A stretch of DNA of 64,000 bases, from the NCBI GenBank assembly GCA_025786725.1, contig JAHLTZ010000032.1, forward strand, positions 248,001-312,000, read 5' to 3'. Positions 1 through 64,000 of this stretch are shown in pieces; position 1 is the stretch's first letter; each line of letters begins with the position of its first letter. Below the pieces are notes generated by a model. That model searched no databases. It had not been told where the DNA came from and was given only the letters and a program-made list of their open reading frames with translations. The translations under genes were made by a program, and so were the position numbers. This stretch comes from Syncephalis fuscata S228. Taxonomy: Eukaryota > Fungi > Zoopagomycota.

Positions 1-152
1 TAAAGAAGTAGGAGAGATTAATGAATAAATACCGTCAAGTATATCCAATCATATTAACGTGTATTGTGTAAACAGTGCATACAACGCACACAGTATGTAT
101 TCATTTTGTTTCTTCTTCTTTTTCTTTTATAACTACAAGTAGAAAGTTAAAT

Positions 153-1961
153 ATGAATCCATCGGCACCAAGAAGTAGTAGTAATCGTGCTCCGTCACGT
201 ACGGTGTTTGGTAGGCAGCAGCGATTAATGGAGAGAATAAATTGCGATCAGTAATCTAACAGCTATAACAGTGGGCAATATTCCTTATGACTTTACGGAA
301 GAGCAGCTAGTGGATATCTTTAAGGAAGTAGGGCCGGTCAAGTCACTTAGGTAATTAGTTTGCGTTCTACATGAGTGGATAGAATGGAAACTAAATAGCA
401 ATATCTAACACTATAATAGACTTATGTTTGACCGTGAAACGGGAAAGCCGCGCGGCTATGGATTCTGTGAGTTTTTTGATGCCGAAACTGCTGGTAGTGC
501 CGTAAGAAATTATAAGCTATTATGGTATCCTTTATTATTAGTGTTGTTACGTAAATACACGTTACAATAGGTATTAAACATAGCTGAGAATTACAGCGGT
601 CTCTCTGGACATGAATGAACAAACGAACAAACGAATGAATAGCCATTGGTATTTATTCTATAGCAATACGTCATAGACGTATCAATGCTATGTAGTCAAT
701 GGAGGCGGCAATCTAAATGATTATCCACCTACCAATTCTTCTTCTTTACTGAGTAATTACGATGTAGGAGGCCGTCCATTACGTGTAGACTTTGCCGATG
801 TTGAAATGACCCGACCCACTGGACAAGATGGACAACAACAACAACAACAGCAGCAGCAGCAGCAGCAACAACCTCCATCTCAATCAGGTTTGCCACCACC
901 ACCATTACCTTCATCTCAAATGGCACCATCTTCAATGGCTCAGTCAGGTCCTGGCTCTTTAGGTCAACGTGGACCACCACCAAATACAAGAGATTATCGA
1001 CCTTATGACGAGGTATACATATTAATGAATCATTTGTCATTTATAGCTTACAAGTGATAATACCCATAGCGACCACGACATGCCGGTCTACCCGATGATA
1101 GTATGGGCCATCCAGGTGGACAGTCCTCACAGCCACCGACACCCAATGTACCATCTACTGAACTTATTGCCAAAGCATTGGCTAATTTAAATCAGTCGCA
1201 ATTACTAGAAGTTATACGGCAATTAAAGGCAAGTATATTTTTTTAGTTGCTTACTATACAATTAACTATAACAATCTGTATATCATATTAGGCTCTGGCT
1301 GTAACACATCCTCACCAAGTACGTACTCTACTACAGCAAAATCCACAGCTATCCTACGCTGTGCTAGATTGTCTAGTCAAGTTGGGGCTAGTAGATACAA
1401 TGGCTATTCAAGTAAGTTATACCAATACAATAATAGCTATGCAGTTGAATCTAAATAATGCCATTTATTCTACTATAATACATAGAGAGCCCAAGGTGGA
1501 CAGATGACTGGACATGCTATGGGTGGACTTGCTCAGCCAGCAGCACAGCCACCACCACCACCACCAACATCACTTCAATCGGCCTATGATTTAGTTAATA
1601 CGCTTAATCTTTCTATGCCACCACCACCACCAACAGGAGGAGGAGTGTCACCCAATCAACTACCACCGCCACCACCACCTAATGTAGCTGCACTAGGTAA
1701 GTAATTATATTACAACAACAATCAATTGATTATATATATGTATATGTATGTCCAGGCGGTGCAGTGGATCCATTACAGCAACAAGCAGCCTTGCTTCAAT
1801 TGTTCAGTCTAACTCCTCAACAAATTGATCAATTGCCACCAGCTGAACGAGCCATTATATTGCAACTGGTAAGTATCGACTATTACGCTATTATAACAAA
1901 CGTTACTGACTAGTTGAACCGATGATAATAGCGTAGCCAATTGGGCGCTGGTTCAGTATAA
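153..1961 (+). CDS. RNA15: Cleavage stimulation factor 64 kDa subunit (CstF-64/Rna15), multi-exon
   Basis: Hand-spliced [80 protein letters not shown]; hinge [11 protein letters not shown]; C-terminal [21 protein letters not shown]. Needs an AT-AC intron 512-749 and a GC-AG intron at 1229. Confidence 0.93.
512..749 (+). other. AT-AC intron (ATAAGC...TTTAC) in the CstF-64 RRM
   Basis: Removal joins AAT T|TG AGT AAT TAC to give [12 protein letters not shown] with no indel relative to the family consensus. Confidence 0.75.
834..870 (+). repeat. CAA/CAG polyglutamine tract in CstF-64
   Basis: caacaacaacaacaacagcagcagcagcagcaacaa in frame. Confidence 0.9.
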
Positions 1962-2086
1962 TCAGCAATGCTTATTGTGCTATTACTTGAATAAACCAAA
2001 GAAAACATTTAGTCATAATAAACAATTTAGTAGATGGGTCATAGCAACAACAATGGTTTAATAGAGTCTAGTGTCTACAATGCTAT

Positions 2087-2868
2087 TTAACGTGCTTGGC
2101 CATACTGAACATTACCGCGCTGTTGGCGTTTTTCCATTTTTTGTTGTCGTTTACTCTTGGATGCTTCTTGATCTCCTCCTTTGTTGCCATTACCGCCAAA
2201 GCCTAACATAGGGGCTACAAATCCCCAGATACTATAGAAGGCATAACATGGAATCTACAGATGGTAGACGGTTAGTGTGTTGTTATTGTATCTCCAGACC
2301 AGTGGCACTTACCACTAGATAGAACCACCAAACAGACGACCAAGCTAGACTGCCTAGATGCACGAACCAAGTGACATATAGAATATCAAACATATAACTA
2401 GACCAGTGCCCATTCAAATGTCCAAATTAATCCAAAATGGATAAGAGTAGCCATCAAGTACTTACGATGTAAGACCGGGTGCATTTAGATCGTCACCGCC
2501 CGAAACAATAGCGCCAGACATATCCCGTTGTGGCTGGGCCATACTTGCAAATTGGCGATAGATAAAAAGTGTAGGCAGCCAGGTGAGCAAATAGCGGATA
2601 ACGCGATAAAATGTCACATCGGCATTGTACCAGCCAAATTGAACAACGATATACGTTATCTAATAAAAGTTTACCATACAATAAACAATGATCAGCGCAC
2701 TTGGACTTTATGATTTGTATAATACTAATTACATTAACGATTAGCATGCCCCATTGGACGTTACGTAGAATACGTGCGTTTTCAATTGCTGTTTTCTTGG
2801 CTGATTTGTTTGCCTAAAGAAAAGTGCGTTAGAATCGGTATGAAGCAAAGTAGCAAGCTATTTACCAT
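2087..2868 (-). CDS. SND2: SRP-independent targeting protein Snd2/TMEM208 (DUF788)
   Basis: ATG-only first exon, then ANKSAKKTAIEN; GGDDLNAPGLTS, YMFDILYVTW, WFYL-IPCYAFY; Lys/Gln-rich tail SKRQQKMEKR. Confidence 0.88.
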
Positions 2869-3937
2869 GTTGGGTGTCACAAAAAGGAAAGAGATGAGTT
2901 GCGATAATTAATTTACAAATTATAACAGCTACTTTTACGTATTAATTATGGTAACAACACAACATTTTACGTTTATTAATTAAAATCAATAAAATTTCTG
3001 TAAATACGCTATTACTGCTGCATGTATATCTATGTTGTAAATCGTGCAATAATAACCTGCCATCTATACTGCCCAACAAGTGGCATCAAGCCATTCGGTA
3101 TCAAGCTACTTGGCTGTAATGATCAGCTTGTAGACTAGCACGTTGCTTATTTCCATTTTAATAAGAGCAATTTCGCTTAAACTTAACGTAGAGTGCACGT
3201 TACGCAAACGACCAAGTGGTATGTGCGCTGTAGGACGTCAGAAATTAAGCCGGTGATTTGCTGCTTTACATAAAATCACTGAGAAGGACCCTTTTGCCTA
3301 TAGCGAAGAACGGCTGGTTTAAGCAACATGGCTCAATATGGCTCGGCAATAGTGTCTAGCCTTTGCGCAACTAGGTGTTACGAAGCCATAATAGCAGACG
3401 GGCGATGATCCGCGACAAGCATCGTTCCATAAAGGTCAGATTAAGCAATATTTGACCTAGTCGGGATAGTAGTACACGTGCCACTTAAAAAGCAAAGCCA
3501 CGTCCAGCAACATACGCCACAATACAGTGCTGATTATTAGCGTTTAGTACATTGTATTTAGTGTATAATTTACTACTAAATATCTATTATATTACAGTAT
3601 ATTCTATCATTTGTTTATTTATTATCTATTTGCTATAATGAACCCAAATTAACGTGGCGGTGTTGCTATTTAATCAACGGAGTTTTAACACTAAGCATGG
3701 CTGCAGTTCCGCTCGAGTTACCTAAAAAGGATGAGCATTGTTCGTTGTAACTTTAGCGTTACTCGATAATGACTGCTATTCAGCTATATATATACTCTGC
3801 CAATTGTACTGCATTTCTTTGCTTCCATAGCTACTCTTGTATCTAGTTCTTATTCTATTCTGTTCTATTCTACTAGCACGACGACAACTATCACTGCCAT
3901 TATTTTATTACTTTTACTACTATCACTTCTTATCACC

Positions 3938-4701
3938 ATGTCTACGGATCGCGTCGCGCTTATTGAAAAGGCCGCACAGGCTCAAACATACGGCCGCTAC
4001 GAGGAAATGTTTGAATCGATCGTCAAGGCTATTCGAATTGATAAGAATGTCAATCTTGAAGAAATGAAGCTGCTCTCGTTTGCCTATAAAACCGTAATTG
4101 CCCTCCGTCGTGCTCGTTGGCGCATGCTTAACATGAGTGAAGAGCGTGTATCGGCCGAGGGCGATAATCTACGGATTGAGCAAGTTAAACAAGATCGCAG
4201 CCAAGTCCGGGATGAACTATTAAAGATTTGTCAAGAATTTGATAGTATATTCGGCGAGAATCTTATTCGTGATGTCCAGCCTGCTGAATGTCATTTGCTA
4301 TATTATAAAATGTACGTATTATTGCTACTTGATTTATTAGCACCATAACTAATCGATTTTATAGGAAAGGCAACTACTACCGGTTTATGACTGAGTTTTC
4401 ACTTGGACCCACATGTCAAGAAAGTGTAGCTGCGGCCGAAATTGCCTACGTGCATGCAACCGAAATTGCTCGGTCCAAGTTTGAGCCAGTCCATTCACTT
4501 CGTCTTCATGTAGCATTAAACCATGCAACATTCCGCTACGAGATTTGCAATGACACAGAACATGCCTACGAGATTGCCCAAAAAGCAGTCGACGAAGCAG
4601 ATGCCATGATCAATGATCTATCTGAGAAAACCTACCACGATAGCATTTTTATGCTAAAACTATTGAAAGACCAATTAAGCGTTTGGGATGCTAATTTCTA
4701 A
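3938..4701 (+). CDS. Divergent 14-3-3 family protein (one intron ~4312-4363)
   Basis: LLSFAYK..I..RR..WR, YYKMKGNYYRF, LRL.VALN..F.YEI, TYHDSIFMLKLLKDQLSVW align to the 14-3-3 helices. Confidence 0.9.
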
Positions 4702-4806
4702 TTCTTCGATCGGCTCTTATTACTGTGCATATAAACTTTTTCGTTTTTCTTAATAAAATGGTCATTTATATATATATATGGTTTATTTAATTAGTTAGGT
4801 CATCAT

Positions 4807-6392
4807 TTACAAACACGTAAGATGATAGGCTTGTCGGTGAAACGACAGACTAGCCAAACCATTAACGGCCAGTATCTCGGCTCCTTTCTCGTCGACCGTA
4901 ACAATTGGATAGCGAGCAACTGGTGGAAGGAACTTGTTAGACGGTGAGTCGAAGCAGAATAATTTATTACAAGTTTGACAAGGTCGTATCATTAAATCGT
5001 GATGACTCACTAGCCAATCCTAATTAAAAAATACAATAATTAATTAGAAAACTATTGTGTATTATGGATTAGTAATGATTACCAGAAAATAAATAACTGC
5101 TAGTTTCGGATAGTCCATTTCAAGTTGATCGGCCACTAATGTTGCATTGCTGGTCATCATACGATAAGCTGACCATGGTGATTCCTCCCAAGTGGACTAA
5201 ATTGATTAATTAACATGTTAAATTAAATACTCACCAATGGCACATTTACTTACTCGATCTTTGGCCGTCTCACGAATAATAATACGATAAAGAATTAAAT
5301 CGTTATTTCTTAATCCAATATCTAATAAAGCCACAAATGTATCGTTGACTTTCATCTAAATCGTGCAATATTAGTAATATTCTTTAATACTGCCACTATT
5401 GTTTACTTCAATGCCTTGTGATAATCCAGTCATTCCATTCATATAATTTACTGCAACATTAACATTGGACTGTTGTGCTCTGGACACTAATGAAGGAATT
5501 ACTTTAGTTTTTAATATATCTCGTACAGGATGAGCTGCTGTTTCTGATTTGACTATATCCGACAATGATACATCTTGCCTATAATAAATAATAATAATAA
5601 ATAAATAATACTACTATACAATCAATATTACATTATAGAATCTTCTTCAATAGAGCTCACTATAGGTGATTGTGCTCTATGCTGTTGATCATGTCGTCTC
5701 CATGATTCAAATCGTGTTTTCATTTGATCTTTAACAAGTCTATTAATTAATTAATTAATCAGTCAATTATAATAATTATATTAAAATATCATCTATTATT
5801 ACCTCATAACTTCCGTTTGATCTATCGTAGATCGTGTATTAGATGTATTAATATTTGGTTTTCTATAATAACAATAACAACAACAATAATAATAAATTAT
5901 CTTATTAATGTTATTTGTAATATCAATTACATATCCTGTTCTTTAGTCGATACATTTATATTAGGTACTGGTAACTGATTAATAGCTTTAAATAGATCTA
6001 TCAAATGTATGTCAGCATTATTTTAACTAACTAGTTTATAATACTTACCCGTTTGTTGCTGTACTTGAGTATTCAATTTAGTCAATTGATCTAATGCTGT
6101 TTGAGCCAATAATTGATATTGATCGGCACTTTTCTCCTCTAATATATTATATTCAATATACATATATACACTATTAATATATCTAATATACCTGCTATTG
6201 ATGTAACTGTATTCATATCTTGTAACAGTGTATGAGCAGCACTACGCACACCACGAATCTATATATAAATAGCCATATATATATATATATATATAAAAGA
6301 TAGTTTAGTATCAACTAGATTCTATATACAAAAATTACCTGTGCCAACATGCTATCAACTGCCTCAACACGACTTGTAATAGACGTGGCCAT
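4807..6392 (-). CDS. MED27: Mediator subunit Med27-like, multi-exon
   Basis: C-terminus DWLVSHHDLMIRPCQTCNKLF...FLPPVAR...AYHLTC matches the Med27 zinc-binding W..Y..LF..PC..C...LPP..R..FH..C pattern. Confidence 0.7.
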
Positions 6393-6673
6393 ATTGTATT
6401 GCTTAATTCAATTTATATGTTAATACTATATAAATTCCAATAGAACCTGTAGTGCCAAAAGAGAAGAGAAACGAGAAGAGCACAATAGAAAACGGTGACG
6501 CGACTTTCCTCCACTTTCCATTTTCCTTCTTTCGCCTTCCTTCTTTCTTCTCGCGGATCTCCAGTGTTATTGTCGTACCTGTACTTTTGCTACTCTTTCT
6601 CGTTTAGTTGCAACGTCTTCGACAGCTTTCTTCTTCTTTTCACGTTCTTTCTGTATTTGCGCATCACATTATT

Positions 6674-6834
6674 ATGAGTGTGGTCAACATTCTCAACGTG
6701 CAAGTCTATGACGCACAAACTTTGTTTACTACACCTTTTAAATTGGATATCAAGTTTGAATGCATTTCTGAACTTAAAGAAGGTAATATATTTGTTTACA
6801 TGCTATATTGTTTATTTGTTTAATATAAATGCTG

Positions 6835-6871
<37 letters not shown>

Positions 6872-7471
6872 GCTTAATAGATCTGGAATGGAAGCTGATC
6901 TATGTCAGTTCAGCTTTATCTGAAGAACATGACCAGGTTCTTGACTCAATTATGGTCGGTCCAGTGCCGGTTGGTGTTAACCAGTTCACCTTTGAAGTAA
7001 GAACATATACTAATGACTCATAATTACAATAGTACTAATAAACAACGATACTTTTAATTGTGACACTAGACTGATGCACCAAACTTGAGTTTAATCCCAC
7101 CAGCTGAACTACTCGATGTTACCGTGCTATTGTTGACATGCTCTTATCGAGGCAAGGAATTTGTACGCATTGGCTATTACGTCAATGTTGGCTATTTAGA
7201 CGAGGAATTAAAGGAAAATCCACCTGCATCACCCATTGTGGATAAGCTGTATCGTAACGTATTGGCTGAAAAGCCCAAAGTCACTCGTTACTCAATCCCA
7301 TGGTAAGTTATTAAATGAAAATACACGTCAATCATACTAATGACACCATAACAATAACAATAATAACAACAATACAATATAAATAGGGATACCAATGCTG
7401 ATGATCCATTAGTAACTGAACACCAAATGGCCGATCAAACTATTTCAACCTCAACTTCTATGGCCATGTAA
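6674..7471 (+). CDS. ASF1: Histone chaperone Asf1
   Basis: [11 protein letters not shown]...[30 protein letters not shown]...[23 protein letters not shown]...[12 protein letters not shown] over 4 exons. Confidence 0.96.
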
Positions 7472-7735
7472 TAGCAGAATTACACTCATCTACGAAAGAG
7501 AGAAAGGAGGAAAGAGATGCCAAATATTATTAAATCCAATTTGTACTCAATTCTCTGCATATCAAATGAATAACATGTCATTGTTCTACTTTTACTTAAA
7601 TAACTCGTTAGATATAGTGTATGCAATCCATTTCGATCTTTCATTGAGTCAAACACAATAACAAGCAGATAATAAAGACATGGATTAACACATACGAGAG
7701 CATGATCATAAGATCTGATCTACTTTATAGAAAAT

Positions 7736-8742
7736 TTAAGCAGATTCCTTGCCCTTGGAGTATTGGGTGCGATCGCGACGCTCAATGGCGACTTGGCGAT
7801 CCTTGGTCAAGTGCAATTTGGTGATGACCACGTTGGATGGGTGGATACCGACGGGGATGGAGGCACCTAATGCGTATCATATCGATATTTAATTAATATT
7901 ATTACAAATTACGCTATTTGTTTGTTTTTTACTTACCGTTGACCTTGTCGCGTGTAACACGTTCGATGTGGATGACCCACTTCTTACGGTAGACTTGCAC
8001 CACCTTGCCTTCACGTCCCTTATAGGTACCGCGTACCACTTGGACTTCATCATCGGCGCGAATGGGAACCGAGCGAACCTATTTGTTAATAATAGGTAAC
8101 GCGTAAGTATGGGCTGATTAAGCAATGCATAGTCGATGTATGCTGGCATTTAGCGCTATTTATGCTGCTATACTTACGTGGTGCTTTTCACGGAGATCCT
8201 TGGAGAGCTGAGAGCTCATGATCTTGTGGCGCAAGTGGGATGGAGCCGAGAAGTGTGCCTTGCGGCACTTGCGGCGCGAGGAGGAAACGTCTATTGAATA
8301 GCAACCAAACAAATAGTAATTAGTATTGCTATTGCTATTATAACTATCTCTACTTTGTATATAGTATGTAATAAACAAGTAGTAATACTCGTATATTAAG
8401 ACATATATGTTTGCCTTAATGATTCAGTTATTACGCAAATGTTTATACCATTGAATAAAACATGCTGACTGCTACTAAATTACTGATTCAAGTACTAGTA
8501 ATAAAGAATGCTGGTCGTCGTTACTATGCTAACTAATAGTAAGGTACGCGCGGCCTAGTTTATATAGACCGTCTTTGTACTGCTATCAGTATAGATATTG
8601 AAGCTAGACGGCAGCATATATCCACGAGTATAGCTATACCGTCCATTCATCCATCCATATATGCATCCATCCATCCATCCATCCATATATCTAATGGTTA
8701 TCTAAGTGTCTATACATGCTACATACCTTGGCTGAACTTCAT
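7736..8742 (-). CDS. RPL26: 60S ribosomal protein L26 (uL24)
   Basis: MKFSQ|[27 protein letters not shown]...[13 protein letters not shown]...[12 protein letters not shown]; high-GC3 codons; long first intron. Confidence 0.97.
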
Positions 8743-8976
8743 CGCGACAGGCTACGACTGGCGAAAGCGACTAATGCGATTCTTTGCCAAATGGAAGAGG
8801 AGGAGGAGCCCGTTTGCTGGTTGGGCGGGCAGTGTCACTCTGTTGAGTGGTGGTCGCAGCTGTCGCCATGAGTGAGCGGCTATTTCTCCCTCATTGTGTA
8901 TATGTGTGTGTGCGTGTGAATGATAATAATAATAATAAGTAATCACCAAAAACTGTATCCTTATAATCACGTGACT

Positions 8977-10649
8977 TTATTCATCCTTTACATGTTTCTT
9001 TTCCTGTTGTGGTCGATACCAAAACTGATAATAGGCATATACGCTTAGTGAAGTCATAAAGAAACACCAAAACAAAATAACACTTAAAGGCGCAGATTCG
9101 GTAAATTCACCACGGCTATACTTGACAATGACCAATAATTCAGTGGCAATATTGGCCAGTTGAAGCCAAGAGTGCGACCCAAGTCGTTTACAATCCCTAT
9201 AGCATTTAAAGTTAATTAATAATAACAGTAATAAAATAAACACTTACTTGTTTGATGCATATTCATATATTCACGCATTGCTGGAACGCTAAATGCAAAC
9301 ATAATAGCCAAACGGAAAGTTACAAGCCAATGTTCTGGTGGAATCCAAAATAGATACTTAAGATAAAAGACATTGACTTCACAGGCTAGCCACTAGATAT
9401 TCCATTGCTATGTATTAGTAGTTGCATATCCGTAAACCCATTTAACTTACAATAGCTGATAGCACAAGCATCATACTGAATTTTTTAAAACTCTTATTGG
9501 CACCCCATTCAAATTTGGTCCAACTATGCGGTGTAAATTGCTGTACAGTACGTCGTACTTTGCCCGAATACTCGGGAATATCACGAATACCCTCCCAACG
9601 ATATCCCTATTAACAGCCATTAAACCTTGCTATTAAATATTATAATAAATTGAATTTACCTTCATTTCAAGATATTGACACGTCTTCATACCGAAATAAA
9701 TGCCCAACCAATTGCAAACTAATACATCCAAAATCCACTATTAAAAATAATAATTAGCTAATATTGCTTATATAATAGTAACACTTACATGATCCCACCA
9801 ACATTCAGCGAAATTAGGCAATTGATGTTGTAGGGAATATTCCATAATTTCAAAAAATACTGACATAATCCACGCGAACGTATAATCGCGAATAATCATT
9901 GCTTTGGCCCACCAGCCAAAGGCATGGGCAAATACAAATATATCTATTTGATTCATCAAATTATCCCAACTAAGTTCGCAGTTATCAGCATAAGAACGCT
10001 CCGGTAAAGGTGCGCCCAATTCTGGTGAAATATAAGCAAATAGTTTACGTGTATCTTCCTTATTCTGTATACCATTATAGTTTATTTATTAATTAATTAA
10101 CTAATGCTATTATTAAAACTACTTACTTGAAACAATATAAACGTTAGAAACATTTGATACAAAACACTAATGCCTAAAGATATACGCCATACAGCTGGAT
10201 GTGGACGAATAAATGGACCATCTCGGAATTGTATAAGTCCTATAACTAGAAATGTAATACAGCAAATAACAATGCCTCTAGATAGTATAATTAATACACA
10301 TAATGCTATATAAGTAACTATTTACCGCTTGATATTAGTCACTCGATCGCCATCATCGGTAAGTAGAGCCAGATACACAAATACAGCGAGTGTTACGAGT
10401 AGTAGTGAAATGTTATGCGGTTTATCTATTATAAATACATTCTTTATTATCAGTTCATGTCGTTATAGTCTATCCATATGACTTACAAAGAAATGTAATA
10501 GTTGGATCTATTTCATCGGCAAAAGGTTTAGTAAAGATGTGATCGCGATTGACACGTCTGGTCGACAGTTCAGCAGACTCGGTGATTGCGGAGGCATCAC
10601 TGGAATCTCCAGGGTCTTGCGCGGAATATCTTTGGCCACGAGTACGCAT
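8977..10649 (-). CDS. Phosphatidylserine synthase, base-exchange (PTDSS2-like) type
   Basis: DGPFIRPHPAVWR, LPERSYADNC, DIFVFAHAFGW, FEIMEYSLQHQLPNFAECWWDH, QFTPHSWTKFEW, ELNVFYLKYLFWIPPEH-like motifs of the PSS family. Confidence 0.92.
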
Positions 10650-10977
10650 AGTTGTTCATACAAATAGGTGCGTACCAGTGGAGTCTACACTACTGCCAGA
10701 AACCGCCGTAAAACCGCCGAGAAAAGACAAAGCAATGCAAGAAATAAACAACAGCGGTAGAATCACCTCACTTGCAATGTGATAGGAAAGGAATAGGATA
10801 GCCAAGGATGAGAAACAAGTGAAAAGAGAAGAGAATAGAGTCGGTAAAGTGTAAAGTCATCATTAAATGACGATCCATGATGACATGAATTTTTTGAATC
10901 TAGTTTTATTAAATAATCAAAACTGGATCCATATACAAAGCATTAATACTTACACACTCTATCTTCAAGTATTGGCA

Positions 10978-11796
10978 TTAACAATGTGTAGCTGTAGTAA
11001 ATTGTAGAGCAGATTGTTGTCTAATTCGTTCATATACTCGGTTAAACACTGAACTGGCTGGCTGTTCAGTCATTACTGGTTCGACAAAAAAGCCTTTAGG
11101 CCGATGCCGTTCCTTTGTATTACTTGAGGTTGATGATGATGATGATGCTGATGCTGCTGCTACTGCTGCTGCATTGGTTGTAGTTGTTTGAGTCCAATTA
11201 AGATAGCGAAGTTTACTTGGCTTGGAAAGAAAACACAGCTCAGATACTGGCATAGGATGTTCACGTCGTCCACCAAAGATATTTAATGTTTCCAATACAA
11301 GTGTATAATCTATTGGACGAGTATCGTCGACCAGTTTAATCGGTTTTATGTTTGGCTGGTCTTTTGGCATTTGCAGATAGATACGTGTAACATATGGACC
11401 AGTCATATAGTGTATAAGACTAATAGGCATAAGCGCAGATAGACCAGCTAAACATAAGTAATAAAGCAATTATTAAGTGTTAAATAAAATACTACGCGTT
11501 CATTTACCAACAGTAGCGGTCATATACGGGTCATGTCCATAAACAAATATAGTAGGCACGGCAATAATGGCGCAAAGACCAAACATTGAAGCGCTTGCTT
11601 TGTATGCTTTAAGTGTATGGCTAAATGCGCCTGTATAAATAAGAAGACGTGACAAGGCTTTGTCGGCATTAATAGCTGTACGGGATCGTGTTGTGTAGTT
11701 ACGACTATGATCTCTATTAAAACGTAAAGTACTCACAAAGCGCACTGCTGTTCCGTGCAAGCATGGTGTCACTACCCGTGCTAGACTAGAACGCAT
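10978..11796 (-). CDS. TMEM70-like mitochondrial inner-membrane protein
   Basis: Arg/Ser-rich presequence, then LLIYTGAF...K, two hydrophobic segments and LIHYMTGPYVTRIY (cf. TMEM70 LIYTG...LLHFITKGYVIRLY); one intron ~11455-11507. Confidence 0.55.
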
Positions 11797-11927
11797 TGCT
11801 GTTGTTGTTGTTGTTAAGTGGACCGCACAATGGAAGGCCATCGTTTAATAACAAAAAGTAAATATAGAAAATAAAAAGCCGCTCTTTATTTTTTCTATTA
11901 AATAGATTGATTCCTCTAATTCCTATA

Positions 11928-13281
11928 ATGCCAAAGAAATCACCAATACCTGCAAAGATAACTACTGGGTATGGCAAGCCTAGTAGCACTAGTAGCGGTA
12001 GTAACAATGATAGTAAGAAAAAGAAGTCTACAACTACTACAACAACACAACAACAATCAACGTCAAAAGCAAAAATACCATCAAGGCATAAGACATCAGA
12101 TGAAAGATTTGCTCTACTTGGTAAAAAGATGCCTAAAGAATTGGGCCGTGATCCACCACAAGGTAATTAATTACTAAACATATAACTAATTTTAGTAACA
12201 ATTAAATTACTATTGTTATTATAGCTATACTTGATATGTTACGCGTAGCATTAAATGATACATTTGGAGCAACTGATTTTGAGACACGACTTCAACAAAT
12301 TAAAGCACATTTTTACGTTCGGGATTATAATGCCGTATTTTCAGAGCCAACTCACCTACCAGTATATGCTGCCCGTTACGTACCAGGCCGCTCTCTATGT
12401 TACTATCAAATGTTTACTCAACATCCTGCATTATTGGCACTATTGGCACGCCGTACTCGAATCTATGCACTAGGTGCTGGGGCAGGTAGTGAATTGGCTG
12501 CTATCATGGCCGCTATTGTTCATGTTAAAAATGCCAATAGCGATGGACGTATACCATTGACAAGCAGTATACCATCATCGACAACAGTAGCAGATGAACA
12601 GCCAGTAATAGTAGCAGATGAACAACAAGTAACACTACATATGCAAGATATTGCCGATTGGCAGGATGTTATTAAACGCATTGAAGCGACAGCACGCGAT
12701 AAATGGAATATTCCTGCTGAACGTTTCAAATGTGAATTTTCACAAGGTAGTGTTTTAAACTTAGTCGGCCATGGCACTGAAGCATTAGCACCACTAGCTG
12801 ACGACGATACAGCAAGTGGCGTACAAACTAAGGATAAAGCAAATACATTAACCAGCGCAGAGGCTGAAGCTGAAGCGGATAAAGAGGCTATTTGTGCCGA
12901 AATTGAGCGTGCCGATTTAGTAACTGCAATGTTTGTTATGAATGAACTATTTACAGATAAACGACAGGCAATGCAATTAGTAAAAGCATTGGTGGCTCGT
13001 CTACGTCCAGGTGCTCATTTATTAGTAAGTAGTAGATAGTTTAGTAGAATCAGTATTAATTATCATTATAATGATAGCTTGTGGATTCAGCAGGCTCATT
13101 TTCAAATCTTAAAGTTGGTCAGCACACGTATATGATCTATACGATATTCGATGCTCTTCATGCTTATTTTGAGCCGATAGTAAGTGAGGACAGTGAATGG
13201 TATCGGTATCCAAAACATTTGCACTATCCATTGGAACTCAATAATATGCGCTATTTTATTCGTTTGTACCGTCGTCTATGA
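11928..13281 (+). CDS. BMT6: 25S rRNA uridine-N3 methyltransferase Bmt6-like (DUF3115)
   Basis: IKAHFYVRDYNAVF, YAARYVPGRSLCY, SAM motif ALGAGAGSE, MFVMNELF, DSAGSFS, WYRYP..L.YPLELNNMRY. Confidence 0.82.
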
Positions 13282-13549
13282 TTATACAATAAATATTATT
13301 ATTAAATGTTATTAAATTAAACAATTTAAAAGCTTAATTCATAGTTTACACAAAATGAGTCATGAAACGCGTTTAATTTCTTTATTTTGCTAATATTTGC
13401 TCGTTTCTTTTTATTAATTTACTCACCGTGCCTACTTCTTTCTTTCTCTCTTTCTCTCTTTCTCTCTCTCTTTCTTTTAGTAATACGCATTAGTTTAGCT
13501 ACTCTTTAGTTATTGGTGGTGTTCAATATTACCAATTGCACTTGTTATA

Positions 13550-16202
13550 ATGCAGCCTCCCAATAATAGCCAACTATTGCAAACAGTCGACAATGACCAA
13601 TTAGCGTCGACTCAACCGTTAAACCACCCAGCTGACAACAGCTTGTCACAGGTGCCTATGCATAGACCACGTCAATGGGAAACAATGACAGAAGAGGAAC
13701 GTGAACAACTATGTGGCTGGCTCGAAGTGTCGGATGAGCGTAAGACACGTAAGATTTGAGAACATTTAATTGCAATATTTATATATATCTATATACTAAT
13801 TGTACCACTATTATTCTTTCTCATTTGAAATAGATATACTGTTATATGACCAAAAAGAAATAGTCGTAGGACGCGATAAAACTTGGTAGGCTATTTTATA
13901 TCAATTATTTATTCATAATGATTTGGTTTTAATCCATCTTAGTGACTATATTATGCTTGAACCGTTTGTTTCAAAGAAACAATTTCGAGTCTATGCAGTA
14001 AGCTATTAACAAGTATAAGTATATAATTGCTAATACTTTTATATATAGATTGGTGATTTAGTTATTTGTGTGGTAAGTCATGGCAATACTTGTTAAAGTG
14101 GTATTAATCAATAGTATTAGGATATGAGTACCAATGGTACAATATGTAAGCCAGTATTATATTTAATTGCTCTTTTGATACTTATAGACTAACTAGGGAA
14201 TCAAACAAAATTTTCAAAGGGCGATGAAATAATTATTCGTCCAAATGACACACTTCAAGCCTATCAATCACATAGTAAGTAATAGAATGGTTGTATTATA
14301 AAATCACTAATGTAATATAAATAGTTGTATTCAAGTTCTGTAAGATTCTAGAAAACTATTCTCAGCCAAAAGATTCGAGTAAAGATTATGAAGAGGTGAA
14401 TTCGTTCAATTACAAATACGATCTATTAGCTGACGAGTCTTTATTCAACAGAAATTAGGACGTAAATATCGACTAACTCTAAACTGTTGGGCAGGTAAAT
14501 AGATTAGCATTATAGTATTTACAGCTGACTCACTGCTATACTATGATATTGTTAGTGGCACCTTTTCTGAGGTTTATATGGGAGTGTGTAAATCAACAAG
14601 AACTCGAGTGGCCATTAAAGTGTCCAAGAAATCGTACTTCAAGGAGCATACCATTAATAAACATGGAACAAACTATCTTGAAGAGATGAGACGCTTAAAC
14701 AAGCAAAAGGACATCCTAATGTAGTTAGATTCCATGAAATGATAGACACAGAGCATCATATTTATACAATTATACAATATGCTGCCGGTGGAGATTTATT
14801 TGAATATTTCTCCAAGCAATCATGTCTACCTGAACTCAAGGCTAAATATATTATATTCCAAATATTACACGGACTCAAGGTAAGCAGTTATGGCAACCTA
14901 TTATAGCTATTTATTTATAATAATCATATAAATAGCATTGCATGATCTTAATATTATACACCGAGGTGAGTAATATTATTAGGTATATAACTGTTTATAT
15001 TAATATTAATATCTGTAATTTGTTTGATAGATTTAAAGGAAGTCAATAATACCAATATTAACAATAATAAAAGAACAATAGTTATGACCATAAATACTAA
15101 CCTTTTTATTCAGCCCGAAAATGTATTACTGGTGCAAGAAGAAGAATATCCACGCATATTAATCACCGATTTCGGTATGGCACGTTTTCTGGTTCAAAAC
15201 GATATTCATCGGAAAACTCTGTGTGGAACACAGCATTATTTGGCCCCAGATGTACTTATAAGTAATACGGATATAGAATCCGTCTACAGTAAATTGAAGA
15301 CACGATATCCTGCTGCCGCTAAAAGGTTACTTCAACTGAACTTTACCGACGATGGTTATGGTATGGAAGTCGATCTATGGAGTGTTGGTGTAATATTATA
15401 TGTACTATTGTCAGGTAAGTGGTATAGAGAATATTGTAGAATTGTTATTACTGTAAGTATGTCTAATTTAGTAATAAATATAATAGCCACTACGCCATAT
15501 AATTCAAATGGCACTCCACCCAGTGCTTTACTCATCCAAATTCTTACAGAAGACTTGGAGTTTCCTGATGAACATTGGCTGAACATTTCCATTGAAGGTA
15601 AGTGTAGCAGCTAGTATATAGACTGTATGTATTCTAATCTATCTAATCTATCTAATCTATCTTCTCTAGCTAAACATTTTATATCAAGGCTGCTCGATAC
15701 GAATAGAAAGACACGCTACACCGTCCATGAAGCACTTAAAGACCCATGGATTGTAGCTGATGAATACGATATGAGAATGCGGTTTAGTGAAAAATTGAAC
15801 ACACAGTCGACACCAATGGGCAACATTGTTCTTACACAAACTCAAAAGAATCCGGCTGATCAATCCCTATTGCCTCATACTAAGCGATCAAAGATCAATG
15901 TAGCCAGCCAGCCTACCCGAGAAGCCACCATGCTGTTGAATAACACCGATAGCTATGACAGCAGTTTATCTGGATATGAAACACATTGCAAGGATGCAGA
16001 AGTACCTCTAGCAAATGAAAGCGAACTGCCGCCTTCACAAGAAATTGAAGAAGAATACGCTTTACTTGCCAAACGGCACTATGGCGGTAAGTTATTAGCG
16101 GATACATTATAATAAATAATTAATATCATTAACTAATTCGCTAATTAATTAATTAATTAATAATTAATCAATTTAGATACAGGTGAAATTAGTTCGCAGT
16201 AG
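13550..16202 (+). CDS. FHA-domain Ser/Thr kinase, Chk2/Cds1/Mek1 family (many small exons; apparent 1-nt deletion ~14698)
   Basis: FHA motifs VGRDK..C, VSKKQF, DMSTNGT; kinase motifs GTFSEVY, VAIK, HPNVV, GGDLFEY, HRDLKPEN, TDFGMA, TLCGTQHYLAP, DLWSVG; SQ/TQ dipeptides at both ends. Confidence 0.85.
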
Positions 16203-16345
16203 CTATCATGATATGACCATTCAAACCGTCATTTAATTCAAACTTTCTATTATTATCTCCTATGTAGTATGCCATTAGTCACTGGTGATAGTTTACAATA
16301 AACAAGTAGTTGAAAAATGTTTATTATGTTCCATGACAACTATAG

Positions 16346-16808
16346 CATATGTTCTGTCTGTATGGCTGATCAACTGACCAGCATGCGAATAGACAAATCA
16401 TATGTCCTTAGCCAATGCATTTCGTGTGATGTCATTTAAATGTATTACTAATTGTTAACGCAAAGTAGTAACTCCAAGCCTTGTGGTGTATATCGTGTAG
16501 CTAACCAGTTTTCCCCACTCTGCATGGAATACTTTAGAACATGGTGTTTAATTGAAATACCATACAGTTAACATGGACTACCATGTGGTGATCAATAAAG
16601 AATCATGTGGTATATCATCATGTTCTTGTCAAGGCAAATGAACCATATGAAAGTATTTTGGCCCTATAGTATACTGGTCATTATATCATGTGGAATGCAT
16701 CATCAATGTCATTTGACCTACCATGCATTTATCAGTAATTAAGCATGTGTCGCTGTATAACATCTGATCGACCATATGGCGTTTGTAGTTATTGGACAAG
16801 CTATAAAA
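16346..16808 (+). promoter_or_regulatory. Cluster of CATRTG E-boxes plus TATA upstream of the small secreted peptide gene
   Basis: CATATG at 16346, 16399, 16644, 16773; CATGTG at 16582, 16604, 16687, 16744; TATAAAA at ~16802. Confidence 0.6.
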
Positions 16809-16982
16809 TAACAAAGTTAATGGCGTTCAATTGATTTCAACCTTATCGTCATCACCATTATACTAGTTTCGCTGATAAATACGCGCCCACCTTCACCACT
16901 GTATTTCAAAACACTATCTGTACGCCTCACTGTAATCTACTCCTAGTAACACCACTATAGCCATTCTGTTATTATCGCCGCT

Positions 16983-17159
16983 ATGACAAGCATCTCATCA
17001 AGTTTCATCAAAGTTGTCGCTTTGATTGCCGCTTCCGTTACTGGTGGTCATGCCGCTCCTGCTCCTGCTCTCACTGTTTGCACAAACGAGTCAAATATTG
17101 ATTTGATGGATACCGCCTTAAATCTTCACGGTACCAATCCTAAGCGCTACATCAGATAA
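16983..17159 (+). CDS. 58-aa small secreted peptide (absent from the ORF track)
   Basis: MTSISSSFIKVVALIAASVTGGHA|APAPALTVCTNESNIDLMDTALNLHGTNPKRYIR*; signal-peptide pattern followed by AP; C/T-ending codon bias; upstream TATA and downstream AATAAA. Confidence 0.7.
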   Translation: MTSISSSFIKVVALIAASVTGGHAAPAPALTVCTNESNIDLMDTALNLHGTNPKRYIR

Positions 17160-17496
17160 ACTATCTGTTGCAACAGTAACTAATGCAATAAACACTTAAT
17201 ATCAAACTGTATACTATTAGTATTAATTATTGTAGCTGTGTTGACTTATTTTATATAATTTTATTGATAACTAATACTTTTAGATTTATTCAAGCACTAT
17301 TGGATTTAATAGATAAATCAAATACACATTACATGTTATTTATAAGTTGGAATAATCAATAGCAATGGTGCTAATATAAGTGTTAGTATATAACTAAAAA
17401 GGTAAAACATTTGTGATTGCTATTTAATAAATGATAAATCTGAAGCAATATCGTCGTTTTTTCTTTTTATCTTTTTTTTTATTTCGTCGTTGCATC

Positions 17497-18096
17497 ATGC
17501 CGCCACAACGCCGCTCTCGCGTACACAAAAATAACAAGGCCATTAAGAAGGCACATCGTACGCGTAGACGAACGAAAGATATCCTTTTGAAAGCAGTGCT
17601 ATTAAATGAATGAATATGCGTAAATAATAGTCTTAACTACTAACAAAATACATTTGGACCAGATTCATGACGATCTTTTGCCAGAAAATGTTGAAAAGCT
17701 AAAGAACCAGCCATTGGATGCTGACTTGCCGGGCTTAGGTCAACACTACTGCGTTGAATGCAGGTAAGAGAAATGGCAATGTGCTAAATAGAGCGCTGTT
17801 TAACAATATGCATCACCGGCAATTGATAGTCGTTACTTCGTCTCTACCAGTGCTATGGAAGTGCACGTAAAGAGTAAGGCACATAAGAAGCGGTATGTAG
17901 CATATTAAGCAATGTTAAATGTAAACAAGCTACTAATAACTCTACTGGTAGACTACGCGAACTCAAAGATGAGCCGTATACACTAGCAGAAGCCGAGGCG
18001 GCCGTTGGATTGACGACTGAAAATCGACGTCCCACAACAACGGTAACCGCATCTACGACCACCAGCATAAGCAAAACTGCCATGGCTATGGATTAA
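17497..18096 (+). CDS. BUD20: Pre-60S zinc-finger factor Bud20/ZNF593
   Basis: [16 protein letters not shown]...[17 protein letters not shown]...[27 protein letters not shown]; first intron is U12 AT-AC. Confidence 0.94.
17579..17651 (+). other. U12-type (minor) AT-AC intron in BUD20
   Basis: Donor ATATCCTTTT, branch-like GTCTTAAC at 17630-17637, acceptor AC; removal gives [10 protein letters not shown]. Confidence 0.93.
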
Positions 18097-18319
18097 TATA
18101 CACATTGATATGCATAAATATGATAAAGTTGAATTACAAATAATAGCGTATGATAGTTGGTCATAATGAATATGTATTGATGAAAAGGAAATTTATTGGA
18201 ATTTGAAATGAAATTATCATGTATATAATTTACTTGTTATGCACTCACTAATATACATGTATGTGTATATGTATATATGTTTAAATCAGTATGTTACGTC
18301 TGTACCATATGATAGAATG

Positions 18320-19425
18320 CTACGAGGTAAAAATTCGTTCATAAACCAAATCCCCACAAATCGGTTCTACATCACGTAATAAATCACGCAGCCATGTACG
18401 CATGTATTCTGTGGTGAAAGAAGCAGCACGTAGGATAATGCCAGCTTTATCACGTGTATCCGACACCGACCAGACATGCTGTCGTGGTGCTTCCGTAAGA
18501 TGTGAAGACTTGGTCGGAGCAATGGATAATTTGTTATATTCAGCACGCACCCGTTCCACGACAGGACGCACACGACTACCATAAACAATCACCGTAGCAT
18601 GGCAGCGGTATGGCTCAAGCGCCTCAGCATAACGAGGCAGCTTTGTAGACGTAGCAGTAGGAGACTCAGTCTCTATTAATACAGCAGCTTTTGGATGTAG
18701 CGATGTTGGTGAAGGTGGACTACTATTTGTGCTGCTATTGTCGTCACAATCCATGTTGTCGCTTTCATCCATTTGCAGTAGTGTGCGGTCTGAAACGACC
18801 AATCTACCATGGCGATATAGCTCAATAGCACTGTCGTACTTGTGGAATTGCCACGTCTCGCCGTGTGCATCATGACGTCCACTGGTAAACCAATCAGCAA
18901 TAACAACTGAAGCGGATTCATCTTCTAATAAAAAGCGCTGACGCTGCACAAAATCTGCACCAGCAAAGCAAGTAATTGGTTCAGGTAATTGCAGTAGCAC
19001 AGCATTCTCTGCTACTTTGGCATCAACTCGTGAAAAGTCGTGCTGGATCCACCTGATGTGTCTGTGCCATCGTGACCTGCCAAAGGACTGGATGGGTTCA
19101 TAGATTGTCGCCGTTTATACACCTTAGTCGACCCTTGTGTAAGTAGTGTAAGGGCAGCGTTTGGCATAACGCGTACCTTCATGGAGGGACAATCGCCCGA
19201 GACTAGGCCTCCACTAGAATGGTGTTAGTATGTATGTCATCGATCCATTGCAGCCTAATCATCAACTTACCCATAGCTTAAGGCATAAACTAATGCCGAG
19301 CGTTCTTGATGGGCGCGGGGTGCAAGTAATTTTAACGGATAACGAGCCCGCATCACCGGAAGACATGCCTTGCCGTTAGGACCTAACTCGCAGCGTACTT
19401 CGCCGTCGCCAGCTTCTAACATCAT
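18320..19425 (-). CDS. URED: Urease accessory protein UreD/UreH (apparent 1-nt deletion ~19033)
   Basis: YPLKLLAP, YGGGLVSGD, LTLLTQGSTKVYK, LPEPITCF...F.Q.Q, DWFTSGR..GETWQF. Confidence 0.92.
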
Positions 19426-20145
19426 TTTGCTAGTAAGTCGTAGAAATAGCAGTAGTGGTAGTATAGGTAAAAAAGTTGTAGTATTGAATAAAAGAGCAGA
19501 GGAGTATAAACCAATGGGGCTTTAAATTCTTAAAGGGGTACTGCTATATCTGGCGTATTTACTATATATATATATACGCACAACAATCATACAAACAGCG
19601 AGTAGTTATTATGAAACAGCAGAGAAAGCTAGAGGTTTAAGAAAACTAGCTACAAGTAGCAATTGGACAGTGAGCTTTTATATTCGCATTGTTTCTATGG
19701 AAGGCCCTTAGCTAGATGCATGGTCCATCACGCAGTCTACAATTCCATCATATTGTAGCTCAATATGGCTGACGATTGAAACATTGGTGTCTGTTTATCT
19801 GATTCAATAAACGGTGATACATACACGACTACAACATATTAGTTGTATTAACAACAAATGATTTATTTTATATGTCAATTAATGATAGCCGTGTGGTAAT
19901 TAAATGATATGCATTACGTCATGTATTTTCCCTACATACCTACCATTTCACGGTGCGTGTCCTGACATGCCAATAACTGACTAGGTCGTCCTGTTTCTCA
20001 AGGCAATGATGTCATAGTTTAACTATGAAGATAATAACTGAATTGGACATAGAGTAGACAGCATGTTGTATTGGATAGAATAGGCCGCGCTTATTTGCTT
20101 TTCTTTTTTTACTTGTACGCGTCTTTTTGTCGATCTTTAATTAGT

Positions 20146-21747
20146 ATGGCATGTACTGAAACTGAAACTGAATTGCAAAAGAATGACCGCTTTGCAGCCT
20201 TCTATCTACGCCGATTAGTACGCGAGAATCATGGCGGTGCAATCACGCAGCTTTCTGTTCATCCGCGCCATTTGAACTTGGTGGCTACGGTTGGTGCGAG
20301 TCAAGTAAGTTCAGTGCCAGTAATCTATGCAGCTTGCTAATAAAGCGGCCAAAAGGCAAGCGTCTATGATAATGAGCACTGCGGTGACCACCTCGATGTT
20401 GTCACCAACTATGAAGCACCCTATAATGAGACAACCAATGAAGCAGCGGTAAGCTAAGCTAAATAAATTGACGCGCTGTAGGAGGGTAATTAATTTGAAT
20501 GATAGTCGCTAAGCTGCTGTGCGTGGATATGCGTACATCCTGAGCCTCAAGATGCATGGCTTGCTGTGGGTGGTCGAGATGGCGTGGTTAGATTACTAAG
20601 TATTACACGATCAGCGGAATTCCGTCGCTTGGGTGCAGCGGCCGGTAAGTTGTAGTGAGTAGAATATCATAACCCGCTAACGATTATAGAGTAGATCTGC
20701 CGGCTGTTGTAGATCTATGCGCGCATCCAAGTCGGCCCATTTTACTTGTTGCCTATGCCGATGGTAGTGTACGTTGCTGGAAATTAACGGACAATGGCTT
20801 ATGTCTCTGTGTGTGGGAGCTGAATGCAACATCGTTGGTAAGTTGATACGTGCCAAGCAGACAATAGTTAATACAGGTGTTTATAATAGTGTATAGGCAC
20901 GGACGACAATGTTTTTCTAGTTGGTATGCGAACAGGAGAGATTCACGCTGTAGTTATGCCATCTGAAACGGAGGCGAATCCTACGCCAACAACCGAATTA
21001 CTGCTTAAACCACATAGTGCAGCTGTTGGTTAGTGTAGTATAGGTATGATAAATGTTAGCTAATTAATATATTTGTAATAGACAATTTAGAAATCGTAAA
21101 TGACACATTGATATCTAAATCACGAAATGGTAAACTGATATTCTGGTCCAACAGTGAACGCAATGTAAATAAATAGACAGAAAATAAATAATACTGGACG
21201 TTAAATTGTGTTATATATAGATATTACATACGATTCAGTTACGTGGTGGATTGACTATCGTTGCCGTTTTGGTATAAGGTATAAAAGTGAAAATATGCAA
21301 TAAATAGACTACTTAACGAGAATAGTCAATGTGGCCAATTTATTTGTGTAGGCGATCCTGATGGACGTGTTACCATTTATAATTGTTCAAATGGTCGGGC
21401 TGTTCGTGAACTACATCATCGTAGATCTAATCGGCCTGTGCTTTGCTGTCAATTTGCCAGACAAGATACGTAAGTAATCAGATAACTAATACAATAGTAT
21501 TACTAACTATACCAATGCTAGTAATGTACTTGTCGTTGGTGAAGATGGTTGTATGTGGCGTTGGGATTACGTGGATCCAGAGACATTGGCCCGTTGGCAA
21601 CAAGCTCGTACTGAGATTTCTCAACAGATGGCAGCTGCAGCAGCGGCGACAGCGGCAGCGGTAGCAGCAGAAGCTACAGCAGCAACAACAACAATAGCAG
21701 AAGACGCAGAGACGGCTATAGATGATACTCTATCCTCGGAGTTGTGA
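20146..21747 (+). CDS. EED/ESC-like WD40 protein (apparent 1-nt indel ~21250)
   Basis: RENHG...LVATVG..Q.SVYD...CCAW...LAVGG.DG.VRLL, CRFGI..C...ICVGD.DG.V.IY and EDGCMWRWD parallel EED EDH..FATVG..CAW..LAVAG..G.IRII...DDASIWRWD. Confidence 0.6.
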
Positions 21748-22876
21748 AGAAACCTTATTGATCATTAATAAATATTATTACTATTAGTTACGTTAAATCA
21801 GTAAAACTTTAATTATTATTTTAATATATAATCACTCATTTACTATGTAAAACACATAGCTGTATAAACGGTGCTGTTATCTATGCAAGTTAATATGCCA
21901 TTTTTAAAACATGCCAATATTACATCATTAATTTGTTAATGATCTATTTTATGCTATATTGGTTTTTTAAATAGATTGCTTTCTATTTATTAGTATTATT
22001 ATTATTAATATTAATATTTAAATTCTTACTACAAGTATTACTTTATGTATGTATAAATACTGTCAGTTAATGCATTTTTTTTAGTTTATTAGAACATAAA
22101 ATGATATAAATACAGATGATTATTCATAGCATAGCATAGAGCCGGATGAATGAATAAAATAAGCTACATCAATAATCATATTAAATCTATGATGCATACC
22201 ATTGAAGAGGTACAATAACGCAATAAATTAATATTTATTACAAAACAGTTGATGTTAAATAGGCAATATCTTTGAAGTAGTACGAATAGTATATAATAAA
22301 ATGGTGCGATACGTTAGTACAAATATGCAATGGGAAACTAGCAGATGGATAAAGGATATATGCGTACAAACTAATGATGATGATAAATTTATGATGATGA
22401 CTACTTTGACATCTGATGTCATTCATCTTCCGTCCTCATCTTCAATAGAGCAAATGTAAAGTTTGATTATACAATATTGCTAAATAAAATCATTTAGCCA
22501 CCAATCACATTGATGATTAGTAAATTACTTAATATGAATGTAATGCCGTTAATGCAATCAATGAAACAATTGCCTAAATACATCACTGGCACTATTGCTA
22601 AAATGACGACATGACTACAATTGTATTGGGAATAGTCGATTCTAATATACCATCTCTATTAAAAAATCAGGCAGTCGTCATTAAAGTTTCAGATAGTTGT
22701 AATACTGTTTTAGACAAAACCAAAAATAAAACAGCTTTGTTTTATTTAAGACAAATATTTATTGGTTACCCAGCTATGGTGGATAGCTTGCTTATGACTG
22801 ATATCTTTACTTATTTCTCATATGCTTGTATGAATAACCAGCCATTACTAGCAATTTTTAGCAACATTGGTTCAAT

Positions 22877-25800
22877 ATGACTTTAGTTGACACTATTCAA
22901 TCGTTTTTCTATCATAAAGATGGCTCGTCTACGGATGATACTATGAGAGAACATGGAAAAAGGCTAGCCGAGATGGTGGCCAATGCAAAGGAACAGATGA
23001 TCCGTGCGTATGGCCGATCGGCAGAAGAACTTGGTCGATTAGCACAAGATTTAGAAGAGGCAGAGCGACGTGCCGATGCTATTCGTCGTCGTGGTAAAAC
23101 ACGGGTTGAAGTTGATCGTGACTGGTCAGCTGGTTATTTCCACGGCAAGCTTGACCAAGCAACGGGACGACCACGACAAACACTCGATCAGATTTACGCG
23201 ACCAGTCGAGAAAATCCCGATTGGGCTATAGGCTATTTCCGCGGCCGATTGGACGAAGCACGCGATATTTCCGAGACTGCGTTTAATCGGGCCCGTGAAA
23301 ATGGATGGCAAATGGCCGAAAGTCTATGGAGCTCAACGCAAGACGCCGCCTCTTATCTAAAAGATAAAGGCCAATCCATTGTTTGGAGCGGTAAAGAATG
23401 GGTAACGGCACAGATTGACGACAACGGCAGCGACAAATACGAAGCAGCAACTACCGACAAGGATTTACTTAAAATACCCGGGCAAGGCTGGCTTAATCAT
23501 ATTTACAGTGAAATTAAATCAGCTGCAGTTGAACGTGCCAAGTATAATCGTGAACAGACACGGGAGCATGCGCAAGAAGTTGAGGATATGGCCGAAAGCA
23601 TTCTGCACGAAACGAATCATTTAGGCGATAAATTGGCCCATATAGCCGGAGAAGTAAAATCGCATTTGAACCATATGATTACTGGCGATAGTTCAGAAAT
23701 AGATAATGAGCCATCGCCACGTTTTGGAGAACAAATGAGTAAAACGGCTGAGAAGATAAAAGATAGAGCAACATTAAAAGCAGGACAAGTATACGATGAT
23801 GTCACTCATGTTAAAGACGAGGCTACAAACTTATTCGAATCAATGACCGATAACAATTGGTATTTGAACAAGGATAAATATCATAACATGCAAGATTATG
23901 TTCAGTCCTTTAAAGATTCAATGTTGGATAGCACAAGTGAAAATGTTAAAGATCGATTGGAATACGAGGCCAGACATTTACGCGACAAATCACACGCTAT
24001 GTTAAGCGATGCCAAAGACACGATGCAAGAGATGTATATAAACTACGTGATAAGGTCACTGATAGTGACACAGCGAAGCAAGTTAAAGATGAATTTAATC
24101 GCCGTGCTGCCCATGCCGGCGATAAGGCGCAGTCAATGGCAAAGGAAGCAAAGCACAGCGTTGAAAAGAATGCAAAGGATGCAAACACAAGCTTGAAGAG
24201 GGTGCAGGAAATGTAAAGCACAAGGTTGAAAAGAATGCAAAGAAGCAAAGCATAAGCTTGAAGAGGATGCAGGAAATATAAAGCACAAGGTTGAAAAGAA
24301 TGCAAAAGATGCAAAGCACAAGCTTGAAGAGGTGCAGGAAATGTAAAGCACAAGGTTGAAAAGAATGCAAAGGAGCAAAGCATAAGCTTGAAAAGGACAC
24401 GAAAGAAGCTAAAAAGGCCACACACAATATGTTACAAGATTTGATTGCCAATGTACGTGAACAATTAAGTCGTAGCGGCGAATGGGCTCGTGATCATGTT
24501 TATCCTGCCACCAAGTTAAAGATAGTTGGCTTGAGAATCACAACGATAATGAAGCATTAAATGCCAACGATTTTGCTACAAAAAGCCGATCAATAGCTGC
24601 CAATTATTTGGCACAACAAGTGATTGCTTTGACCCAACAATCGGATCAAACAGTGAGTGCTACGCGCCGTAATATCGATGCACTTGAAAAAGAGCTTGAT
24701 CGAAATTTACACGACGTTGTAAGTCGGGTACAACGTGCTGGTCGCAACAATGACGCAAAAAAGGCAATTGCCGAAGCAGATAAAAATCGACTTATTATGT
24801 ACGTACGTGCTACACTTGCTCGTATTGAACGTGATGCTCGTGATGGCTACTCAGCCATCCAAGAAATGCGTGACGATACATCCGATCAAATTCAGCAATA
24901 TCATTCACTGACTGGACAACAGCAGCGTGTTCAATTACCCGAAAGTAATTCGTTAGACGCTCGATTTGATGGATTATCACAGCGAGTTATGCAACAAATC
25001 AATCAAGCTGAAGAATGGGCCCGTCGTCGGTATGAAGTTAGTCGTAAAATGCGACATCGGGCTGAATTGGCCATGGAAGGTGATTTAAGTGAATTTGTTG
25101 ATAGTTTACGTGGCTGGCTTGACATGGCACACCAACTGGCCGAGCAGCATCACGAACAAATGATGACAGAAAGCCGAGTACTTGGTAATGAACTAGTTAG
25201 TCAATTTGATCCATATTATTCAGTATTGCAAAAAGGAGAGCAGCCTGTGGCGTCTTTATTGGCATCATTGCCAAATAAACAAAAAGATAGCCAGTCACAC
25301 CAACAGCAATATTATCATTACCGTCGTTTACCACAGAGCGACAAATCATCCACAATACTTGGTAATACCGTTCAGTCATGGTGGCACTGGTTTATTGGCG
25401 ATCAAGCCGATAGTTATATGGGCCAAAACCGACATGCCTTATCCACGAAGACAGCAGCTCAGTTGGCCCGCGAACAATTAGCATTTGCCCATAACGAGTC
25501 GGCAGCCATGCTCTGGCCATTATCCACTCTACATGACGCTGTTTCGCACGCGCGGTCACAAATTGAAGCGGTGTACGACCGATGGATACACCATGAGCCT
25601 GAGCATGCGTTATGGCATAAACAACATCATGCTTACGATCGTATTAAAGATGGCCATGGCTATCATCCATTGCTTAACAAGGCGGATGAGCCACCAGCAC
25701 CGCAGCATCGATACAGACCCAGTTTATCTGGTCAGTTTGGCTATCAATACTTGCCGAGCACTGTGCAAAATACCATGGATGAGCTGCCATTAACTATGAT

Positions 25801-26377
25801 GTATGGCACAGGTCTACTAATTCTAATGGCTATTTTTATTGGTTTAAAACGTCAAAAAGAACGAATAGCACACAAAACGGTCATCACCACTATTGATGAA
25901 GCTAATGTTTACGAAAGACCAGCCCGAATGGTAACACGCAGTATGCAAGAGGATACGTATTGTGAAACATCTCAGGACAAAGATCAGGCCACAGCAGAGC
26001 CGCTCCGAGAGAATCTACTACGCCGCACTGCGTCCACTTCATCCATTAGCGTTCCTTCCTCATCGTTAACCGGTAGAGTCTATGCCAATGCCAATGCCTT
26101 AGTTAATGCCACCGATACACTTTTCCACATGGTATATACGCTGCCGGTAGCACTACCGCTTCTCGGTATTCTAGAGTATGTAGGCTACACACCCTGGGTA
26201 TTACACGCACTCTACATCAGCTTTACCGTCGGCCAAGTATGCCAGGCTATGCGCGATGCTATCACACATAAAGGCCGATGCTGGTCTGACGTTGGCGAGG
26301 CGACTACAATAGGCGTTATTGTGCTGGCAAGTCTCTTCTCCTTCTATACATCACTAAGTGGACAGCCTTTAGTGTAG
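22877..26377 (+). CDS. Large helical protein with LEA3-like 11-mer repeats and C-terminal TM segments (several 1-nt deletions 24030-24520)
   Basis: ORFs 22877-24196 and 24608-26377 join into one ~1170-aa intronless frame when single bases are restored in purine runs; hydrophobic segments near the C-terminus. Confidence 0.7.
24140..24400 (+). repeat. ~66-bp tandem repeat (about 4 units) encoding AKHKVEKNAKE/AKHKLEEDAGN 11-mers
   Basis: Recurring aagcacaaggttgaaaagaatgcaaa and aagcttgaagaggrtgcaggaaat. Confidence 0.9.
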
Positions 26378-27070
26378 CCTAGATGTGCCAGTATAATGAT
26401 TCATTCAATGTAAATAGTCTATCTACCAGATACTTTATATCTTCATAGTAACTATTCACTCCTACGAGGCAGGTACTCCAGTATAGTAAAAATAGCTTTT
26501 GATACTGTCTATAATAAATCTTTTATTGTCAGCATGTGTTATGGCTGTGTGCGTACAAGTTGTGGAGACACAACAAACACCAATAAAATGGCCGATTCCC
26601 ACGTGATACTGTGGTGTAAACGTGTTTATGATGGCCAAGAAAATCTTGCCACTACAAATGAAGCAATTATTCGTACACATCGCCCCCTTCTTCATCACAC
26701 TCCTTTTGTCTTTACTCCATTTTACTGCTTTTCTAACTACAACTGTCCTTATCGGCGAGTATCACTGCTGTTGCAACTACTCTACTTGTTCTGCCCTCGT
26801 GCTTCTCCTCTGCCTTCTTTATTAATTCTTTTTTTGATTGCCCTTTTTTCTTCATCGTGGACTTCCACGTTGATCTGTTTGTATTCCCATTTGTTTAAAG
26901 CTATTGTTTCGATTGTATCTGGATTTACAATCTCTTTCTATTCACCTTCACTTTTTACTTCGCTATTATTATCGGTTTTGCGATTTAATTTCTACGCTTT
27001 ACTACATTACGTAGCCTAATACCAACACTATTACTATACACTATTTTATTTAGTAACGCCCGTTATTAAT

Positions 27071-27691
27071 ATGTTCGCCAAGTGTGTCTCTGCTGTTGCG
27101 CTTGTTGCCGTCTTGTGCAATGTAGCCGGCGTCTTGGCCGACGTGGCTATCAACTACCCTGTTGATGGCACGAGCTGGAAGTCCGGCGAGTCGACTAAAG
27201 TTACTTGGCTGCCCGGTCCTAATGGCATCTCTCAAGGTGCGACCGTTAATATTGAACTGATGCAAGGCGACGACCCAGACAATCTAAAATTGGTCAGCGT
27301 TATTGGTCAGGCCAAAGAATCCGACCTTGGTGCGTCGGTGACAGTGCCATCGAACTTGGTGTCTGGTACCAACTATGCTATCCGTATTGGCAAAAAATAT
27401 AGTCATTATTTCAGCGTAGCTGGCTCGGCTGCTCCACCGACCACCAGCAGTGATAGCAGCACTCAAACGACCTCAACCTCAACCTCAACCTCAACCTCAA
27501 CCTCATCCAGCTCATCCAGCTCTAGCTCATCCAGCTCTAGCTCATCCAGCCCCAGCGCTTCACCATCAAAGACACCTGTTCGCATGCCATCTAGCGCCAC
27601 AATTGTTACACCAGGTGCTCAGCCATTGGTTCTTACCGGTTCACTTATCGCATTGGTGCCAGTGGCTATTCTTGCCGTTTGGGGCTTCTAA
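27071..27691 (+). CDS. Ser/Thr-rich GPI-anchored cell-surface protein (Kre9/Knh1 N-terminal-like domain)
   Basis: Signal peptide; P..GTSWKSG..TKVTW, IELMQG, V.VP.NL.SG.NYAIRIG..YSHYFSV; Ser/Thr tract; hydrophobic C-terminal GPI signal. Confidence 0.88.
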   Translation: MFAKCVSAVALVAVLCNVAGVLADVAINYPVDGTSWKSGESTKVTWLPGPNGISQGATVNIELMQGDDPDNLKLVSVIGQAKESDLGASVTVPSNLVSGTNYAIRIGKKYSHYFSVAGSAAPPTTSSDSSTQTTSTSTSTSTSTSSSSSSSSSSSSSSSSPSASPSKTPVRMPSSATIVTPGAQPLVLTGSLIALVPVAILAVWGF

Positions 27692-28077
27692 TTTTATTAT
27701 TGGCACTTCAATATTCATCTATTGATTATCTGTCTGTCTATTTGCCTAGTTTGATACTCGAATCACACTGCTATTTTCATATGTCTACGCCACAAGTGTA
27801 AGCTTAATGGTGATGCAATAGTACATAGGCTAAATAGCTGTCATGATTTATTTATCTATACTAATTGATACGCAACGCAATTATTTGATTTATGTTTTAT
27901 AAACTAAGCCTGTCACACTTTCATTAATAGTGATGTGATGTGATGTGATATGAGTACTAATAAAACAATTGCTATAAATATAACTCATAGTTTTATTGAT
28001 TTACTACTACTACTGCTGCTATTATTATTATCATCACTTGAACGAGCGATAGTGCCATCGTTAGCTATACGCACTCG

Positions 28078-30225
28078 CTAATAATTAAGCCAGAATTCTA
28101 ATGGCAAAATATCGCGCATTGTCTCCCAGTGCTTCAATGCTGCCGTTTGCTGCCATTGATCGAGTCGATTATTGGCATCGGTGACGATATCGGCTTGGGC
28201 AAGTAGCTCGGCGTCAGGTGTGGGCATACGGCACTTGTCTAGCTGGTTAAATGCAAAGTACCGCATATCGCCATCTAGATAGTCAGACTCTTCAAATGGC
28301 CGTAATTCAATTGGCAGTGTTGATGCGACAAATACCTATTGTATCACACCATTAGTATGAATTTAACAGCAGCATTAATGTTGTACTTACTATATTAACT
28401 ATGCCACTATTACTAGTAGGTGATTCCTTGAAGCCAGCTACATGTGGAAATACTTCTTGCAAGGTACGCCAAATTGATAGCATTGCCTTTGCATCTTCGC
28501 CATCAATAGATCCAACAAAATTCTATATTAAAGATATAATAATAGCATATCAATTATTATGCTATCATAAAGTATAACCTATATAGCCTACCAAAGTAAG
28601 TACACCATCTGGCTTGAGTACTCGCTGAATCTCTTTAATAAACTCAAGTGAAAACAATTGCTTTGGCACGGATCCACCTGTAAATACATCGTGTAATATA
28701 TAGTCATAAGAGGCGTCAGATGCACGCTCAATAACGCCACGGCCATCCTCAAGGAATGCATGGCGTGGCTCGGGCAGTCCAAAATAATCGCGTGCATACT
28801 TGTAGACCATCGGATCAATCTCAGCAATATCTACGGTCATTTTGTGCTTTAGAAGCGAAGTAGCTGAAACACCAATGCCTAAGCCTCTGTTTATAAATTA
28901 GCAATGGTTATATATTGCAATAAATGTACTTTAGAAACTTACAATGAAAGCGCAGTCTCTGATGATGAATCCTTTTTACGTTCATGTAGTAATCGGCCCA
29001 CTACAGCACACATTAGTATCAGTGTTTAACTGGTCAGTATTTACCCACCTTCCATATAGTAGAATGATGCATAGATCGAGTCGTTTGTAGCACGGTATTG
29101 GCCACCGATGAGCGAATGACCAGATCGCAGCATACGAAAAGCGCGCGTTGACTCATCTACAACGGAAAGCTGTCCGGTAATTGATTCAATTCGATCGATC
29201 ATAGTATAGTTACTGCCGGTAATAACATGTTTACTCTAGTAGGCAACAAATCATTAATATTAACTCTATTAACAACTTGGTGCACTTACTGGTTTAAATC
29301 CTCGTTGGCATTGTGGATGCTGGAAAAGAACAAGTGCTACAAGACCAGTAACAACAAATTGCGGTGCATAGCGTAGTGTTAATCGGGACGGCATCATTGA
29401 GGACTCGACCACAGGCGATTTATCGGCAGTATTTGCCGCAGCACTCTTTTGTCGAAGTGCTTCGGTTACAATGAGTTTAATAAAGACCGATAATACGGCA
29501 TTCAATCCCGCTTGCCATAGCAGTGTCTCACAACGATGCGATGAATCGACGTGTGTAAATGCCCAGGTTGTAGCTGCCAATGCAATGGCATATACAATAG
29601 CACTGGGTGCAATGCGTGCACTAGGCAGCACCGATGCTCGTCCAGAGAAGCAAGCAATACCATTTACAATACCCAGTAGAGCGAATGACGAATAGCTAAG
29701 AAATAGCTGAGTGATATGTGGACCATTAAGTGGACCCATAACACCGCTCCAGCTGAATAGCCAGCTCATTGTGTAGGGTGCAAACGCGAGTAATACCGAT
29801 AGCGTGTCAAGCATTGCGGCCAATACTCGCCAGGTACGTAGGCGACGGATGGCCGGTGTATCGTCGGGCTGTCCGCTTGGGAACCGCACCTGGATGTAGC
29901 CGCGCACTGTGCCCGATAAGAAGAATAGCGATGACATGGGCATGAATGCTAGACGAGCAAACATATTGCCATAAAGCGGCTCAAGATAGGCTGGACCTGC
30001 TTGATGGATTTGCCCAAGAGAAAATGCACTTGCCAATAGTACGGCAAGACGTGGTAAGAAAAACATTGAGCTGCCACCGACATCGCCTTGCTGTTGTTGC
30101 TGCTTAGACGTGGCGTCTTTTCCCGTTACTGTTGTCGAAGATGTGATTGAGCCGTTATCCCCGTCATTGCTACTACTATCTGCGGCTTCTTCCTTAACGC
30201 GCTTCCGCACTGTGTTTGTCGACAT
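28078..30225 (-). CDS. Membrane-fused spermidine-synthase-like SAM-dependent transferase
   Basis: N-terminal multi-TM region (LEPLYG, GPLNGPHITQ), then ESITGQLSVV, MLRSGHSLIGG, GLGIG, AEIDPMVY.YA.DYFGL, YDYILHDVFTGG, LKPDGVL, DANNRLDQWQ...HW. Confidence 0.85.
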
Positions 30226-30227
30226 TG

Positions 30228-30260
<33 letters not shown>

Positions 30261-31054
30261 GATACACTGGAAGCAGTTAAGATTCCGGCTTAACAACAAA
30301 GAACTGACACAATAGTGAACGTAGTCGCAATGCAAGGAAAAAGGATAAAGGCCATACACAATCGTGTTTGAGAAGAAATCCACGACGACTGGTGAAGTTT
30401 TATTAAGATATAATCAATATCGCAGATTTGACACAATATGAGTTGAGCACTTGATTCAGTACTGTTTTGTTATATTTCTATTGATATTGGAAATGGAGCT
30501 ATGGGCTAATAAAGTTTGTTTATTTTAAAGTTGGATATTTAGCCGTGCAACTAATAATGCTTTTGTATTTATTAGTTGTAACTATTTTTAGACGTCTTTT
30601 ATTACATATCAATCTATTATAAATTAATATATGATAAGGTTTAGTAAAAAATATTACAGATAAATTCTAGTTAATCGTTGATTGCTTGTATAGCCATTTA
30701 CTGTGGCCCATTAATTATACACAATGCTCCATTGTGCGTAACAGGCTTTGTTACCTTGTACCTTTCTATCGGTTTATTATGATTCTTATTTACTTGGATT
30801 GTTTAGAATAAAAAACTACGTTAAAATCAGCCTATCTATTTTATGCTAAAATGCATTTATTTTTACAAGTAATTATCTTGTAATTGAATTGCCACAAGTC
30901 CACTGATTATATAAAATGCTATGCTATTATCTTTACCTAAAGGATGTTCTGTTGTTCTTTAATGATTTTAAAATAAAATAAATCAATATTTAAACTATTT
31001 TTGATGTTGCTTTAATAGAATGAATAAAAATAACGGTTTTATTACTACAAAGAT

Positions 31055-32307
31055 TTACGAATGGCGATAGACAATTGAGAGGTTTCCTTGCATTGTTATT
31101 AGATAGTCCTCCCTTGCATTATTGTGGAATATTGCACTAATTGCATGGCATAGCTCTAATAATATCTCCCATGGATTAAGAGCATCCCGAAATATTCTCC
31201 AAGAAGGCGTAGAAAGCTTAAGTTTTTGTATCTTGCTACTGATGGGACAGATATTGGTTGTGTGTGAAATGTATTTGTAATGGTCAAAGGCATATAAATG
31301 CACAAGTGCAAGAGCAATGAGTTCAACGTTAATCATTACGGCGTTAACTCCACGAGCGATATCGACAGCCGACCAATGGTTGGTGAAGCTAAATACATTG
31401 AAATGCACCAGTATAGCTAGAAAAAGCTTTTGAATAGTAACCAGAAACACTGCCTATAAGTCACATCGATAATCAATGGAATGCTTTCTATTGACATAAA
31501 TATCACTTACCATTTTAACGGAAAAAAACTGAACATTAGGATCATGAAATCTTATTTTGATACGAATAGCGTAATAAATCGATAGCAATCCTTGCATTGC
31601 TACCAACATAGAAGCCCCGTTAATAATGTTGATCCATAGATTGGCATAATATGGTGCAAGTGAACCAGGGCATAAAAGATTAAAATGATGGGTAGTTGCG
31701 GCAATAATCGCAGCAACCGGCTTTATAGCGACATACTGAAGCACCATAATTTTGGTAATATCTAGGAATTTGGGTGATTTAGGCTGAAAGCAAAATTGGG
31801 ATAAAAAGGGACGGCAAGTTGTATCAGTAATTGATTCTTTAATCGCTGATTCTTCGACCGACTTGGCTGATGCGTCGGAAAGATAGTTGCACAGTAAAAT
31901 AAAGAACGAACCCATCAGAATTGCTTCGTAAAGATCGCCCATGGCCTCAATGTAGAATGCTTTACGATAGAACAAATAAGAGAACAGAGTACTGATAGCG
32001 TAAATGGGAGTAAAAAATAGGATTCGAATAATATACCGCTGTTGGGATGGCTAAATGACAGAAGCAGTGCTGTATTAGTTTTTCTGTGGCATGCTTATAG
32101 ACTATTCACTTTGCCCACCTTATTGTAGTTGATAGCATGTCGGTAAATAGTAATAAAACTAATTGTAGTTGCTATTAGGGCCGCAACAGCACACACTCCC
32201 CAGCCGAATTGATGCATCGTTAGGCGGCTAGTGTAAAAATGAATGGAATCGTGCACCTGCATGCTTTCACACTCATCGGTGATTAAAGCATTTGCTACTG
32301 GTGCCAT
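31055..32307 (-). CDS. TMEM184/OST-alpha family transporter, paralog 1
   Basis: RH..NYNKP.QQRYIIRIL..PIYA, DLYEA..M.SFFILL.NYL, VLQYV.IKP, F.SVKM, HLYAFD, DALNP; 2 introns. Confidence 0.88.
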
Positions 32308-33238
32308 CGTGTAGATTTCTTTGATACTTTAAAACAAAGACAGTTTTGCTAGAAGCCTATTTTGAAATCTCGCACCACAATGCTCGAAAGAATAGATATT
32401 GCAATGCTGATGCTGAGATATTGGTGTATTTTGACGTTAACTTGTAAATTAATGGAAATGTAGTGCGATCAGTATATCACAACGGTATGGCAAAAACACT
32501 TTTGCAGGCGATAAAAAGGGAATATATGGATATCTATGCGTTCGGAGATTTTTAAAAAAGAGAAACAATTTCTTTGTATGTTATATATGGCGTTATATAT
32601 ATATTAATATCTATATAGCACCCAGTATGTTTTCCAAACGACAAAGCTGGAGAACCTTTTGGCCATGAAACTATCATGCGACAGTTTTCTAACAGTAAGG
32701 AACGAGTTATTCAACTTTAAAACACCATTGACTGCATGAAACAACAATTTATTTCAATAGCTTCAAGTTAACAAAAAAGTAATTGATTAACGACAAAGAT
32801 CACGTTTCAAGTGCCCTTCAAAGCAGTCATTCTTTGCTATACAGGGATTGCTTCACAAACACCCCTTACCCTTACAGGTGCTATGAAGCATTGTGTAAAT
32901 TTGGCAAAAGAATGATCAGTTTATTTCGGCATATTCAATTGTCTAACATCTATTATTATAACTCACACCTGAATAAGGGAAATACGTTTTAATGCTATAG
33001 AAAACAGAAACAAACACCAACGCCTATTAGCAAATTAGAGTGCTATCTAGTGTTTGAATCACACCATTGCATGCATAAAAGACAAATAAATCTAATCGTG
33101 CAATTCTACGATCTGGCCATACCTTAATAGCTACTTAATTAATCGAGTGTAGCTATGGATAGTTAGAAGGTTTGCCGCCATACGTGTTGGCCTCCATGTT
33201 AGCCTTGTAGCCGGGCTGCTCATGGCCCCCCGTTACAG

Positions 33239-34506
33239 TCATTGGTATTCCGCCATAAGTGTCGGAATTTGTTGTCCTAGAGTCTGAACATTGACCGCGT
33301 TTTGTCTGCGTCGGAATGTACCGGCACGTTCCAGTCCACCCTCAATATCCACTTGGGCGGCTAATGGTTCTTCGCGATAAGTGCCGCCAATCGGCAGTGA
33401 GCTGCGTGTAACAAGCGCCCATAAATAACGAGCACCAAGTGCGACCTCTCGTATTAAATCTATAGGATTCAATGAGTCAACAAGACCCGCCCAAACAGTT
33501 TGTTTGACACGCTCTTTTGGACGATAAACACGGTAATCAAATGCTTTGACGTGGAGTAGCGCAAAAACTACCATTTCAAAGCAAATCAGAATCGCATTCA
33601 AGCCCGTGGCAATATTGGCTTTTGTCCAATATTCTGTTGGCTTTATAATATTGGCATTTGCTAGAATGTTAATAAGAAATGATTGCCAGAACGAAAAGAA
33701 TACAACTAGCTTGACGCACAAAAACTTAAAGAACGGACGATGTGGCGCCAATGCATCTTTGATTGTCACATAAAGCGTAATAAGTGCGTACATGGCCACA
33801 GTGACGGAAATAAAGTTGATGCAGCTGATATAAACGTTAGCATACTTGGGAGATAGTGACTCTGGGCAGAGCTTGTTCTGGGTCTGAGCAATTATCCCAA
33901 CGATTGTAAGGATTGGCTCAACAACAGCGTATTGTAGAATACCCCATTTAAGATACCATATGAGATGACGATTAGCCGGATTGTAGGTGATACAGCAGAA
34001 AGGCATGGTGAGTTTTAAACGTCTCGACTCTTCACCTACAAAGGCGAAGTGCTGGTCTGCTGGCGTGTCCCCCAAGTAATTTACCAATAAAATGAAGAAG
34101 GATGCCAACACAAAGGCTTCGTAAAAAGAGCGCACAAACTCGAAATAAGGCGCTTCGCGGTAGAAAACATACGAAAACCAGGAAGAAATGGCGAAGATAG
34201 GTATCATCAAACAGATGCGTACAATATAACGCTGCTGTTTAGGCACCGTATAGTACTGAACATGCTTCAATATCAGTGCGATTGAAATAAAGGTGGCAGT
34301 CCAAGCAGCGGCTCCAGACATAATCCAGCCTATACGATGTGCTATAGAGATAGCAGCAGTGATATTTATATCAGTATAGATATTTGTGGCTTATGTTATT
34401 TTGTAGTTTTGCAACTCAACGTACCATCCATGGCCAGGATATTCTTGAGATTATCGCCAGGATCTTTGCTTAGCTTAACCCAGCACTCTTCGTGTTCTGG
34501 TGTCAT
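33239..34506 (-). CDS. TMEM184/OST-alpha family transporter, paralog 2
   Basis: QQRYIVRICLMIPIFA, YEAFVLASFFILL.NYL, GILQY, KFLCVKLVVFFSFWQ, LICFEM..FA.LH.KAF; one intron ~34343-34425. Confidence 0.93.
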
Positions 34507-35963
34507 TTTTGCTAGTTTGTTTGAGACAATAAATGATATGCTTGTTTTCGATCAAAAGACTATGAGCAATAGCGCCCACGACCAGAAATGCTAAAGGGAG
34601 AATGACAAAATATAGAAGTTTGCTATGCAAAAAAACTGTAGCTATTTATAACAGGAATAGAATATGAAACTCAGACGATAGTTATTAGGACTGTTATGAT
34701 TCTTGGCAGTATTAAGCAATACAATACTGAACTGTACGTTGTAGTAATTACAGGGCTCGATTTGGATATATGTATATTCAAAGGGGAAAAGAAAGAAGCA
34801 CAGGATAGTACGACATTCAAGAACAGCACATAGAAGAGACAGCAAATAAGATAACAGGATTTGACGGCCAAATCAATTGGACGCTTTCTTTAAAGCATTC
34901 TGTGTTTTAAACTACGACACGAGAGCTGTTGTGTTGCACACTATTTGTCAATATGTAATCATTGTTAATACTTGATTTATAAATTAACAACTGAATTGCT
35001 GATTACTAAAACATTATAAAACCATACTTATTGGATAATCAATAGATAGCAATAATTCTTGCGTCTCTATCAACTGTATCTTATTAATATTTGTCTTTTA
35101 TACGCTGTTTTCTTTGGATCAATATATATATATATACCGAATCAAAACACTGTATATGGCAATTACATTATTGGTTACTAATCATTAAATCTATAAATAT
35201 TGGTCGAGAATTTATTGTGGCAATGATATATTATATTATAACTAAGGCATGGCATGTTGCACTACAATAAAACATTTTGCAATAGCGTTATCGCGAGTAA
35301 TGACTATTATGCTAATTGTTTATAAATAAACAAATCAAATCAAATCAAAATAAATTATTTCATTTAGGAGCGCATATTAAATGTCAATTAAGCAAATAAA
35401 AGAAATACTAGGTAAGCTAAGTTGTATAAGAAAAGTACGGGCAGTGGCAGACCTACATATTTCTCTACAGGATATTCTATTAATATAAAAGCATCGCTTT
35501 TTTTATAATTCAAAAGATTTAAACTTTATTACCAAATGATACGCTATTTTTGCAATATCCATAATAATATATGCCTGTCTGTATAAATGCTTGCAATAGA
35601 CTATATGATAAATAAATTGAATTGATGCTTAATGAATGGTCAATTGAGTACAAAAGCGCTATTATTGTAATGTGTCTGTAGCACTATAATAAAAAAGATA
35701 GCAAATAATATTGTAATAAGAACTATAAAATATAAAAGTATAACCGCATCGTCAATCCAAGTAATGAAATGCCATTCAAATGTAATGGACCAGTGCCACC
35801 ATTATCATATGCATCAAGCAACAGTCATACAGCATGGGCGTTGTAGCATAAGGCCTATTATCGTGCTCTTTGTCAATATCCTTATTAATTAGCCTACAAA
35901 TCAACTATTTGGTCACATTTTACATGCCACTTTACGCAATATTTATTAGCAGTAACAACGACA

Positions 35964-38792
35964 ATGTTTGACCAAGCATTACTTCGCCTACAGCGCGAAT
36001 TGCTTGAGTATCTTCGTGCACCAGACGAGCAGATATTTATTAAGTATCAAGATGACAATATTACGAAAGTACGAGCTCTTATTGTTGGCCCAGTCCACAC
36101 GCCGTAAGTTGAGAAAATACTAATTACAATGCTGGCAGTAAAGCAAGGCTTTGCCAAAGTTTACTGACTATGACACGATTCTTTACTTAGTTATGCGTTA
36201 GGCATGTTTGAATTTCTTATGGAATTTCCACGCCAATATCCATCAGTGCCGCCTGTAGTAAGAATTATTGTAAGTAGCAATTAAAATAAAACGGCATTAT
36301 TGGTATTTAATATAAAATGTAGACAACTGATGGAGGTCAAACACGATTTAATCCCAATGTAAGCACTTTGCCATTACTGATAAATATTTGGTATATTAAC
36401 CATTCTGTTAATATGTGTAGTTATACGCCGATGGCAAAGTGTGTCTTAGTATTCTTGGTAAATAATGTATAACTAGTTTAATTTTTTAACTAACAAATTG
36501 GCGGTCACTGTTAGGCACTTGGACCGGATCAGCAGGTGAACAATGTAAATAACTCGATGGATATCGAAAAGTATATTGATTTATTACTATTGATAATAGG
36601 GTCTTCGGCACACGGCGTTTCCTCAGTTTTATTATCAATCCAAAGCATCATGTCTGAAACGCCAGTAAGTAAATTAATAGCAAAATATAAATATTATTCA
36701 ATAATATTTTTTATTGGATTCGCCTTAGATTGAAGAAGATTCAGACTTTACCAGGTTTGATAAAAAATATATTATTGAAACATGTGACTTTGCTACTAGA
36801 ATAGAGCTATTTAAAAATCTTACTGGTGGAAACTTAAAATCGAAAACATCCACTGAAAAACATACTCAGGGTCTTGATTTGATGGAGGCTGAGCCGTCAA
36901 CATCATCTACGTCAATGGCATCTAATGGCGATGCAATCAATTCTAAATATACAGCAGAGGTTGCACCAGCATCTATGACAATGGTGACGAGCGATGACAC
37001 AATGGATTCCAAGGATGTTGTAGAAACTAAATCTGAATCAATAGAAACAACGATAGCAGATAATGATTTGGTCGATTTCAAGAACGTGGAATCGATTGAA
37101 TTGCCGTCAACTACAACAATGCTGGTTGACAATGACAACGAGGTAATCAATTCCAAAGATACAGCATCGATAAACGCTACCATATGTATATCGCCGGTAT
37201 CGGTGCAGCCATCAAGTAGTCATAGTTCCATTGCTAATGACGCAGCATCAAATTCCATGGACACAACGGAAAATGAGAGTTCAAATGAAATGAATACGAC
37301 TGACAAGACCAAAGCTACAGAAACAAATGAAGCTGCACAAATATACAATAACAGAATGCGTCTAATCAATTATTATTATTATGAAAGTGTTGGAGATTGG
37401 TATGAAAATATTATCAATTATCGTGAAGCATTTGAAGCACTATTAAGTATACGCGAAGAGCAATATAAATGTAAAACTATGCATGGTAATTAATAAAAAC
37501 AACGCAAATATAAAGCACGATTTAACTATATTTTTACACATTTAGAAACCATTCGCATATCAGTCTGCGATCGACTGGAGACACTATTAAATATTCGCAA
37601 AAAACAGCACACATCAATAAACTGTGAAGTGCTTAAAAGAATACCGTCCGACATGCCATTCAATGTTAAAGTAACCACTATAATGCCATACATATATCAA
37701 TCGGATATTTACACTGATGATTTTGCCGATATTAGTAAACGACTATTTTTATGGCATTTCAACGCTTATTTGGTAGATACACATTAAATTGCTTTTAATT
37801 CCTGTGTTTCTAATTTAAACATAGGCTATTTGCGAGGCAGAATCTAGGCTGATTGAGGACAGATCACCATTTCAAATGATGCCGTTTGAGAGTAAACATA
37901 ATGGAATGAGTGGGATATTCAACTACAGCCAATTGGTTGAACGCTTGTTAAATATCAAGCGAATACTGCTAAAAGAGCAATGCACATGGGAGGAACAGTC
38001 AAAGGAGTGGATTAAAGACGAGTGCGGGACAGGTGATAATTTACGTGGCCAATTACAGCAGATTATCAACTCGAATAGTTTGGAAGGTAAGCATGAATAT
38101 GGCTGATGAATCACATATTTATATAGTTTATTAATAACGCATACATGTTACATTTCATAGGTATGGAACTGTCTTTGGAAGATGACAATCCATATATTTG
38201 GAACGTGTCCATCTTTGGCAAACCAATGACGTAAGAAATAGCCACTGCTGTGCAGTTGGATAACACTAACACTTGGCACATATATTATCAATTAATCCAA
38301 ACAATATTACACTATTTAGCAATTATGATGGCGGCTTCTTTCAGCTAAAACTTGTATTTCACAAAGATTTCCCTGAAGTATGGCCGCGAGCCGTATTCCG
38401 CACACCCGTCTATCATTGCCACGTTACCGAGGACGGCATTCCTTATTATCGGTAAGTAATAAGGTATTCCAAGCGATACTGTTCTATTTATTTATTCGAG
38501 TAAATACAATAAGCTGATACATGCCATATTGCTAATAGTGTGAAGCGAGAAAAAGATTTAAAAGAGCATTTGCAACAAATAGCCGCATTATTCGCCGAAG
38601 ATCCATCGCCAAATCCGGCCACACATGTTAATACTAAGGTATTATTTGATGTTGATGAAATAGGCTATAGCAGCAAATTAACAAACTTGCACCATTTAGG
38701 CGGCAGCGCTTTACTTTGGTACTGCAGACGAGCGGCGTCAATACGCACGCAGTGCACGACGATGTGCTGCCAGATCTGTTGAATACGAATAG
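35964..38792 (+). CDS. UBE2Z/USE1-like E2 enzyme with a second, UEV-like UBC domain
   Basis: [45 protein letters not shown] (catalytic Cys), HETIRISVCD; second domain FGKPMTNYDGG..FRTPVYHCHVTEDGIPYY without a catalytic Cys. Confidence 0.88.
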
Positions 38793-39146
38793 ATCAGTAC
38801 ATTAATAGTAAAGTATAGTATGGGATTGTCGCGCGCATGAATACGTAATCCAAATAAATTGCTTGTTTGTTTATTATACACTGTTACAGCAATTAAATAC
38901 TTGCTATAGAGTAAAAGCAGTCTTGATCTTCAAACATTCGATTATTCTATTAATAATAATGTTTAATCAACTTTTGCTGCTATTATATATTCATGTTTAA
39001 TACAGAACAATCATTTGCTAATATAGATTATTCAAAATGTTAACATTAATATTTGCTAATAATAACTACATATACTATTGACCAAATAAAACAGCATGTA
39101 CTCATTTCATCTACATCTATTTTCTTTTATTGTTATAATACGACGA

Positions 39147-40113
39147 CTAGGCCAATAATTCATCCAAGTCTACGTCCAACGTTGTCTGAGATGCACCAGC
39201 AATCATTTGTTCAAATGAGGATAGATTTGCCAGCGGTTCTGATGACGACACCAATTGTTGCTGCTGCTGCGCCGTAAGACTTGAATCCTGTGCATTATTT
39301 GTCGCTGAGATATCAGCCATAGTAGTATTACCATCTGCTTCATTTGCACTGGCATTTGCAGCAGCGGCTGCTTTAGCCAGTTGTTGATGATGCTCTTCAA
39401 TTTCTACAATAATCGATATTAGATTAAACAATATAAACAGTATTTTCCAATTAATATGTACTCTCATTTACCTTTACGTCTTTGTCGTCGTATGTCTTCT
39501 TCAGCCTTGCGAATTTCCATTAAATTCAGCTTGCGGTTACGTTCATTCAGCTGCTGGAGCGCTCGTTGTCGCTCATTTGTCTGAGCCTCCAAAATACGAT
39601 CAATTTCGGCAATTTCGGTATCATACCGCTTTACAGTATAGGTTAGGTTAACGATATAAATGGCAGCAACAACTATTGCTCAATGCTAATAAAGGATATG
39701 TTTCCTGTTCGCCGTTCATTACGGCCCTTTCACGCTCTCGTATCAATTGTGACTTCTCCAATGTTGGGTTAAACATAATTAATGACTGTTTTACCTTGAC
39801 CATTTCTTCAACCTCTTGCTGAATACCAACAAAGACATGATTTAGTTATCAATGCATTGTGTGTAAGTGTAAGGTTTATAACTTACATCGTTAAGCACGT
39901 AATTGCGTGCAAATTCCAAATCTTTTTGTTTCCTTTCAACATCAGACAATGTAATCGGCTTTAGCTGCTCATGCTTTAGTGTGCCCATGTATCGATCGTA
40001 TTCTCTCTACACATATACACTTTCTATTAGATATACTATCCTTTTATCTTTCATTTGATCAATCGGCTGATTTGTTCTAATCCTACCTGAGTACAAGGAC
40101 CATTTGAAATAGT
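39147..40113 (-). pseudogene. RTF1: RTF1 (Paf1 complex) 3' fragment; 5' exons not present in the window
   Basis: ISNGPCTQ|REYDRY...NYVLND|QEVEEMVK...EKSQLIRE...LNERNRKLN...LDVDLD matches the RTF1 Plus3 end and C-terminus; no upstream exon in the ~250 bp before the PLD stop codon. Confidence 0.75.
39636..39699 (-). other. U12-type (minor) AT-AC intron in RTF1
   Basis: Minus-strand donor ATATCCTTTA, branch-like TCGTTAAC ~10 nt before the AC acceptor; removal gives GEQE-T-VKRYD in frame. Confidence 0.9.
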
Positions 40114-40364
40114 ATTTTTTACAATTATGAATAATTGCATAGTATGTGCAGCTTACTATTTGTTTCAATCTCATTATTATGTATATAACTCACTATTCAT
40201 TAAACTTTTTACATAATCCAGATACTTAATATTGTTGAAAAAACAATAACTATGCATGCTAAAATTCAACACAGTCATTAGTATAAATATCATTTAATCA
40301 TTTGCTCAGGATAATAAAAAATGTATTAAGTTTTGTTAATAGATTGATTGTAGAGAATAAAGAT

Positions 40365-42080
40365 TTAAGCGTTGGTATGGCATGGAGTAAACGACTGCTG
40401 CTTTTGCAATAATTCTTTGGTAATGCTTCGAGTAAAATTAGCGTCGTCGATTACAAGATTAAATTCCTGAGAATGAAACCAAGACTGAGCATCTTGATTC
40501 CCGCTTCCAAACAATGCAATTTCTAAAAAAAAATGGCATTGGCGCGTTAAGAGTATAATTAGCAGGTTTTAATCTACTTACCATTGTCGACATTCATAAA
40601 CTTAACATGTGACCAGTTGTTTTTGTCAGGCTCCGTTTTAGGTGGCTGTTGTCGACCAACAAACCAGCAGGCTTGGAAATTAGTTGGTGGCTTGAAATTA
40701 TTTAATCCAACCGTATTATAAAGCTGCTTTAATGCAATATGATTTGTGCCATCAGCCTCTGAATAAAACTGGCAGTAAGCTTTTGAGAAAAATTAACCAA
40801 ACTACCAGTGGCTTACGTGAATCAGGATATAATGCCTCGCCAACATCTTCAAAATGATAAGACGTTACTAGATCCACTTTTACGCCACGTCTCACGGTAT
40901 CCGCAACTATTTGCCGAATATCTGGTACATTGAAATTAGGTGTCTGAATAAAGACATTTTGTTTTGCAGAGTTCATCGCAACGATCCATGCTACGTTCTG
41001 TAGGTCCATGACTTTATGCAGTTCTACGCGCGACTCCCAGTTGTGCGGTGCAACCAGTATAGGCACCATATCGGGTGTTGTTATGGGCATTGGCTGATGT
41101 AGTAAAGGCATAGGGACCGCACTGTTTTCCGAGCTGTGGCGGTTCATGCCATATTCGCTCTCACCATCACTGGTTGGCCGAGCAGTTCGCCAAATGTGAA
41201 AAAAGTCATTACGTGCAGCAAGTGCCACAGGGCCTTCAATGTCGACCAGAAGTTCCAGTCCAGATGCCGAATCTATGTTCCTAGAGCCAACAATCACTTT
41301 TCGCCCATCTATTGTCATTGTCTTTGAATGTAACGTCCCTGCAGGCCAGAAATGAAAAGTACGTAAACGAAAATCGATTGCTGGTAACTCAGCTGGGTCT
41401 GGCAAGCCCACCAGCCGAGTGGGTAGCTCATGAACGCCATTCAGCAAGTTAGGAACTAGTTCCAGCTTTCTCAGTAGTGCTTTAGCAACGGATTTATTTC
41501 CAGTATTTTTGAAAAGGCTAATAAGATATCCCAGGTCCACATCTGTTGCAACCACCAGGGCAAGCGCATCTGTGATCATGTAGACACGCACTCGGCGGCC
41601 CTCTTTCTGGGCTTTTGCGTTTAATTTTCTTAAACTTCTTGAGATATTTAATAAACATTTGGAATCTTGCTCAATTAAAAATGTCGACAGTACTACCTCT
41701 TCTTGCGCTTCCTCGATTGGCTTTGCAAACATTTCAGCACATAAATTATTATTTTCAGCATAGTCAATTGAATGACGCACTATTTTTCCAGCAGATAGAA
41801 TTTGGTTCAATGGAATACTAGAATTCTTAAGCTCCGTTTTTTCAACATTAATCATTGCACTGTAAATTTTTTGTGCTATTCCGGAAAGTGGCCGTGGTAA
41901 AATAGCATTATCAACAGTATAAGCCACGTCTGCTATTTTGTTACTCCATGGCAACTGTTTAGATTCTTCGATTGATAAATTTAAAGAACCGAATGGCGTG
42001 GCCAATGCATGCACGGCAAATTGGGCTGCAATAACTAAAAGCGTCGCCCGAAATAAATAAAGCCAAATTGACCAACGCAT
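40365..42080 (-). CDS. Secreted phospholipase D superfamily protein with two HKD motifs
   Basis: Signal peptide MRWSIWLYLFRATLLVIAAQFAVHA; LHSKTMTIDG...GSRN; FIQTPNFN; SHVKFMNVD|..GSGNQDAQSWFHSQEFN. Confidence 0.88.
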
Positions 42081-43123
42081 AAAAACACTATGGGCGTACA
42101 TTTCTGAACCTTCCAAAATGTACTATCAAAATCAGCATAATAGCTTAAGTTAGCAATAGTAGACGTAGCATGCAACTAATTATTCTACAACACATAACTT
42201 CCGTCTTTTGATTAATGGCTGATATTTACCTTAGTCAGTAGAACTAATATTTTCTACAAGTTTAATAATACTGGTCTATAAATTTTTAATCAAAATCTTG
42301 TAAACAAAATAGTAAAATAATTCAAATTTTATAGAGTTGAAATGTATAAGAATACTGATAATAAAATAAATGTAGAATATTTAGCTTGTGAATCACGCTT
42401 AAAAAAACGAATGTGCCTAGTAGCAAGTGGTAGAAACCTAGCAACTAGCTCTATGCCTATACCCATCACGTCACTAGAATTTTAAGTAAGGCCATGGCAA
42501 CCAAAGTTTATTATTAAAAAAATAACAAAATACATATTACAAACTAGTAGTAATTGCATGTTTGTATCAATTATCGCAGAATTAACACCATTAATCGTAT
42601 GAATTTGAGAATCTTCATCTATGGATTAAAACGTCGAAATATGAACATAAATAATAGCATTAATATCACATTCTTCAATATTTATACTAGGATAAAATTA
42701 GAGACATCAGCTAAACAAAAAGCAAATAGTATGAGAACAGACATTAATAATAACAAATAAATGTAATAATAATAATAAGATCAATAAAGGCAATCTACAC
42801 CAAATGCCGTTGTATCATAACATATAGCAAATTTCAGTACATTATAAAATGTGGAGTAATGAATTGTCTGTTAATATAAATGTGATGATATTTGCAGCTA
42901 TTGTTTTTAAACATGCAATCTTTGTATGGAAATCAAATACACAACTATTTTATTTTAAATCATCAATATGATAATAATGCCGAATCGGTCCAATTCCACA
43001 TGTCGTTGCTACAACGGGACTATAACAATTGAAGCCAGATATTGGTTATGAAAATCAATCAAATTTTCTTTTCTAAGCCATTAACCATTTACTTAGCGCT
43101 GCTCAGTCCATTCTTATTAGAAA

Positions 43124-44393
43124 ATGCTTTTTGATATCCGCTTAAAATCTATTATCGTTATAGCTGTAGTTGTTTGTAGCCTAACATCCAACACTATTAC
43201 AAAAGTATTATGTGCTAGTCCCAATAAAGCCCATGTAACATCAACAAAAATTATTCGAAAGCCTTTAAAACAGTCAATTGCTAGAGAATATCCAGAGTTT
43301 TCATCAGTAGCTGGTTTAACCGATATTAAATGGATATCTAAAAAGGCCAATATAATAACACTTAAAGCATACTTTTTTCAAAAACCCGTTTTTTTAAAAT
43401 GTGCCAAACAAAAGGCAATATATACGAAGGAGCTAAACATTATAAAGGTAATACTTTTGCTGAATGTATATACTATAATAAATGTTAATATTGCTGTAGA
43501 AAATCTTTAATTCAAATCCAGGCAATGATGAATGTGGTCTACCCTACTGGGTTCATAATCTTTTTTTACCGATTACAAACACCTTTACTACAAATAATGG
43601 GTTTGATTGTACAGTTTATCCAAGAACAGAAACTACTGTTAGTCTCCGCGAATTTATAGACCAGGCTTCTATAGTTGATCGATACAAGGCTGCTTATAGC
43701 ATTACCCGCCAATTGTTAATGGGTAGGTGACTTTACTTACAGCTGTAGTTTATATTTACAAACATAACTTGAATTACAATAGCCAATGCCTATCTTCATT
43801 GCAAAAATATTATACATCGTAATATCCAGCCCAATAGTAAGTTTGTACGACATCTTCAATATCACCTAACATTTGTATCAGACATTCTTATTGACATAGA
43901 TAATACGGGCCTTGTTTCACTCAAACTTATCAATTTTTATAATGCTATTGAAGTACCATCTAGTATGGAGGGTCGTTTAACGTGTGTGACATTAGCCTAT
44001 TGTAGTCCTGAGACATTTGTGCATGGTATTAAATTTAGTTTTACTAAATCCGAATCTTGGGCGATTGGTGTAGTATTGTACGAGCTATTGATGAAAAGGC
44101 TTCCATACGGTAATTCCCTCAATTTAAATATTAAAGAGATAAAAGATAGATATAAGACTACTTTAATTAAAGCATTCAACCTGAAGAAGATTCAGCATGA
44201 GTTAATTGAGATTGATTCAAAATTCAACGGTATTGCTGACCAATATAATACTATTGCCATTGTCCTGTGGATCACACTTTTGCTGTTACCAGATCCTGCT
44301 CAGCGATACACTCCACACGAGATGCTAATGAATATTGTATTTCCACATGAGCAAGAAATATTCAATAGACTTAATCAACCAAGCAATGCTTAA
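43124..44393 (+). CDS. Secreted kinase-fold protein, predicted pseudokinase (3 introns)
   Basis: N-terminal hydrophobic signal; VFLKC (beta3 Lys), ELNII, YLH.KNIIHRNIQPNNILID, LKLINFYNA, YCSPE, SWAIGVVLYELL...PY, DPAQRYT. Confidence 0.82.
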
Positions 44394-44491
44394 GCTATGT
44401 TTAATTAAACAATAAATAATTCATTCATTCATTAATAATATTATATTAGCTATTGATGTATAATCGTCGTGTATATTAAATTTATTGTCAA

Positions 44492-45452
44492 TTATATCTT
44501 AAAATCGGCCGGCGGTTCCCAATTCTCAATGCCCAAATCAGCATAGTATTCCCGCCATGCCTGGATCACTAATTCTTCCGTTTGAATATCAACAAGGCTG
44601 CGTTTATTCGAGCGCAGTTCACTTAATCGACGCTGTTCCGCTTCTTGTTCTCGTTGAATTTGAATAAAGGTGAATTCACCAGAAGTAGTTGATACAGAGG
44701 GTATTGACGATGATGGATTCAGCTGTTGTTTACGAGATGGCCGACGCTTATGCACATCCGTCCTCATTGTATCATGCACAGGTGTTGTTATATTTGGAAA
44801 ATCCTTACTAGACGTACTTGACATTAGAGGTGTAGTTCCAATGAGTGGCACTGACCAGCCACGGGCCGAATTAGATTTGTGTGCAGCAGATTGTTCTATC
44901 ACTCGATGACTTGGTCGTTCCACTCTTCCTTCTTTCGAATCTCGTCGAGTTTTATTTATTGCTATTGGTGATGGTGCTGCTTTGCTAGGTGATTGACCAG
45001 TAGGAATAATTGAAGTGATAGAACTCGAAGTGGGCAGTCCCCAAGTGACAGCGGCAGCAGCAGTAGGTGGCGTGCGTGGTGATATTTGGTCTTTGCCCGT
45101 GTGTTGTGACTGACGTTTTCGTTCGCGTTGTGATAATTTCGGCTTTATAGCTATTGGAATCGTCGTTGTCTCTTTTGTTGCTGGTGGCGATGTCGGCATG
45201 GCAACACGAGACATCTATTATCCAGTATCTATTAGTCGGTTAAAGTAAGAATAATGCATGGCAGTTACCGTGTTTGGAGATGTTACTGCTATTGATTTAG
45301 CTATGCTGGCTGCTTGTTTTTTGGACGCTGAAGAGCTTGTTGTTGAACTAGTTGCCTTCTGCTCCTGCATAATGTCGACTAATAAAAGTCGTTCTGATGA
45401 TGTTATTTTTGATTCATGCTTTTTTGGTGATCTAGCATATTAATTAGCACCA

Positions 45453-45497
<45 letters not shown>

Positions 45498-48400
45498 TTA
45501 CTGACTGGCCCAAGTCATTTTAATATCGCTGTTATTATTATTGTGATTATTACTTTTAATGTTGTTATCACTTTTAAGTGAAAGCGGTAATTTGTTGCTT
45601 TTTCTGTTTGCTTTCTTGGTACTTAATAAAAGCTTTGGAATTGCCGCTGCCGATACTGAAGAAATACTACTACCATTACTATCATTATTTTTAGCTACAA
45701 TTGACTCTGTATTAGCTGACGATGAAAATCGTGCTTTACTCATCGGTTTACTCCAATCGTCAGTATGATAGGCCAATTGAGCATCAAAATTTCGAGTTGT
45801 AGACCATTTCCGAGCTTGTCGTCGGCGCCACTCTTTTTCAAGTCGATGCAGTAGAATTGCATCAGTTTTATAAAGTAGACGCAATTCCAATGCAGCGTCG
45901 ATATTATTACACAAATAGTCCAAACATACGTCAAGCAATTGTCGAGCATGATGTCGTTCGGCCATATCGGCTAATAAAAGCACTGTGTGCATATTCACTA
46001 GTTATTAAATTAGCTACATTGTTATAGGGTTAAGTTTAGCAAAATTATTTACCATACTGGCTCAATAATTGCTGGCATATTTGTTTTAATCGCTCAAGTA
46101 ACAACTCATCAGCTAGACCCAATAGTTCTTGCATAAATATAAAGTAATCCTCGGTGTTGCCAAACGCTATTTAAATATATTATGTTAATATTAAATTACT
46201 ATTCAATCAATAGTATTGGCAACCTACTTTGTTCGTCTAATAATTCAGCGCCTTCATCAGTATACATATATTTCAATGCTAATTTCATAGTGGACCAATT
46301 GCAATGTTTAAGATTAATTCGAGGTATTGTATCTCTTCCAATTAACCATGGAGAATCATGCGCAAGTATAGCAGCGAAAAAATCTGATCTATAATATGTA
46401 TATGTATTAATAAACAGTATTATTATTGTTGTTGTTATTATTATTGTTGTAACTGAATGTTATTTACCGGTGGCATAATATAGTACGATGCGCCATAACC
46501 TGTCCATCAGATAGATCAAGTATAATATCCGCATAATCACCCAAGGTCCATAGATTGCCTGCGTTATTGGTTATTGCAGAACTGACTAGCTGTGCATTGT
46601 ACAAAAGGGTCAGAGAGCTGCCTGTTGCACTAGAATTGTTATGGATCATTGAGCGTAATTCGTGTAATTCAAGTAGTTGAGCTAGTCGTATGACATCATC
46701 AGTAAAATCTGGTTGTATTGTATATTGCCGACTATAGATAAATACTAATGTGCTAAGCAGTGCCTCAAGAGTACAGCCAGTGATTTCGATACGGCATGGA
46801 GTAGAGGTATAGCGTATTGTAAGACTGTCACGGCCAATGCGACATTCATTTTCGATTGTTAATAGTAGTCGCTTTAATACTGGGCTGCGACGAGTAAGAA
46901 TGACGCGATGTGCCATAGTAGAATAGTGCTCTGAAACAATCTGTATATCACCTAAACCATCTCCATTCCAGCTGTGAACTGGCGCGGTTGTTAATTGATA
47001 TTTCAGCCTGTAGGCAGCATCTTTGGATTCATCTTCATTATTTAACAACGATTGGATTAAATCATGTGATAGTGTTGGTGAAATGGGCGAGATTAAACAA
47101 AGTGGCAGTTCTGTATGGACTGCTGCGTAAGATCCACTTGTGCCGGCACATACGTTTGTTACTCGGTGCAGCTGCGGTAGTCGTTCCATTTTTCCATTCT
47201 CCCGACTTGTCCAGACCTGGCCAGACCGAGTGCAAAGAATAACTCGAGCGTCATGACCAATGCCAAATCCAACTGCTTGCGTAGATATGTTTCGAGGTGA
47301 CCAAACCCGCTTAATTGATCTAGTACGTTTGTTGGCTATATTAATGCTCTGGTCTGTCGGCCAAATAAAAACGTCGCCCCATACCGTCAATGCGCCCATG
47401 TATCCCTCAGTATCACTGGATAATCGGGTAACATGAGGTAATGGTGCAGATAGCGGTTGATACGCATGCATTTCTGGCGGTATACGATGCACCGGTAGCG
47501 AGATACGCTGACAGCGTCCTTGCATCAATGTATATACTTCACCATTTTCCATTAAACAAGCAGTTGCCGTCTCGGTTGCTACTACTTGCAAAATTAGCTG
47601 GTGATGAGGCAGTTGCGACACATGACGCGGTTGAATCTGATGGGTTCCCGTTATTTCATAGCCGAGTTGACCTTGATCCCTCCCAAATGTATAGAGCGTG
47701 TCTTTTGTATGAACAGCTGTATGCCATGTGGAGGCAGCACAGCCTATGATTATTTGTTGTCGAAGTACACCAAGTACACGTTTCGGCTCCAATTGAACCG
47801 GATCTTCCTTGTCATATTTCTGAGCTGTATTAAAGGTTTCGTCTTGAGATATTGGATATCCTAATTGCCCCCACCGATTACGACCAAACGTATAAACTTC
47901 ACCTTTAGTTGTTATAACAACAGTATGATCACGTCCACAAGCTGCCGTGCTTACAGAATCTGGCAAGCCTTGTACAGGTTTTAAGACAAATCGGGTCGAT
48001 TCACTATTGCCTAGTCTTCCACCATGTCCAAATCCACATGTTAGTAAATTGGACGTTGTAGTTGGTGCTGTTAATACAATCATATGAAACTTTGACATAG
48101 CAATTGCCACAATAGAAGATGCAGTCTGACTAGTGGCTTCTATGTCTAATTTAGTATGATTTTCAAGAGTACTGGTTTCATGAGATGTTAGAGACACTCG
48201 GTCTGGACGGGTACGGTCATTTTGATCGGCATGACCAAGAACATAATTGGAGTTTTTTCCCCATGTATATAGTGTGGTGTGTATATGGGGCCAGTGAGTC
48301 TTATTTTTCTCATATTCTGTTCGATCATTAGTTTCAAGAGTGCGTTTTGATAATGAAACTGTGTAGTCATAGATATTATGATGGTGATGTGCTCCATACA

Positions 48401-49059
48401 GGCTATTTGACGTAGCTGATAATGGAAGGTACTCGCGTAGCATATCAATTGGATCCAGGTCATCATGATCCTAATGATTTTAATTAAATATTATTATATA
48501 TATATATTCTACACACCTTAATTGACGTGTCTATTCCTTTGATCTTTAAAAGTTCAATGGCTGTTCGAAAGTGACCATAATAGAGTGCACGATGGAGTGG
48601 TGTCCAGCCTGACTCTTCGTCACGTTGATTGGCGCCAGCAATAATGGTACCAGCAATATGAGCAGTAAATATATCACGGTTTTTTCGTTGAGATAGCTGC
48701 GTATTTAGTTCTTCTGATCGGCAAACAATACGACGCGCTGCACGTATAACGTTCGTACAGCCCCAACTAGCTGCGTAATGCAGTAAATTACGACCATATG
48801 AATCTGATTCAATCCGTGGCTGTCTTGATCGACGTCCTTTGCGGCCAATCTCCTTACCGGTAGGATCTTCGGTCGATCGTGAAATACCAGCGGTTAACGT
48901 CATCAACAATTGTTGATCTTTGGTTAATGTTAATTCTTCATCGCTACTCTCCTCATCGCTAACATCTTTTAGATATTCAATATAATCAGGCGCATCTAAG
49001 CTAGCCGTATAAGCTGCTTTGTAAGACTGATGCGCCTGTAGTTGCTTGGCTAGTTCCAT
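44492..49059 (-). CDS. Ankyrin-RCC1-BTB protein (IBTK / S. pombe Btb1-like)
   Basis: DSYGRNLLHYAASWG, DEESGWTPLHRALYYGH, WGKNSNYVLG, GFGHGGRLG, FGRNRWGQLG, two BTB AHR..L..R motifs, C-terminal SLVDIQTEE. Confidence 0.92.
45454..45496. repeat. (ATT)n intronic microsatellite; similar (AAT)n tracts at 6836-6870 and 53555-53599
   Basis: Direct reading; all lie inside introns. Confidence 0.9.
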
Positions 49060-49740
49060 AAAATGTCAGCTAACGCTGGCCACCTAACTTCTAACACAGA
49101 ATCGATGATAGCAAAATCAGCAATTCTATGCTAGATGTCAAGTGCTATTTGCCTGTGTATTAGCTGTGCTTAGTCAAAGGAAAGTGAAATATATTCTTTG
49201 AATGACTGCAGTGCTGTGTCTTTGTAATATTTGGCTGTTCGCAATTACTACTGCAAAGCAATAAAAATAACTGCTTTGAATATCAATAATACTATGGCTT
49301 GTTCGCTATTTTAGCGGCTTAGGTGCGCCATGATAAGCTGTAATAAAGAAACGACAAAATAGAAATGCTGATAACGCTTGGGAAACAAATAGAAAATCTA
49401 TAAATCAATTCAGGCCAATGATGACTCAGATCTACAATGCAATTGGTTATTCTTTAATAGTATGTTCTATTGTAATAGATACTGTGTAAAATGGCATCCA
49501 GCTACGTTATCGCATTCACTATTTATTAATACATCTTATAGTTACACTTGTTTTGCAATAAATCACCTTCTATTCATTGATATTTATTCCTTACTACACA
49601 TCATGCTACTAATAAATATATTCTATGATATTAAGTAATTTTTGGGACTCAGATGAGGTTTATTATCTTTAATTTTTTATTATATTGGCTATTTAATTGA
49701 CAACATGTTCTATGATGATGAGTGTTTTTTATGGGCCAAA

Positions 49741-50577
49741 TGACTTATTATTTCACATTGCATCTATTAATCAATTAAACTCGGCTGTTTATAAATATTG
49801 ACTGACAGGCTCACATCTCACAATCTACGTCACCACATTTCCCTTTCTCTTTCTTTACACTTGACAGCATATATCCATTACATATACTTGTACACTCCAT
49901 ATATACTATATAGATAGTGTTGGTAGTTGACTGGCTACTAGTCAAGTACAAACACTATTTACACTATGTCTTTGCATTGCTCTTTTGTAATCTGACCTTT
50001 ATTACTCCAAACATTGGTATTGACGGTTTTATTGACACGGTAAGTGCATTTCTGACTTGTTTTTATGTTATTTTGAGCATATGTTGTGAAATATCGCTGT
50101 ATGTTTTGTTTTAATATGGATCACACTCGCAAGCCATTTGATAGCAGCTTTACATTCTCGACAGTGCGTGTGATTTGCCATTATCGAGACTATACAAGCT
50201 ATTGCTAAAACAATATGCAGTAGCGTCTATGGCAAACCCGAATATACAGTGGCTTTGGTAGTATATAGTCATCGTATTCGTCGTGTACAGTTGCTGTACA
50301 TGTACAACAGCGACAGCATAGGAAGTGTTGTTATATGTACACGGCAGCCAGCACGATGACTAGTTGGCTATGTGCAGCCATTTCTTCATTGATTATCTTC
50401 TTATTTGCTTTCTTCGATCGCTTGAGCAATCTGATTTATCAATTTCCCTTCCAAGCACTGGTGTTTGTACGATACTGTACTGCCTTCTTGTTTTTGCGCT
50501 GCTTTTTTTGGTTCAGCACTGTAACTGGCACGTATGTATAGTTATTATTCTGCATAACTATAACTACTAAATGATAA
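49741..50577 (+). repeat. Copy 1 of a ~830-bp near-identical direct repeat of unknown nature
   Basis: Matches 54462-55293 with a handful of substitutions and small indels. Confidence 0.93.
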
Positions 50578-50608
50578 AATTGATAATATAAATTTAATAA
50601 AATAAAAA

Positions 50609-52188
<1,580 letters not shown>

Positions 52189-52326
52189 TGCAAATAAAAT
52201 AGAAGAAGAATAAGTGAGGCGTGCAAGTATACGCGTAACACGCTATTTTATTAGTTTGCTAGTTGTGTCAAAGAGTGACGACGAACACGGATCGGACAAA
52301 TTAAAACTCCGTTGGCTACAGGCCTA

Positions 52327-53553
52327 CTAAAGCTCATCATGCTCATCCATATCTTTGTCTGATTGCTTCTTTTGTTTCTTGGCCTTTTCCTGTTTCGATA
52401 AGATCGGGCCGAACTCGGGTCTTAGTGCCAATGCTTGCAAATTGTCGGCCCGTTTACTGACAAGTAAAGTCATAAGCAGTTCCACGCTATGAACACTAAA
52501 TGGCTGATCTGCTTCCAGTACTAAATAATCCCGACTGTTCCACTGCATGCCAACGGCCAAGGGTCGTCTAGCTGGCAGTTCAAGTCGTCGAGCAATAATA
52601 CCATCATTAGGTGCTCGTATATAGCCAAATTCAAATGGACCTTTGGCTTCTCGGTCATTTTCAAGAATGGTCTGCAAAATATCAATATATTCTTGATCAG
52701 CCTTCACTTGTTCTTCATCGCTTGGATCCACTTCATCAAGCAATACTAATAGACACGAATTACGACGACTATCCATGCATCGGTCCATATCAGCCTGAGA
52801 TTCAATAGAAATAACGACATCTATAATATTAATTATTAATAAATTGTTAATGAATATACTAAATTATTATAAAATCATACCTGTATTTGTATTTGTTTCA
52901 GTCTTTTCGAATGATTTACTTTCATATGTTGTTTTCTTTTCTTTCTTTGCTTTATTGTCCTTTTTGTTCTTTTGCTTCTTTTCTTTAGAGGCCTGCTTTT
53001 GCTTTTTATTACTTTTGTCCGACTTGGCGGGTGCAGCATGTTCCTCAAGGAAAGCTAGCAACTTTGAATAAACTAATTTATCTATCATTATTTATAAATA
53101 AAAAAGTTATAATCTAGACTAGTTATTTACTATTTACCTTGATAAATAATCGGCTCATCAAATTCTGATGTCGAGTCGGATAATATAAGTAGTGCTGGTG
53201 TCTTATTTATTCCATAGCGTTGAATAACCTTTTTATCACGTGAAACGCCCAAGCGTAGACGGCCATAGAGTTCAAGTGCTAGTGTTTGCATTAATGGTGC
53301 CACCTTGGACTTGTCCGTAAGTAAAATGGCTTTGGGCAAGCCAGCAGGTAGATTAGCAAGAAAGCTATCTTCATCTTTAAGAAATAGGTCGATATTACTA
53401 CGAGCAATTGTTGATTTACCCGAAGTAAGAAGTGTTGTAGACCAGTTGGGTAATCGATCAAGACCTGCTTGTACAAGAGCCTCAACCTCTCGTGGTCCCT
53501 GGTAATCTGTTTGTTATATAAATATATAATTAATTGATGCTTAGTAATGATAC

Positions 53554-53601
<48 letters not shown>

Positions 53602-54134
53602 CCTACCAATCGACGATTTCTTAATCAACGATTTCTTTTTACTTTTTTTATCTTGCAATGGATAATAAATCTTAATTGTAGGAAAGCCACTCACGCCTTG
53701 CATACCACAGAATTGCTTATTTTCCTCAGTATCACAGTCCATGGCTGCGACTATTACTTGGTTCTTTAATTGTTTGGCAGCACTTGAATATTTCGGCGCA
53801 AGTCTAGTATATGAAATACATTGTATATATGTATATGTTAAGGACTAATAGGATGTGCTGTATTTTGTATACTGACTGTTGGCAGTGACCACACCATGGT
53901 GCAAAGAACTCTAGTAGAACGACGCCCTATAAAATAGAGTTAATAATACTATTTCTATTTGTTGTAGCTTTAACTTACATTGCTTTTATAAACGACCTCA
54001 TTAAAGTTATTAGCGGTAACCAGCTTTACAGCCGATTTTTTACCATAAAACGCGTGAACCGAACCAAACTGGCCCAGTGCAGCAACAGCCAATACAAGCT
54101 GTACTGTCGCGCCCTTCCAAGATTCCAGCCACAT
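52327..54134 (-). CDS. ER thioredoxin-domain protein disulfide isomerase (Mpd1/PDIA6-like)
   Basis: Signal peptide; EFFAPWCGHC; AMDCD..NKQFC...GVSGFPTIK; DYQGPR; C-terminal HDEL. Confidence 0.92.
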
Positions 54135-54461
54135 GATGTTGTTAAGCAATAAGTAAGTAATCGAGTATGCAAGTTGTAATATATAGAATAATCAAAGTAA
54201 TGAAGAGTTATCCAACCATTCGCATCATTGTTGTCCAATTTTCATTGGCCCAATTCATAAAAGTTGATACCTATTCAATCTATATAAAATTTAGATTATT
54301 AATGACTTTTATTATTTTTAATTGATCTTTTAATATACTCGCTATTATACTGAATATATGTTCCATAATAATGAGTTTTTTTTTGAGTGTAAATAACTTT
54401 TATTCTTGATGCACTATTGCTTCACTTGTTGTTCTATGATGTACCGACATGTTGGGTAGAT

Positions 54462-55293
54462 TGACTTTTATTATTTCACATTGCATTTATTAATGAATTA
54501 AACTCGGCTGTTTATAAATATTGACTGACAGGCTCACATCTCACAATCTACGTCATCACATTTTCCTTTCTCTTTCTTTACACTTGACAGCATATATCCA
54601 TTACATATACTTGTACACTCCATATATACTATATAGATAGTGTTGGTAGTTGACTGGCTACTAGTCAAGTACAAACACTATTTACACTATGTCTTTGCAT
54701 TGCTCTTTTGTAATCTGACCTTTATTACTCCAAACATTGGTATTGACGGTTTTATTGACACGGTAAGTGCATTTCTGACTTGTTTTTATGTTATTTTGAG
54801 CATATGTTGTGAAATATCGCTGTATGTTTTGTTTTAATATGGATCACACTCGCAAGCCATTTGATAGCAGCTTTACATTCTCGACAGTGCGTGTGATTTG
54901 CCATTATCGAGACTATACAAGCTATTGCTAAAACAGTATGCAGTAGCGTCTATGGCAAACCCGAATATACAGTGGCTTTGGTAGTATATAGTCATCGTAT
55001 TCGTCGTGTACAGTTGCTGTACATGTACAACAGCGACAGCATAGGAAGTGTTGTTATATGTACACGGCAGCCAGCACGATGACTAGTTGGCTATGTGCAG
55101 CCATTTCTTCATTGATTATCTTCTTATTTGCTTTCTTCGATCGCTTGAGCAATCTGATTTATCAATTTCCCTTCCAAGCACTGGTGTTTGTACGATACTG
55201 TACTGCCTTCTTGTTTTTGCGCTGCTTTTTTTGGTTCAGCACTGTAACTGGCACGTATGTATAGTTATTATTCTGCATAACTACTAAATGATA
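54462..55293 (+). repeat. Copy 2 of the ~830-bp direct repeat
   Basis: Offset 4723 bp from copy 1; identical ORF-track translations. Confidence 0.93.
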
Positions 55294-55931
55294 AGCTTTT
55301 ATTTTTGTTTTAAATTATTTGTTTATTGCTCAGTTACCATTCTTATAACTGTTATTTTGCATAAATTTATAGACAAAATATTACTATTACTGTTTATATT
55401 CATATTGCTATAATTTAATTCAAATAATAAAAACAGTCTTTAAAATAAATTAAGTTTAATACATACTAATAGGATAGATACTAAAAAATATCACATAATT
55501 ACTATATTCATACTCTATACTCTATCTATCATGACAATGTCATTCTATCATGTTTTACGCAATCAAGCCTTATTCATTTATTATGATGTATATTAGCATA
55601 TTGTTTACTGATTATACACCATTTATAAAAACTGTTTGTTTATTACCAGCTTTATTTATTTTAGATATTAATTCATTTCGCTATCATGTAAAATATAGGT
55701 TTATTACCAATATTTACGCATTTTATGCTATTTTATTATTTATAAACACATAATATTAATAAAAAAACACTTTTAAAGCCATAGTTTACTGCTAAGCAGT
55801 GATATTTCCTCATTAGCTACTATACATTACAATATCATTTTGTTGTTTTTTTATTGGTATATACATAAACGTCAAATAAAACGCTGTTTGATTATATAAG
55901 CTACAATATCTAAAATCAAAGTTTAACATTA

Positions 55932-56927
55932 CTATAGTGTGTGATATGTCGAATATTCAGTGTCGAGCTGCGAATGACCAGGTATATGAGTGGTTTTTGG
56001 ACGATTAGATAGTTTGGTAGCATTTTTATGCGTTTACAATGGTTGTTCAGTAATGTGCTAACAACCACCCTATCGTGCATGTGTTAGCGAGGCATTATAA
56101 ATTGTCGGCCACACTTACCAATCTCCAGTAAAAAATAAATCAGCATTACTTCCGCCTATTTGAAGCGGTATGCAGATACAGCAGATAATATTGAATAGAG
56201 CGGCAAGAAACATTATTTGAATACCATCGTGTGCCAATCGTTTCCACGCTTCCGATCCAAGCGCACGATACTGTTGCAAAGCCGTACGACAAAAGACGGC
56301 AGAAAGAAGTACATTAAGCGGTATTATAGTTACGGTCCAGACCCAAATAAAAAACGGCGGATAATGAATAGCACAGCCATTTGGTACATCCAATGTGGCA
56401 AAACAGCCAAATATTACCATAAAAGCAAAACTTAGTTGCGGCAGAATTAGTGGAATACACGTATATAAAACCCATTTTTTTCGGTAAAGAATTAGATATG
56501 CCTTCTGAAGCAATATCAAGCTATTACAAAAATATGTAACTGACATTCCAAATCCGATGGACCATATTAAATATCGACAGTTAAAGCAAAAGCCTAGATA
56601 CACCAGTATAAATGTTGTAATAGTGATAACACCCGTAGCTGAAGGAATAAAACAGCACCAAGAGGCGAGAAGATGTGGACGGTTGAGAACCATTTTGGCT
56701 GAGATATATACATTGAGTGCGATAACGGGGAGGGCTCCCATTACAAATGCTATCTGGAATCTGATGCCTGAAAACTGGTCGTATTTTCTATTTCCGCTTT
56801 CAAAGCTTTGTACCTCGAAATCAAGCAAATTCATCTCGCCATATGGATGGAGTGGGATTCCCCATACTTTGGTGGCATTATTTTGCCATTCAAGCTCTTC
56901 TGGATTGCTATAGTTGAATACTGGCAT
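55932..56927 (-). CDS. Lineage-specific 7TM GPCR-like family member 1
   Basis: WGIPLHPYGEMN, SWCCFIP, CR, LILLQKAYL, GCAIHYP, GSEAWKRLAHDGIQ, GDW|intron, NRPKT; 1-nt deletion in the last exon. Confidence 0.75.
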
Positions 56928-58393
56928 TGTAAAATGGTGGGAACTGATATCTAGGAATAAATGAAAATACAAGAATTATTATTTACAGAAAAAACTAAAC
57001 CATTCTACTTTATACCATCTAAGCTCAAAGTTATCCAAGCACATTGTCTCGGCAATAAAACCGGTAATTATATGCAGTTTTAAACCAGTTCTACGCGTGA
57101 ACTAAAGCATTGTCTGCTCAGATTTCCTTTATATATAATATCGGAATTAACCTCATATATGCAATGAATTGATTTTAAAGTATAACTGCCATATATATGG
57201 CACGATATTACAAAACTATGCACATTTCATGTATGTTAGTAGCTAAATGAATACAAGTACTTTAGAAAATGTACTGGAACCAAGAACCAATTTCCGATGG
57301 GTTTTCCAATCGTGCCACGTGATTGCTTAATTTGGCAGTAATGCACTAAAGTGTGTTTTTTTGCTATACACAATCGTCTCTCTGCTGGCTTGTGTGTCAT
57401 AATATAATGAGAAATCTTACCAATATCATGTATCATATTTTATCTTTATCGTCAAACTGATTATATTGTACTATACTAGTGTAGTATAATGACAGCTCAT
57501 TACATCTATGTAATTAAAATTTAAAAATCGATGAAATTAAGTAATACGAGCTATATACAAGCTGTGGCTAGTGAGTTGCTTTAAGATTGAATTATTCTAG
57601 AATTAAATAATTAAAAAAGATCCATTCAAAATGAGCATTAAAATATATTTATAGCAATATTGCACAAATACAGCTTCACTATTTTACAATAATGTGCTTA
57701 ACTAATGGCATTTTATATGTAGTAAACGCTTGTATAGTTGGTAATGATAATCGATGCATCACACAATACTTTAAATATCGCGATGTTGGCATTACAGCTT
57801 AACATGAGCTGCTTTGTAATGTGATTGTTTTAATTTTAACGTAAATGTTAGTTATAGTAAAATTTGATAGTTATGAATTATTGTGATCAGACTGATTGTT
57901 AATTTCAGTAGCAATCATTCGTGGTAAACGCACCATAATTTGTTGATGTTTAAATTTTCGTAAGTGAATATGATAGCGTAGAGATTAAAATAATAAACAA
58001 CAACTAAATTTATTTAAAATGCTGCTGGTAGTCTGGCATATTGGTGCATGTATTAAATCACTTAATTAGCAATTAATATATTTTGCTTTTGTGCAGAATA
58101 ATACTATCACTTCAAGGTATAAAACTGTTTTAGGATGACTGACGATAAAGCATGTAAAAGATGGTAAAACTGCATGTGCAATGAGTCTATTTACACACAA
58201 TCTTTGCTGCGTGCACTTGTTTTTCTATATATGTCACCATTTACCGGTTTGTTATGCAGGCAACCAAGGCCGGCAAATCTAGCTTTTTACCATTGTCTTT
58301 TCGATTCCGCCGGCCTTATCCAATTTCACTTACTCTAATTCACCTACAATCTTATAAGCGTCTTTGTATAATCATACTAAACATATCCCATTA

Positions 58394-59377
58394 ATGCCTA
58401 TCATCAGCGATACCGATCCAGCAGAGGTCGAGTGGATAAAGAATGCCACTACACTGTGGGGAATTCCACTTCATCCGCTCGGTGAGCTAGATTTATACGA
58501 TTTTTACACTCAAACAATTAGAGAATCACCCGAAAAGCACCACTCAATGGCCGGCGGCAAACTTCAAGTGATATTTACTATAATAGTGCTATCTATACAT
58601 GTACGAAATTTTATTGTTTCGAGTAAAATGATAGCATCTTCTCCTCATTCGCTTGCCCCATGGTGCTGTTTAATATCTGCTTTTCTAGGCTTTGTGGCAG
58701 GCTCGACCTATATTTTTGCATTTTTAGGCCTTCTTCTAAAGTGCCGAGTCGTAGTATGGCTTGTTTTGTTTAAGCTAGCTTTGGTGTACTTTTTTAATAG
58801 CCTAATACTGCTACAAAAAGCCTATCTGGTACTGTATCGTAAAAAATGGATTATATACATTAGCATTCCATTTATGCTAATGCAGCTTGGTTTTGGCGTA
58901 TTCAGCATATACTTTAGCTATGTCAAATTAGAAGCAGAAGCCGACTGTACGCTACATTATGTATATACCTAATTTACTACTGGCTTGTAATTAGCATACC
59001 GCTCAATGTATTCTTCTCTGTTATTTTCTCCCGTGTCGCATTTCAACAGTATTCGGTGTATGGATCGGATGCATGGAAGCGATTAGCACGAGACGGTATT
59101 CAAGCAATGTGCTTGGCAGTATTTTGCAATCTATTTTTCTGTGCACTGCTCATGTTTCAGATAGGCAAAAGTAGATCAGATAACTGTTTCGTCTTGGATC
59201 TGTAGGTACTATACGATTATTATTTCAACTTACTAATACACTTTTAGAGTAATTGTCACCACTATATTGGTCAACCATTGCCAAAACATGCGTAAAGTCA
59301 GCAGGATCTCCAATCGTCCAAAAACCAGCTATATACCTGGATATTCACAAATTGACACTGAAAACAGCAAACAATAA
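58394..59377 (+). CDS. 7TM GPCR-like family member 2 (frameshift ~58965)
   Basis: WGIPLHPLGELD, PWCCLI, CR, LILLQKAYL, GSDAWKRLARDGIQ; same terminal intron position. Confidence 0.72.
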
Positions 59378-60164
59378 TACTTTATAATAGAGACTCTGTT
59401 GCCAAAATAGTATTAATAAATACTTTAGTTTAAATATCATGTTTTGCACATGCATAAACAATGCTTGAATTTTATTTGTTGTTCGGGACAGTTTAAAAAA
59501 GCCAAAAAATGATAATAAACAGTTAAGCCTCTGTGTTTTTTCTGTGCTTTCTCTGCATTTAGTATGATGTTACAGTTACTATTCAACTTAATTAAATAGA
59601 GCTGTGTAGTAAAATGATTAAAAATAATTGGTCGGTGTATAGTCATCAACTTGAAAATTAGTTATTGTCAGCTTTTACAACATATGCATGACACCAGCCA
59701 TAACACGATTTATATTTTAAAACTTTTGCCATTTATAGGAATATATAGAAAGAGAAAAACAAAGGTCCCACAATCCTTAGTATTTAGTTAGAAATCGTTC
59801 CAAAAAAGGCTATTTTTGTAACCACTGTGTAAATACAAAATATCTCGACAAGCTGCTTGTACTGTGAAGGCACATATAAATTATAATGCATCACGGTCGC
59901 GCTACCACGTCCCAACTTCAGTACAGTATCTGCCGCTTTGGATGAGCGACTGGGTTATCGTCTAGGTAGAGCAACATTTGGATGCAAGTTCAAATGTGCC
60001 AGCCTTTGAGTCTGACCTTTGCCTATTATACTCCGCATTGTTTAGAATTATGTGCTGGTACAAATTTATCATTGCATTTTTAACAAAGTATAAGTATAGT
60101 AATAAATATCAGCTTAGTTTTATTATTTAGACTTTGCTAAAGGTAAGGTAGTTATAATGCTTCA

Positions 60165-61146
60165 TTAGATTGCAGAACTTGCGATATGAAATTGTGACTG
60201 TCCAGGAATGTAGCTAGTTTTGGACGATGTGAAAGATTGGTGACTCGTCGTATATCTGGCAATGATGAGTCAATATTGTGCTGACGATTACCCTGAGCAA
60301 TAGTCAATAAATAGTAACTATCAGCGTAATAGTACTTACCAGTCTCCGGGGAAAAAGTAGGTCAGCATTGACTCCACCCACTTGAAATTCAATACAAAAA
60401 TAACAGAATATGTTGCAGAATACGGCCAGACACATTGCTTGAATGCCGTCACGCGCCATCTTTTCCAAGCATCCGATCCATATGTGCGATATTGTTGGAA
60501 TGCAATACGGCAGAAGATAATAGAGAAGATTACATTGAGCGGTATGGTAATACTGAACCAGTACCACATCAGGAAAGATGAATAGTGTGCAACGCAGCCT
60601 GTTTCCGCTTCCAGAGTAATGTATGTGTAAAATATAGAAAGAAATGGGTACGGCATTTGTAATAATATTGATGGAATACCAACGTATAGCACCCATTTCT
60701 GTCGACAAAGTATTAGATAAGTCTTTGAAGTACTATTAACCATTGCACGTATAAACTACAGTTATTCCGAATACAATGGCCCACAAGACGTATCGGCAAG
60801 TAAAGAAAATGCCTAGCTGCACCATTATAATAAGCAAGCCGGTTAAGATGCCCAAAAATGCTGGGATCAGACAGCACCATGGAGCAAGTATTCGTGGCCG
60901 CTCGACTACCATTTTAACGGAAATAACAAAATTATTGAAAACAATAGAGAGCATCATAATGGTAAACACTATCTGAAATTTGCTTCCAACTAAACGATGG
61001 CGCTGTTCCTGCAGATCGTTGGGTGTCTGCATATAAAAGTCAAATATATTCATTTCACCAAGTGGATGGAGAGGAATGCCCCAAAACGTCTTGGCATCCT
61101 TCATCCACGCGGTTTCTGTAACGTTGGTATAATCGATAGACGGCAT
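60165..61146 (-). CDS. 7TM GPCR-like family member 3 (several frameshifts; pseudogene or sequencing error)
   Basis: WGIPLHPLGEMN, PWCCLIP, TCR, GCVAHY, GSDAWK..ARDGIQ spread over three frames. Confidence 0.65.
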
Positions 61147-62056
61147 TAGTGAATTATTATAATGTATAAAATAATAACAAATATTTTAAAGACTGAGGTA
61201 AGCTAGTACAAAGTGAAAAAGAAACGATACTCATTTAATGGCGAACTAATCAACAAGCCATTTAATAATACCATGCCTTGTGGCTATGCATGTTAAACCG
61301 GTATTCAATCCTCGTTTGTCCTTGCACTAAAATCAACAAACTAATGCACACGACTATTGTATCATCTGCCTTTTTTACACTAGAAAATAAGTCTGCTACA
61401 CTATTGCATATCTTACTAGTATGAGATTGCTATTATGTTCTGTTTATGAATATTGCACACGATCGATTGATTTTTGAGATATGTAAAATTATGTGGTGAC
61501 TTAATGTAGCAATCAACTGCAAATCCATCCAAAGGTTTGTTATACATACTGCCAATTAGTACAAACTGTTTACCTGCTTTGAGTCCCCTCAGGTGACACG
61601 AAACCGCATGCATACTGCAGCTAAACGTCACGTGCAGGCTTCGTTTCGTTGTTTTTTCGTAATCCACCTTGAATGATAGCGCGAGGCTTTGATGAAATCA
61701 ACGCCAAGTGGCTGTGTGGACTGATTCCATGTTACCAGGCCGATGAATCAAACGCTGATAACGCATACGGTGGTAGCATTTAATAAGCTGATACAATTTC
61801 AATAGTTTTCAATAAATGATCTAACGCTAAAACTATATTAAAGCAATAAACCCCATAAAATATTGCTTGGTACATAAAATGTTTGCAGCATTTGTATTCA
61901 ATTCTATTAACATTTGTATGTGTAAATTATTATGAAAAGTTATGCTTTATTCTACCTTGAAATTACTGCATTGCTTTCGCCAACATATATGAAATAAAAA
62001 CAGCAACTTTGAATACTACTTTACTACGTTGAAAGTAGTTTTGAATCAGTTTTAAG

Positions 62057-63034
62057 TTAAATCCTTGAGCTGGCAATGCCAATCTGAGAGCTTCCATGTA
62101 GATAGCTGATTTTTGGACGATGTGAAAAATTGGTGACTTGTCGCATATTTTGGCAATGGTGGGTCAGTATTGTGCTGACGATTACCCTAAGCAATAGTTA
62201 GTAAATAGTAACTATCAGCGTAATAATACTCACCAGTCTCCGGGGAAAAGTAGGTCAGCGTTGATTCCGCCTATTTGAAATGCTATAACAAACCAGCAAA
62301 AAATATTGCACAATACAGCCAAACACATCGCCTGAACGCCGTCGCGTGCCAAACGCCTCCAGGCATCCGAGCCATGCGTGCGATATTGTCGAAAGGAAAC
62401 GTAGCAGAAAATAGCAGAGAGCAATAGATTAAGCGGCAAAGTGATACCAAGCCAGTACCATATAATAGCCGGAGGGTAATGCGCAACACAGCCGGCTTCT
62501 GTCTCTATCGTGACATAGGTGAAACAAACACTAAAAATAGGATATGCTAGTTGAGGCACCATCGATGGGATGCCAACGTACAGCACCCATTTTTGCCGAC
62601 AAACAATCAAATATGCCTTCTGAAGCAGTATCAATCCATTGGAGATGTACACTATAGATATTCCAAACACAATGGCCCATAAAACATCTCGGCAATGAAA
62701 GATGTAGTCCAACTCCATCATTATGATAATCAAACCAGTTATTATGCCCAAAATAGCAGGAATCAGGCAACACAAGAAGATAGCACACGTGGCGATTCAC
62801 CACCATTTTGATAGAAATATCAGGTGTTGAAACGATAGCAATCATTATGACGGTGAATATTATTTGGAATCTATTGCCCGCCAATTGATTGTGTCGTTCT
62901 TTTAGATTGCCAGGTAGTTGCGTGTAGAAATCAAATACACTCATTTCTCCGGTGGATGAGCGGAATTCCCCATAGTCATCAGCATCCTTAATCCACTCCG
63001 TCTCTTTTAGATTGCTATAATTGATGATTGGCAT
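62057..63034 (-). CDS. 7TM GPCR-like family member 4 (frameshifts in the 5' third)
   Basis: MPIINYS..W, GEMSVFDFYTQ, CCLIP, HCR, LILLQKAYL, GCVAHYP, GSDAWRRLARDGVQ, PGDW|intron; closest to member 3. Confidence 0.68.
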
Positions 63035-64000
63035 TAATGATTTTTGTATAATATATGGGTAAATATAGAGCTGTATAAATATTACTAAAAACAAACCGAA
63101 GAAAGAGGATGCAATAGCGAGGATACCGACTAACCAGCTGTTCCATAATAACCAACTATACTTATATGCTGTTTTCAGATCTAATTAAATGTTAAACTTG
63201 CTTGTGTGCATGCAAAGTAAACCGGTAAGTGAACACAACTCATTTTTGCAAAACAACAGGTGAACAATATGTACGATAGCCTTACAACCTGTTTCACCAT
63301 TTGCAAATCAATGCGATTCGTTCCATCGTGCTTAATTAACGTAAAATAATGGTCATACTAAGGGTACTCGTATAATGAATGAAAATTTGCCTCGTTGTAC
63401 ATACGAGACTCTTTAACATTTCTACTTAGTGGTATTTAGTGACTTTATGTAACAACTTGTAAACATTATTAATAAATTATTAAAAATCGCGTGGTTTTTA
63501 TGCTGAGTCTTTAAATGGTGTCAAGAAGCATACAAGCAGTAACCAAGCAATACAACTTCGTCCATCGTGTTAATGACCCGTCACGTTCTTGGCTAGTACA
63601 TTAGCATAGGATTACAGCGGGTTTTGCATGCACTGTGATGGCGGTAATTCAACAACAGTACAAACTCATAGTCGTAAATATTGTATTAATGGTTGATTTG
63701 ACTGATGTAGCATGCATTCTGGTCATTAAGCGCAATAATATTGATTATCCAAATAATCTATAATTGACACTATTGCTGTATGTTGCTATAATCAGTTTTA
63801 TATATTTTGCAATCAAGCTATACTGCTAATACTGTATTGTTTCATGTTAACCTAAAAGTCACACTTGACAAATAAAATCTGCAAACAAGTCTTATGTTTA
63901 TACAGCTTGATTGATAACAAACTTCTTGTAACCATTTCTATTGAGCAGAAAGGAACATGATAAAACGTATGTGTAAACTATTAATACCACAGTAAAGCGT

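Follow-up and report, generated by a model that had tools for sequence, protein, structure and literature searches.

A conserved AT-AC intron with an internal fold in the CstF-64 gene of Syncephalis fuscata and distant relatives

Few AT-AC introns fall outside the U12 class, and their recognition is poorly understood. Work attributed to Wu and Krainer and to Dietrich, Incorvaia and Padgett, all in 1997, reportedly describes AT-AC introns of sodium-channel genes that are handled by the major spliceosome. Regarding genes that control their own processing, the transcripts of yeast RPL30 and RPS14B fold around the 5' splice site, su(f)/CstF-77 carries an intronic poly(A) site, and U11-48K and U11/U12-65K carry a U11-binding enhancer. 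In group II introns, the bulged A of domain 6 is 7-8 nt away from the 3' end.

Here, an AT-AC intron is described that lies in the CstF-64 gene of Syncephalis fuscata S228, within a window of 64,000 nucleotides (contig JAHLTZ010000032.1, positions 248,001 to 312,000 of the forward strand; all coordinates below are those of the window). Three of its features, absent from the sequence-only reading of this DNA, are the main new result: a helix, termed P1, a GAGA-N5-AGC motif and a hairpin with a bulged A, termed P3.

The CstF-64 gene and its AT-AC intron

The gene is laid out as follows.

153-1961, + strand: CstF-64/Rna15 ortholog of nine exons and 374 aa, with the frame open across all joins
153-210, 272-350, 420-511, 750-1012 and 1070-1228, + strand: exons 1-5
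1292-1411, 1486-1696, 1756-1868 and 1932-1961, + strand: exons 6-9
512-749, + strand: AT-AC intron of 238 nt (ATAAGC...TTTAC), phase 1, splitting a Leu codon after Arg-Asn
525-533, + strand: GTATCCTTT, resembling a U12-type donor, 13 nt inside the intron; its use is a candidate
734-753, + strand: pyrimidine-rich tail, 3' AC (748-749) and nearby AG (752-753)
1229-1291, + strand: GC-AG intron (GCAAGT...TTAG) in the hinge domain, the only join that keeps the CSTF2_hinge frame

The joined protein was translated by script, and every database search was run exon by exon. Pfam matched RRM_1, CSTF2_hinge and CSTF_C, and exon 3 matched the structures of human CstF-64 (1p1t, E 2e-10) and of the yeast Rna15 RRM (2x1f). 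These matches confirm the gene as a member of the CstF-64/Rna15 family, with an N-terminal RRM, a hinge and a C-terminal domain.

Exon 3 ends in AGA AAT T, its last base being 511, and the intron interrupts the CstF-64/Rna15 RRM where helix alpha-2 ends. Joining 511 to 750 (511^750), and only this join, gives the canonical RN-L-x6-GR spacing in frame, a spacing kept in about 70 intron-less control orthologs, which came from a metagenome scan of 80 loci where the intron was found in one (L057, identical in sequence to L008). The DNA of Syncephalis plumigaleata, where the intron is absent, reads AGAAATT|TGAGTAATTACGATGT, which is exactly the 511^750 join; recombination with reverse-transcribed mRNA is a known route of intron loss (PMC3584512). 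The annotated protein of Basidiobolus meristosporus is built on the equivalent junction, and the split Leu codon is T|TG in the window, C|TG in Syncephalis pseudoplumigaleata and C|TT in Basidiobolus. Taken together, these comparisons identify 512-749 as a genuine and very old spliceosomal AT-AC intron.

The sequence-only reading of this DNA had proposed the same productive junction, which the precise loss in S. plumigaleata, the ortholog spacing and the B. meristosporus protein agree in supporting. Its placement of the signals holds as well (GTAAGA at 502-507, ATAAGC at 512, TTTAC ending at 749, GTATCCTTT at 525-533 and AG at 752-753), as does the anomaly in length that it pointed out, 238 nt vs 57-75 nt for the other seven introns of the gene (61, 69, 57, 63, 74, 59 and 63 nt). 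The two alternative joins that it had drawn from the donor at 525 also come out as described: 524^754 is in frame and reads RN-YKLLC-NYDVGG, i.e., 3 aa longer, and a splice from GTATCC to the AC acceptor leads to a stop. The 501^754 junction, from GTAAGA to the AG, was rejected on loss of frame. In unspliced RNA, a stop is met 20 codons inside the intron. Near the 3' end, ACTGAG is kept in S. pseudoplumigaleata. The annotated proteins of S. pseudoplumigaleata and Basidiobolus ranarum miss an exon, an annotation error that arises because predictors cannot place the AT-AC intron.

With regard to its class, the intron departs from the U12 consensus. The U12-type donor RTATCCTT is not at intron +1, its sole copy in the intron being displaced to 525, and there is no TCCTTRAY branch site 10-15 nt before the 3' end (CCACCTACCAATTCTTCTTCTTTAC); a pyrimidine tract is present. 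For comparison, the BUD20 intron of the same window has TCTTAAC 14 nt from its AC, and textbook U12 AT-AC introns, each of about 70 nt, lie at 17579 and 39699. The donor ATAAGC reproduces the local major-type GTAAGT pattern with A replacing G, GTAAGT (three times), GCAAGT and GTAGGC being among the other donors of the gene. A purine at +5 and a pyrimidine at +6, as in major-type donors, are found in every AT-AC ortholog read. The intron thus shows what marks major-type AT-AC introns, namely AT-AC ends on an otherwise major-type donor.

Orthologous AT-AC introns were found in nine further loci, which represent eight distinct sequences (L009 duplicates L008). The phase-1 AT-AC intron is common to S. 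pseudoplumigaleata, B. meristosporus, a harpellid-like genome and metagenome contigs, and the orthologous introns start with ATAAAT, ATAGGT, ATATAC, ATATGC, ATACGT or ATATGT. For three of the loci (L006, L007 and L011), a word search and cluster names give the amoebozoans Planoprotostelium and Soliformovum as nearest named relatives; the protein atlas was uninformative on their taxon, and they are probably amoebozoan. The position of an AT-AC intron has thus been kept in an essential 3'-end-processing gene from early fungi to amoebozoan-like organisms. Its function must nevertheless be dispensable in some relatives, since S. plumigaleata and Piptocephalis have lost the intron.

A helix, a motif and a hairpin inside the intron

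The internal features of the window's intron are the following.

515-520, + strand: 5' strand of P1, AGCTAT, intron positions +4 to +9, pairing with 580-585
580-585, + strand: 3' strand of P1, ATAGCT, abutting GAGA and pairing with 515-520
586-597, + strand: GAGA-N5-AGC motif (GAGA ATTAC AGC), directly after P1 in 7/7 introns
598-625, + strand: conserved block beginning GGTCTCTCTGGACATGAATGAAC, with a purine/pyrimidine pattern like that of the U6atac stem-loop region
701-733, + strand: P3, consisting of GGAGGCGG, the loop CAATCTAAATGATTAT and CCACCT[A731]CC, with A731 18 nt before the 3' AC

The full architecture is present in seven introns from six lineages, namely those of the two Syncephalis species, Basidiobolus, the harpellid-like genome, L006, L007 and L011. 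No recognisable GAGA...AGC was seen in the AT-AC orthologs L008 and L010. P1 occurs in the same register in all seven introns, which differ in sequence, and this anchor gives the best pairing in each of them (Fisher p = 4e-9). Pairing is found in 41 of 42 cells, and when the partner is slid the count becomes 12-26 of 56. Each of the six columns has compensatory changes and shows two to four pair types. The predicted helix P1 is thereby conserved and would engage bases of the splice site itself.

Towards the 3' end, a hairpin of the form GG-AG.../...CU[A]CC is found in 7/7 introns; two of its pairs lie 3' of the bulged A, which stands 11-27 nt upstream of the 3' AC. The first eight pairs of P3 are formed in 54 of 56 cells, and pairs 5-8 covary; the window's intron has one C.A mismatch. 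The word AATCTAAAT in its loop resembles a branch site and also occurs in intron 6 of the same gene. As predicted from these alignments, P3 is a conserved hairpin with a branch-like adenosine. Both +7 to +9 and the branch-like word vary freely among lineages, and their partners co-vary.

The motif between the two helices is expected by chance, as GAGA-N5/6-AGC, only 0.001-0.02 times per shuffled intron. The block that follows it (598-625) is almost the same in S. pseudoplumigaleata and can still be recognised in the harpellid and in Basidiobolus. When a profile of seven elements was run against the 29-Mb genome, it returned the window's own copy and three weak matches (E at least 2.2), and it gave no match in GT-AG or intron-less orthologs. 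A repeat or mobile element is ruled out, the pattern being unique in the 29-Mb genome; the internal element is therefore gene-specific.

Proposed control of splicing and competing readings

The fold around the 5' splice site, together with the bulged A, suggests a built-in control of the intron's own splicing, and we consider it fairly probable that the conserved fold influences, in cis, how the intron that contains it is removed. P1 would hold the 5' splice-site region in an intramolecular helix, and P3 would likewise hold the branch-like adenosine, both in the geometry that is normally adopted with U6atac/U6 and U12/U2. Such a fold could gate or pre-organise the use of the splice sites, and the yield of productive CstF-64 mRNA would then depend on it. 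That the intron is unusual and its splicing under special control had already been put forward by the sequence-only reading, and the conserved internal structure argues for that view. Several observations fit less well with control in cis by the fold: a simple mask needs complementarity alone, which leaves the invariant GAGA and AGC unexplained; the full architecture is confined to seven introns from six lineages, L008 and L010 lacking GAGA...AGC; P3 of the window's intron has a C.A mismatch; and S. plumigaleata and Piptocephalis do without the intron. Whatever its mode of action, the intron offers a concrete and mutable system in which to ask how snRNA pairing can be defined, gated or replaced by RNA structure within an intron, and whether one intron sets CstF-64 dosage.

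The invariant motif is what a bolder reading would account for. Here the GAGA-N5-AGC element and the GGAG strand would replace in cis the guides normally supplied by U6atac/U6 and U12/U2, so that little or no pairing with snRNAs in trans would be needed, or the intron would even be partly self-catalytic in the manner of group II introns. This we regard as unlikely, and to our knowledge there is no precedent for a self-guided intron. Its attraction lies in the register of P1 and GAGA, found in 7/7 introns, which is that of U6atac or U6 on the 5' splice site: exactly the AAAGGA|GAGA of U6atac on AUA|UCCUUU, and the ACA|GAGA of U6. The complement of +4 to +9 abuts GAGA, with AGC 5-6 nt further on, and the freedom of +7 to +9 and of the branch-like word to differ, their partners co-varying, would be expected of an intron that carries its own guides. 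The order of 5' splice site, GAGA, AGC, bulged-A hairpin and 3' AC also parallels J2/3, D5 and D6 of group II introns. Moreover, the block after AGC resembles U6atac: the anchored similarity of 598-625 to the genome's own U6atac reaches z = 3.3, within the top 0.4% of genomic 28-mers, and such similarity was not seen to U6.

Searches for common descent gave a different answer. Rfam, at E up to 10 and over window positions 400-900, L006, L007, L008, L010 and L011, returned neither U6atac (RF00619) nor U6; one chance match fell in the window's intron and only chance matches in the orthologous loci. The seven-element profile scored 1.9 bits (E = 3.3) against real U6atac, and when the introns were locally aligned with U6, U6atac, U11 and U12 of the genome, nothing was significant save for an isolated case in L008. 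The Rfam and profile results give no support to homology of the internal element with U6atac or U6, and they count against a self-guided intron. A helix-I-like pairing of N5-AGC with the stretch before the hairpin is marginal (p = 0.045), with no convincing partner. A stem-loop follows AGC directly in three of six folds, those of Basidiobolus, L007 and L011, in keeping with self-guidance, but none is seen in Syncephalis or the harpellid, and +4 to +6 still resemble a major-type donor. If self-guidance were true, the intron might be a living design intermediate between group II introns and those dependent on snRNAs, or alternatively a first example of a substrate that takes over the function of an snRNA. 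It is likewise unlikely that the element is a cis module which has co-evolved with its own splice sites since before the split of fungi and amoebozoans.

The sequence-only reading had favoured a weak intron in which three donors compete, at 502 (major), 512 (AT) and 525 (U12-type), tying CstF-64 output to the activity of the spliceosome or of 3'-end processing, with cleavage and polyadenylation possibly taking place inside the intron. As an account of this locus, such competition seems improbable. The motif at 525 does have a counterpart in S. pseudoplumigaleata, ATATCCTTT, 15 nt downstream, with G switched to A, and in each species it is in frame with a matching acceptor, giving GT-AG in the window and AT-AC in S. 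pseudoplumigaleata; these two in-frame coincidences would nonetheless be met by chance about 1 time in 9. RTATCCTT occurs 6 times in the window vs 5.1 expected by chance on both strands, so it is not rare across the window, and the chance of a copy on the + strand within the 238-nt stretch is about 1%. The genome encodes minor snRNAs, U11 (47.5 bits) and U6atac (37.8 bits) scoring above the Rfam cut-off and a full-length U12-like match with a GUAAGGA box (34.6 bits) below it; U4atac was not found in the genome by the Rfam search. GU-rich tracts were noted by eye in the P1 loop of zoopagomycete introns (540-553 in the window, a lead only), and the orthologous intron is still present in the polyadenylated metatranscriptome contig L007, the only hint from expression. 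Against competition between donors, the U12-type motif is missing from Basidiobolus, the harpellid and L007, and it cannot be the core of a conserved mechanism, S. pseudoplumigaleata, the sister species, being the only relative to have kept it. Neither acceptor, AC or AG, has a U12-type branch site 10-15 nt away. The supposed decoy GTAAGA at 502 does not survive comparison either: it encodes Val-Arg and is not conserved, Basidiobolus, the harpellid and S. plumigaleata having GTTAGA or ATTAGA at that place.

The conserved fold could also protect or define a stable non-coding RNA made from the excised intron and with a job of its own, its link to CstF-64 splicing being incidental. Long introns in compact genomes often house small RNAs, and the deep conservation of the internal element, together with the closure of the intron's 5' end by P1 and the presence of a hairpin close to the 3' end, would suit such a tenant. 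We nevertheless judge this highly improbable: no Rfam family matched, P1 is built from the splice-site bases themselves, and the element has stayed at one intron position in one gene from fungi to amoebozoan-like contigs, disappearing where the intron does. By eye, the intron shows neither snoRNA boxes nor a hammerhead core.

Finally, it is hardly credible that the canonical GT-AG join 524^754 is the productive one and the AT-AC intron an artefact of protein alignment, since that join, although in frame, provided with a perfect minor-type donor in GTATCCTTT and the choice to be expected of gene predictors, replaces L-S by YKLLC in a loop of constant length in about 70 orthologs, conflicts with the intron-less S. 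plumigaleata DNA, which encodes the 511^750 product, and has no equivalent in Basidiobolus, the harpellid, L006 and L007, where the frame is restored by AT-AC and by no GT-AG pair.

Comparison with known systems

The major-type AT-AC introns come close to the present one in combining AT-AC ends with an otherwise major-type donor (ATAAGC vs local GTAAGT), and also in what precedes the 3' end, namely a CTAAA-like word at some distance and a pyrimidine tract. Unlike the intron described here, they are not known to have an internal fold that is conserved. With U12-type AT-AC introns it shares the AT-AC ends, and its hosts include minor-intron-rich lineages, among which Basidiobolus and the Amoebozoa are counted (PMC10639083). 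Relics of minor-type signals can be found nearby: the window has GTATCCTTT and the sister species ATATCCTTT, L011 has ATCCTT, and the hairpin loop of L007 contains TTCCTTAC. However, RTATCCTT does not begin the intron, and a branch site like TCCTTAAC is missing at 10-15 nt from the 3' end.

The likeness to group II introns is one of order: a GA-rich linker, AGC, a hairpin with an A bulged from its 3' strand and a 3' end in AY follow one another as do J2/3, domain 5 and domain 6. In contrast to group II introns, the 5' end is AUA and not GUGYG, domain 1 is absent, no domain-5 hairpin is consistent across taxa, and the bulged A is 11-27 nt from the end; the intron is also only 180-240 nt long and sits in a nuclear protein-coding gene.

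Self-regulating introns resemble it in that the gene encodes an RNA-processing factor, a conserved intronic element lies at or near a splice site, and failure of splicing gives an unproductive RNA. The element described here differs in resembling an snRNA core and not the kind of RNA that a protein usually targets. As in the core helices of the spliceosome, the complement of +4 to +9 is followed by GAGA, with AGC 5-6 nt on, and a branch-like A is bulged; in contrast to those helices, the partner strands lie in the intron itself and not in an snRNA.

The CstF-64 gene and its AT-AC junction

Judged by its domains, the gene at the start of the window is the CstF-64/Rna15 ortholog, RRM_1, CSTF2_hinge and CSTF_C being matched by its exons in searches made one exon at a time. 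Seven of its eight introns measure 57-75 nt (six GT-AG and one GC-AG). The gene order CstF-64, TMEM208, 14-3-3 is common to the window (about 2100-4700) and S. pseudoplumigaleata (locus L004), and the CstF-64 to TMEM208 order is also found in S. plumigaleata and Piptocephalis (L097, L099); by this synteny, the source organism belongs within or close to Syncephalis.

153-1961, + strand: CstF-64/Rna15 ortholog, nine exons, 374-aa model
512-749, + strand: AT-AC intron of 238 nt in the RRM
1229-1291, + strand: GC-AG intron (GCAAGT...TTAG) in the hinge domain, the sole join preserving the CSTF2_hinge frame
Join 511^750 (last exon base^first exon base; ATAAGC...TTTAC): in frame, giving a stretch of 16 residues (letters not shown)
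Join 524^754 (GTATCCTTT...AG): in frame, giving RN-YKLLC-NYDVGG
Join 501^754: out of frame

The sequence-only reading had proposed that donors at 502, 512 and 525 compete in an autoregulatory splicing switch, and all the features it listed are found at its coordinates when the sequence is re-read. Its AT-AC junction, 511^750, is almost certainly correct in view of several comparisons. The spacing RN-L-x6-GR is exact in every intron-less CstF-64 ortholog read (about 70 metagenome loci and dozens of database proteins). In S. plumigaleata (L097), the site is intron-less and its DNA, GTTAGAAATT directly followed by TGAGTAATTACGATGT, matches the 511^750 join base for base; since introns are often lost through recombination with reverse-transcribed spliced mRNA (PMC3584512), this DNA in effect documents where the exons are joined. 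In S. pseudoplumigaleata, the syntenic gene still has the intron, its ends unchanged, and the Leu codon is split as C/TG versus T/TG in the window; the equivalent junction is used in an annotated Basidiobolus meristosporus protein. Two public models, P0024 (S. pseudoplumigaleata, L004) and P0088 (Basidiobolus ranarum), jump from "...ETA.SA" to the hinge region and miss the fourth RRM strand. For P0024, an AT-AC intron, which predictors are unable to place, sits at the jump point in the fetched DNA; the jump in P0088 would have the same cause.

The other two donors fare less well. GTAAGA at 502 amounts to Val-Arg codons that are not conserved. The U12-type donor GTATCCTTT survives in the sister species in the form ATATCCTTT, but does not belong to the conserved core. 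Joined to the acceptor of its own type, the motif stays in frame in each of the two Syncephalis species, which chance would produce about 1 time in 9. Weaker relics are seen in the metagenome loci L006, L011 (ATCCTT) and L007, there in the hairpin loop (TTCCTTAC); none is present in the Basidiobolus intron. Motif and relics may have survived from a U12-type ancestor, or may be helpers peculiar to certain lineages.

Distribution, age and class of the intron

The phase-1 intron after "RN" has a wide distribution, as first seen in ORF fragments reading through the site and then confirmed in fetched DNA. AT-AC versions are found in two Syncephalis species, Basidiobolus, the harpellid-like L005 and metagenome contigs L006, L007, L011, L008 and L010. 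Two other fungal contigs have a GT-AG intron at this position; two relatives, Piptocephalis and S. plumigaleata, live without the intron. Among named organisms, L006 and L007 come closest to the amoebozoans Planoprotostelium and Soliformovum, and the intron therefore probably predates the fungal/amoebozoan split. The fungal and amoebozoan groups concerned are both rich in minor introns (PMC10639083).

Regarding the minor spliceosome, both U11 and U6atac have matches in the genome that score above their Rfam cut-offs, and a U12-like match of full length carries the branch-site box; U4atac was not found with the Rfam model. The U6atac candidate (L002:1501-1660, i.e., G000:C315:4451-4610; 37.8 bits, over the cut-off) has GGC at the Rfam-consensus AGC triad position (GAGAUAGUUGGCGA); the CstF-64 intron element has AGC. 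The window also holds two examples of the true minor class in this genome. Both have ATATCCTTT donors; their branch words, TCTTAAC and GTTAAC/CCTAAC, sit about 10-14 nt upstream of the AC.

17579-17651, + strand: short textbook U12-type AT-AC intron
About 39699-39630, - strand: short textbook U12-type AT-AC intron

The CstF-64 intron fails both U12-class tests, its donor being ATAAGC, which looks like the local major-type donor except that A replaces G, and no TCCTTAAC-like word lying near its 3' end, where a pyrimidine tract is present. By exclusion, it thus appears to resemble the rare major-type AT-AC introns. A-U-A followed by a +5 purine and a +6 pyrimidine is kept in all AT-AC orthologs read.

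A conserved fold within the intron

What is new here is a conserved RNA fold shared by seven introns; the closeness of the two Syncephalis sequences reduces these to six lineages, and one locus (L005) contains runs of N. In helix P1, intron positions +4 to +9 pair with the bases directly 5' of an invariant GAGA.

515-520 (AGCTAT) with 580-585 (ATAGCT), + strand: P1 in the window

The P1 sequence changes by lineage (AATCAAT, GGTCAAACAAA, TACTCATT, TGCCAC, TGCAT) in a constant register, with 2-4 pair types in every column. In none of the seven introns does any other anchor pair better (combined p = 4e-9), and 41/42 cells are paired versus 12-26/56 with one strand slid. GAGA, 5-6 nt, AGC and a conserved pyrimidine-then-purine block follow one another in all seven introns, GAGA...AGC arising in 0.1-2% of shuffled introns. 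A hairpin, GG-AG.../...CU[A]CC (701-733 in the window), presents one bulged adenosine 11, 14, 18, 22 or 27 nt before the 3' AC; its pairs 1-4 are invariant, the next four covary and 54/56 cells are paired. The 29-Mb genome holds a single copy of the conserved element.

The hairpin's GGAG strand (701-705) has another potential partner in the pyrimidine run right after AGC (CUCUCU or CCUUY; 598-612), and the corresponding positions of the other six introns show the same; both partners are invariant. This pairing could take the place of the bulged-A helix, hence act as a switch. The GC-richer orthologs L008:2622-2752 (ATACGT...) and L010:165-315 (ATATGT...), with GTATC at +5, pair their 5' splice-site bases in a short helix and lack GAGA...AGC; in L010, a hairpin (ATCAC-CTAC-GTGAT) places CTAC in its loop. 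GU-rich tracts GTGTTGTT, TTTGTGTTTGGTTTTT and GTTTGTCTTTGTTTG, read by eye, sit within the P1 loop of zoopagomycete introns (window 540-553, L005 about 3560-3585, L098 about 1895-1912). GU-rich sequence is of the sort bound by CstF-64 RRMs.

On the best-supported explanation, this AT-AC intron is real and ancient, and its 5' splice-site bases and a branch-like adenosine are held in a fold of its own. Such a fold would act in cis on intron removal and, therefore, would influence CstF-64 yield. Intron strands acting as guides in cis, a less likely model with no known precedent, would account for the helices and for the invariant GAGA and AGC. A plain mask, with helices merely covering splice-site bases, accounts for the helices but leaves GAGA and AGC unexplained. 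The branch may form at the bulged A or within the window's hairpin loop, which also contains AATCTAAAT, the word that probably serves intron 6 as its branch site. The metatranscriptome-like contig L007:1-1197 has a 5' leader, AATAAA, an A13 tail and a full CstF-64 reading frame interrupted only by a 181-nt AT-AC intron, no other intron being retained; it is thus an intron-retaining polyadenylated RNA, one hint of inefficient removal of the orthologous intron.

Likeness to spliceosomal snRNAs

When the 28 nt after AGC were compared with the corresponding stretch of U6atac from this genome, against 13,778 genomic 28-mers, the match was significant in six of the seven introns (z = 3.3-5.6, top 0.007-0.6%); the anchored comparison with U6 was not significant. 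A helix-I-like partner is marginal, and a hairpin directly follows AGC in 3/6 folds. Rfam found nothing for the element, local alignment of the introns to snRNAs was not significant, and a profile of the seven elements gives true U6atac only 1.9 bits. Since these unbiased tests fail, the resemblance claimed is one of design, not of membership or homology. U6atac (AAAGGA/GAGA) and U6 (ACA/GAGA) meet the 5' splice site in the same register as P1 and GAGA, the spacing of the catalytic triad corresponds to AGC at N5, and U12 or U2 presents the branch point as an A bulged from a helix. The general scheme behind these comparisons is that of PMC3584512.
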